In this document: positions 1 through 64,000 of the stretch, piece after piece
How positions within the stretch are numbered: the first letter of the stretch is position 1
How the letters are laid out: every line of letters begins with the position of its first letter
Origin: Octopus sinensis
Taxonomy: Eukaryota
Assembly: GCF_006345805.1 (NCBI RefSeq)
Contig: NC_043005.1
Coordinates: 105,462,001-105,526,000 of the forward strand
Direction: 5' to 3'
Length of the DNA: 64,000 bases
Translations under genes and position numbers: made by a program
The notes under the pieces: model-generated
Seen by the model: the letters and a program-made list of their open reading frames with translations, nothing else
Databases searched by the model: none
What the model was told of the DNA's origin: nothing

Positions 1-485
1 AATGATATTAGACCGAGAAATCTTAGGTCAAGATTGAGTTGCTATTTCCCTCTGTCCTATACACTTTTCACTCTGCTGACCGTCGCTCATCGATACCACA
101 ATTACTGGTATCAACGCGTTGAAGTGGAGTCGGAACGAGTATCACGTGGCAGACAGGTGCGCCCGCGCGCGTGTCAGTCTCTTTACCGTTTGGAGTTCTT
201 GCGATAATGCATTGTCTGGATTCTAACAAAAGAAATAATTCTTCTCTGTCATTGGAATTTAGGCCCCAACTATATACAGTTGCATCTTACATTTCAGTAA
301 CACCTTATATATTTCCACTGTATTGCTTAAATGTTAAATTTGCTGACAACGACTTAGATCATTTCTTTGCTTACCTGAAAATATAAGCTTTTGTGGACAT
401 TTACTCAGGTGCATGAAAGATTTTGGCTATAAATGTAAATAAATAATTTGAGCAGAAAAGCTTCAAGTTTGGAAGTAATTGATTG

Positions 486-1718
486 TACAAAGTATATTTC
501 AGAAAATTTGAGACTTTTTTCATGGGAGACATTTATTAATTTCGAAGAAGTACAAAACTCCTTCAGAATAGGATACTCTGGTTTCAATGCACCTGTGGTA
601 GCACTCCAGCCACTTCGTTGAAGGCTCCATGGAAGTCGTCCAAAGTGAAAGTGCCCAAGATGTTTGTCACTGCTTACTTCAAAACGACTTTGCCCTGAGG
701 TCCTCTTTCAGTCTGGGGAACATGCAAAAGACTGTAGGGAGCGTGAGGGACAGTTTTGATCCCATCTTCGTTAAGTAGTTGGTTACCAGAATGGAACTGG
801 GGACTGGTACATTGCTTTGGGGCACGTTCCGCTGATCCGAGTGGAAATCCCACAAAATCTCCACAAAGTACCATTTGTAGATCTTTTGACCAGAGAGAGT
901 TCAGTGGATGTAGATGATGCCCTTGCTGTTGAAAAGGGGGATCCTCCTGAGCTTCCTGGTGAACCTGTTTGGGTCTGGGGGAGCTAGGATGCTTCCATTA
1001 GACACTCTGTGACTCTTGGCGTTTGAATCGTACCAGTAGATCCAGCTTTCCTCACAGGGTACCAGAGACTCAGGTACTCTTGGATTGGAGGTAATGAACT
1101 CAACCATCTTCTTGCTGTCACCAACGCGTCTTTAATTCCGTTCGTCACTCTGCACTCTGGGAATAAATTTTGCACAAATTTTGCGCATGCTCAGATCTTC
1201 ATGAATAATTCTGTACAATTTCCACGCCTAATCCAAACCGTATTCATATTGTCTTTATAAACGCCCGACGTTCTTCATCCAGAAAATTGCGATTATGTTC
1301 TGATGTCCCTCTACTTCCTACACCTCTCTCGTCTCTTACCTCTTCTCTACAATCTTTGAACTTCTTGTGCCAGTGACAAGATGATGCCCAGCTCCTACAA
1401 GTTAGTCCATTAGCATTCTGGAGCATTTCATAAGTTTCTGTAGCCTTTTAAACCCAGTTTAACACAAAAATTTATTGCATAGCGAGCTTCCAAATTGTCT
1501 TCACGTCCCGACTGCATTCGGAAAATTAGTCAGCTGTGACAAGCAGTGTTTAGCAGGGTGTGTTCAAAATGCTGTTACAGACGTCCTCTTTAATCTGCAA
1601 AAAGTGTCGTTTGGTCAGTATTTTAGTTGTATAGTAATGATATTTCAAATTTGCAATAATTTAGGATAATAATAACTTCTGGAATGAACCTCTCAAATTT
1701 TCTCTCGCTTCCTCCCTA
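486..1718 (-). mobile_element. Degraded near full-length mariner (Tc1/mariner, DD34D type) DNA transposon
   Basis: Minus-strand translation across frameshifts gives MQSGREDNLEARYAINFCVKLGLKATETYEMLQ (ATG 1517), WHKKFKDCREEVRDER, LSMRKICAKFIPRV, LVPCEESWIYWYD, FNSKGIIYIH and GIKTVPHAPYS. A 13-bp inverted terminal remnant is present: agaaaatttgaga (501-513) and tctcaaattttct (1691-1703). Length is about 1.2 kb. Confidence 0.85.
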
Positions 1719-2256
1719 ATTTTGAATGAATCGTTCAAATTCATTGGAATTGACAACAAGAAGAGTAAAAAAAAGTTTTGTTTTCGGTCAGATGAAAAAA
1801 AGGGGAAAAAAACGTTATCCCTGTATTTCTTGTAAAAGAATCGATGGGTGTACCCAGCACCAAATGTATTTTATATTTTCCCAAAGAAGTTCTTCTTTCA
1901 GAAAGCACTGTATATATTAATTTAGAACATATGTTTTGCTTAGCTGATAAAGCATAACGATTTAATAGGAAAATTCCCCTCTCCTTCTTTTCACTTCTGT
2001 ATCGAACGATTATATTGTCTTCTGTTTCACATTCATCTTCTGTTTCATTTTTCTGTTTCACATATATCCAATCAAAACATAATATCTCTACTCTGTCTCA
2101 AATATATCCCATTATTAGATAATCGTCGAAATTGGAAATGAGAAACTCTGAGTAACGCTTTGTGAAATTTCAGTTTCTAATGAAATGTGCGCGCGTGTGC
2201 GTGTGCACACGTCTATATACAAGTACACTTGCATTTATATATGGTTCTCAGTTACT

Positions 2257-2415
2257 GCAGCGATGACGGAGTGACCCAAAAGTTACCTACAAAAACATGA
2301 GCCCCTGGATTCGATCGCTCTGAATGGTTTCTGGGCAAATGTTTTTGTCGATAGCTTCGAGTCGGTCCAAGTCTTGTGAACGAAACTGTAGACTAAAACT
2401 GCACCGAACAGTTGG
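2257..2415 (+). mobile_element. Highly degraded tRNA-derived SINE 5' part
   Basis: B-box-like ggattcgatc is followed by gggcaaatgtttttgtcgatagcttcgagtcggtccaagtcttgtga. This resembles ggcaagtgtcttctgctatagccccgggccgaccaatgccttgtga in the intact SINE at 63151. Confidence 0.45.
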
Positions 2416-3013
2416 CGTCTTGTCAAACATGACCACGCTGACTTTTCATGCGGATTGCACGAATGGTAACCGTGTCTCTGGGATTCTCAATCAGATGTAC
2501 AAGTAGATTGAACAACTGGAATACTCGTCGAAAATGACGGAAACTTCACATGTCATGTATGTGTGTATGTGTGTGTGTGTTTATGTTTCTATCAATACTT
2601 GTATAAGTTGGTATACAAGAGTGGCTGTTTGTATGTATACTCGTATATGCGTGTACTTGAAGTACGTTATAGAATCATAATCTAATCCTCGGCTTTGATT
2701 TCATTAACAAGAATAAAAAAAAAACAATTCTCACATTTGCAACATGTGTGTGCGCGTGCTCCAGCTGAGGGGGAAAATGCCTCAGATTGTTCTGCATACT
2801 AAATACAAATATTGTAAAGTCCCAGATGTACAACTCAGGGATAAAACTTTGACTAACTAAGATTATCCTTGCAATTCATAGACTAAATATAAGTTTTTTA
2901 AAATGTAGCATATATTATAGAGGTAACTTAATTCAATAAAAATTAGAAATTTTGGCGAATATAGGAAATGCGGTGGGTGGATTTGGTTTTACGCCAACTA
3001 GCGAAGGTAATGA

Positions 3014-3067
3014 GTGTATATGTATATATACAAGCACGTGTATGTATATGAGCGTATATATATATAT

Positions 3068-3138
<71 letters not shown>

Positions 3139-3385
3139 GTATATATATATATTGTTTGTGTACATGTGTCTATGGTTGACTGAACATAATCTTATAATGA
3201 ATGCGTCAAATCTATTTAAATCACTTAATCTTAATATTTGATGTACGCAAATTTGTATGTATAGTATGTGTGTGTAGATATGTATATATACATATTATAT
3301 ATATACATACACATGTATGTATATATACATTATATATATATATATATAATATGTAATATACATACACACACACAGACACACGCAT
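3014..3385. repeat. (TA)n/(TATG)n/(CA)n microsatellite mosaic
   Basis: Directly visible dinucleotide runs. Confidence 0.95.
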
Positions 3386-3529
3386 ATGTACTGGAAATAC
3401 CACTTATGTTTATTTTTTTTCTATTGGCAATATGACAACCTCAAAATGTTCTAGTCTCTATATGTGTTTTTATTTGCATTATATATGCCTCGTACTTCAT
3501 GATATGCCTCTCTTTTTTTTTCTCTTTCA

Positions 3530-4612
3530 GATATTTTGATTTAAATAAGTGAAAATGCATGTCCTATCTGATTTCCAAAGCAGACAAATTGTTGGAGCGC
3601 GGATGGTTGGACCTTCAGTCATTAAAAAATGCTGAATTTTTTTTTTAATGTTTCAAGAGTTATAGCTTCTAAAATAATTTTGGCATTCCAAAACCAAACT
3701 AAAACCAACCCTGGCAAGCATAATTCTGGACGAAAGGCAAAGCTCACAGAGAAACATCGTAGAACTGTGAAACTTATTAATGACTAAAAGCCATAAACTG
3801 CAGTAGCAGAGTTACACCACTTCTTGGCCAACCTCGTGTCAATCAAAACCGTTTGTTGCAATATTTATAAAGTTGGATACCATGCAAAGGTCGCAGTTGC
3901 TAAATCTCTCCTATACTCATCAACCGAAAAAATGGTGGCTAGGCTATTGGAAGTAGTCAATGACTCAACGGAACAATGCCATCTTCTCTGATGAATCTTA
4001 ATTAATCTTTTTCTTCCCATTTCGGAGCAAATTTATGTCTGGTGACTGTTCAAAGAAGTCTTGAAACTTAACTTTTTGGCCTCAACCGTCAAGCATGGAA
4101 GCAAACCGGAGATGATTTGAGCAGCTGTATCACGGATTTCTATTAGCCCCTTAGTCGTTGTACATGGCAAATTTAATGCCAAGAATTATCTGTGTACTTT
4201 GGTTTTCATGTCCATTTTATAGTACAAACATTATTCCCTGATGATGGCAGTCTTTTAGGACGATAATGCGCCGACTCACGCGGTTAATGTTATTCAAAAT
4301 CGGTACAAATGGCACAAAATTGAAGTAGGTAACGTTGAATGGACCCCTACAGTCACCGGAAATCAAAAACCTATGGTGCATTTTGGAGCGGCAAGTGGGG
4401 AACCTTTTCCCTATGGCATCGTCACTGAAAGTGCTAAAGCAGATTTTACTTTAGATTGGTTCACAGTTTCCCTAGTAACCGTTAAGAGCCTGTGCAAGTC
4501 AATTCCTCGACGTATTAAAGTTGTGATTGATCCCAAATCTGGACCACCTCTGTCTTAAATGATAAAACACCCATTGAACAAGGTGTTTACTTTATTTTGT
4601 CCAATTCCCTCC
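3530..4612 (+). mobile_element. Degraded Tc1-like (DD34E) transposon
   Basis: Fragmented translation gives LSDFQSRQIVGAR, NSGRKAKLTEKHRRT, IFSDES, TVKHGS..MI*AA, DDNAPTH, QSP...LWCILERQV and SIPRRIKVVI. It ends in the Tc1-type terminus ggtgtttactttattttgtccaattccct. Confidence 0.8.
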
Positions 4613-4658
4613 TCGCTCTGTATATATATGGAATAGTTACTATGAAGCATTGTGTAGA

Positions 4659-4814
4659 ATATATTGTATAAAAGATCGCGGGTAAGGCCAAAACAATGCG
4701 AAGTAAATGCAAGGAAAATCACAAGAAAACAACTATGTGAATTAATGTAGACTTACCTTGTATTCAACATTTCGCATTGTTTTGGTCTTACCCACGATCT
4801 TTTATACAATATAT
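4659..4814. repeat. Inverted repeat (44-bp arms, 68-bp spacer)
   Basis: Arm 4659-4702 matches the reverse complement of 4771-4814 with 2 mismatches. Confidence 0.9.
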
Positions 4815-5947
4815 ATATATATATATATATATGTCTATACACACACACACACACATATGCAAGAGAAACCCCCCAGAACTGGATGCCAGTATCTAAGCAT
4901 TATTTAAGCTTAACTAGATTACCAATGAAGGAAATCAACCGAGACCAATGTAAGTGACCCCCAAAAACTATGAATCCACAAACACCTTCTTCTTTACCAG
5001 AATGAAGAACAACTCGAAATAATGAAAGTGAGATATAGAAATTCCCAAACGATCATCGGATATGTGTATTCCCATCATTAGCTGGTTTTGATACTTGAGA
5101 AGTGCCTTTGGATCAGGTGCTGTCAACAGCGCTAAAGATATAAATGCTGCCTGAGAATCCACCAGTTTATTACTATGCGTAACAACTTTAGAGCAAACAA
5201 ATAGTGATGACTACTCAGTACTAATATAACAAAGAATGTATTTCAAAAAAGGCATTCGGACAATACAAACAAACAGACATCTAGATGCATTGTTTCTCAA
5301 TCAACATCACATCATGAGCACGGAATCACATCCAACACAAGCCTAATAAAGATGAATGGAACATACATCTCAAATGTTGGTATCACTGAGGGATGTGCAG
5401 AAGTTGTGTTGTGGCTTGCTTGCAGGTGCATTGCTGCTGTTGAAATTACCTTTTAAATATTTAATAATACTATCGTTATTTAGCCCTAGGTCTACACTGC
5501 TTGCATAGTCCATTGATCAAATTTCTTTCAACAGCATTCACTTTTGGAATGAATTTGACCCTAGGGTCACTCAAAGAGGTGTCCTCCTATTTAAATAACA
5601 GCAAACATTTGAGGGTATCTGGTTGCTATTTCTAGCAGATTGAGTAACTCTATAAAAGATTCCTCGTTGCTGTTGTTGTCATTTGAGCTTGCTTCTCTGC
5701 TTTACCTTTTTAGTACGTGTTTCTGATACACTAGAATCCACCCCATCACTATGAGAATTGTGTTTAATAGTTCAGTGCAAATGGCTAGGACTTCCTTTAA
5801 ACCTCTGAAATCGTAGGTTTGTGCACATTTTGTTGCAACTTGTTTCCTACATAGAGAATTTGATGTTTGACCAGTTTTACCAACTAAACACCCATCAATT
5901 ACAAAGTCTGATTCCCACCTTGAGCAATATACACCCTTTCTTTCACT

Positions 5948-5985
<38 letters not shown>

Positions 5986-7019
5986 CTTCACTATTGTACA
6001 TAACAAAATTCAACAAAATCTTTGGTATTGTTACTATGTTTGGTCCTCCTCACACAATTTCTGTCAGGATGTAACAGGACCAAGTTGTGAATGTAGGATT
6101 GTTGTTATCATTGCTATTGTTGTTGTTGTTGTTGTTGTTGTTATAGTTGCTGCCATTGCTGCTGCCCATTGGTTGTTTTTAGCTGTACAAGTAATGCTGT
6201 TGTTAAAGGTAATACGATAGCAGTGACATTAACAAATAATATTGATTTTGTGGTTATTTATATTTCATTAAATAAAAAGTGAGAAGGGGAAAGAGGGGCT
6301 GTAGCTGTATCCCTTACATTATTTGCAGACTGATGAGCTGGGTGTGGAGAATGTTCAGCTTGAGCCTGTGTGGGTCAACATTAGCAGGGACAATGTGGTA
6401 ATTTTGTGGAGGAAGGACTGTGCTGGCAAAGGGTTTCTCATTGGGCATAAGTGGGGAGTCACTGTAGAATTGATGAGAGATAAATAGACCCAGGAGGAGA
6501 AACACAACATGAGTGAGAATAAAGGTTCAGTAGAAATGGTATCCAGCTTGTTAATTCAGAAATGTTAACAGTAGAAGTGGCAGACAGAAGAAACAGCATC
6601 TGGGGCCTAAGGAACAGAATAGGATGCGGGTGAGTGAAAATTTGGTAATCAACCAAAAAGATTCTTGTGGCTGCAGTAGCACTTTCCTTGTGATATGTTC
6701 AACATTCTGGTGTGGCCTTAACTGTATTACAATGTGGGTTGCACTTGAGATTTGTACATTGATAATGACTGATTAGGGCTTAAGTATTTTCCAAAGAAAC
6801 TTGGTCTTTGCGATGAAGTTATAGCAGTGTTATATATGTGAAATCCCCGTGAAGGATCATTACAGACTGTTTGGTGTTTTCAGAGCTGTTTTAGAGACAG
6901 AACCACCTTCAACTCAATCAACACTGAAAGATTTTATACCTGACCACTCCATAAAATGTTAAATATTAAATATTATACTAACTATATCTATTCTGAATCC
7001 CATATTTTCCGTTTATAAG

Positions 7020-7210
7020 ACTACCCGTGTTTCACGAAAGTACGTTGGATAGCGCAGCATTTGAACTCCTTTAAAAATAAAAAATTAATGAATTCGACAG
7101 GCTTAAGTAAATATATTTGGGGTTTAAAATCCAAAGAAATCAACTGCAAACTAAAATGGGAGATAATATGTAAAGCCAATTCATATAGAATAGGGAATAC
7201 ATTATGTACT
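7020..7210 (+). mobile_element. Penelope-like element GIY-YIG endonuclease C-terminal fragment
   Basis: Translation NSFKNKKLMNSTGLSKYIWGLKSKEINCKLKWEIICKANSYRIGNTLC matches the PLE endonuclease pattern SF.......T.LS.YIW.LK.......KW.I. Confidence 0.72.
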
Positions 7211-7656
7211 GTCTTCTCTCAGTATAGCAATGAGAGTCTTCTTATACAATATTTTTCTACAACATCTTCCAACCGTTATCTTCTTTATACTAATGGGGAA
7301 GATGTAGTTGAAAAGTTATAAAGAAATCTAGAGATCTATGGTCATGCACATATTTCTGTGTAAATCTGTTACTGGGTAAAATCTGAAATGTTTCATGCCA
7401 AATCATGTGTCATCATAAGATAACATTAACCTCTCAGCCAGTTCCCTTTTTTTACTAAATTTTAGTAATTTTAATTCAATTAAAACCTTTATGTTAGTTA
7501 TTTAGGGTGCACCTGATTCTATCTCAAGTGATCAGCTGAGATTTCCTTGTGCAGAGCACTGGCCTTGGGAGTTCACTTTTTAAAAAGTGATGGTTGTTTA
7601 CATGTGTATGTTTGTGTGTGTGTGAATGCATATTTATCACCACCACCACCACCACC

Positions 7657-7671
<15 letters not shown>

Positions 7672-7688
<17 letters not shown>

Positions 7689-7890
7689 TCAACATCTGAA
7701 TTGGATGGTTTCACAGGAACTGGCAAGCTGGAGCACTCCACCAGGTTCCAGTCGTCTGGTTTGGCAGGGTTTCTATGGCTGGATGCCCTTCTTAATGCCA
7801 GCCACAGAGTACACTGGGCTCTTTTTACAAAGGGCTGGCATCGGCACACTTTGATATGGTGCCAGCATGAGTGCTTTTTTTGCATGACGA
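7672..7890 (-). mobile_element. Retroposon 3' tail fragment with (ATG)n/(GTG)n tail
   Basis: The motif tttctatggctggatgcccttcttaatgccagcc lies next to a (CAT)n run. I recognise this as a widespread LINE/SINE 3' end. Confidence 0.5.
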
Positions 7891-8304
7891 AGGTATGGGT
7901 GTTTTCTTAAGTGGAGCTAGCATGGGGGCTGTTATACATGGGTTCTTGCAGAGATGAATTAAAAGTGCTAGTGATGAAATATGAGTAACGTTATAAAATA
8001 TTTCCTTCATTTTATTCCTCAGGTGTGGACATGAGAAATAAACCATGAAAGTTTAACATATGGAGTGGATATTGTATGAATCTACAGTAGGTTGGTTGGT
8101 AAGTAGGCTATTGTGTTTATATGTGTGTCCAAATGTGTGGTGGAAAGTGACCAAGGCAGGAAGCATTGCCTTCGTAGGATCTGGAACTTGTATTTTGCTA
8201 AAAGAAATATTATGACAGTGCTATTCAGTGTGTGTTCACAATGAGGGGTGATTAGAGATTGTTGGGTGTTTCCAGAGCCAGTGCCAGAATATTCATGTCC
8301 TGTC

Positions 8305-8830
8305 TTGTCTTGAGACAGCATTCACCCAGGGTGGGTTGAGCTGTCTTCATTCATCCTCAATGCAGCATCTCTTAGAAAAGCTGACCAGACCTGGCGATTT
8401 GAGGCTAACAAACGCCATAGATATGGGGGCCAAGGTTGGGTTCCAGACCAGCCTTGACTGTCATCAGCCAGGTTTTCCGTTGTCCACCACTTCACTTTTG
8501 CCAACCCTGAAGGGGTGCTGGGGCAATTGCTTCGTAGATGAATTCTCCTGGTTGACGACGGTGAGCATGACCCAGCCAATGCAGACGTCTTGTTAGGATG
8601 ACTTGTAGAGGGAGGTGATTTTGCACTGGTGTCGCACCAACATTCCTCATGTTCATCGCAGCGTATTCATGGCCTTAGGTCTGCCCTACAACCTGTTCTC
8701 TCTGTACAACAATGAGAGCCTCCTTCTCTTGTGCCATGACAACAAGCTGGAAATCACCATGCTGATCTACGTAGAGTCTAACAATCCAACGGTCAGTTCT
8801 TTGAGGAGGTGAAGGAAATCCTTTTTGCTG
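8305..8830 (-). mobile_element. RTE-clade LINE 3' fragment
   Basis: Minus-strand translation gives RKTWLMTVKAGLEPNLGPHIYG and WSAFLRDAALRMNEDSSTHPG*. A (CAAGA)n-like tail follows at about 8305-8312. Confidence 0.65.
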
Positions 8831-9319
8831 TCTCCTTAGCAGCCTAATGGCCTTAGTTTATATCTCTTCATGTGTGTTTATGGATATCAAATATTAAAGG
8901 CTATGCGTGGGAGGATTGTGTATTCATGTCCAGAAGCTTAGTGGTCAAAAGATACATCATTTACTGTACCAAGGGTTTATATATATTCCCATGTATGCAT
9001 AAAATGTTTTAAATAAATAAACAAATGAAAATTGTTATTCAAGTGTTGAGTTTCTCTTCTCCACTCACTTATTTCTCCCTCATTCTATCCATCTGTCTCT
9101 CTCTATATCTTCCTTCTTCATTAAAACAAACCCAATCTTTTCCTCTTGCCTTCCTTTCTCTCCAAAATAATTATTCCTCCTGGGGCCATGAGGTCAAAAT
9201 CATAATTTTTTTTTTTTTAACCGAGAGAAAGTTATGATTCAGATTTGAAGGAAGTGGGCAAGAGAAAGAAAATTCAGTTATTTATTTATCATATTTGCTC
9301 TCTGAGTCCATAAACATCA

Positions 9320-9543
9320 GCAGCAGCAGCAGCCACAACAACAGAATCATCATCATCATCATTATCATCTTTAATATTATTTGAATTTTTTACATTTTCA
9401 TTGTTTTTTTTTTTGTTTTTTTCTGTGTTCCTATTTTTTTTATATCTGAAAGATTTTAAGAAATGATCAAAAGAATGTCAAAGGTCTATTAAAATCTAAT
9501 TTGGAATTTTAAAAATTAAGGGGAGTTTCTTCAAAGAATTAAC

Positions 9544-9622
<79 letters not shown>

Positions 9623-10138
9623 ATTTTGTTATCATTTCCAAAATCTTCCTCTGATAAAGAATTTGAAAATAAGTTTCAAAAAGTGATAACAATAACAAAA
9701 GAAAACATAAAGGAAGTGTGTGTGGGGGGGGGGGGGAGTACGATAAAAAAATAAACTCTATAATAAATAACCAATCTTGCTTATTTAATTTTTTTATGAA
9801 ATATTATTTTTACTTCTTTTATATTTCATTTTTATTTGTATTTACATTTTTCTATATTTTCAAAGACTTACAATCAAGTTAATTATTAATTGAACATTTT
9901 CGATGAAGCTAATGGATGTTTTCTTTTTTTTATGTTTGTTCTTATTGCAGTTGTTGTTATTGTAGTCATTGTTGTGCTTATAGTTGTTGTTGTTGTTGCT
10001 GTTAGTGATATCTTGCTCCATAATCTGTGGAGATGTTTATCAATGAAATTAATAAATTTGATTAAAATCTTGAAATCTTGTGTTATTGCCACGGTCAGAA
10101 ATGAAGAATTAAAAAAAAAAAAAGAATTAGAATAATGA

Positions 10139-10170
<32 letters not shown>

Positions 10171-10260
10171 GGAATGATAGCAATGTTGGTAATAATAATA
10201 GGAGTTGCAGCAGCAGTAACAACTATAATAGCAATAATAATAATGATAATAATAATGATG

Positions 10261-10322
<62 letters not shown>

Positions 10323-11089
10323 TTTAAAATGATTTCTTCTCCAGAAAGCCTCAATGCTTTATGAAAATAACGATATTGATGATGAGATTGTAGATGTGAG
10401 GATGATGGTGATGGTGATGGTGGTTGTGGTGGTGGTGATGGCTTAGATGGTATTGGTGTAATTGACAGTAGTTAAATTAATAAAGTTGATGAAGATGATG
10501 ATTATGATGATGATGATGATGAGGAGGAGGAGGAGGAGGAGGACGCGTTTCTTATATCGATGATAAAAAATATCTAGAAATAACAGACCAAATAGAAAAA
10601 AAAAGAAAAGCAATGAGTGGGAGAACAAGAGAAATAACAAGTTAGAAGGAAAAGATGATGTAGATAATAACGAGGGTGACGATGATGATGATGATGATGC
10701 TGATGTTGGGGATGATGATGGTGTTGTTACTTATAATGATAGTGATGATGTTGATGATGGTATTGTTAAAAATAATGGTGATGATGGTAGTGGTGGTGAT
10801 GATGATGATGTGGTGAAGTTGATGGTGAAGATGAGTGTGATAATGATGATGATGATGATGATGATGACAATGGAGTTGGTGATGATAATGTAGATAGCAG
10901 AGTTTGTAAAAGAAAAATAAGCCATTCTACATTGTTTGTTACTAACAAAAGAGAATCACAGACGGGACAATTCCATTGACAGAATGGTAGCAATGGATGT
11001 GGTCCTGGTAGTGTGGTCAATGGTCAGTGGGAACATGGAACGGTGATGGTATATTTTATCATCATCATCATCGTAACACTGTTACCAAC

Positions 11090-11157
<68 letters not shown>

Positions 11158-11420
11158 CACTGTAACTGTCAATAATAGCATAACAATCACTACTAATAAT
11201 ATCACCCCTAATACTTCCACCACCACCACTGCTACCAATTTCTCCATTACAACAAATACCAGCACTGCTAATGTATCATCACTTCCTAGTTTCACAACCG
11301 TTCATGCCACCACCATTACTGCTACCACCACCACCACCATCACCACCACCGCTGCCACCACCGCCGCCACCGCCACCGCTGCCGCCGCCACCACAACCAC
11401 CACCACTTATTCTACAATCG
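9320..11420. repeat. Dense cluster of different trinucleotide microsatellites (CAT, ATT, ACA, ATA, GAT, GGT, ACT, CCA)
   Basis: Directly visible runs. Confidence 0.95.
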
Positions 11421-12507
11421 TCATCTTCCTTACTGATCATCACCAATGTGTAAGAGATCATCACCGAAACGTTGGTAAACACGTGTATTGCGAGAAGGAG
11501 ATCGTCCCTCGGTGGACCTTTGACCACATTAATAAATACAGGTGGGTATTGTAAATGAATTGAGAGTGTTTAACCTGGATCTGAACCAGCGCTTTCCTAA
11601 CACTTCATCACCACCCCACAGTGCTCAGGCCCTAAGGTACAGATTACACAATTAAATGATATAATAAACGAAATTACTGAAAATGGAGAGAGAAAGAGTC
11701 CGAGGGTAACAGGTAAACAATTAGTGAGTCCAGTCTGTGTCATAGTTTCAGTTCTAGCTTGAAGCTATTTTTCTTCTCTCATAACACTAATGTGATTGGG
11801 AAACTCATGAACATCGTTAGATTGCGATTACAATCGCGACTTTGCTCATATATATACGATGTCACGGATGAACGTACTGGGATGAGTATGAAATCTAGGA
11901 ATAAAGTGAATTCCATGCATCCCTTTCCTTGTGATTTCTTAATTCCCATTTCAGATTTCTAATTCTGTTTCATATTGTGATGAACTGGTTGTCCTCAGTG
12001 TAATAGCTGCACGCGTTAGGGGACCACATGGATTTGAGAAAATCTTAGTTGTGGATTCGTGAAAATCCATTTTAAACTATTGGCAATGGCCGAGGCGTTT
12101 GCGCTTATGAATAGATGTCTGTTCTACTACATCCACAAAGGATTATTTTTTAGAAATAAAAGCGTGAAACGAATGTCTACATCTCAAAGAATATATTGGA
12201 AACGGCTTAAGTTGTTTGCAACAAAAACTGAAACTACTATGAGACATTTTCTCGAAGTGGAATTCCTTGAAACGGTTATTATTCTGTAGGAAAACAATAA
12301 GAACTTTCTTTTCTATTGATTCTGAACCATAAAATGTTCTATTAAGAAATGAAGCAAAGAACGAAACACATTCCAAGAATTTCCTCCAGGCAGACACTTT
12401 TCGTCTTCAATAAAATGTTTCGCTTCATGAATGTGAAACGTTTCGCTTCACAAATACACTAATTAGACATGTATTTAATTAATAAGTCGCAGGTTATGTC
12501 ATGTTGT

Positions 12508-12895
12508 GGAGGCGCAATGGCCCAGTGGTTAGGGCAGCGGACTCGCGGTCATAGGATGGCGGTTTCGATTCCCAGACCGGGCGTTGTGAATGTTTATTGA
12601 GCGAAAACACCTAAAAACTCCACGAGGCTCCGGCAGGGGATGGTGGTGAACCCTGCTGTACTCTTTCACCACAACTTTCTCTCACTCTTACTTCCTGTTT
12701 CTGTTGTACCTGTATTTCAAGGGGCCGGCCATATCACTCTCTGTGTCACGCTGAATATCCCCGAGAACTACTTTAAGGGTGCACGTGTCTGTGGAGTGCT
12801 CAGTCACTTACACGTTAATTTCACGAGCAGGCTGTTCCGTTGATTCGGATCAACCGGAATCCTCGTCGTCGTAACCGACGGAGTGCTTCCATTCC
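12508..12895 (+). mobile_element. Full-length tRNA-derived SINE with 11-bp target site duplication
   Basis: A box tggcccagtggttagg and B box ggtttcgattccc are present. The TSD atgtcatgttg lies at 12496-12506 and 12896-12906. Confidence 0.9.
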
Positions 12896-13479
12896 ATGTC
12901 ATGTTGATGATTTCTAAAGACAATGAAATACAGTTCTATATTTAAGAGATGAGGAATTATGTACATTATTTACATTATACCTTAGGAGTGAGAAACCAGG
13001 TTCGATGTGATTTATGCACATTTTCTTAATATCGCCTTAATTTCAATTCCAAATTACTAATACTGCTTCATATTATGATGAAATGGTTATCTCTCTTGTA
13101 ACAGCTGCGACAATTAGGGGGCCACGTATAGAATAAAATCAAATCATTCGAAGATCTCATTGTTGCGTTGTTAGAAAGCGTAAACCCCACACAAGAAAGG
13201 TGCTTCCATGTATGAGACAGTGCTGCTTCTGACACTCAAGCATATTGGACCATATTCAAAATATTGCCATTTGACTTAGTTACAATGTGTTGTTGTTTTT
13301 TTCTCTACGCGGACGTCTTAGCTTCAACGTAACTTAAAGACAGCTGCAAGCTTAGTCCGCTTTCATTTTCATTTTCGCTGTGACTGAACCATTCGAAATG
13401 TTTTATAGTTTACATAAAAAGTACTGCTACTGCTTATACTATAAAGTAATCAATCCAGTACAAATCATCTCTATTACTA

Positions 13480-14230
13480 AACAAGGATCCCGTCTTCTTG
13501 ACCAACGATATATGATATTAAATCTATCATATGAGGTAGAAATTACTGCGACCCTAAATAATAATACAACAGCCAAGAAGACCTAATTGGATTATATGAA
13601 GGAGAACTTAAAAATCGCTACGCCGGTCACATAGCCTCCTTCCGACATAAGGACAAAAGCAAAGCTGCTAAGTTGGCTAGTATATAGTTTGAAAGATGGC
13701 GAAACACCACATGTGATTAAGTGGAAAATAATTGAGAAATCCATGTTAATGGATCGAATAAATGTAGGCTTTGTTTAGCTGAAAGAGCGCAGATCCTGTT
13801 CAGATCTAAGATCCTAACTCTCCACTGAACACTAGGTCTGAAATTTTCAGCTGTTGCAAGCATATGTATAAATATATTTTGAAGAACTGGAAAATTTCGC
13901 CTATTCCTGATTAACTTGTTGATATCCTTCCAGCCTTATAGTTTAAAGGTCTAAGGATAACTCTTTCACCTTTTTTACTTTTCATATTTTGGTTTTTGTA
14001 TTTTCATTTTCCGACTTTCGTTTTCCAGTTTTTTTAACCTTCTGTATTTTCTATATGCTGCTTTCTCAGTTTTTTTTCGCGTTTTTTCTCTTATTCATTA
14101 TTTTGAAGTTCGTTATGGTATATGGTTTGTACCTGATGAATATGTTCGAGATATTTCTCAACATATGAAACTATTAGTAACACTTAAAGACATGTATTGT
14201 GTCCTTTGAATAAATAGTATTTATCTCTCA
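13480..14230 (+). mobile_element. Penelope-like element 3' portion: GIY-YIG endonuclease pseudogene plus 3' UTR with hammerhead motif
   Basis: Translation gives NLSYEVEITATLNNNTTAKKT*IGLYEGELKNRYAGHIASFRHKDKSKAAKLAS..., KWKIIEKS, KCRLCLAERAQILF and LNTRSEIFSCCKH. A T-rich UTR and a CTGATGA..GAAAC motif follow. Confidence 0.8.
14124..14185 (+). ncRNA. Type I hammerhead ribozyme motif (core intact, stem I weak)
   Basis: CTGATGA (14133-14139), stem II atatgtt-c-gaga/tctc-aacatat, GAAA (14167-14170), near-palindromic stem III ctattag, predicted GUA cleavage triplet (14177-14179). Confidence 0.55.
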
Positions 14231-14601
14231 CCACGTAAAATACTTTTATTGTTGAATTTTCTATCACTGATCAGTACATCGTGTGTGTGTATGTGTGTTA
14301 AAACTTAAGTTTACAACGTTTATGTCACAGAAGCAATAGGTAATACAACTTATAGATTAGAAAAATAAAGCTTATCCTGGTATATTTCTTGCCTGTTTGG
14401 CCCTTCCCCACAGGACAAGCAATTTCAGCCGTTATCGATAATATTGCTTCCACTCTAGAGGCACCGACAAGAAACTTGCCAGGAATGGGACCTAAACAGA
14501 ACAAAACGAAACGGGCTCGAAACGTGACCGCTCGTGGACGGATGGGGGACAAAACAATAAACAGAATAAAAGCTTAGGGCTACACGAAGACAGCAATCAA
14601 T

Positions 14602-14653
14602 AACAAGAGCACTCAGAGAGCGCAAACCTCCGCCAAGGCAACACCAACGTCCT
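14602..14653 (-). mobile_element. Helentron-associated (HINE/DINE-1-like) element, 3' part
   Basis: Minus strand reads gttgccttggcggaggtttgcgctctctgagtgctcttgtt, i.e. a 3' subterminal inverted repeat plus stem-loop. Confidence 0.75.
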
Positions 14654-16469
14654 GATTTCTTTAATTAGGCACAAGGCCTCTATAAAGATGGGACAACACA
14701 AAAACAGACAAAACAATACAATGGGGTACATAAAAACACATATCGAATGAAATTATGGATACAATGAAGAATGAGGATGGAATGCCTTACCTGCCCCTCA
14801 TAAGCAGACAGTTTCATTTATTATTTTTAAATAAAGTTTTACTAACAGTTCAATATCCTGTCTTGCATCTGTTGGTTTAACTATTTTTTTAAAAATTAAC
14901 ACAAAATCACTATTTCCACCATATACCCCAATAATACTCTTCGAATGCCACCACCACCGTAACTCATCAAAACGAAACTGTACCATTGTCACATCTATCT
15001 TTTCCCCAAACAATTCCTTCAACCGTTCTCCTCTTTCTCTTTCCAGCAGAACAGCTTTCATACCTTCATTGTACTCTTCGGGTGCCAATTTAATCCTAAT
15101 TACTCATCTTCGCAATCTTTCTTTTCCATCTCTACACTTTTTGTGTTTTGTATCATAGTTCTTATATTTTCCTCTTTTGGTGTCACTCTCTGTTTTCCTT
15201 CACCAATCTCTTCTTTTGTTGCTGGTATCCCTATCTCTGTATGTCTCTCATTCTCTCTTTCATTTCCCTTTTTCTTCTGTACTTTCTCCTCCTTGCTAGA
15301 TGATGGTAACGGTCTCTGCGTTCGCTCCTCGGCTTTGTCACATTTGTTGACTTTTCATTTTTTCTTTGCTCGTTCGCTTTTTCCTTGTTTTCCACTCTGC
15401 GTCTCCTCTCCATTTCCCTTTTCTTCCAACGGCTTTTTAATGGTGAGTCCGTGTTACTTTTCTTCCTCTTCACCACTGTATACTGTTCTTCCATTTTTTG
15501 CTCCTCCTCGGTTGAACCCTCTTCTTCTTGATGTTCTTTCTCTATCTCCTCCTCTTCGTGTTTCTGGGGACACTTAGCTTTCATGTGTCCCCTTACTCCA
15601 CATTGATAGCATACGGGAGGTCTTTCTTCCACTACAATTCTCAACCTCCTCTCGTCCGGCAACACCTCTACGGTTTTGTGGAGGTCTGGTAAACTTATGT
15701 GAACCGATACCTCCAGTCCGTATCCCTAGCAGTTCACCTCCGTAGTTTTTGTAATTTTCAGTATTTGGGTGTCCTCCTCTGTATCATAGAGGATGGTTGC
15801 CACCAGCCACGCCTCGTTAATTTCTGGAGGCAATCTACCAATCCTTACACTGGCCGCACATTTGCCACAGTAGGTTGGTAGTAGCACCCACTCAGTTGAT
15901 CTGAAAGGCACAGTGGAGTTTTTTTTTTATCGCTTCTTCTTCACTCACGAAGCGTACGTCCACTGTACCGTGTCTCTTTCCTCTGGTGTAGTACGTCGTT
16001 AAATCTTTGACTTCTCTCAAGCATTCTTCGACCGCCTCCCCTGCTGCTATTTCCACCCTTTTTATTGCAATAGACAGCGTTCTATATGTTATTGTTTTTC
16101 TCTCTGTTTTTTTTTTTTCCTTTATAACTTCCTTAGGCGGCGTCAGCCTCGGGCTGTCTCCTTCCTTTCTCAATAGTTCGTTGTTCTTCTTGAAATTAGT
16201 TTCGTTCAGTTCAACCTCTCTAACTTGCAGTATATCTGCTGTTAGACTTTTCCCAGTTACTGCAGCGTAACTGCCTGCTGGTACTGGTTTACTTTCCATA
16301 ATATTATCGACAACTTCACCCATAAATGGGGAAGAAAAACAAAAAAATCAGGTAACAATGAATCTAACGATTCAGTAATATAACAGTTTAACAATAACAA
16401 CGTAACAATAACAAGACTCACATGGAGCGAACCCACATCAAACGCAGCAGGGGTTCAAATGACTCGACA
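14654..16469 (-). mobile_element. ORF1-only Tx1/L1-like non-LTR element inserted in a HINE
   Basis: It is flanked by an imperfect 15-bp duplication (14639-14653 vs 16470-16484, 12/15). It has an ORF1 with a CCHC knuckle and a 3' UTR resembling that of the Tx1 element at 52.4 kb. No EN or RT sequence is present. Confidence 0.75.
14798..16323 (-). pseudogene. ORF1 (gag-like: RRM-like region, CX2CX4HX4C zinc knuckle, charged linker, C-terminal domain), frameshifted
   Basis: YYTRGKRHGTVDVRF, VLLPTYCGKCAASVRIGRLPPEINEAWL and IVVEERPPVCYQCGVRGHMKAKCP. These motifs are homologous to the ORF1s at 46913 and 53133. Confidence 0.8.
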
Positions 16470-16803
16470 CAACGCTAACGTGCTCTCAACGATTAGGCAG
16501 AAATGATTTTTAAAATGAGAATATCTGAAATAAACTTAAGTTCTCTCACAAACGGGAATACTAAAAATGAATCCGACCGATCTCAAATATTAAGTAAAAA
16601 AAAAAAGCAGGAAAAATAATCCAGAATCCTTATGCGGTACTGGATCGATCCCAAAATCTAATCAGTTCGTGCCAGTCGCGAGGTCAAACATACATGGAAG
16701 TTTCATCCGAATTCATCCAGCGGTTCTTTGTCCACAGACAAAAAAAACAAAAAAAAACACGACTGTAAAACAATACCTCCGCCTTCGCTAAGGCGGAGGT
16801 AAT
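16470..16803 (-). mobile_element. Helentron-associated (HINE-like) element, 5' part
   Basis: Terminal hairpin acctccgcctt-cgct-aaggcggaggt (16775-16800), internal gatcgatcc/ggatgaaac motifs. It joins seamlessly with 14602-14653 when the LINE is removed. Confidence 0.75.
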
Positions 16804-16837
16804 GATAATACAAATACAACGTAAAGCCTTAGGGCTG

Positions 16838-16840
<3 letters not shown>

Positions 16841-16925
<85 letters not shown>
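16841..16925. repeat. (TA)n microsatellite
   Basis: Pure TA run of about 85 bp. Confidence 0.98.
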
Positions 16926-16930
<5 letters not shown>

Positions 16931-16932
16931 GC

Positions 16933-17312
16933 TTTTATTTGTTTCAGTCATTTGATTGCAGCCATGCTGGAGCACCGCGTTAAAGGGTTATAGTCGGAGA
17001 AATCGACTCCAGGACTTCTTTTTTGTAAGTCTAGTACTTATTCTGTCGGTCTCTCTTGTCGAACCGCTATGTTATGGGGACATAAACACACCAATATCGG
17101 TTGTCAAGCGATGGCAGTGGAACAAACACAGACACCACATACACATACACGACGGGCTTCTTTCAGTTTCCGTTTACTAAATCCACTCCCAAGATTTTGC
17201 TCGGCTCGAGGCTATAGTAGAAGACATCTTCCCAAGGTGCCACACAGTGGGATTGAACCCGGAACCATGTGGTTTGTAAGCAAGCTACTTACCACACAGC
17301 CACTCCTACGCC
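16933..17312 (-). mobile_element. tRNA-derived SINE (same family as 63151-63582)
   Basis: Reverse complement begins ggcgtaggagtggctgtgtggtaagtagcttgcttacaaaccacatggttccgggttcaatcccac and ends gactgaaacaaataaaa. Confidence 0.9.
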
Positions 17313-17523
17313 CATATATACAATACTTATATACTTATGCGTGTTCATGTATGTTTGCGTGCGCATGCGCATGTGCATGTGTATGTGTCCATTGATATCC
17401 TAAAGTTTCTAACCGATAGCATATTTGAAATTCAGTTCTGGTTTGAAATATCATGAAAGACGAACTCTTAAGTACATTACCAGCATTTTGCCAGCCTCGT
17501 GACAATTGCGTGACAACATCAAT

Positions 17524-17524
<1 letters not shown>

Positions 17525-17575
<51 letters not shown>

Positions 17576-17618
17576 TCTACTACTACTACTACTACTACTA
17601 CTGCTGCTGCTGATGCTG

Positions 17619-17656
<38 letters not shown>

Positions 17657-17672
17657 GCTGCTGCTGATGCTG

Positions 17673-17713
<41 letters not shown>

Positions 17714-17740
17714 TCCACCACCACCACCACCACCACCACT
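17525..17740. repeat. (ACT)n/(GCT)n/(CCA)n trinucleotide mosaic
   Basis: Directly visible runs. Confidence 0.95.
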
Positions 17741-18299
17741 AGGTTTTTAAATGTTAATAAATATATATAAAATGATAAACAGAAATACTTCATTTTTTTT
17801 TATATATTCCTCGTTCAAAGTCCCCCAGCATTTTTGCACACAAATTGTTTAATTTCCCTCATCTTTTTTTTCTTTTCCTTTCTTTCTTTCTTTTGTTCCT
17901 TCCTTTCTTTCTTCCATCCTTCCCTTTTTTTTTATTACCGTTTCTTATCTCTTTGAAAATGTCACACAATTTTCAATGGATTTTATGTGACTATTTCTAT
18001 ATTTTCTGCTTTCAACTGAAGATGGCAGGCGATGTTAAGAATCCTCTAAGTTATATTGCTATTGTAGCAATACCTATTGTTCATCGTTACATTTTAATAA
18101 GCATTGTTCGTCAGACATCCATCGACACAATCATCACACAATGACACAGATTTAGTAACTAAACAAACTACTTTTTATCATACCGATGACACACATTCAA
18201 CCCATCTTTGGTTTAGAAAGCCAATTTTAAAAGTGTTCAGCTTTATTGCCCCTCAAGTGACAGTAGTAATCTAAAGAGATAGTCTTGCAATTGGCATGG

Positions 18300-18556
18300 C
18301 CATTTTTATTCATACCTTTTCTTTCTTCCTTTCTTTCGTTCTCTCTTTCTTTCTTTCTTTCGTTCTCTCTTTCCTTCTTTCGTTCTTTCTTTCTTTCTTT
18401 CGTTCTTAATATCTTTGTCTTCTTAGTTTCCATAATTATCTCCCTCTTCCCTCTGTTGCTCCTCAACTCTCCATCATTTCTTCTCTTCCTTCCCTGCATC
18501 TCTGTCTGTCTGTCTGTCTGTTTCTGTCTCCGTCTCTCTCTGTCTGTCTGTCTTTC

Positions 18557-18604
<48 letters not shown>

Positions 18605-18626
18605 TCATTCATTCTTTCTTTCTTTC

Positions 18627-18674
<48 letters not shown>

Positions 18675-18690
18675 CCTCTCTGTCTCCTAG
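18300..18690. repeat. (CTTT)n/(CT)n/(CTGT)n pyrimidine tract
   Basis: Directly visible runs. Confidence 0.95.
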
Positions 18691-19972
18691 CCAAAACAAT
18701 AACAATATTTGATAACTATGATAACATGGACGTTTCTTGATAAACAACTCAGGTTTTCAGTTGACAATGGCGTGTCAGAGACAAAAGCTGGCCGCACCTT
18801 ACTGTTGTCAATGAAAGGTAAAATATTGTTCCACGCCAAGCCATCTAATTATATAGCTGATGGTGAGCACCTGAACATGACAGACTTCATACACCTACAC
18901 ACACACACACACACACACATATATATTTGCAGTTGTATACATACAGAATAACTTATAATCATACATACACATATGTGCATAAGTACATACATACATACAT
19001 ACATGCACACGTATGTATGTATAAATATATAATATCATATATATACACACACACACACATATATATAATACATATATAACATACATACATTTATATACAT
19101 ATGCATATATATATGTATGTATAATATATTCAAACTACATTCCATAATATAAAACTGGCAGAAGAATGGATAAAATTTCTCAATAGTTTCCTAGTGATTT
19201 TGGTTTTAATGAAAAACTACTGTTATTCCGATTGCTACTTCAATTTCGCTTTGAATAATTCTTTGAAGATTTCTTCATGTATTATCTGAGTAAGAATCAC
19301 AGAACATTAAATTATTGAACAGTAAAAGTCTGACCAATATTCAATCATTGATCAAAGAAAGATTAAAAGGTCCTGAAAAATATATTAATAAATAAGTAAA
19401 AATAAGAAATAAATCAAAAAAATTCCTTCTTGCTGAGAAGTAATGGTTTCAACTGCTTCTCAAAGAATAGCAGTTCATTTTCTTCCTTTGCCTTATAATT
19501 ATTATTAGTACTATTATGAGTATTATTATTATTTTGAAAGATACTTTAGATAGCAACACTGATACGTATGATCGACAAAATTTTTTGCAAGACAAATATG
19601 TGTGTGTGTTTGTGTGTGTGTGTGTTTGTGCGTGTATGTGTGTGTATAAAATGTACATACAACCTCATATAAACACTACATACACAAACGCACCCAATAA
19701 CGCACATTTGTGTATAATTTTATGTATGAGTAACAGCCTTCCTTTATACATGCTTTCAAAAGACGACCGTGCACTAATTTCATCTTTTTTTTACTATCAG
19801 CGCTGTTTCTTCTGTTTGTATTTCTTGCAATGCGTTTAGAAATGCACAACGTCTAAATCCATCGACAATGTTTGAAGACTTTAATAGTCTCATCCACTGG
19901 ATGATGTGATGTTGTCGTACGTTGCTGCCTCTTTATAATGGATTGGACTACAGTGGTAGGTGTAGGTCAGTG

Positions 19973-20178
19973 CACACCGGGCGAAGTGCTTAGCGGTATT
20001 TCGTCTGCTATTACATTCTGAGTTCAAATTCCGCCGAGGTCGACTTTGCCTTTCATCCTTTCGGGGTCGATAAATTAAGTACCAGTTACGCACTGAGGTC
20101 GATGTAATCGACTTAATCCGTTTGTCTGTCCTTGTTTGTCCCCTCTGTGTTTAGCCCCTTGTGGGCAATAAAGAAATA
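19973..20178 (+). mobile_element. 5'-truncated SINE with 15-bp target site duplication
   Basis: B box gagttcaaattcc and central domain ctttcatcctttcggggtcgataaattaagtaccag are present. The TSD aggtgtaggtcagtg lies at 19958-19972 and 20179-20193. Confidence 0.85.
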
Positions 20179-20765
20179 AGGTGTAGGTCAGTGGTCCTCA
20201 GATACTTTTAGCCTAATTTTTATAAAATTATATTATATTTCTATAATTTTAAATTATTTGGAATTACATAAAATATTAAAATATGTTATGTGTTGTATTA
20301 AAACCGATTTATTTCAAATAAATCTTAACAAAATCTTATATGGCCCACTCAGTCGTATGGAACGGAACCATTGGCGTAGATATTCTCACATTCACGCGCC
20401 TCACGCACACACAGACACTCACACACACGCATACATGCGCGCGCACACTTGCACACACGCATAAACACTCGTGCAGACGCGCACATGGGCGCACACTTGC
20501 ACACAGGCACACATGCACACACACTTACACACACTCGCACATGCGCGCACAGTTACACACGCGCACACGCTTTTACAAACTCACACGCTCGCGCATGTAT
20601 TTAAACATTTTAATGATATAAGCAATATATAATTAAACAAATTGTTGAGTACATCTAATTCCATTTTAAATATGTCCCTATGAAATGTGTATGTATATTC
20701 TAACTCTCTACGTTCTTCGATATCGCTTTCATCAATTCTTTTCTATCACTCATTGGGCTCTGGCC

Positions 20766-20820
<55 letters not shown>

Positions 20821-20869
20821 GATTCAAGGAGATACACTGTAACCCACCATTGTTTGAGTGTAAGAAGTA

Positions 20870-21960
20870 ACCGGGTGCAAAAACTGATCCTTGTAGAGAC
20901 AGAACGAGGTCTCCAGTCCGTCTCAACCAGCTTTACATCATCGACAGCAGATAATATCCCACAGTGGATGTGAAATTCACCTTAGAGATCGAAGTACATC
21001 ACAATAGTAATAAAAAGTGAAGATCTTAACCTCTTTCCTTCTTACCTGGTGATGGGGAAGGTGTCAGATGTGCCACTAGAAGTCCTTGGGGATTGATGGC
21101 GGCCATCTTGTCCGACGAAGAGAATGACGAAAGGTTTATGAAGATGCACGAGTTGCACGGGGAGAACTGGTCAAATGGAACATAAGAAAGTCAAAAGCAT
21201 CCCCGGCCTGATCAGCTGTTCAAAGAGCACCGATCTTTTGTATGTGGTGCTGCCAATCACCTGAGTATCTTCTGCCCACAGCATGAATAAACGAAAGAAG
21301 ACCTCCGCTGTTGCTAAACTCATAAACACACACATATACACATCAATAATGATGACAGCTTAACAATATTTAACAACGGCAACATGAAGCTCAGCAACAA
21401 CAGACAGAATTTAAAAAGTAGTAATAATAATACGAGTAACTGTGACAGAATTTGCAAACCATAGCTACAGCAGTAGTAACTCCGATAGAAACCCTCGTGA
21501 CAGCGACAAAAATCCATCCTCCACTCCTTCCACACACACACACACACACACACACAAAGAAAAGGAATTGCTCTTTTCCCCGGGAAACACAAACACAAAT
21601 ACTCGCACATACAGAAGAGATAGCGTAGGAAGTTCTTGACAGACCGAGCGCGTGATCTGAGATGCTTTCGCATTTACTGTGTCCACTGACCTGATGTTGG
21701 TGTACATTGAAATGATCCTGTCTGTAGTAAGGAGACCGAAATCTGCTGTCTTGAGGCAGTCACCAAGTAACAACAGTCGACCCTGCCGAAAACTTTCAAC
21801 ATGGTGTGGAGATTGTCCAATGAAACGCGTCCCACCTACATGAAGCGAAAAAGTAGATGCAGTGATGGCGGAGTGGTTATGGAATTTACTTCATAGCCAC
21901 GAGCTCTCAGTTCGTTCCCTAGGCATATTGAGCAATGTTTCATCTTGCATAAATCTTATG
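20870..21960 (-). mobile_element. Very degraded LINE-like (probably RTE) remnants interrupted by repeats
   Basis: GC-richer non-microsatellite blocks give broken frames only loosely similar to the RTE RT C-terminus. Confidence 0.3.
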
Positions 21961-22077
21961 TTGACGGACAGTGTATAGAAGCCCGTCGGGTGGACTTCCT
22001 GCAATTCAAACATTCATCTTCGTTGCACTGATTCATCCCGGGGAAAAGAGCAATTCCTTTTCTTTGTGTGTGTGTGT

Positions 22078-22151
<74 letters not shown>

Positions 22152-22243
22152 TAAGGATTTCTGTTGAATGATCAATGTTACTCTGCACTCTATAATTACA
22201 CACATACATATATTCACTTATATATAAGCGTATATGTATATGC

Positions 22244-22293
<50 letters not shown>

Positions 22294-22297
<4 letters not shown>

Positions 22298-22853
22298 TGA
22301 AGTTTGCCACTTAAATGTAGCTAACCCATAAGGGTGGATGCTACTGTAGCATGAAGCCCTAGGAGGACATCTCCTCCAGCTGGCTATTGACACACTTTCT
22401 GTGCCCTAACAATATTTGCAAAGGGAAGCCATCTTTCCCGTCTACACACGGACTCGAGTTTCTGGGTATTGACCCGTCATCAGCGGGCGACAATCACTAG
22501 TTGTCGATGAAAAGTAGGCCTCCCCTTACAAATGTATATCCTTTTTCCAGTGACGAAAAGTCACTGATATCGAAAAAATGTAAACAAGCAATTATAAATC
22601 TCTGAGCGAGGTATAGACAGTAGCTATAGAGTCCGTGTGTATCATAGGTTAAAAACGGGAAGGATGACTTCCATTTGCAAATACTGATAGCGCACAGAAA
22701 GTGTGTCAATAACCAGCTGGAGGAGATGTCCTCCTAGGGCTACAAGCTACAGTAGCATTCAACCTTAGGGGTTAGCCACATTTAAGTGGCAAATATACTT
22801 CACGATGTGTTACAGCTACTGTCTATACCTCGCTCAGAGATTTATTATTGCTT
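22294..22853 (-). mobile_element. Non-coding PLE/retrozyme-like element with interleaved inverted repeats
   Basis: Arms of about 150 bp (22294-22442 / 22655-22806) and 40-bp arms (22586-22625 / 22814-22853, 39/40). It contains an HHR and is flanked by (TA)n. Confidence 0.65.
22443..22491 (-). ncRNA. Type I hammerhead ribozyme motif
   Basis: Minus strand reads gtcgcccg-CTGATGA-cgggtcaataccca-GAAAC-TCGA-GTC-cgtgtg. It has a full catalytic core, stem II gggt/accc, palindromic stem III and a GUC cleavage triplet. Confidence 0.7.
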
Positions 22854-24944
22854 ATATATATATTTATATAAAGGGAACAAAAACGCAATAGAGGGCTGTA
22901 AAACGTTCGGACAGATAAACGACACAAAGGCGGACAAGAGAAACAACAATTAGAAGGACAGACAAAAATGATGGGTTATTCTTGGCTTTCTTTCTTCAGT
23001 CAAGTGCCAGAAGTCACGACCATTTCGGACAGTTACACTTGAGATGGTTCGGTCTGGTTGACCCTAAAAATGTCTATGCTAAGAGTATTAGACCCCTTAT
23101 ATATATATATATATACATATATATGATATCGGTTGCTAATTCACAATTTTACAACCTAAAGGGCAAAAATATATATGTCACTAAAGAGAACAAGGCCACT
23201 AATCAGCACCAGTGTTGCTAGAAATAAGATACAAAACAACTCAAAAGCCAAATAGCCATTAAGATAGTGCTTTTGTTGGCTATTGAGTTGTTTTGACTCT
23301 TGTAAACCGATTCTTCTGGAACGCGTGGGACAAATATGTAGGGTTGGTCAGATGAGGGTTGGGATGATGACTATTTCCTTCTCATATACACATGTTGTTA
23401 CCTTTACAAAATAATTTTTAATATTAAATTTTTTTATTTTAATTCTTAATTTTTAATATTTACTTTTATTGGCATCTCTCAATTTTTAGATATTTCTAAT
23501 GTCAATTTTAATTTCTTAATTTTTGTTTTTTTACGTTTTAATATTTTTTCTTATTTAATTAATTTTTCCTGTTTAGTCTTTATTTGTAAATGTTTAATTT
23601 TTTAATCCAAAGTTTTAAAAAAATTATATTTATTTCATTTTAGTTTTAATTCTTAAATCTTAATTTTAAAAAATTAAAAAAATTTTGCTTTCAATTTTCC
23701 CTTTTGAATTTCACTTATAAATAGTGGCAATATTTTCCTTAAAATCTCATAATTAAGTCGACCAGATTTGTCCCACTCGAACAGTTAAATGGTTCGGTGA
23801 TATTTCTTGGGTTACATCAATGGTGTTTTTTTTTTTCTGTAACGGACACGAACGACAACTGAAGAACAAATGCAGTGAGTCGGATGAAAGTATATTCGAT
23901 GCTACCGGGAAATTCCGAGTTCTCGATGTAAATGTTTCATGCTTGTATTATATTTCTTATATAGGCCTCTATTTCAACGATATTGAAATCTTCTTTTGTC
24001 GAGACATACAAGATACACACGCACACACACACACATTGTTCTGTTTTGGCACGAACGGATAGTTTCGATGAGAAGGGATTACTACAGGATAAAAATTTGT
24101 TGTTTTGTCTATTTTACAAGCAGGAAATTTCGGAGCATTGATTGTCGATACCAATACTTGAAACAAATAAAAAGTTTGTATTGCATACGATACTGCAATT
24201 GTACCGTAATGTGTGAGAACACTTCAGTATATGACAATGAGACAAATAACAAAAAATAAAGAAAATTTAAAGAACAAACAGAAAACAGATATAATCATGA
24301 GATAAAAGGATAAACTCGAAAGTCTAAACAACGGGAGTTTAATGTGCGACACCGCAAATAGGGGCAACATAAACAAAAGTAACTCCAATAACTACAAACA
24401 AACAAACAACAGCAACAACAATATATATGTATACACACGCTTTTCGAGCGAAACAAAATAATAAACAAAATACGTTTTGGCTTTCCCCACGTGGCCACCA
24501 AGTGTAGTTTCAGACCACGACTTCTTTTTCCAGAACAAATTGCTACAACGTGTGTAGCTTTAATGATTCGCTAGCGAACAACAAGTTCTGTAAGGTGCCG
24601 AGAATATGTTGTTATGGAAAGGGCTTGTGAACAGTTTCAGTTAGAGCAAGCAAGAAAAAGCCCATGCTTAGCTGTTATGTAAGTACAGTATTCCTTAATA
24701 AATAAAGCTTACTCTATCTATATCTACATGGTGTGCTCTCATCACTTCAGAAAGCTGACTGTGGTCCATTCCATAACCTTTGTGCATATTATTCAAGTAG
24801 TTCTCTTCTCTTAAAAGTACTGTGAAAGTCATGTCACTGCTTTGACGAAAGAGAGAACCAACTCATTCTTTCTGATTTCTTTCTATTGTGGTTCAGTTTT
24901 CTTTTGGTCCCCTTTTCTTTTTCCTTTTGCTTTTGACTTTCTCT

Positions 24945-25600
24945 GTTGAGCCAGTTTGATACTAAGTTGGTATTTGAATCTTTGTTTTTGGTCTCCTCAA
25001 TGTCGTTTGCCGTTAACGAATTCGCTGTAAGAATGGTCCGCGGGGTTCTTGAAGGGACAATTCAGATGACATGTCCTGACCATTTAAGACGAGACTCAAG
25101 GATGGCAGTTTCAATGCTCGGTATTTTTGAGCAATTGAGGAGTTCGTTGTTGGTGGGTCGGACCTGCTCTTTGATGCTGAGAATCTGCCGAAGCTTGGCT
25201 TGTTGGAAAGGATCAAGCTTTTACAGGTTTTTTCGATACAGGGCCCATGTCTCACAGGCGTAGAACAATGTGAGTAGAACGGTGCGGAAAACCAAGAGTT
25301 TTGTGTGGAGGGAGAGCACTTGCTTGCTGAGTCTTCTGAAAGCCCAATGAAGCGGATTTGATGCGGTGGTCGATGTCTCTTTCGAATGTTCCAGATTGCG
25401 AGAGAGTGTTGCCGAGGTATTGAAAGTCGTTAACAAATTCCGGAGGCGTCTACCCAATGTTGAGGGTAACTTCTGGTATTTCTTGTCCAGGAACAGGTTG
25501 CGCCCGTATTTTCATTTTGTCTGCATTCACTTCCATCCTAAGGCGATTGGAGTTTTGGATCTCGGACGGTCAAGTTTAAAGATTCTGCCGTCCAGGCGAT
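24945..25600 (-). mobile_element. RTE-clade LINE reverse transcriptase C-terminal fragment
   Basis: Minus-strand frames give LSLHTKLLVFRTVLLTLFYACETWALYRKNL, LDPFQQARLRQILSIK and IETAILESRLKWSGHVI. Confidence 0.85.
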
Positions 25601-25663
25601 AGCGAAGTCAACACCAGGAGAATCGCGTGGGATCTCGTTCGTTGAGCATCGCCGCTCATCAGT

Positions 25664-26191
25664 TCATGAGGTTAGTGCTTTGTGTGGTTACTCGAATCGT
25701 TTTTGATTATTTGTTTATTAACATGCCTTTAGATTTTAGTTGCTACTATTATAATATATTTAATATATTATAGTATTTTATTGTATTTACACTATACACT
25801 TCGACCGTTTGAACTAGCGATAGCTTTCAAAGGTCTTTCTCGTGAGTTGAAAGAGGCGAGCTATCCTTTTAATCCGGACTATCAGCGAGATCTTTTGATG
25901 AGAATTAAGATTATAATGATCAGAGTTCGAAATCACGTATTAAAGATATATCTATTTACTTCAGTTTGTGAATTTATCTCACCGTAGAAAGGTGCTTTGG
26001 CTCGATCCCGCGCTTTTCACGAATTCATGAGGTTAGTGCTTTCTGTGGCTATTCGAGTCATTTTTCACTCTTATTTCTAACAATACCGGTACTACTAATT
26101 AGTACCCTTGCTTATTAGCATGCCTTTAGTTTTTAATTGCTAACGGGCCACCTATATTATAACATATTTAATATTTTATAGTATTTTGTTG

Positions 26192-26196
<5 letters not shown>
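25664..26196 (+). repeat. Diverged direct repeat pair (25664-25790 and 26024-26196)
   Basis: Both copies begin ttcatgaggttagtgcttt(g/c)tgtgg and share catgcctttag and tattataa..atatttaatat..ttatagtatttt blocks. Confidence 0.8.
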
Positions 26197-26238
<42 letters not shown>

Positions 26239-27059
26239 ATACACATGTGTATATATGTGCGTGTGTGTGTGTGTGTGCATGTGTGTATATATCGGAAAGG
26301 CTCCGAAATAGTGTATCCTAGAGACAAACGGTTTTAATTTTCTAACGAGTTTCCCTTAATTTGCAATAAAAAGAAAAATACAATTTTCTACGAGAAATAA
26401 CTCAACATTTAGATCACCAAATCTGTCGCACTGCATCTATCAGGCTTTTACATTTTTTACGTTTTTCCCCTCTACATATATCTACCACACCCTTTTTCAC
26501 TCTGTACATTTATATCTCTCAAGCTTGCTTCTTTCTCTCTTTCTCTCTTTTTATATTACAAGCAATGCAATTTCAAAGCATCTATATATCTAAATATAAA
26601 TTATTTACATACCTGTTCAAACGTTTCACATGACTTTATTAAAACTTATTAAAACTTCTTACAACTTTCGGCTTTGTAAAAAAATTTCGTTGACATGATT
26701 TTGCTTCCAAAATCTGTTTTCTGATTGAGTAAAAATTATCAAACTTGAAATCTCTTTAACATTTTTCAAAATTTCTTTCTGGAATAAAGAAATCACAAAA
26801 TCGTATTCAGCCTGAAAAATTATCTCAATATTTCAAATTCGAAAATTTTCTCCATATTTTAAAATTCCAAAATCTCTGACAGCAACAGAAAAGATAGATA
26901 CCTCTCTCTCTATCTGTCACTCTCAGTCTCTTACGATTTTCTCTTCGTAAACTTTTCCATTCTGTGTATATATCTACCACATTCTGTGCGTACGTATATC
27001 GCTCATGCTGAGCGTCTGTGTCAGTATGTATTTGTGTGTGTGAATGCATGTGCGTCAAA

Positions 27060-27322
27060 AATTTTATCAGGACTACAAAATTGAAAGTCCCTCAAAATGC
27101 ATCAGCATCGAGCGAAGAAACATCTTTACATCTCTGCTTCAAATGGAAAAACCAAATCTTTGCTTATCGAGACATTATAAATTACCCCAAATGAAGCAGA
27201 AATCTGTCCTGAACAAGAGGCCTATCCGTCGGTGAAGACACGGTCTGATAGGGAAATGAAATTGAAATAAAGGCATTCTATTGTAAAAATTGCCCGGCAA
27301 CGACGGGCTCTTCAGCTAGTGT
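27060..27322 (+). mobile_element. HINE/Helitron-like element 3' end
   Basis: It ends aattgcccggcaacgacgggctcttcagctagt, a subterminal hairpin followed by CTAGT. Confidence 0.55.
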
Positions 27323-28099
27323 ACGTGTGTATACACACACACACACACACACATGTTTATATATATATATATGTACATACACATACACATACACACACAC
27401 TTATATATACATATATATATATATAAATATGTATGTATATATGTATGTGCTACGTGTGTGTGAGCGTGTGTGTATTATATGATCAAGAAGCTTGGTGTAT
27501 GCATGTATACGGAATATGCAATTGTCGTGTCTTCATTCAATATGCCAATACCTTGCCTATAACTGATTATATAGTGACGGTCATATCACCAAATATGTAC
27601 TTAATAACCTTGAGTGAGAAAATAACAAATTAGAACGAAAAAAAAAAGACCTACAGAAGCAGATAAGAGAAATTTTTGCGAAATTCAATCAGTTAATGGC
27701 ATGGTCAGAATATTCAGCATTTTAGAAAGGCTCAGTAATTAAGTACATGTATTATTATATAAGCATCGATAATATATATTTGTTTGTTTGTGTGTATGTG
27801 TTGTGTGCGAGTGTGTGTGCGTATATTTGTGTGCGTGTGTGTGTGTATGTATGGATGTAAATTTATATTATATTTATATTATAGTATATTATATATGAGT
27901 GTGTTTATGAGTGTATAGTGGTTTGTTATGTAGAGAAAACAATAAATCTGAACCGGGAAAAGAATTCTCTACATTCAAAGCAGAGATTTTATATAATTTT
28001 TTTTCTTTTTTTCAAACGAAAAGAAATATTTCATTGCTCCTATGCACCGTTTGTTTCGCTCTTACAAACTCATCATGGCAAAAAAATAATAATAATAAT

Positions 28100-28405
28100 A
28101 ATAATTACATATGTATAAGTGCATGTATGGATGCAAGTATAAGTGTGTATGTAAGTATGTATGTATGTATGTATGTATGTATGTATGTATGTATGTATGT
28201 ATGTATGTATGTATGTATGTGTGTGTGTGTATGTATGTATGTATGTATGTATGTATGTGTGTGTGTATGTATGTATGTATGTATGTAAGTGTGTGTATTT
28301 CTCTGTGTGCGTGTGTATATATATATATATATGTATGTAAGTATGTACGTATGTATGTATGTATGTACGTATGTATGTACGTATGTATGTATGTATGTAT
28401 GTATG

Positions 28406-28436
<31 letters not shown>

Positions 28437-28644
28437 GTGTGTGTGTGTATATACATATACGTGTGTGTGCGGTGTATATATATGTATATATACATATATA
28501 TATATATACATGTGTGTGTGTGTGTGTGTATCCATATATATACATATACATATACATATACATATATATATTATATATATATATATATAACATGTGTGTG
28601 TGTATCCATATATATACATATACATATATATATATATATATAAT

Positions 28645-28675
<31 letters not shown>

Positions 28676-28897
28676 ATATCTCTTGTGTATTTGTATGTAG
28701 TATGTATGTATGTGTGTGTGTATGTATGTATGTATGTATGTATGTATGTGTGTGTGTATGTATGTATGTATGTATGTAAGTGTGTGTATTTCTCTGTGTG
28801 CGTGTGTATATATATAGATATATATGTATGTAAGTATGTACGTATGTATGTATGTATGTACGTATGTATGTACGTAGTATGTATGTATGTATGTATG

Positions 28898-28928
<31 letters not shown>

Positions 28929-29047
28929 GTGTGTGTGTGTATATACATATACGTGTGTGTGCGGTGTATATATATGTATATATACATATATATATATATA
29001 CATGTGTGTGTGTGTGTGTGTATCCATCTATATACATATACATATAC

Positions 29048-29083
<36 letters not shown>

Positions 29084-29116
29084 GTGTGTGTATCCATATA
29101 TATACATATACATATA

Positions 29117-29171
<55 letters not shown>

Positions 29172-29250
29172 CTCTGTGTTGTATGTATGTTGTATGTATG
29201 TACGTACGTACGTACGTATGTATGTATACACACACACACATACACATAGA
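28100..29250. repeat. Microsatellite mosaic duplicated with about 491-bp period
   Basis: Anchors gtaagtgtgtgtatttctctgtgtgc (28285, 28776) and acgtgtgtgtgcggtg (28459, 28951). Confidence 0.85.
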
Positions 29251-29496
29251 TACAAGCTCCTAATTGTGAAGGAGAAGAAAAACGAGTAGTGTGTGTGTGT
29301 GTGTGTGTGTATGTGCGTGCGTAAGTACACCATATTTTTTTTTATCTTGTCCTGGTTCCAGCATTATTCTTCTGTTCTCTTCACCATATCAGTTATCTGC
29401 CCCACACCCCATCAAATTCTATTTTTTCTGCACCCGGAGCTACAGTTTACACAATCCTATAAAAATACAGATGCAAACACGCATATTCACACACAG

Positions 29497-29528
<32 letters not shown>

Positions 29529-29806
29529 GCGTGCGTACAACACACAGACAGAGCACACACCCATACAGGCAACATAACATAACACTCATTTAATTTACTC
29601 AAGTTAACCAACATACTAGTTCACCTATAAAAATATAGAACCAACCCTACCTGGCGTGCACACTTCCCCACTTCCACACACATTCCAACACACACACATA
29701 CTTTGATATGGAATCACATACGTAGTCACATACACTGAACTTCTCTCACACACACACACATTTATTAATAGATTCATAAAACAAATGACCATACATGCAC
29801 ATTAAT

Positions 29807-29859
<53 letters not shown>

Positions 29860-30167
29860 AATCTATCTATCTATCTATGTACCTACCTACCAACCTACCA
29901 ACCTACCTACCTACCTACCTACCTACCTACCTACCTACCTACATACATACCCTCCTACCTACCTACCTACCTATCCATCCATCCATCCATCCATCCATGT
30001 CCTTTTCTTACGTATGAATATACATAAATATTGAAAATACAATATATATTATATATATCATATATACATGGCGGTGCCCCAGCATGGCCACAGCTCGTGA
30101 GCTGAAACTAGATAAGATAAAATAAAAACACACATATATATATATATATAGTATATATATATATATA

Positions 30168-30235
<68 letters not shown>

Positions 30236-30263
30236 ATATGTATATGTATATATATGTATATGT

Positions 30264-30322
<59 letters not shown>

Positions 30323-30812
30323 TACACGTATACATCTCTATGTATTTGCTAATATATATATATTTGTATATATGTATGTATATATGTATGCGCGTTTGTG
30401 TATGTATGAATATGAACACATATACACACGATTTATGCTTTATAAATTTACTTATATATCTACTTGTGTGTGTGAGTGTGAGTATTTATAGAAATAAACA
30501 GGCATATATGTACCCACCAATACATACATACACGCATTAATGATTCCACAGAAATGTTGGTGTGAAGTCTGTGATACATCTCAAATTCCATTTACCATTT
30601 TATCTAGCTATATGATATGCCAGCAGACTTCTCTCACACAGAATTCAATTAAGTTTTCTTCTTATTTTCTTTTCTGCATTTATATATTTATTGTGCCACT
30701 GTTTTTTTTTACTTTGCTTTTGTTTACGCTGCTTCTTTCAGACATACACACACGCACACACAAAATAGATTCATTTACACACACAGACACACACACACGG
30801 AGATAGGTTTAT

Positions 30813-30887
<75 letters not shown>

Positions 30888-32099
30888 ATATGTATATGTA
30901 TATATACGGATACACACACACACACACGTATTGACGCATGCACACACATACAAACACAAATGCAAACTCCGAGATTTTCTTTTTAGCATTTAAATATTTG
31001 TTGTTTGATTTTATTTTTTCCTTCGTGTTATTGTTTTGTCACCCCCTCTTTGTCTCTTTTCCCCGCTTTCTCTATGAATTTATATATCTATCTCTATATA
31101 TTTTCTGACACACACACACACACACACACGCACGCACATACACACACACACACACACATACTCCTTCCTAGTCATGTTCATCCCTCGTTCTCTCGATTTC
31201 TCAATCAATATTTTAAAAAAACTGAATGCAAGACGCCTGACTGGTGGTAGTCTATATTGGCAAGAACTATATTTATTGGTATCAAAGTAAAAATGTTGTT
31301 TGTGAGGGAGAGCTTCAGACGTTTCGGACAACTGTCCTTCTTCAAGTAACAACGTTTTCACTACACATTCTTTCCTCTTAGTCTACACACATGTTCTTCC
31401 CTTTCATTCTGTATTTCTGTCTCTCTTTACATGTGTATATATAAAGAGAGAGGGGACGGAGTGAGAGGGAGAAAGAGTGTGTTTGTGTGTGTTGTCGGGG
31501 TGAAGATGTGGTCGCGAGGATGGACGTAGTAGGAGGAATGGTAGTAATGTTGAGGTTGAGAATGGTAGTGTTATTGCTCGGGTTGCTAGTGTAGAGCTCT
31601 GGCATTAGTTGTTGTTTAGCTACAGGCCAGCTCAGACAAGGGAAAACTTATTATCGAAGATATTCTAGCATAGGTCATTCCATCTTTTTGATGTAACAGG
31701 ACTACATTGTACAATGTGTTCGACCATTTATTTAAACAGCTAATTCTGAGGGATATATGGTGCCTTTTGTAGGTTTTACATTAGCTCATGGTTATTGTTG
31801 TTGTTATTGTTATAGTTGATGATGAAGATGGTGATGATGATGGTGATGATGATGACGATGATGAAGACGACGATGATCAGGAGGAAAACACTGTTATTGA
31901 TATATACTCATGAAATATGCACGCGTAGGGTGAAGTAACGATCTATCTATCTGTCTGTCTGTCTGTCTGTTTACCTGTCTGTTTTTCTATCTATCTGTCT
32001 GTCTTCTGTTTACCTGTTTGTCTATCTATTTACCTGTCTGTCTGTTTCTCTCTCTCTCTCTCTCTGTACCTATGTGTTGTGTGTGTGTCGTTGCGTCTG

Positions 32100-32250
32100 T
32101 GTTTGTCATCACCCTATTACCACTTGGCAACAAGTGTTGGTGTGTGTATATCCCCGTAACTTAGCGGTATGGCAAAAGGGAACAATAAGTACCAGGCTTA
32201 AAATAGATAAGTTCAGGGACGGATTTCTTCGATAACAGGTAACAGAATAA
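32100..32250 (+). mobile_element. SINE 3'-half fragment
   Basis: tccccgtaacttagcggtatggcaaaaggg..ataagtaccaggctt matches 63430-63485 of the intact SINE. Confidence 0.6.
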
Positions 32251-32492
32251 AAGAATACATACATACGTACGTACACACATGCATACATACACACATGCAT
32301 ACATACCTACGTAGGTACATCCATATACCTCAGTTTTTTCTTTCCTTCTCAGAAACTAATAGCATTATCTTTCTTCACTCTCCACCCTGAATTGCAGTTC
32401 GATTCTTTTCATTTGATATTTCCCGACCCAAATTAAAATACCTTGTATTTTGGTTTGGGCTCACCGCAGTAATACATATATATATATATATT

Positions 32493-33021
32493 ATGGTGGC
32501 TGCCCCCTCGTTATCGAGTATGGCCATTGCACGAAGCTTAATCAATGTTGTTATCGTGCAATGCCTGTGCAAGAAGATTTTTTTTAAAGTGAGGAAAGGC
32601 TGTGCACTGAGTCAATCCCACTCACTAAGCAACAGCAGTCATAATCCGAAAAGAAGAACAAGTCAACATCATCGGTAACCACTGAGCCGCAGGTTTTATG
32701 TCGGAGTTATCCCAGTTACCTGAGTTACCTTCTCCTAGAAGGATGCCCTTCACTCCCAATGGTTTAACTGCGCGATCGGGTATTCAGTCCGATTATTTCT
32801 ATGTCCCCGCGCATGATACAGCCTTAAGACATTTATTGGATGGCCGACTCTCAAGAGTTCCTCCGCCCTTGACGGTTTTTTTTTCATCCCCCGCAGGGTA
32901 TCCAATAAACACCCTCCTCACCAAGCAAGCTTCGTGGGGTTGCCGGTTTAGTCGCCGACGACCCCACCATGCAACAGTTGTACTGGGTTACATGTTACCA
33001 GTAGCACTCGAAAGTGACCTG
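32493..33021 (-). mobile_element. Non-autonomous RTE-related element (about 530 bp) within (TA)n
   Basis: Its terminal 45 bp (32497-32541) are identical to the RTE 3' end at 60683-60727. No coding remnant is recognisable, and TA runs flank both sides. Confidence 0.7.
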
Positions 33022-33086
33022 ATATATATATATATATAATTATATATATATATATAATATATATACATACATACATATATACATAC

Positions 33087-33118
<32 letters not shown>

Positions 33119-33405
33119 CTATATATATATTGTTGAGTTTGGGGAGAGTCATACTCCCTTAATAGCTAACATGCTTACATACACACCGGTTCAATTTCTA
33201 CTCGTAATTTTCCCTTCCAAAATTTTTGAAAAACAGTTTAAATAATAAACGAGTGGAAATTGAACCGGTGTGTTAGATATTAAGAAAGTGTGAATCTCCT
33301 CAGACACAACAAAGTTTGTTTCAACACACGAATTCATATGAAGAATCTTGTAAACCAGATAAAAAAAAACTACGTACGCGCGCGTGTGTGTATCTATATA
33401 AACAT

Positions 33406-34035
33406 ATATCGGTTTGGCAAGAAAGTAATTTCTTTTATCGCAAATAGATAGAGTTACAATTATCTTCAATGACTTTTGTAAATTTTATGATTTTTTGTTT
33501 TGACATTTGATAGCCATTACTTTTTATTTTACTTTAAAAGCAAATTGCGCGTAAATTTGTTTGCAGCTGTTAATTCAGCGTCAATTTTAACATGGAGTGC
33601 AAAATCGACCATTTTCGTCGTATTTTGTCTTTTATTTTTGTAAAAGCAAGAAAGCTGCTGAGGTTCACAAAGAGATGTGTGAAATTTATGGTGTTGATTG
33701 CTTAACAGAACGCACGTGTCAGAAATAGTTTTAAAAAATCCGTTCTGGAGATTTTTCACTCAAAGATGACCAACGTTTTGGTCGACCTACTAAAATTGAT
33801 GATGACTGAATCAAAGCCATAATTGAATCTGATTGTCATATAACTGTGCGAGAAATTGCAGAGAGGTTAAATGCATCAAACACAACAATTGAAAATCACT
33901 TGAAATGTCTTGGACTCGTTAAGAATCTCGATATTTGGGTTCCACATAAATTGAAAGAGATTCATTTAACACAACGAATCAATATTTGTGATATGCATCT
34001 CAAACGCAAAGAAATCGACCTTTTTTTGGAAAGAA
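33406..34035 (+). mobile_element. Mariner transposon 5' half (transposase pseudogene, ATG 33592)
   Basis: MECKIDHFRRIL, KKAAEVHKEMCEIYGVDCLTERTCQK, RSGDFSLKDDQRFGRP and TVREIAERLN..IWVPHKLKEIHLTQRINIC (WVPHEL motif). Confidence 0.9.
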
Positions 34036-34174
34036 ATCATCACTATATATTATATGGAATCTCTACTCTAAATATTATTCTTAACGTCTAGATAGCCGGG
34101 ATATTTGTATCGAGTGCTGCCTAAGGAATACGCCGAGATTTTGCGGAATCCAAATTTAAGGTATGTATGTATGT

Positions 34175-34477
34175 ACTAGCTGTTGACTTAAGCCCACCTC
34201 TGACCTTGTATTGAATAAGCATTTCCTTAGAGACTATTCTATCGATTTTGTTGAAATTTTACATGTGAAAAAATGCAAAAGCTGCAGGAAAAATAACATC
34301 GTTATGGGATTTTGCATTCAAACGCCCGATTGAGCTCACAAAAATCGATGCCAACTAAGCATTATCGAGTTTTCGGAAAAAATTCTGGTCTTATTTGAAC
34401 TTCAGGGCATGTGATCTGCCTGTGTGCCAAAAATCATTAAAATCGGTTGGACGGTGTGGGAGGGGGTAGAGTAACCC

Positions 34478-34520
<43 letters not shown>
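34175..34520 (+). mobile_element. HINE-like element fragment
   Basis: It starts actagctg. It contains gccaaaaatcattaaaatcggttggacggtgtgggagg followed by (CA)n, a layout typical of DINE-1/HINE 3' regions. Confidence 0.45.
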
Positions 34521-35452
34521 GAACAAACACAGACGACATTACACATTTATGTATATAGATGTATGTATGTATGTGTGTATATATGTATGTATAAATAGAT
34601 ACATACATACATACACATACATATACACATACATACATACATACATACATACATACATACATACATACATACATACATACATACATACATACATACATAC
34701 TACAGTGTGGCCCGTTCTTCAGAAGGGTAATCTTTCTAATCCTACAAAACATTTTTTTAGAAACCTTTGGTCGATTGTGAATGAAAATATTCCAGTCAAG
34801 TTGCATATTTATGTCACACATTGGTTAATACTTCTTGTCAATACTTTTTGTCACACATTGGTCAATACTTTCTTGTCGCTAAACGCATCGCTGCAGCATG
34901 TATCAATGTGTCTATCTCAAAGTCAGGTTCTATCAACATCGTTGTGCCTCAGAGATTGTTAATGTCACCCAGATTCTTATTTCACCACTACTTAAGTTTT
35001 CCTTCTTTCAGCTCCAACGTCGCTCTCCAAATGTGCACAGTATCTTTCTTATAGTATCTGTAGCGGTTTTTCTGAACAAAGGACACACTCACAACATATG
35101 CGAAACAAAATATTCGGTGATATATACCAACTTCTCTAGGCTTGCTGTCACTACAAGTCTCTCTTTACTGTCGCTATAGTTTCGCAGTTTGTGAGGGTCT
35201 CCCATGGAAACTACACACGCATTATATCAACAATGACTTAAGTCAGGAAATTCTTCAGGCTTGGTCATTCAGTGACTCTACAGAAGGATCAGGCAAGACC
35301 TATAATGAAGTTACTTGTCACATGTTTAGACTATTGCTGCTGATGTAGTTTCACACACTTACATACTAAAACTCATCTGTAAGAGTCACTCATGAATACT
35401 TTTCAACTACTTAAACTCTTCGAGGCCTAGTAGAGTCAGGTGAGAGAATTAT

Positions 35453-35554
<102 letters not shown>

Positions 35555-35682
35555 GTCTACATATATACATACATACCTACATACAGACACACACATATAG
35601 ACATACAGACATACATACACACATACATACACACATACATATATTCATACATACATACATTCATATATTCATACATACATAG

Positions 35683-35713
<31 letters not shown>

Positions 35714-36412
35714 GACATACAGACATACATACACACATACATACAAGCATACGTATATACACACGTATATGTGCGTGTGTGTGTTCATGCATGCGTGTGC
35801 ACTTAAAAAGGTGACTTAGAAATTCAATAAATGGATATCGAGAAATTATGTTACCAGAATGAAATCTGTAATGTTGTTCATTTGTCCGAAGCCAGTAAAA
35901 CAATAAAAAAGAATCCTGTGTTTATGCGTGTGTATGTGTGTCCATGTGTGTGTGTATATATATATATATATACACATGTATTTGTACATATATATATATG
36001 TATGTATGTATGTATTTAAATACATACACACATATATATATATTATATAAATACACACATAAACAGCCATTGTTACTACGGATGTGTATGTGTGTATGTA
36101 TGTGTATATATTGTATAAGTCTAATACATTCATATATGCAAGAATCCATGTACATATGTATTCTTCTCACCGTTTCTATTTGACATAAACTATGGTAGGA
36201 GGTGTGAAGGATGTGTAAGCCTCTTCAAAGAATCCCATGAATCTTCTGCTTTGTAAGAATTCCACAAAAACTTCGCTCTGATTAATTATTTTTCTTGCCT
36301 TTTTATCTTTGTCTTTGAGTCTGGCAGAAAATGTCAGACTCACTTCTTACATTTAACTTCTACTTATAGTGTGGTGGTAGTGGAATGGTGCGCAAGTTCC
36401 TTCTCACTCTTT

Positions 36413-36447
<35 letters not shown>

Positions 36448-37477
36448 TCTCTTTCTCCCTATCTTGGCGGTAGTAGAATGGTACACTATATCTCTCTCTT
36501 CCTTTCTTTCCCCTCGTCCCCCTCTGATGGTAGCGAAATGGTGCACACCCTCTTCTTCGGTTTTTATTACTCTCAGCTCTCGCTTACTATTTTCTTCTCT
36601 CTCTTTCTCTCACCTATCTCTCTTACTCCCTTTCTCACTCTCTTTCTACACACACACGCACATATATTTTATATGTAAGTATGAATATACATACGTATAC
36701 ATACACACATACGTATTTGTATATGTGTATATATATCTCCTCTTGCGGCCACTCAATCACACCCTTACTCACCCCTCCTACTCTCTCAGTTTCTTTACCT
36801 TTTTCTTTCTATCTCCCCCTCTTTCTCTTACTCTGCATGTCTGTTTCTTTCCCTTTCTCTCTCTCCAGTTTATTTTCTCTCTTTCTCTCTGACACATTAT
36901 CTTCATTTTGTATTTTCTTAAATTCTTCCTCCCCACTCTGTTCCCTCCCATCAAACATTACTCCGTCTTTGCTCCCTCCTCTCTCTTTCTCCCACTCTTT
37001 CTTTACATCTAAGATGTCTCTTTTTGTTACTCAGATTTCCATCTCTCTCCTACTCACCTTCATTCTTTCGGCCTTATCACCCTCTCTCATTCTCCCCGTT
37101 TTTCTCTTCATCCGTTTGTCCTTCTTAAGTTTTAACTCTCTCTCTCCTTGCTTTCACTTTGACCCTCACACACACACTCACTCTATCTCTCTACATTGTT
37201 TACTCCGTCTTCCTCATAATTCTCTTCCTTTCTCTTCCTCCCTTTCTTCCACACAACCTTATCCCTATTGTATCTTGTCTCTTCATTGTTTCTCTATCTG
37301 TTTTTCTTATTCGCTTTCTACATAACAATATCTTTTCTATCACTCTATATCTCAGACACATCTTTTTCCCTTTCTTCTCAGACTCGCTCTCACGCTCTAT
37401 CTGCCCCACTCCTCTTCTGGTCGCTCATAATTCTTTTACACACGTTTTATCTATACCTGTCTTTTATCTATCATTCC

Positions 37478-38735
<1,258 letters not shown>

Positions 38736-38764
38736 GCTATCTATCTCTCTCTCTATCTTCTCTA

Positions 38765-38835
<71 letters not shown>

Positions 38836-38873
38836 GTATGCATATGCATATACATATATATGTGTATATATAT

Positions 38874-40069
38874 TGTTACGGTTGGCTAGGTACATTTCTG
38901 GTGACCCACATAGGAATAATGGCACCATGATGTCTGGTGAAATGTGACGGGTTCTTTGTCTAATGGAGGACTGATGGGTTTTGGAATGACCTGTGACCTC
39001 GTGTGGTTGATAAGAGGGTCAGTGAGAATACAAGTGAAAGGGACAGATTAAGGGCTGAGAGCAAATAGAGATAGAGTATAAGGCTAAAGGGACGGATGGA
39101 GAGGCTAAGAGACAGCAGGCGATATAGGTAGAGTAAGGAATCAGATAGCAAATAGAAAGGCTAAGAGACAGCAGGCGATATAGATAGGGTATAAGGACCA
39201 GGGCAGTTAGAAAGGGTAAGAGCGATATAGACAGAGGGAGATGAGGGGAGTGGAAGTCAGGACAAGGAAGTGAGGTTCTGGGCAGTCGTTGAGCGGTCGT
39301 CGAGGAGCACAGACGGACCTTGGTTTTAAGGAGCAAGCGTTGGAATTCCTGGGAGCGAGCTGGGATGCGAGGAGGCCTAGGAGCGAGCGATTGGAATATG
39401 CACAGAGGGGAATTAGCAGAGTATTCAGAGGATTTAGCAGTATTAAGAGATGAGTGCAGAATGGGACACTGGCGATTCAGTTAGGAATTAAGGTATGTGT
39501 TGTGCATTGATATGTGTCACGATGTAAAAGAAAAGAAGAGAAAGAAGAGAGAAAAAGAAGGACTCTGTCGATGTAGTCGATAAAGAACATTGTGAATTGA
39601 GTAAAGGACTTGTTGAATTGTAACGTGAATTGTTGTGATACGAACGTTGTATAATGTATCGAAGTGTTCTGATTGGACTGTGACGTATCGTGAACATTAT
39701 TTGATCTGGACTTGTTGTGTCGTTAGTGAACACTGTTATATTGTTACATGCATGTTGTTAAATGCTTTGATCTGTGGTATACCGTATGATGTATTGATTT
39801 GTTGTTTGCCTTAAATGTATTTGATGTGTAGCAATTGATTGTCGTATAAACTGTTGTTTGAATATAAGCCAGTGTTGCCAGTTGTTGCCTTGCCTCTTTG
39901 GGTTGTATCTCGGGTTGTGCCTCTGTATCTCTGTGCTGCTGTGGTTGTTGAGGTTGTGGCAGTATCTATCTGTATCTCCTCTCTCCGCCTCTTTGGGCTC
40001 CGTGACGGAACTTGTGTGTGAGCCGTTCGGGACGGGCGACGGCGGGCGATTCCAGTCCGTTCCGCAACA
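38874..40069. mobile_element. Solo LTR (about 1196 bp)
   Basis: Termini TGTTACGG...CCGCAACA, ATAT 4-bp TSD (38870-38873, 40070-40073), non-coding, and an internal direct repeat ggctaagagacagcaggcgatatag x2. Confidence 0.75.
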
Positions 40070-40074
40070 ATATG

Positions 40075-40105
<31 letters not shown>

Positions 40106-43014
40106 CTGTATGTATGTATATATGTATGTATATGTGAAAATGCATAGTAAATGCACAAACGAAAAGTGAAAAACGTATACTGAGTGCAGAAACGGATGGA
40201 AAACAAAAACAGAAAGTCCTCAATTCTTCATCAATTATCAACGAGTTAGTGTTATTCAGTTTCGTACCATTAACGATAAGACTGAGATGGTTCCCATGCT
40301 GGCGGCGCCCGCGAAGTTTGCAGAGACTATCGGACGGAGAACAAACAGTTTGTAGATAACAGACAATACAGAAGCAGACACATGAAAGTGAAAAAATGTA
40401 ATTCAAGACGATGGACGAAGGACAAGGGCGAAATAAATAAGAAACGAACAAAATACATCGTTTGGGCTAAAAGAACGATTGGTGGGTAACGCTTTGAGGG
40501 CAATTCTAAAGGATTAGAAAGGCAACACGTAGCCAGACGGGTATCAGTGGGGACTAGAGAATGTACGGCCGGTATCCACGTGACCGGTGTAAAACAGGAG
40601 AGAAAGAAAGGCTGGCCACGAATCACGCGTCAGCAGCGGGCAGAGAAGAAAGAGGGTAAGAGAGAGAGAGAGAGAGAGAGGGGAAGAGAGAGAGGGGAAG
40701 AGAGAGGGAGAGAGAAAAGGGAAGGAAGGACGAAGAGGGGAAAAAGGAGAAAGAAGGCTAGAAATAGAAGAGGGTGAGAGAGACAAAAAAGAGAAGAGAC
40801 ATGTATATATGTATCTATGTCTGTATAATTTAGACATATGTACACTGAACATAAACGTCCGCTATGTGATTTAATAAGTATTTATTAATTTAGGATATTT
40901 AAAGATGTGACATTAATTTGATAAATTTAGGGCAGAGTGAAACGCTTCTGAAAAATCCCATCCAACAATGCAATGGGTAATATCTGGGAGAAATTTTGAA
41001 AGGATATAGAATAACTAGAAGAGAAGAAAATAGTAGAAGAGGAAAAATGTCGGGAGGCGAGAGAAATGAGGTCCAGCTCGGTAGACGTAGCGTCCAAAAA
41101 AAAAACGGAGGTGAGAGAATTGGCCTGTAGTCACGTGTGAGCAAACAGGTAGAGGGGAAGGGGGACAAGAGAGAAGGTGAGGGAAAGAAGGTGATGAGAA
41201 GGGAGAAGGAACAAAAGATAGTAGGGAGTGGAAGAAAGACAGGGGACAGCAAAGAACGAGGGGGAGAAACGGAAAATACAGAGGATTATAGAGGAATAGA
41301 GAGGAAAATGAAAACAGAGTGTGGAGTCGCGGAAATTATAAATAAATGTATGAGCTTTCTGTGGATAAGTCTGAGTGGCGTTCGATTAAAAAAAATACAG
41401 AATAAGTACAGGACATCACCAACGAGTGAAAAACACGTAAGCACACAAAAGTTTAGTACACGACAAAATGCCAAAAAAATACAGAATAAGAACAGGACAT
41501 CAAAAGCACGTAAACACATAACGAGAGACAAGAATGGGACAAAATACCAAAAGAAGTCTAACTCCTCTTCAGTTGTCAATTGTTTATTTCTCCCTATTTC
41601 GAACTTTACACAAACATACTTGTATATATGCATATATATGTGTACACACACACATATATGTAGGAATATGCATGTATATATAAATGTGTGCCCACACGCA
41701 CGCGTCGTAACCTTGCATGTGTTTGAGTTATGACTTCCCGTTAAAACAATTCCTGCGTTGAAAAGGAAATTCTAACTTAATCGATCTGTAAAATATTGAA
41801 CGATGAAATCCGCACCAAACTGAAATATAAATCCCGTGAAATCACTCCCTTATTTTTACTGCGATCCACTTCTCATAAGACCTCATTCTCGGTCCTTTTG
41901 TGTCTTACAATTGTTTACGAGATCAGTCACATCCACCATCTTTACCAAAAATTATGTTAGAGACAAACGGCAATATTTATGCGCACCAAGGAAACTTAGA
42001 TGCCATATTGACGTGGGTTAATGGCAATGACACTTTCTTCAATACCTCACAAATTCTTTGTCCCTGATATGTATTTGCCACAATCATAAACATTTCATAA
42101 TTCTGAGCACCTGATGACGTGATGTCTATAAATGCATGCTTCTCTAAGCATTCACAAATGTCACCAAACCCAAAGAAAACCGACGGTGATGTCAATAATT
42201 TTGAAATCCCTGATTTTGAGTAAACGGGACTGCTTCTTACAACTTTGGCTTTCTAGCGACATTGACCTTAAGTACCAGCTACAGTAGCAGTAAAAAGTAT
42301 GCAACGAGAACTATAAATGAAAACAGAAAAATAATACATAGAACATTTTTTTCTCTTACCTCAGTACTGTTTCGAACCCCGACGGGAACAGTAAACTAAT
42401 ACACACACACACGCAAAACAAATCTCTGCCATTTCGTTGACATACCAACTAAAGGTGTCAACGTTACTTACGAACCTAGCAAAAAGTAAGTAATACCTAA
42501 GTTTCAATACATTTGAGACCAATCTAATCTGAGTCACAATTTCCTCAAAATACTTTTTAAATTTCTGAAACTAATCCGGTGTTTTAAACACTCCAGCAAA
42601 GTCATATCAAGCAATTATTTAGCACAGGGACGCACGACTAGCTCCGACAATCAGCTCCAATAAATGAAAGAGAGGTCATTGTATGATGTTACCTTAATAT
42701 ACAAAGTGAATGTAAGATCCGAGTTGGAACTCATAGTTTTGCACTTAGGTAGCTTTAAAAGCCAGTGTCCTAACATGACCTTAGTCATGGTTAAAGCAAA
42801 GTAAATAAAAGCAAACCTTCTCTCTCTTTCTCTCCCTATTTCTCTCTTTCTGTCCGTCTGTCAGTGTCTCACACTCGTACTTTTACTCTCTATATATTCC
42901 TCTATATCAATCTCTTTATCACGATTGTTTTCTTTCACATTTTTCTCTCAACCACGTTATTCGCTCTATCATCGCACGTATCTTTTCGCTCTTTCTCACC
43001 TCTTTCTTCTTCCT

Positions 43015-43061
<47 letters not shown>

Positions 43062-43252
43062 TCCCTCTTTCTGTTAACTCACCATTTCTATCAATGAATC
43101 GTCCTTAAACTTTCTCTTACTCTCTCCTCCACATTTTTTTCACTCTCTGATACTTAAAATCACTCTCTTCCAAAGAATATTCGCTCTACGACTAAGCTGC
43201 TCCTCTCTTATAATATCTCTACGACTAAGCTACCATTCTCTTATAATGTCAT

Positions 43253-43296
<44 letters not shown>

Positions 43297-43482
43297 GTAC
43301 ACTTTCTCTCACTTTCTCACTTTCTCAATATATGCTTACACCCTCACACTGAATGAAGTCCCTCTCGCCAACCTCCCACCCACTCATGACCCTCTCCCAT
43401 ACCATCATGATATCCCTACCATCACAATAATTACTCCACCCTGAAACTCTACCACCACTCTCCACGACTACGTGTGTTTTAC

Positions 43483-43515
<33 letters not shown>

Positions 43516-43636
43516 CCAGTATGTATGTGTGTGTATAAAAGTATGTATGTATGTATAAGTGTGTGTGTATATGTATGTACATATTTAATAAGTATATATA
43601 TATATATATGCATGTATGTCTATACATATATATATG

Positions 43637-43675
<39 letters not shown>

Positions 43676-43677
43676 AC

Positions 43678-43889
43678 ATGGTACTCAGGTTGTCCCTGTA
43701 AACCCCCAGAATTCCAGAGACTGGAGCTGTTGTGTGTGGGTGAGTAGTGTGGTGTTGTAGTATCATAAATGCGGTGGATGTGGTGTTGTTGTTGTTGTTG
43801 ATGCTGGTGGTGGTGGTGGTGGTGGCGGCGGCGGGGATGAAGGTTGAAGGGGAGGGGAGGGAGGGGGTGCTCTTCCATCTTTGCATCAC
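43678..43889 (-). CDS. Candidate host exon encoding a low-complexity Pro/His/Gln-rich (or Thr/Asn-rich) peptide
   Basis: Strong acceptor ttttattcttttcag|G at 43890/43889. Two frames are open (GDAKMEEHPLPPLP..HHHHHHQHQQQQQ or VMQRWKSTPSLPSP..). The donor is weak and uncertain. Confidence 0.35.
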
Positions 43890-44440
43890 CTGAAAAGAAT
43901 AAAAATCTCTCAAAAGAAACTACACTTGAGTAATTTGATACATTTTCTCTATTTTATACTTAAATAACGCTTGTGAAACTCTTCACACATCCTCCAGTCT
44001 AATGTTACTAGAGTCGTTACTATCATTTCTCTTGTCTCATCATCATCATCATCATCATCATTATCCTCCTCATCCTCATCATCATCATCGCCTACATCGT
44101 TGTCGTCGTCCTTTCTTTGCTATTATCTCTTCTTCTATAGTCTTCCTTTTCTTTCATTTTATTTTTATATATTTTTATGTCTTATCTTAGTTTTATCTAG
44201 TTTATTATATTTACGTGTGTGTGTGTCTGTGTGAGTGTGCGTGTGTGTATGCGTCTGTGTGTGTGTGTGCGTGTGTGTGAGTGTGCTTGGAGGGTGAGAT
44301 TGTTTGATTCCACGTGCATGTATGTATGTATGTATGCGTGTGCGAGTGTGTGTAAATGCGTCTTTAGATGTATGCGTATAAATGTGCTTTAAATATGTAA
44401 TTATATGTGTGTACATACATTCTTATATATATAAATATAT

Positions 44441-44502
<62 letters not shown>

Positions 44503-45164
44503 CATACATACATATATATTTAAAGGCACATACATAAATGCAAGGTACTTTTATGTGTATTTGTGGTTGTTTTAGATATTTTTCTTTCCTCGTGGAGAAA
44601 TATTTTTATCTATTTGTTTTACTTCTCTCATTATTTTTTGCATTATCATACCTACGTACCTATGTATAAGTATGTATATATGTATGTATGTATACTTATA
44701 GCTTTAGTTTTCGTTTCGGTTAGATTCCATTTCACCGTTATCGAATGGCGCTAAATGAAGGAAGGACATTTGTGAATTTCATTTTCCCTCCACAAATGTA
44801 ATTGCATTTTCGTAGAGTTTTGTTTCATGTCTATCTTATTGAGAATATGATTTCGTAAATAATTGCTTAACTTTGAAGAAAACAGGAAAAAAAGATTGTA
44901 AAACAGGGGTAAAAGGGAAAAAATAAAATAAAAGGGGAAACAAAATAGAAAATCGTAAAAAAAAAAAGACTATAACAAGAATCTGATAAGATAGAATAAA
45001 AAATACTAAAGAATTGTGACGAAAATACATAAAGAAAAACGCAGTAAAATACATATATATAAATTATATATATGTGTGTATGTGTGAGTGTGTGTGTATT
45101 TCTATATATATACATATAAATTATATTTATATATATGTATACATACACACACTCATAGACAAAA

Positions 45165-45217
<53 letters not shown>

Positions 45218-45448
45218 AATATATATCTACATATATATATGTATACCTACATATATATATATAAACATACATATACAGATATATACACACATATATATAC
45301 ATATATGCATATATATATATACATACATACATATATACATGTGCATATATATATACATATATACATGTGCATATATATATATATATACATATACACACAC
45401 ATATATATATACGCACAAACATATACGTATACATATATACATACATAT

Positions 45449-45507
<59 letters not shown>

Positions 45508-46212
45508 TTTGTGTATGTGCATTTATATAAAGCATGTGTTTACGTATGTACGTATATGCGTCAGCTCAAGCGACGAGATACTTGAAAACATAACCAAGGC
45601 ATATATTAAAATACATATATAGCAATTCTATTAATTCTATGGGTACGATAGTGTTTTCACCTGTGAGATGTTCAAACTATGAAAGTACGTGATGCCTTCA
45701 TCAGCGGGTCTACAAAACATCGTATGAGAATTTCAAGAAGGTTGTAGGAAACTGCCATGTGCGGGAGTAGTCACTGCCTCAAGGCAACGAATACGCCTAT
45801 TTTCCTCTTAGAAGTCTTTACACCAATACTCGAATCACTGAAATTGATATCATGATATTAATAAATGGAAATTAAAATCATTACAAAAAAAAAAAAAAAA
45901 TTAGAAGCCGTTTCATTAATCATAGAAATAAATAATTGGTAAGTATATACAATAAAAAAAGAGTATCTGTTGGTCTGATTTATTAACGGAGGACGCAGAA
46001 AAAGCATAAAATAAAACGAAAAGAAAAGAATAAACTTCGAAAAATATTTGCATATAATATTTCGATAGCGCAAACAAAAAATACTAGAAAATCTAAGTTT
46101 GCTGTTTTCTAAAATAATCGCATTTTAAATTTTATATTTTCCCTGGACACAATCATGTTTCTGGCAGTCACTCGTTAATAAAAAATATATGGACACGCGA
46201 TTCCTTCATCAT

Positions 46213-46251
46213 AGGCTCAGGAGTGGATGTGTGGTAAGTAGCTTGCTTACC
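46213..46251 (+). mobile_element. 5' part of tRNA-derived SINE head, interrupted
   Basis: aggctcaggagtggatgtgtggtaagtagcttgcttacc matches the start of the SINE at 63151. The continuation is at 54638-54682. Confidence 0.9.
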
Positions 46252-46472
46252 TTTGTCGTAGACAGACGTGTTTTTTTGGCGGTGAGTCAAACGTTTTGTT
46301 CAACGTGGATAATTTTTTTCTATTGGAATTGTTGTCTATTGTTGAATATTTTCGAATTGTTAAACTTTGAAAACTTTTGTGCTTTTTCCCGGTGACGGGA
46401 GAAAGTAATTGTTGAAATATTGAAATTATTAATATTGAACTTATTAATATTATTAATATTGAACTTATTAAA

Positions 46473-46900
46473 GCCGTTGTAGGCTTTATTGTCGTGCCCC
46501 CCCCCCCAGCGGGGGTGGCATTTGAACTGTTATCCTCATTAAGAGGGAAAAAATATTATAGGTTTCCCGTTTTAGGGGATAAACAATTTATTATTGCGAG
46601 AAAAATTAAATTTTAGCCGTTGTAGGCTCTATTGTGGCATCCGCCACTAGCGTGGGCGAGATTTGAACTGTTGTCCTCGTTGTGAGGAAAGAAAAAAAAT
46701 ATCATAGGTTTCCCGTTTTTTGGATTCTATATTTTATTATTGTGTGAAAAAAAAATATTTCGAACGTTGTAGGCTTTGTTTGCTACGTCTCGCCCCACCC
46801 CCAGCAGGGGTGGGATTTGAACTGTTGTCCTCGTTAAGAGAAAAAAAAGTAAAAAAATTATAGGTTACCCTTTTTCTGGGATTAAATTGTGTATCATTTA
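46473..46900 (+). repeat. Three copies of a unit of about 145 bp in the LINE 5' UTR
   Basis: Units start at 46473, 46616 and 46763 and share ttgtaggc, atttgaactgtt.tcctc and taggtt.ccc. Confidence 0.85.
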
Positions 46901-46912
46901 TTTCGAACGAAT

Positions 46913-48778
46913 ATGTCGGTCGAAATAATCCAAGAAAAGAACCAGCTGCAAGAGCCAGCAAAAGAGTTCGCGGCAGTAGCCGCTGTGTCTTAAAAAAATA
47001 TTACAATTGAAACGGAGAAGCTCTCCGAGCTTTTTGAGAGATCGAAAGAGGAGGATGGGGATATAAAGATCTCACCCGGATCCTTTCGGTTTGAACGGCA
47101 GTTTTTAAAAATAATTTCCACGTAACTAAACACTTTTAAACTTCCTATACTTGTAGAATGTGTTTATAAAACATCTTTTTCTCTTGGCTTTAATGAGAAA
47201 ATTCTATAGTTTGTAAGATATTTGTTGTTTTTTCTTCAATTTCTGCAATTTCAACCAATCAGTGACGTCAATTGAGGTGAAAACATTCTGTGCAGTATGA
47301 ATAAGTCCCTCGTTTAAGAAACAGATTGGGTTTATTTACATTTCTGAAGAAGAAAATATATACCCTCCCCCCCCCACCCATAGCCCTAACCCTAACCCTA
47401 ACCTTAACTAACTCTAACCCTAAAACAGATTGAAATGCAATAGATCGATAATAGGGTCATAATTATGGGTGATAATTTCATATGACACCGCTAGAAAAAC
47501 TGCCGTTCAAACCGAAAAGATCCTCTCACCCTCCCCTAGTGTAGAAAATCTGAAGAGAAGGACACTCGTTTAAAAAACGTACTGTCCTTCATCGAATAAA
47601 TTCAAGCACTTCGAAAAGTGCGAAATAGAAAAATGCCTGGCTCCTATATGGAAAGATATAAAATACATAGCGAGGGGCCGGGCATATGGAACAATAGAGG
47701 CCAGATTCAAGACGGCCGAAAAAGCCCAAGAGCACTCAGTGATTCCTCTAAAACGAAGGAGGTGGTGCTGCTCCCAACATACATGAGAAGGAGAACAGCA
47801 CGCGTCCGAATAAACGACGTACCACCATAAATTAAAGCAAGGGAGGTGATGGCCGTCCTGTTGCATAACAGGACGGACAAAATCACCTTCCTCCAAATTA
47901 CATGCACTGCCCCACAAAATTGGCAAGGGCAGAGCATCTGTGCGATTATTCAAGGAACGCAACAAGACATCGAAATGTTGCCAGAAAAAGTGCTCTTGGG
48001 GGAAGATATTGCCCCCAAGATTCAAGTAGAGGGCAAAAGGCCCAAGTGTTTCGAATATGGCAAAAAAGGCCACATTCGCGTAGAATGTGAAATATGGAAA
48101 AAAAAAGAAAAGTGTGCAGACATCAGGCCCTTCAACTATAGAAAAAGACCCCAAACCCGCACACAAATTAGCCTCCACAGAAACAAATACTCCCACCCCA
48201 CCATCTGTGGAACCCGCTCCCAAACAAAACACCAAAAAACTCCAGGCCATGCACACACCGGTCCCGACAGAAACAAATGCACCCACCCCCTCTGAAGTAA
48301 CAACTCCTCTGGAAGACACCATGGAGGTGACCGAGGGGGAGTTCAAGACACCCAGGAAAAAGAGAACACATGCACCTCCCCATCCATATCCCCCACAAAG
48401 AAAAAAGAAGAAAAACAGCACCCAACAGAGAAGAAAAGGTCCCGCTCCACTGTCCCAGAAGAGAAAATAAAAAAGAACAAAGACGAAACAAAAACCTTGG
48501 TAAAGTTTGATACCAGGGATAAATATATTACGGACATTTTAAAAAAGCGCCACAAAGTGGAGCTGTTGCTGTAGCCCGAGGGCAGGGAAGAGAGATGTGC
48601 CTGGATACCAGAAAAATTGTATAATGAAATGAAGGGTAGGCATCCGAGGACCATCACGAACATCCCGGACCTTCCGCGGTATTTCAAAGAGTTTTTGAAG
48701 GAGCAGGAGGAAAGGACTGCCTCACTTGTGGTGAGGTCAGCCCCAGCATCACCAATAAAAGAAAAAGTCAAAGAGTAA
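46913..48778 (+). pseudogene. ORF1 (RRM-like region plus degenerate zinc knuckle), interrupted by a MITE, stops and frameshifts
   Basis: MSVEIIQEKNQ.., KYIARGRAYGTIEARFKTAEKA, VVLLPTYMRRRTARVRINDVPP and VEGKRPKCFEYGKKGHIRVEC. Confidence 0.82.
47078..47523. mobile_element. MITE with 29-bp TIRs and 8-bp TSD (possibly Merlin-type), containing (CCCTAA)n
   Basis: TIR ggatcctttcggtttgaacggcagttttt / aaaaactgccgttcaaaccgaaaagatcc (1 mismatch). The TSD tctcaccc lies at 47070-47077 and 47524-47531. Confidence 0.92.
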
Positions 48779-48807
48779 GTAGAACCCTTGCTTTTCTTTT
48801 GTTTTAA

Positions 48808-51800
48808 ATGACTGCACTTAACCTTGGGTGTTTGAATGTGCGTGGTCTGAGCTCGAAGTGGAAGCAAGCTTGTTTCCTCGACGACCTCAGATCACACGAT
48901 ATGCATGTGATGGTTGCTACAGAGACCAAGCTGGACAGTCTACAAGCCTTCTCTCCCCTCCTCAATGACTATGAGAAAATCATGTCTCCTAGCCGGACCG
49001 GAGGGCGAGGGAGTGTAGTAGTACTGGCTCGAAAAGGTTTGGCTCTGCAGACAAGTACAGTCTATGTAGACCCAGAAGGTGGGCTGGTCGTCCTTGATGT
49101 GACATACAGCAGTAAGGCCTTCAGGTTGATCGGGATCTATGCACATTGTGCTAGAGGATTCCAAACTGATTTCTATCGGCGCCTAGAGAACTTTCTCGTG
49201 AGGTTGAAGACATTAGTGGTGTTAGGTGACTATAACGCTATTGTTGATGCGCGCATCGATAGCGTTGGCTGGATCTATAGGAAAGTGAACTCACGTCTCG
49301 TGGATCTGCTCAAGCAGTTTCAGCTGGCTGATCGTTACAGACTTGACCATCCGAACGCCCCAGAGTGGACCTGGATGAGTGGCGACGGAAGGTTCAAGTC
49401 TTATCTAGACAGGATAGTGATAAGTACTAGAGATAAGTCTAGTTTTAGCTGTCCACAGCTTGTCCAAGTAGCATACACTGACCATAGAATGGTTAAGTGT
49501 AGACTGGACATAGATAATACAGTTAAGAGAGGATCCGTCTACTGGGAGCTGAACAAGTCTATTTTGACTTGCGAAGCATACCGTAGCCGGATTGAGGAAT
49601 TAGTACAGAGGTCGTTAACCGGCGCGGTGGTTAATAACCGATGGTGGTTCGCCCTGAAGAGAGCCATTCGTTTTGAGTCTATTAGGTTTAGCCATCAGCT
49701 AAGACTTGATAAGTCCAAAATAGAAGGGTAACTAGTTAAGGATCTAGGGGAGGCGTTGAGGTTGGGCTCTGCATCTCACATTTTGGCAGCGAGAACGGCC
49801 TTGGACCATCACCTCAAAGTCAAGCATGAGGGGGGAAAAGTTCGGGCTAAAGTGCACGCATTGGGCCGTGAGGGAATTAGTGTAGCCGGATGGGCTCGTA
49901 CGGTAGAAACCCAGAGTGGCAATGATCCCACAATTAAGTCTCTCGTGGATGACAATGGGAGTTCGGTCGATGGGCGGGACGAGATGTGTGAGGCGATTCA
50001 CAAGCACTTTGCCCAGTTGTTTGGAAGTGGCGGAGCGCTGGATCATGGCGAGGCCCTTAGGGACTTCCTGTCTGCCGGCCAGCGTCTCTCGGCAATCACG
50101 GCCGAGGAGGTAATCGAGGTACTGGGTGAATGCCCCGGGGAGAAGTCACCGGGTCTCGATGGTCTGCCTTATGAATTTAACAAAACTATGCCAGACTTGT
50201 TCGGACACCTGCTGGCCAGCGTCTACGCCAATTGGCAGCAGAATGGGAAAATTCTCAAGTTTGCGAGCCGGGGGGGGGGGTGACGTTGATCAGGATGGAC
50301 CCGAGCAAGGAAGACGAGATAGGGAACTTCAGGCCCATAACTCTGCTGAACACGAAGTTAAAGATTTTGGCCAAGGTGCTAGCGAAAAGGTTGGCGCGAG
50401 TCGTGGAAAAACTTGTCGGGGAAGCGGAAACGTGCGCTATCCCGGGCAGGACGATTAACGACAATCTCCACCTTATACGCTACTCCTTAGAGAGGGCGGG
50501 GAAGATTTCTGGCGCAGGAGGGAGGGGAGGCACTGGTACATTTAGACCAGTCTAAGGCATTCGATAGGGTCGACCATCGGTACTTGGCGGCGGTCCTCGA
50601 GAAGGCTGTCCTGGGCCCGACCTTCTGCGGTAGGATTGCTGCGTTGTACAGCGACATTGAGTCCGTCGAAAAAGTGAACGGCTTCCTTTCAAAGCCATTC
50701 AGGATCGAACGCTCAGTGCGTCAGGGGTGCCCCTGTCCCCGCTTTTGTATATACTGGCTCTCGAGCCATTATTGCGGAAGTTGGAGGCACTAGGGGGCGC
50801 ACCGTATGATCTATGGTATGGAAGAGGAGCTACGGCGTATGCGGTTGACATCTCCATCATCGTGGCGGATGAGGGCCAGCTTCCAGTGGTGGAAGAGGCT
50901 ATCAAAAGTTACGAGGCGGTGGTAGGAGCAAAGGTTAACAAGGACAAGTCAATTGGTTTGCAGCTCGGCACCTGGAAGGGCAAGCCGATGCCGTCCAATA
51001 ACGTCGTGGGGCGTTGGACGGAAGGTCCTGTTAAGCTGCTCGGAGTCTGGTTCGAGCCAGACCTCCAAATAGAGAAAAATTGGAGTGAGGTGGCCAGCAA
51101 GGTGACTGCTCTAGCCAGACCTGGTCTGGGCGGGGGTTATTCTTGCTAGGAAAGGCGGAGGTGTTACAGATGTTTATAGCATCGGTTATCACCTACCGTC
51201 TGACCGTGGTGCCTTGCCCCAATTTGTGGCTGAACAAGTTGGAGAGAATCCTTTTCCACTTTTTGTGGAAGGGAGGAAAGCCACTCGTGAAGCGCTCTGT
51301 CTGCTGCCAGAAACCGCTAAAGGGTGGGCTAGGGATGCCTTAGCTGAGGATGCGAAAATTCGCGTTAAGGTTGAGGCACCTCTGGCTTTACCTGGATGGA
51401 GAGCAGGTGTGGTCACCGCACGTTCGGTTCTACATTCCGCAATTAACGTCCTTAACGGACATTGTTAATTGGATCAAGCAGAGACCTAGGCTGGGGGACT
51501 AGCAATTGGAGTGCCGCCAGGCACTTCTGCAACTCTTTTGGGTGGGCAATGCCGGCAATAGGAGTTCCACCGCGGATTTCTATAGTGGGTTAATGGAGGT
51601 TAAGTCCGAAGACGCCTTGGGGGAAACCCTGGGCTACGATGAAAATCAGTTAACCTGTTCCGGAGAACTTTCGGGCCAGGGTATCTGGACAATTACCAGA
51701 AATCCCTGGCTTGGCAGTGCTTCTGTGCGGCGTTATCTGTTCGTGACAAACTGTCAAGGCACGGAAGTGCTGTCTCGCCGACATGTCCGAGGTGCGGGCA

Positions 51801-52185
51801 GGACAGGGAAACCGTCTTGCACGCATTTGTGGAATGTCCGGAATTAACGGGACTGATAGTTTTCGCAGAGCAACTGCTGTCATCGATGGGAAGAGTATAG
51901 CTATCAGCTGAATCTATCATCGAGATTGTGCTGCCTCCTGCCCTCAACAGGGAAAGGAAGGCTTGCTTTTTCTTCGTAGTAGCCATACTGAAAGAAACAG
52001 TATGGAAGACGCGTGTGAGAGGCATAGTGTCGAGTACCTTTGTATCCGGCCAGGGGTTGGTTAACTTTTTTAGTTACCACCTCAGTAGTAAGATCAGGCT
52101 GGAGAAGAGGTACCTGTCACGAGACAGATTCATGAGAAGATGGAAGCCTGTGGCGAGGAAGTTGGGAGTGTTTGGCATCAGGTAA
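48808..52185 (+). pseudogene. ORF2: AP-endonuclease, reverse transcriptase and C-terminal CCHC, frameshifted
   Basis: EN motifs LNVRGL, VATETKL, VLGDYNA, SYLDRI and TDHRMV. RT motifs KSPGLDGLPYEF, FRPITLLNTKLKILAK, LDQSKAFDRVDH, VRQGCPLSPLLY and YAVD (decayed YADD). C-terminal CPRCGQDRETVLHAFVECP. Confidence 0.95.
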
Positions 52186-52496
52186 GTGGAAGCCAAAAAC
52201 AGAAAAGAAAAAGTAAGGGGTCTATCCTGGTGGTCGGATGCCAATCTTTCAAAGAAGCCATTACAAATTTCATTTGTAATGAGCAACGCTTAACTCAAAA
52301 GTTATAAACATATTTATTAAATTATTGTATATTTTAAATTGTAAATATTTAATCGCTACAGCTAGTTCATCTTTTTATATTTGTCTGTTCTTGTTCGTCC
52401 CCTCTTTGTAATGCCTTCATGGCAAATATTTATGAAATAAAGTAGCTTTCTTCCCATGAGTCTTTGAGACTTCCCATGATTCATTGTTGTCTGTGT

Positions 52497-52510
52497 GCGC
52501 ATGCGCCATT
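52497..52510 (+). promoter_or_regulatory. GCGCATGCGC (NRF1-type) overlapping CGCCATT (YY1-like) motif near the element 5' end
   Basis: Motif match only, about 40 bp inside the element. Confidence 0.3.
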
Positions 52511-53132
52511 GTGTTGTACACTGAAGAAGATAGCCGGCTGTGTCTATCCCGCCAAAAGAAGCTGCTGCAAGGTAAGTCTCTTCTCTTGGACCCGGTGTGG
52601 GTCGTTGTCTGTGCTTATATGTTTTACAAACAGGGAATCCTCACTGAATTCAGGATGTTGGTCTACTTGTGGTTCAGCAATATGCTCCATAGTAAATAAA
52701 GATTTTTTTCTCATTTTCTGGTAGGCGTATCCTTCAAAATACTTTGTTTTTACAACAACAACATTTACCATTATTGGAAAACTGTATTTCAAGTGCTCAC
52801 ATGAAGGGAAAATTTTTTTTCTCATTGTGCGAAATATAGTTTGGTGACTATCTTGCCACCGAAAGTCGTTCGCCGTTTTTAAATAGTGTGTATTTTACGA
52901 CTACGTTGGAAAGCTGTATTCAAGTGGAGCAGTCCAGGTTCGAATTGGAGTACCATAAGTGCTTGAAGTACATGAATGCCCAGAAGATTTTTTTGCTGTG
53001 TTTTCTTCTTTTGAACTATTGTTTTCTTCAATTGTGACTTTTTATTGAACTGTTTGTTTTTTTTTATTTCTTCTTCCCTTTTGTTTCCTTTTGAATTCTC
53101 TCTTACCTTTTTTGTGAACTATTGCTTTGAAC

Positions 53133-54410
53133 ATGGCGAAAAAAATACGGATAAGATTGTTTTGTGGGAGATTGTCCCACCGAAGCAGTGGTTAAAAGAT
53201 ATGGAGGAGAGGATGATGGTGGTTAGAACTTATTCTAAAGTTCTTGATTCCATCACCATCTTCCCAAAACCAATTATAGAAAATGAACTGAAAGACTATT
53301 TGTCCTCTGTGAAATACATATCCCGCGGTGTCAAACATGCAACCGTATGGTTGCTGTTCGACTCCCGGGAAAAGGTTCGCAATTTTGCGAGCCAGCCATA
53401 GGAGGGCAACGGAATTCTGTTCTTCCCGTCGTACTGCGGGAGGAAATTAATAAGAGCCTGGATATGTGTGTTACCCCCAGGAACCGAAGCGGGTTGGATT
53501 GAAGATACCATCCGACGGGGACTGGGGAATAGCGGGCCCAGGCTCTTAAATGTAAGGGTATTGCCGGCGGTCGATTGAGAAGGGCCAAAAGCAATTTTGA
53601 CCCTGTGGACCCCATCGGCCGTAACATATCTGGTTTTTCCAGATTTTTTAAAAATGGATGGCTCAAGTTATCCAGTGATACTTGATGGTCGCCTCCCCTT
53701 GTGTCACTTGTGCCTGGAGTCAATCCACATTAAGAAGGAGTGTCCCCGGGGCCGTGGTAAATCCCGGAGCAGGGAAAGGTGAAGGTGCCCTCCGCTCTCT
53801 CGTTGCAGGGAGAAACGGAGGAAGTTGTTGAGGCATTGGCTTCAACGAGTAGGAAAAGAAAGGTGAGCAACAATGGTTGCTCACCAACAGATGCGCAGGT
53901 TGCGGGAGAAGAGGAGGACCCCTCTAGGTGTGCCGGTAGAGGCCCCGACGCCCGCAACCGTGAAAAGGAAAAAAGAAAAGAAAGAGAAACGGGAGACTGT
54001 CGGCGGATGTCGTTGTGCCGTCGACCGAACCCGATGATCCTCCGGTGGAAGGTGTGCCACTGGAGCGAGACACTCTGTCAGTGAGAATTGTGCCACTGAC
54101 AGAGCAGGCTGAGGCCCCTCCCCGTGAGAAGGAGGCGAAAACCATCGTTTTCTATCTCGGGGAAGGGCCTGCCGAGAAGTGCTTGGACGGTCTTCCAGGC
54201 CGAGAACGATTGGACTCGGACTGTATAGACTGTCCAGGCTGGCCTCCGCAGGTGGCTGCAGAGGCCGTGAGTCTGAAAGAGCTGTTTGCGGTCATGGTGA
54301 CCTTCTAATAAGGAAGAATTTGCATTCCTCTTTCTGGGCCCCGACCTGCCGATGCAGGCTTTCCTGCAGGCGGCGTGTCATTTGCTTGGGGCTCCGATGA
54401 GGAGAATTGA
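53133..54410 (+). pseudogene. ORF1 homolog with CCHC knuckle, several in-frame stops
   Basis: VKYISRGVKHATVWLLF, ILFFPSYCGRKLIRAWICVLPPG and VILDGRLPLCHLCLESIHIKKECP. Confidence 0.8.
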
Positions 54411-54637
54411 TTGTGTGTTTACTGAATAATTTTGTAATGGAGTATTAAGTCTAATAATTGTAAAAACTGTCGTTAAAAAAAAAAGGAACAATGTTTTAGA
54501 GAAGCAGAAAATCGGTGGGTGTTTTCTGCCTTCTCTCATCAACATCATCCTTGTTTCATCATTCACCTCATCAATGTATATGTCCAGCCGGCAAACTACT
54601 CTTTGTAATGCCTTTATGGCAAATTTTAATGAAATAA

Positions 54638-54682
54638 AGTAGCTTGCTTACCAACCACATGGTTCTGGGTTCAGTCCGACTG
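54638..54682 (+). mobile_element. 3' continuation of the split SINE head (includes B box), then truncated
   Basis: agtagcttgcttaccaaccacatggttctgggttcagtccgactg continues the sequence broken at 46251. Confidence 0.9.
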
Positions 54683-55289
54683 AAATATAAAATAAATATA
54701 AAATAAATATAAAAAGGTTAAACAGCAATTTTATGTGTGTAGCAACGTCGCAACATGTGGCAACACTGGTTCTACACATGTGGCAACATGTGGCAACACT
54801 GGTTCTACACAGCGACGGAGTAAAATGACGGTATAAAATTTCATTGCTACTTTGAGAAATTATTGCTCTGCTTTACGAGTTTTCGTATTCGGCGCTCTCT
54901 CCGGGAACCAATTTACTCGTATATCGAAGCATCACAGTACTTATTTGTTATAGCAAACGCATAATATATCGAGTGTAAATCAATAGAGTTGGATAAAATT
55001 TCTGTTTTGTTGCTTATCACTGGTTTCTACATTAAGATAGATACATTCGTACAAACCACTTTAGGAGTCTCTTTGCAGCTCCGCTGATGAAGGCATTATA
55101 GGTCCTGTAATATTACTATATTTTATATCTTATATGTAAAGAATAATGTTATATGTATTTATGTTATTCTAATTATCAGCTTAGTAAATAAATAAACAAG
55201 TTAACATAATTTAATGTCTAAAAGTAGATGAATCACCTGTTGTTCTCCTCCATTTTCTTATTTGCTATATATATATATATATAGATGAT

Positions 55290-55445
55290 CCAAGCATGAA
55301 AACACAAAGAGAAAACAACACGAGGACGTGGAACAAGTATAGAGTTATTGGACGCTCAGGAAAGGAAAGAAAGAAGGGGGATTTAACGTTTCGAGCGGAG
55401 CTCTTCGTCAGAAACATAGGAAAAGGAAAGATCCAAGGAAGGGGA
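55290..55445 (-). mobile_element. PLE-derived short repeat carrying a minimal hammerhead motif
   Basis: Minus strand reads atgttt-CTGACGA-A-gagc-tcc-gctc-GAAACGTT-aaat (55378-55419). Confidence 0.55.
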
Positions 55446-55482
<37 letters not shown>

Positions 55483-55499
55483 AGACTCTCCGTCGAAGG

Positions 55500-55760
55500 C
55501 GACGTTTGAGCATTCAGCTGTTTTGCCGAATGACCTGCACACATTTTTTATAGTGATCAAATGAATGTGCCATGCATTAGCTTCCTCACTCTATGAAACT
55601 GACGTTGAATAGGTGCAGTTTGATGCAGGTGTTGAAGGGATCGGAGTGCAACGTGGGATGAAGTGTTTTCCTCAAGAACAAAACGCACTACCCGGTCTAT
55701 GAACTGAAATCACGATCTAGCGCTCATAAGTCCAGCACTCTGAGCAATAGGCCATGCGCA
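55500..55760 (-). mobile_element. Degraded tRNA-derived SINE
   Basis: Reverse complement begins gcgcatggcctattgctcagagtgctggact and continues ..gaccgggtagtgcgttttgttcttgaggaaaacactt. Confidence 0.6.
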
Positions 55761-56102
55761 CTCACACACACACAAACGCACACACGTATGCATACATGCA
55801 TACATATTTACATATACATATATATACCCATATCTATATATATATGTATATACTTCGATACATATAGTAACAAATATGCTATTACATGTGTGTGTTTGTG
55901 TGTATAGCATATATATTATACTTGGAAATACGTACACACACACACACACACTAACACATACACGCTCTCATATGTACATAAATATGCATCCACATATATG
56001 TATATATATAATAAACATATATAATATGTATATTTTACATATTACTTAATATATAACACGAATATATTTTTCTCAATAATCCTATATATATATATGTGTG
56101 TG

Positions 56103-56151
<49 letters not shown>

Positions 56152-56176
56152 ATATATATATATGTATATCTATCTG

Positions 56177-56273
<97 letters not shown>

Positions 56274-56509
56274 GTATATACATGTATGTATGCATATATA
56301 TATATAAGTATCACTTGAAGAGGAAAGTGAGAGTTGAGAGGCAAGTTTTGTCTAGTGAATGTTTTAAAAAAAGATGGGTGAATGTATCAAGGATGGCACG
56401 TATGAATGACGAAGTCACTTTGACTATGATTCTATGAACTGTAAAGATTAATACAGAGAGTTGCTTATTTGCAAAAAAAAAAGAAATATAACATGTGACT
56501 TCATTGTCC

Positions 56510-56781
56510 GATGTTACCGTGGTTACCGTAGGCTTTTCTTTCCACGGGTAAACCTCACCTGTCCTCCCCTTTACACTTCATATTGACATTTCTGTGATAA
56601 CGATCCCTATTGATCAATTTTTTCCTCCCCCCTTTTTTATCCCCCCCTTTGTGTCCTCTTTCTTTCCTTTTACGATCCCTTTTGATCGAAAACCAAACCC
56701 CCTTTTTTACCCCCAAAAGAAAAGCTCTGCCTTGTAATTTGTCCTGTCTGTGTGCAGCCCTGTGTGGCTAATAAAGAAACA
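56510..56781 (+). mobile_element. 5'-truncated Tx1/L1-like 3' UTR abutting (TCTA)n
   Basis: It is C/T-rich and ends ttgtaatttgtcctgtctgtgtgcagccctgtgtggctaataaagaaac, the same architecture as the other LINE 3' ends here. Confidence 0.55.
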
Positions 56782-56886
<105 letters not shown>

Positions 56887-57154
56887 GTATGTATATACAT
56901 GTATATACATGTATGTGTGAATCTATGCATGTATGTACGTCCTTGTATATGAATGCATAAACATAAGCCTAATTTTAAAACAGCAACATGCATACGTTTC
57001 TTAAACTATCCATACATATGTTAATAGAAGCCATTTTGTATTTCTAAATTTTTTTCTTCCTTCTGCTGTGATAGTTAAAGTATGTGTCAAACTTAGAATA
57101 TTTTCTAAAAGTAAAATATGACATATTTATATAATTTTGAAATGCATTTCTTAC

Positions 57155-57215
57155 CCAATTTGCTGCTTCTGTCAAAGGTTAAAAACTTGATATCTCTAGA
57201 ATGGAATGGGTTATC
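57155..57215 (-). CDS. Candidate 61-nt exon DNPFHSRDIKFLTFDRSSKL (copy 1)
   Basis: Acceptor tattttattcattccag, donor TGG|GTAAGA, only frame 0 open. The H..I..L.F spacing resembles the start of a WD40 repeat. Confidence 0.45.
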
Positions 57216-57497
57216 CTGGAATGAATAAAATATTTTCTATTACACTTTGATGAAGCTTCATAGATTATTCGACATAAAAATCCATTAAGTAAACAATTTG
57301 TATTAAACGGAGAAGAAAAGGAGAGGAAGAAGAAAATGAAGACGATGAAGAGAAGGAAAGGAGGATGGATAGAACTGAATGTCTGTGTGTCTTTTGCGAA
57401 GAGTATTGGGTATTATGATTTAATTCAATTCGCTATTAAGTAATGTCAAAAGTGAAAGATTCGAAATATCTGAATTTATGTGTGCATGCGTATATAA

Positions 57498-57550
<53 letters not shown>

Positions 57551-57605
57551 TATATACACATATACATATGTAGGTATGCACGCATACACACACATATATA
57601 TGTAT

Positions 57606-57795
57606 GTATATACATGTATATACATGTATATACATGTATATACATGTATATACATGTATATACATGTATATACATGTATATACATGTATATACATGTATA
57701 TACATGTATATACATGTATATACATGTATATACATGTATATACATGTATATACATGTATATACATGTATATACATGTATATACATGTATATACAT
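57606..57795. repeat. (GTATATACAT)19 self-complementary decamer array
   Basis: Directly visible. The reverse complement of the unit is a rotation of itself. Confidence 0.95.
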
Positions 57796-58039
57796 GTATG
57801 TGTGAATCTATGCATGTATGTACGTCCTTGTATATGAATGCATAAACATAAGCCTAATTTTAAAACAGCAACATGCATACGTTTCTTAAACTATCCATAC
57901 ATATGTTAATAGAAGCCATTTTGTATTTCTAAATTTTTTTCTTCCTTCTGCTGTGATAGTTAAAGTATGTGTCAAACTTAGAATATTTTCTAAAAGTAAA
58001 ATATGACATATTTATATAATTTTGAAATGCATTTCTTAC

Positions 58040-58100
58040 CCAATTTGCTGCTTCTGTCAAAGGTTAAAAACTTGATATCTCTAGAATGGAATGGGTTATC
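58040..58100 (-). CDS. Candidate 61-nt exon, copy 2
   Basis: Identical to 57155-57215. Confidence 0.4.
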
Positions 58101-58720
58101 CTGGAATGAATAAAATATTTTCTATTACACTTTGATGAAGCTTCATAGATTATTCGACATAAAAATCCATTAAGTAAACAATTTGTATTAAACGGAGAAG
58201 AAAAGGAGAGGAAGAAGAAAATGAAGACGATGAAGAGAAGGAAAGGAGGATGGATAGAACTGAATGTCTGTGTGTCTTTTGCGAAGAGTATTGGGTATTA
58301 TGATTTAATTCAATTCGCTATTAAGTAATGTCAAAAGTGAAAGATTCGAAATATCTGAATTTATGTGTGCATGCGTATATAAGTATATATATATATATAG
58401 GTATATACACATATACATATGTAGGTATGCACGCATACACACACATATATATGTATGTATATACATGTATATACATGTATGTGTGAATCTATGCATGTAT
58501 GTACGTCCTTGTATATGAATGCATAAACATAAGCCTAATTTTAAAACAGCAACATGCATACGTTTCTTAAACTATCCATACATATGTTAATAGAAGCCAT
58601 TTTGTATTTCTAAATTTTTTTCTTCCTTCTGCTGTGATAGTTAAAGTATGTGTCAAACTTAGAATATTTTCTAAAAGTAAAATATGACATATTTATATAA
58701 TTTTGAAATGCATTTCTTAC

Positions 58721-58781
58721 CCAATTTGCTGCTTCTGTCAAAGGTTAAAAACTTGATATCTCTAGAATGGAATGGGTTATC
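58721..58781 (-). CDS. Candidate 61-nt exon, copy 3
   Basis: Identical to 57155-57215. Confidence 0.4.
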
Positions 58782-60104
58782 CTGGAATGAATAAAATATT
58801 TTCTATTACACTTTGATGAAGCTTCATAGATTATTCGACATAAAAATCCATTAAGTAAACAATTTGTATTAAACGGAGAAGAAAAGGAGAGGAAGAAGAA
58901 AATGAAGACGATGAAGAGAAGGAAAGGAGGATGGATAGAACTGAATGTCTGTGTGTCTTTTGCGAAGAGTATTGGGTATTATGATTTAATTCAATTCGCT
59001 ATTAAGTAATGTCAAAAGTGAAAGATTCGAAATATCTGAATTTATGTGTGCATGCGTATATAAGTATATATATATATATGTATGTATATGCATATATATG
59101 CATGTATGTATATATATATATATGTATGTATATGCATATATATGCATGTATGTATATATATATATATGAATGTATATATAAATATATACGTATGTTTTTA
59201 TATGCAGGCGTGTGTGCAAAGAAAAACTCCCGATGGTGAATGAGCGTATTCTGCACATCCAATTCTTGTCAGAACATCCGTCTTGAAGAAAGATATTCCG
59301 ATGTAAAACATGAGGATTGCGAGGTATATCGTTATCCCAAAAATGTTGGGTCGTCGGAAGTACTCGACAGCTGACTGCAGTTTTGTGCACACTTGATTGA
59401 CAACAATCGGTTTCATAAAAGAAGCAAAGAAATAGTAGACATTTCAAAAGTATCTGATGTCGTTGTTGTGTTGGGGTCCATGCCTGCCTGCGACAGTCTA
59501 ACACTGTCCCTGCTCCGGTTTCTACGCTCGTTCGAGGTCACACGACCAGTGTAACATAGTTAAGAGTAGTTGCAATTCTCTGCTTTGCTCGCGTTTCTGC
59601 GTCTTCCAATTCTACCGCAGTCCATTTATGTCGAAGAAGTGCTTCCACTATATGCTTTTGTGTGTGTGTGTGAGTATGCTTGTACATACATACATACATA
59701 CCTACATGCATACAGTAATGAGTGTTGGGTCCTGACTTAAATAGCAAAAACAAGTGGCCCAAATAGATTTCATTCGGAAAATCTCTAAAGGAACGTTGTT
59801 CGAGAAGGTGCGTAGCCGCTACTTCTTGGTATGGAAAGATCACAGCTCTTGTACTACGGCCATATGATTGAGAATGTCGCAGGAAAAATGGAAAGTTGGA
59901 TTCCTCAAGTCGAGCCAACAGGTAGAATACCTAGAGGTAAATCAAGGATGAGATAATTGGATAACATCCATGGTCTCAAATTAGTGCAGTGTGGAAAGCC
60001 ACCAGGGAAGTATAAAGATGTTTGCTTGTCATAGCCCAATAGAGGACGTGCCTGGGTACTCTACCACCACGACCCTTCCCGGAACAGTGGGTGAAGAAGA
60101 TGGA

Positions 60105-60138
<34 letters not shown>

Positions 60139-60139
<1 letters not shown>

Positions 60140-60540
60140 TCGAGAGCCGGCTGAAAAGTGTGTAGGCGGACCAAGGTACTCTCATGGAATGTGATCAAAC
60201 GAGCTTTACTTCTCAACTTGCAGTTTACACTCTTTTTCCATGTGTTGCAGTGCATCGGTTCCATTGCTGAGCAAACTTTCATCCTGTCTGTCCAAAAAGT
60301 CTTCAACAACAGATATGACGTCATCATCACAAAAATGCTTATTCCCAAGTATTTTTTGTTGTTGGGGAACAAGTGATAATCAGAAGGAGCCAAATCAGGA
60401 TTATTAGGGAGGCTGATTAACCAGTTCAAAGCCACACTCACACATCAGACATTGAAACCAAGGACTTGTGTGCTGCTGCATTGTCCTGATGAAATAAAGA
60501 CCCCTTTCCGTAGTTTTTTTCTGGTCGTTTGGTCTTGATA
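60139..60540 (-). mobile_element. Mariner 3' fragment
   Basis: LFHQDNAAAHKSLVS..FELVNQPP and PDLAPSDYHLFPN (YSPDLAP motif). A mariner-type terminus cgagagccggctgaaaagt lies near 60140. Confidence 0.85.
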
Positions 60541-60553
60541 GTCTTTTGTATAT

Positions 60554-60585
<32 letters not shown>

Positions 60586-60603
60586 ATATATATATATATA
60601 TAT

Positions 60604-60730
60604 TAGCTGCCAATTCTGTACAAGACATTGTAGATCTTTAGCTGGGTTAAAAAGTCACATTCGATCACAGCACTAATACCAGTTAAGCTTCGTGCAATGG
60701 CCATACTCGATAACGAGGGGGCAGCCATCA
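60604..60730 (+). mobile_element. 5'-truncated RTE LINE 3' end within (TA)n
   Basis: It encodes CQFCTRHCRSLAGLKSHIRSQH* (RTE C-terminal motif), followed by a short 3' UTR, and TA runs flank both sides. Confidence 0.8.
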
Positions 60731-62169
60731 TATATATATATATAATATATATATATATATGCACACACACACACACACATACACACACACACACACATAT
60801 ATATATACTACGGGCTTCTTCACAAGGTATTGTTCAGGTCGGGTACAGTTGTAGAAGAAACATGGCTGGTCAGAAGTGTCGCGCAGTGTGACTGAACCCA
60901 AGCCTGCACCCATCTAGATTTTTAAGTACAATAAAACTTTTATTTCCGGTGCCATCCAATAATCTAGAGAATGTGCCATAGAAAAAAATCAAAAGTTGTT
61001 TAAGGTTTACCCTCACCTACTAAACAGGAGTAGTTTTACTTCATTCATATGCCTTCATGTTGTTGTGTTCAAATTTCCTGATATCAAACTGGATCAGGAA
61101 ATGGTCGGCTTCACACTGTTTGGGGGGGAAGGAGGGATCTCAATTGTCAGTAACAATTTTAGTTTTACTCTTTGCAGCCTTTTATGCCCGGATCATTTAA
61201 GTAGAGAAACAGGACTTTGGAGAACTTCTTGAAGAACATTGTTCATGACTTTAGTCTAAACTAAATGTAATCCGTTAATGTTAGTATGTTGTGTTGGTTT
61301 AAAACTTGATAATAATCATTTAATACTAATTATTTCATTAGATAACATTCCTTGAACACCAATGTTATCTATAATGAAGAAGTTGATCAAAGCAGATTCT
61401 ACCAATTACAGAGTTATATGCTATATTAATTTGGAGTTTAGGAGGTTGTTATTATGTCGCTGGTAAAGTTATTTACGAGTGTTACTGCTTTGCAATAGAG
61501 ATTTAATCTTTTGTATTTTATATTTAGGTAGAACCATGATCCCTGGCCGTAGCAGATACAGTTAAGTAAGACAAAAGAGTAGGAAGAAAAGTATTGGCCC
61601 TTTAACATCGCAGGTCATGTCAGACTGGTCCACCTCTGTTCACAATAATAAGTGAATATTGACGCGAGGAGAAATTGTAATGGTGGGGTCGTCTGGAGAA
61701 ATGTTCAATACTAGGTTTGGTGACTGAAACTCAGAACAGATGACAAAAAAAAAAGAAAGAAAGAAAAACCAATGGTGTTTTGGTTAGAATGTTGTGGAAG
61801 AGGTAACTGTATACTATAGGAGGAAATGGTAGCACCAATAGCATTTTTCGTTGCTTCAAAGACAGATGAAAGGAAGGGGGATTTTTATCATAAAACCAAA
61901 GACCCTTGCTTCAATGCATTGTACAAAGTGGGGCATCTAAAGATCGAGTGGTGGTATTTAACTGGGCAACGGATTAAGTCTATTAAACTATAAAACAAAG
62001 GACCTTCCGACATGTTTCCGTCAGCCAAATTTCACTAATAAGGCTTTGAACGTCCCAGGGCTCTGATAGAAGCCACATTACTTAGATGTCATATTTAAAG
62101 GTACATCAGATGCAAAGGATTACCGTCACTATATTTGCAATGTCTGTTTTTATTTCTATTTATTTCTTT

Positions 62170-62558
62170 ACCAGCAGTATCGCCCGGCGTTGCTCGGGTT
62201 TGTTTCGACTCTTTAGAATTAGAATTTTTGAAAAGTAAAAATTTTGCATTATGTAGCTTGTTATTCTCTTTAAGTGAACATTTTTCTAGTTGAAATACAC
62301 CGAAAAATGGAGACACAGCAGTCACAAAATCGTAAAAATAGGGATTTTCATAGAAAAAAAAGCACCTTTTTGGTGTAAATAATTTTTGATGTTAACATAG
62401 TCCAATTTGAATTTTTCTTCCACGGAATGAAGAGCAAGCCTTCTTCTATCATACTCTCAAATTTGGTCAACTTGTGCCGCAGGGTCTCGGAGGAGATAGT
62501 GTTAGTTGAAGGCTCCCAAACCTGCCATACACAGACAACTTCAGCTTTATATATAGAG
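62170..62558 (+). mobile_element. HINE/Lep1-like non-autonomous Helitron/Helentron derivative
   Basis: 5' accagcagtatcgcccggcgttgctcggg hairpin and 3' acagacaacttcagctttatatatagag. Confidence 0.7.
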
Positions 62559-63150
62559 CGATTTATCTATACATTTTGTATTGGGATATTTTAAGTTTAA
62601 GGGTCAAAAGTTAGAAATTTATTAAATCCCAACTTGATATTAGATTTGATATTACATTAAATTTGATGTTATTTCAATGACCATTCTCTGTTGTACCAGG
62701 ATCTTGTTACATGTCTTCATCTTTTACTAGAACTATGGATTGTTGGAAAGATACTTATGTCATTAGCCTTGCTGATTGATGGAAACATATTGATTAGGAA
62801 TAGAATTTAAAAAAACCCTCATTGTTACTCTTGTTAAAAACGAGAAAACGCGACCATTCGACATGCTAGAAAATGCAGACCAATTACGTTCTTCTGTCAA
62901 AATACGCTCCAAGTATGGAAGACATATCGGAACATTCATTTTGTCATAGCTATGCAATGTCCGAGAAAACGCCTGTAGCCATGTGTCTGCTCAGTTCCGA
63001 ACGACCTTTCCCTAAACAACATCGAGAATTCTTTTACAGGATTCTGATTTTCTACAGCTGGTTTGGTTTTCTCGCTCTGTATCCCATACAGCCTTTCTTT
63101 CAACCATTTGATATTTCCGTTAAAACATTAGAATGCAGCTAAAATAAAGA

Positions 63151-63312
63151 GGCGCAGGAGTGGCTGTGTGGTAAGTAGCTTGCTAACCAACCTCATGGTT
63201 CCGGGTTCAGTCCCACTGCGTGGCATCTTGGGCAAGTGTCTTCTGCTATAGCCCCGGGCCGACCAATGCCTTGTGAGTGGATTTGGTAGACGGAAACTGA
63301 AAGAAGCCTGTC

Positions 63313-63358
<46 letters not shown>

Positions 63359-63582
63359 GTATGTGTGTGTTTGTGTGTCTGCGTTTGTCCCCCTAGCATT
63401 GCTTGACAACCGATGCTCGTGTTTTTACGTCCCCGTCACTTAGCGGTTCGGCAAAAAGAGACCGATAGAATAAGTACTGGGCTTACAAAGAATAAGTCAC
63501 GGGGTCGATTTGCTCGACTAAAGGCGGTGCTCCAGCATGGTCGCAGTCAAATGACTGAAACAAGTAAAAGAGTAAAAGAGAG
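63151..63582 (+). mobile_element. Full-length tRNA-derived SINE (uninterrupted reference for the split copy at 46213/54638)
   Basis: A box tggctgtgtgg, B box ggttcagtccc, internal (TA)n(TG)n and a 3' (gtaaaaga)n tail. Confidence 0.92.
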
Positions 63583-64000
63583 AGAGAGAGTAATTTAAAA
63601 TTTTCCCACAGCATACAATTTCATATGAAGCATTGAGTTTGTGCATTTCTCTGAAGAACTTCTAGAGAAGGAGCATGAGTGACTGCCAGTTTCTAATTCG
63701 ATGAAGAGTTCTCAGAGTATCTTTGTGATAAATGGTCAGATGAGATCTTGCAAATAATGAATCTCTAATACTTTCCTTCTTATATAAATGAAAGAGTTAC
63801 AGCCTAAAATTTGGACATTAGATTCAATACTAGTTTCTTGGCTGCAATTAGAATCTACAAAACATTGTTTTCAATCGTTTTCGAATAACGTGAAAGGGAG
63901 GCAGTGGGGAACACCTTTACAGTGTTGTAGTCCCTGCACTCAATGGTATGGCTTAAGATTGAAGTGGCATGATATGAGGATAGTGAGCTGAGTCTTTCTG

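What the first reader, a model, noticed from the sequence alone, without database searches (positions are those of the whole stretch)
46213..54682. Tandem Tx1-like LINE and ORF1-only partner inserted at the same 15-bp site inside a SINE head
Seen: agtagcttgcttacc occurs at 46237-46251 and 54638-54652, and a 13/15 copy occurs at 52441-52455. These bracket two head-to-tail elements: a near full-length ORF1+ORF2 LINE (46252-52440) and an ORF1-only element (52456-54637). Removing both restores the SINE head seen uninterrupted at 63151 and 17312(-). The site lies between the Pol III A and B boxes. Known: Tx1-clade LINEs are often sequence-specific (U2 snRNA, tRNA arrays, 5S, microsatellites, and Xenopus Tx1L in Tx1D). 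Inferred: two independent insertions at one nucleotide point to a LINE family that targets a high-copy tRNA-derived SINE, plus a non-autonomous coding satellite using the same integration machinery. I do not know of this being described.
Basis: partly seen in the sequence, partly recalled or inferred. Interest (0 to 1): 0.9.

Follow-up and report, generated by a model that had tools for sequence, protein, structure and literature searches.

The report
SINE-head-targeting LINE plus ORF1-only partner
In an octopus genome, two dead retrotransposons, a full-length L1/Tx1-type LINE and a shorter element that encodes only the LINE's first protein, sit head to tail at exactly the same 15-16-bp site inside a SINE; a third, independent copy in another octopus genome starts at the same site, so this looks like a site-specific LINE lineage of a known general kind with a new target.

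Summary
AGTAGCTTGCTTACC occurs at 46237-46251 and 54638-54652, with a 13/15 copy at 52441-52455. These bracket E1 (46252-52440) and E2 (52456-54637). Joining the flanks restores positions 1-68 of the SINE seen intact at 63151(+) and 17312(-).

- **E1** is a dead L1/Tx1-type LINE. It has an ORF1 and an ORF2 with endonuclease, reverse transcriptase and zinc finger.
- **E2** has only an ORF1 homologue and no trace of ORF2. It shares with E1 only the last 39 bp (92%), which form a small conserved hairpin.
- **New evidence:** an E2-like element in Octopus sinensis begins at the same SINE position, in a different locus, 40 nt into the E2 sequence. This is an independent event.
- An E1-like copy in O. 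bimaculoides is followed, across an assembly gap of the right size, by the body of the same SINE.
- Five related LINE 3' ends from other families lie elsewhere.

Site-specific integration is therefore the best reading (about 0.7). It is not a new principle. Tx1-clade LINEs are known to target other transposons and to form tandems around a TSD, and ORF1-only "half-L1" elements are known. Two points remain untested: Tx1 clade placement, and whether E2 is a propagating family.

The parts
46214..46236 (+). Left part of the interrupted SINE-A head (SINE positions 1-23), with an A-box-like GGAGTGG motif
   Evidence: BLAST of the intact SINE (63151-63620) aligns positions 1-38 to 46214-46251 at 92%. 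Sequence.
46237..46251 (+). Target-site duplication, copy 1 (AGTAGCTTGCTTACC). With the preceding A the duplication may be 16 bp.
46252..52440 (+). E1: a near full-length, dead L1/Tx1-type LINE of 6189 bp (5743 bp without the nested MITE)
   Evidence: Pfam finds Exo_endo_phos, three RVT_1 fragments and zf-RVT. tblastn of a 1145-aa relative (P0016) covers residues 1-1124 in six frame segments. The best PDB matches are human L1 ORF2p.
46472..46848 (+). 146-bp tandem repeat (2.6 copies) in the E1 5' UTR
   Evidence: TRF; self-BLAST
46994..48800 (+). E1 ORF1 region. It has a conserved N-terminal region aligned to P0012 and a degenerate CCHC knuckle (CFEYGKKGHIRVEC). It is frameshifted and interrupted by the MITE.
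   Evidence: Three-frame translation. tblastn of P0012 gives 37% over 82 aa, E=8e-11, plus a collinear second segment that ends at the knuckle.
47078..47523 (.). Nested 446-bp MITE with terminal inverted repeats of about 29 bp and an 8-bp TSD, TCTCACCC (47070-47077 and 47524-47531)
   Evidence: Inverted self-match; sequence; short relative at L009 5383-5477
48808..52182 (+). E1 ORF2. The APE endonuclease is an intact 307-aa ORF at 48808-49728. The RT lies at about 50181-51146 with YADD mutated to YAVD. The zf-RVT lies at 51643-51897. There are at least five frameshifts and one stop.
   Evidence: The L001 copy keeps YADD.
52402..52440 (+). E1 3' tail, shared with E2. It contains the hairpin TGCC-TTCAT-GGCA and ends in ...ATGAAATAA.
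   Evidence: 39 bp at 92% identity to 54599-54637. The hairpin is predicted and shows compensatory changes in related tails.
52441..52455 (+). Inner copy of the target 15-mer (AGTAGCTTTCTTCCC, 13/15), sandwiched between E1 and E2
52456..54637 (+). E2: a 2182-bp ORF1-only element, with a 5' UTR of about 670 bp, ORF1 at about 53123-54305, and a 3' UTR at 54306-54637
   Evidence: tblastn of P0012 gives 63% over 207 aa, E=2e-87, including the CCHC knuckle CHLCLESIHIKKEC. No ORF2 remnant with two full-length ORF2 queries at E<=0.01. No nucleotide similarity to E1 except the tail.
54599..54637 (+). E2 3' tail (hairpin TGCC-TTTAT-GGCA, ...ATGAAATAA)
54638..54652 (+). Target-site duplication, copy 3 (AGTAGCTTGCTTACC)
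54653..54682 (+). Right part of the interrupted SINE-A head (up to SINE position 68), with a B-box-like GGTTCAGTCC motif. The SINE body is missing beyond 54682.
   Evidence: BLAST aligns SINE positions 23-68 to 54637-54682 at 91%.
63151..63620 (+). Intact reference copy of SINE-A, uninterrupted at the site
16929..17312 (-). Second uninterrupted SINE-A copy

Best explanation
A lineage of L1/Tx1-type LINEs in Octopus integrates site-specifically into the tRNA-like head of an abundant SINE (SINE-A).

**Inferred mechanism.**
- The element-encoded APE endonuclease nicks the bottom strand at 5'-GTGGT^A(A)GTAGC-3' (top-strand notation).
- Reverse transcription of an RNA ending in ...GAAAUAA is primed there.
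- The top strand is cut 15-16 bp downstream.
- Each event therefore leaves a 15-16-bp duplication covering the anticodon-arm equivalent, between the A-box-like and B-box-like motifs.
- Each event regenerates the 15-mer on both sides of the insert, so a second element can enter next to the first. This gives the TSD-E1-TSD-E2-TSD tandem.

**The two elements.** E1 is a now-dead autonomous member. E2 carries only an ORF1 homologue plus the same 39-bp 3' tail, whose small hairpin is conserved by compensatory changes in related LINE and SINE tails. E2 was therefore most likely mobilised in trans by the ORF2 protein of an E1-like LINE, in the manner of HAL1.

**Shown:** the anatomy, the restored empty site, the shared tail, the absence of ORF2 in E2, and a third independent junction at the same SINE position.

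**Inferred:** endonuclease specificity, trans-mobilisation, and that E2-type elements propagate as a family.
For: 1. **Precise structure.** The 15-mer occurs three times, and joining the flanks restores SINE positions 1-68.

2. **E1 and E2 are different elements.** They share no nucleotide similarity except the last 39 bp. Their ORF1 regions are only distantly related: P0012 matches E1 ORF1 at 37% over 82 aa but E2 at 63% over 207 aa. The tandem is therefore not a duplication.

3. **Independent event in another genome (L009).** O. sinensis CM016886.1 carries an E2-like ORF1 gene, P0012, that is 63% identical in protein (58% in the database search) and about 70% in DNA.
   - Its 5' junction reads ...GGCTGTGTGGTAAGTAGCTTGCTTCC|TGTGCATGCG, the same SINE position.
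   - It has different flanks.
   - Its first base aligns to E2 position 41, a different 5' end on the same target nucleotide.

4. **Consistent case in O. bimaculoides (L001).** An E1-like copy at 83% identity runs into a 1720-N gap, and the gap is followed directly by the SINE-A body in the same orientation. Insertion at the site predicts a spacing of about 1736 bp; the observed spacing is 1721 bp.

5. **Specificity of the lineage.** Five 3' ends of related LINE families with the same tail type lie elsewhere: L006, L007/8, L009:1-638, L015/16 and window 56781.

6. **Family type.** The architecture is APE, RT and zf-RVT, and the endonuclease is closest to human L1 ORF2p. An O. vulgaris repeat annotation lists L1-Tx1 families.

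7. **Tail hairpin.** MFE folds predict it in 7 of 8 tails. The stems are TGCC/GGCA, GCCC/GGGC, AGCC/GGCT, GACC/GGTC and GATT/AATC.

8. **Precedent.** Tx1-clade families target transposons with 16-bp TSDs, and tandem insertions sandwiching a TSD are described (PMC4494074). HAL1 encodes only ORF1p.
Against: - Only three junction-resolved events, in two loci, plus one case across an assembly gap. No genome-wide census of flanks was possible.
- The L009 copy has lost its 3' part and the right half of the SINE. Its TSD and 3' junction are therefore unseen.
- Both interrupted SINE copies were found by searching for the elements, so they say nothing about how often the site is occupied.
- The inner 15-mer differs at 2 of 15 positions while the outer two are identical. 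CTTCCC variants of the site exist in other SINE-A subfamilies. The tandem could therefore have arrived as one read-through unit.
- Tx1 clade placement is untested.
- No second complete E2-type copy was found, so family status is open.
- The host SINE copy is a 68-bp head fragment only, which is unusual for a SINE insertion.
Confidence: 0.7

Rival explanations
1. There was one insertion here, not two. A read-through transcript of an E1-15mer-E2 tandem at another locus was retrotransposed as a single unit. Only the outer, identical 15-mers are then the TSD of this event, and the inner 13/15 copy was inherited from the source locus.
For: The outer copies are 15/15 identical and the inner one is 13/15. 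The inner variant CTTCCC resembles the site in other SINE-A subfamilies and in L009. E1 and E2 are in the same orientation with nothing but the 15-mer between them.
Against: - It needs an 8.4-kb transcript that bypasses E1's own 3' end.
- Two mismatches in 15 bp are unremarkable for elements this decayed.
- It still requires two site-specific insertions at the source locus, so it changes the history and not the mechanism.
- Sequential insertion is the accepted reading of similar tandems.
Confidence: 0.15
2. E2 is not a member of a propagating ORF1-only family. It is a one-off copy, or a few copies, of a full-length LINE of a sister family that lost ORF2 by internal deletion or template jump, and it inserted using its parent's machinery.
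For: Only one complete E2-type copy is in hand. The database search with E2's ORF1 returned a single relative, P0012, and that copy is truncated about 130 bp after ORF1, so it cannot show whether ORF2 followed.
Against: - E2 keeps a complete ORF1 with its own stop, then a 330-bp 3' UTR.
- It has no detectable remnant of either end of ORF2, which is not what a random deletion usually leaves.
- The post-ORF1 stretch is shared with the 30%-diverged L009 copy, and no ORF2 lies within 10 kb downstream there.
- HAL1 shows that such families arise repeatedly.
Confidence: 0.35
3. There is no true SINE targeting. The endonuclease has only a short nick-site preference (for example GTGGT^A) that the abundant SINE head happens to contain, so the coincidences reflect a hot spot in a very common sequence.
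For: A SINE-B copy whose tail resembles E1's is inserted at CAGTGGT^AGGTGTAGG, outside any SINE-A, with a 14-15-bp TSD. SINEs make up about 4-12% of octopus genomes.
Against: A 6-nt preference would occur about once per 4 kb genome-wide. Yet all three resolved E-type junctions are at the one SINE-A position, and the second-strand cut is at the same 15-16-bp offset. The SINE-B observation is a single case, and its partner LINE is unknown.
Confidence: 0.1
4. The finding is an artefact or the events are not independent: a misassembly of the window, or amplification of a SINE+insert composite by segmental duplication or hitch-hiking.
For: The region is repeat-rich, and the O. bimaculoides locus is full of gaps.
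Against: - The window has no Ns.
- The junctions are base-precise with a clean restored empty site.
- L009 and the window differ in flanks, by 30% in the element, and in the element's 5' start.
- E1 and E2 are unrelated in sequence.
Confidence: 0.04

Closest known systems
Target-specific Tx1-clade LINEs: Tx1L in the Tx1D piggyBac element; Tx1-Mar in Mariner-N4_AMi; others in LTR elements, Harbinger, microsatellites, and U2, U5 and 5S genes (Kojima 2015, PMC4494074; Kojima & Fujiwara 2004 as cited there). I also recall a tRNA-array-targeting family, Dewa, but only from memory; the passages I read did not cover it.
   Same: - An APE-type LINE of the L1 group that integrates at one defined position of another repeated element.
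- TSDs of about 15-16 bp.
- Tandem insertions that sandwich a TSD.
- Non-autonomous partners sharing the target preference.
   Different: - The target here is the tRNA-like head of a SINE, between the A-box-like and B-box-like motifs. I did not find this target reported.
- The host is a cephalopod.
- Clade membership was not tested by RT phylogeny.
- The number of copies examined is tiny compared with the hundreds used to define those families.
HAL1 (half-L1) non-autonomous L1 derivatives of mammals (Smit 1999; Bao & Jurka 2010, as cited in PMC5753468)
   Same: It encodes only an ORF1p homologue, lacks ORF2, and must use the ORF2 protein of an autonomous LINE.
   Different: - E2 shares a specific 39-bp structured 3' tail with its putative partner rather than a poly(A) tail.
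- It integrates at the partner's specific target.
- Its ORF1 is only distantly related to E1's: P0012, the relative that is 63% identical to E2, matches E1 ORF1 at 37% over 82 aa. The true parent is therefore another family.
- Family status is unproven.
Stringent-type LINE/SINE partnerships through a shared 3' stem-loop (Kajikawa & Okada 2002, as cited in PMC4494074)
   Same: A conserved 3' tail with a short hairpin is shared by E1, E2, related LINEs and a SINE (SINE-B, window 19973-20179).
   Different: L1-group elements are usually thought of as poly(A)-dependent. Here the tail is a defined sequence ending in AATAAAGAAATAA-like motifs. Recognition has not been tested.

Membership tests
L1-group (L1/Tx1) APE-type non-LTR retrotransposon | N-terminal apurinic-like endonuclease in ORF2 | tested here: met
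   Pfam PF03372, E=6.7e-10, on the intact 307-aa ORF at 48808-49728. All nine PDB matches at E<=0.01 are human L1 ORF2p, L1 endonuclease or engineered L1-EN loop variants (LR1, LTX); best E=3.6e-13.
L1-group (L1/Tx1) APE-type non-LTR retrotransposon | Reverse transcriptase followed by a C-terminal zinc-binding domain | tested here: met
   Three collinear RVT_1 fragments, each below Pfam's cut-off on its own, plus zf-RVT, E=1e-8. Collinear with residues 1-1124 of a 1145-aa relative.
L1-group (L1/Tx1) APE-type non-LTR retrotransposon | ORF1 upstream of ORF2 with a nucleic-acid-binding module (CCHC knuckle) | tested here: inconclusive
   CCHC-like motifs are visible in E1 (degenerate) and E2 (intact pattern). 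E1 ORF1, E2 ORF1 and P0012 are homologous. No Pfam family matched the three ORF1 fragments tested.
Tx1 clade specifically | RT phylogeny groups the element with Tx1 rather than L1 proper | not testable with these tools
   No reference Tx1 sequences or RTclass1 were available. Cluster names of 20 relatives carried no clade labels. The only indirect support is that L1-Tx1 is the only L1-group type among the recently active LINE types in the O. vulgaris table I read.
Target-specific LINE | Independent copies at the same position of the same target sequence | tested here: met
   E1, E2 and the L009 E2-like copy all join the SINE head after AGTAGCTTGCTT(A)CC. L001 is consistent across a gap. The sample is very small.
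Target-specific LINE | A large share of the family's copies flanked by the target (>20% criterion of PMC4494074) | not testable with these tools
   No DNA-level search of octopus genomes was available. The metagenome scan with the tail pattern gave only chance hits.
Target-specific LINE | Tandem insertions sandwiching a TSD | tested here: met
   TSD-E1-TSD'-E2-TSD. Described for Tx1-Mar/SINEU-3.
Target-specific LINE | The endonuclease cleaves the target sequence specifically | not testable with these tools
   This needs a biochemical assay.
HAL1-like ORF1-only non-autonomous LINE derivative | Encodes an ORF1p homologue and no ORF2 | tested here: met
   P0012 against E2: 63% over 207 aa. No ORF2 hit in E2 with two full-length ORF2 queries.
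HAL1-like ORF1-only non-autonomous LINE derivative | Multi-copy family that amplified in the ORF1-only form | tested here: inconclusive
   Only one further relative was found (L009). It is truncated about 130 bp after ORF1, and no ORF2 lies within 10 kb downstream.
tRNA-derived SINE (host element) | tRNA-like head with A and B boxes; dispersed multi-copy | tested here: inconclusive
   Dispersed copies occur in the window, L001, L006, L009 and L015/16. GGAGTGG and GGTTCAGTCC motifs are present. ARAGORN gives a cloverleaf only at a relaxed threshold, nothing at default, and there is no Rfam tRNA hit.

The most novel reading that the evidence does not exclude
Octopus genomes harbour a long-lived pair of lineages: an autonomous L1/Tx1-type LINE whose endonuclease recognises the anticodon-arm region of a high-copy tRNA-like SINE, and a HAL1-like ORF1-only parasite. 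The two known relatives of the parasite are already about 40% diverged in protein, and it homes to the same nucleotide through a shared structured 3' tail. This would be a LINE lineage that uses SINE copies as a safe harbour and inactivates their Pol III promoters, plus a coding non-autonomous element with inherited site specificity.
Probability: 0.35. Interest if true: 0.6.

Novelty: new member of a known kind. Interest (0 to 1): 0.45.

Why it matters
If a genome-wide census confirms it, this adds a SINE head to the list of targets that L1/Tx1-type endonucleases have evolved to recognise.

- It gives a natural example of a LINE using a very abundant, dispensable repeat as a safe harbour, splitting that repeat's Pol III promoter as it inserts.
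- It gives a non-mammalian counterpart of HAL1 that keeps both the tail and the target of its partner.
- Such endonucleases interest those working on targeted integration.
- Octopus transposon biology is under active debate, so family-level insertion preferences matter for reading SINE and LINE landscapes there.

It does not change the understanding of how LINEs work.

Tried and rejected
1. **Was L001 the orthologous locus?** No. Only dispersed repeats are shared with the window.

2. **Looked in L009 for the right half of the SINE and the 3' end of the E2-like copy.** Both are absent; the element breaks off about 130 bp after ORF1.

3. **Fetched every available relative of the ORF2 C-terminus to read 3' junctions** (P0005-P0011).
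   - All belong to other families (44-73% protein identity).
   - Those that reach the 3' end are not in the SINE site.
   - The closest (L004, 73% protein identity) ends before the 3' end.

4. **Scanned JGI metagenome contigs with the tail pattern GTAATGCCTTNATGGCAAA.** All 29 hits were chance matches.

5. **Tried to label the clade through source names of 20 full-length relatives** from the representative search. No L1 or Tx1 labels came back.

6. **Tested the SINE head as a tRNA with ARAGORN and Rfam.** Only a relaxed-threshold cloverleaf was found; the Rfam hits are microsatellite artefacts.

7. **Considered that the 15-mer is part of each element's terminus.** Rejected as a separate explanation.
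   - The left 15-mer is contiguous with the SINE's left part and the right one with its right part.
   - The L009 copy starts 40 nt into the element but at the same target nucleotide.

8. **Considered a shared GTGGT^A nick preference**, from one SINE-B insertion. It is a single case and is kept only as a minor rival.

Full report
**Observation**

AGTAGCTTGCTTACC is exact at 46237-46251 and 54638-54652. A 13/15 copy (AGTAGCTTTCTTCCC) lies at 52441-52455, and one-mismatch copies lie inside two uninterrupted SINE heads at 63174-63188(+) and 17289-17275(-). That is five matches against 0.08 expected by chance (sequences).

BLAST of the intact SINE (63151-63620, here called SINE-A) against the window places SINE positions 1-38 at 46214-46251 and positions 23-68 at 54637-54682. 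Removing 46252-54637 therefore restores a continuous SINE head, with a 16-bp overlap made of the 15-mer plus one ambiguous A. One correction applies: the host copy is only a 68-bp head fragment, and the SINE body is absent after 54682. The window has no Ns.

**Anatomy of E1 (46252-52440)**

- Pfam finds an APE endonuclease on an intact 307-aa ORF (48808-49728), three collinear RT fragments and a C-terminal zf-RVT.
- A 1145-aa full-length relative (P0016) aligns over residues 1-1124, but in six frame segments. ORF2 therefore carries at least five frameshifts, plus a stop at 49729-31.
- The RT motif YADD reads YAVD in E1, while a copy in O. bimaculoides keeps YADD.
- Every PDB match of the endonuclease at E<=0.01 is human L1 ORF2p, the L1 endonuclease, or an engineered L1-EN loop variant; the best is E=3.6e-13.
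- Upstream lies a frameshifted ORF1 with a degenerate CCHC knuckle. It is interrupted by a nested 446-bp MITE (47078-47523) with an 8-bp TSD, TCTCACCC.
- The 5' UTR carries a 146-bp tandem repeat.

E1 is thus a near full-length but dead L1-group LINE.

A recent O. vulgaris repeat annotation lists L1-Tx1 among the recently active LINE types, alongside RTE, Dong-R4, CR1, Hero and R2 (PMC13282606). From my own knowledge of those superfamilies, L1-Tx1 is the one that fits an APE endonuclease, a CCHC-type ORF1 and a zf-RVT. I could not run an RT phylogeny against Tx1 references, and the source names of 20 relatives carried no clade labels. 'Tx1-like' therefore remains a reasonable but untested label.

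**Anatomy of E2 (52456-54637)**

E2 shares no nucleotide similarity with E1 except the last 39 bp (92%, E=8e-11). It encodes an ORF1 homologue:
- The O. sinensis protein P0012 (LOC115225585) matches E2 at 63% over 207 aa, including the knuckle CHLCLESIHIKKEC.
- P0012 matches E1's ORF1 at 37% over 82 aa (E=8e-11), with a collinear second segment that ends at E1's knuckle.

E2's ORF1 is broken by two stops and two frameshifts. It ends with its own stop and is followed by a 330-bp 3' UTR. Two full-length ORF2 queries find nothing in E2. This is the half-LINE architecture known from mammalian HAL1, which 'encodes only ORF1p' and arose several times (PMC5753468).

**The shared tail**

I aligned the last 75 nt of eight sequences: E1, E2, a SINE of another family in the window (SINE-B, 19973-20179) and five related LINE 3' ends. 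The five were Argonauta L006, Logan contigs L007 and L015, L009:1-638 and window 56781. The alignment shows a conserved block, TGTCCCCTCT-TGT, then a small hairpin, then AATAAAGAAATAA.

MFE folds predict the same hairpin in 7 of 8 tails. The stems differ by compensatory changes: TGCC/GGCA (E1, E2), GCCC/GGGC, AGCC/GGCT, GACC/GGTC and GATT/AATC. The register was chosen by eye, so this is suggestive rather than a formal covariation test. It fits a structured 3' recognition element of the 'stringent' kind, and it explains how an ORF2-less element could be mobilised in trans.

**Is the site preference real?**

The databases available held few octopus sequences, so the test is small, but the results all point the same way.

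1. **L009 (O. sinensis CM016886.1).** This locus carries an E2-like element with an intact 281-aa ORF1, about 70% nucleotide identity to E2.
   - Its 5' junction reads ...GGCTGTGTGGTAAGTAGCTTGCTTCC|TGTGCATGCG, the same position in a SINE-A head.
   - The flanks differ from the window.
   - The element's first base aligns to E2 position 41 (local alignment score 76; shuffled maximum 61).
   - A different element 5' end on the same target nucleotide is what independent target-primed events with a fixed second-strand cut produce. A duplicated composite would not produce it.
   - The 3' part of this copy and the right half of the SINE are lost.

2. **L001 (O. bimaculoides CM046626.1).** An E1-like copy at 83% identity breaks off at E1 position 4624, at a 1720-N assembly gap. 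The first sequence after the gap is the SINE-A body from SINE position 194, in the same orientation. Insertion at the site predicts a spacing of about 1736 bp, and 1721 bp is observed. Gap sizes are estimates, so this counts only as consistent.

3. **Related families.** Five 3' ends of related LINE families with the same tail type are not in the SINE site. The preference therefore belongs to the E1/E2 group and not to the whole clade.

As a rough estimate from my own assumption of a few hundred thousand SINE-A copies in a genome of about 2.7 Gb, a random insertion hits this one nucleotide position with probability of order 1e-4. Two further independent hits by chance can be dismissed.

**Mechanism**

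This part is inferred from the established target-primed reverse transcription model and from what is published for Tx1-type elements.

1. The endonuclease nicks the bottom strand at GTGGT^A(A)GTAGC.
2. The RNA's ...AAUAA end pairs with the 1-2 A/T bases at the nick.
3. The top strand is cut 15-16 bp downstream.

The duplicated stretch corresponds to the anticodon-arm equivalent of the tRNA-like head, between the A-box-like GGAGTGG and the B-box-like GGTTCAGTCC. An insertion there separates the two promoter halves of that SINE copy.

Each insertion leaves the 15-mer on both sides, so a second element can enter beside the first. Kojima (2015, PMC4494074) describes exactly this pattern. [quoted passage not shown] The same paper lists Tx1 families that target piggyBac (Tx1D), LTR elements, Harbinger elements, microsatellites, and U2, U5 and 5S genes.

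**Rivals**

- **Single composite insertion.** The identical outer 15-mers against a 13/15 inner copy, together with CTTCCC variants of the site in other SINE-A subfamilies, allow the reading that E1-15mer-E2 arrived here as one read-through unit. That changes the local history, but it still needs two site-specific events at the source.
- **E2 as a one-off.** E2 may be a single ORF2-less derivative rather than a member of a propagating family. This is the least settled point.
- **Short nick-site preference.** One SINE-B insertion at CAGTGGT^AGGTGTAGG hints at a GTGGT^A preference. On its own that cannot explain three hits at one SINE position.
- **Misassembly or duplication of a composite.** This is unlikely, given the clean junctions and the differences between the loci.

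**Novelty and verdict**

I found no report of a LINE that targets a SINE head, nor of site-specific LINEs in octopus, in the papers I could search. The principle is nevertheless well established for this group of LINEs, and ORF1-only derivatives are known.

I rate it a new member of a known kind. Confidence in site-specific integration into SINE-A is about 0.7. Confidence that E2 represents a propagating HAL1-like family is about 0.35-0.5.

Noticed in passing
window 47078-47523 (TSD 47070-47077 and 47524-47531); L009 5383-5477: A 446-bp MITE is nested in E1's ORF1. It has terminal inverted repeats of about 29 bp (GGATCCTTTCGGTTTGAACGGCAG...) and an 8-bp TSD, TCTCACCC, and it carries a (CCCTAA)n telomere-like run at 47384-47423. 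A roughly 95-bp version with both ends adjacent is present in O. sinensis.
   Followed up: partly
window 19973-20179 (TSD 19959-19972 and 20180-20193): A SINE of another family (SINE-B) has a 3' tail that resembles the E1-type LINE tail, including the hairpin. It has a 14-15-bp TSD, and its nick context CAGTGGT^A resembles the SINE-A site TGTGGT^A. It may be a SINE partner of this LINE group and a hint at the endonuclease's core preference.
   Followed up: partly
window ~56305-56781: This is a 5'-truncated 3' end of a related LINE family (tail ...GCAGCCCTGTGTGGCTAATAAAGAAACA), embedded in a long (ATCT)n microsatellite. It is similar to the ENA contig L005.
   Followed up: no
window 46472-46848: A 146-bp tandem repeat (2.6 copies, 72% matches) lies in the E1 5' UTR. 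It may be promoter-related.
   Followed up: no
window 54683-54798: The host SINE copy stops at SINE position 68. It is followed by (AAATATAAAAT)x2.9 and a GCAACATGTG-type repeat. Why only the head fragment remains is unexplained.
   Followed up: no
L009 10001-10846 (O. sinensis LOC115225585, P0012): The E2-like ORF1 is an intact 281-aa ORF annotated as a gene, yet the first Cys of its CCHC knuckle is Phe (PPKFHLCLEPGHIKKNC). A second gene model spans 3129 to beyond the locus end. Both E2 and this copy have a splice-donor-like AAGGTA(A/G)G about 110 nt into the 5' UTR.
   Followed up: no
Patella caerulea proteins KAK6191799-KAK6191823 (cluster of P0058): At least eleven ORF2 proteins of a distantly related LINE (31% identity in the endonuclease) have alternate consecutive locus tags, SNE40_003393 to SNE40_003415, on one chromosome. 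This looks like a tandem array of the kind site-specific LINEs form.
   Followed up: no
L001 9330-9553: A SINE-B variant in minus orientation with an (ATT)n tail abuts the 5' side of the E1-like copy in O. bimaculoides. The Argonauta LINE in L006 likewise ends in ...GAAATAA(TTA)n, so some relatives carry microsatellite tails.
   Followed up: no
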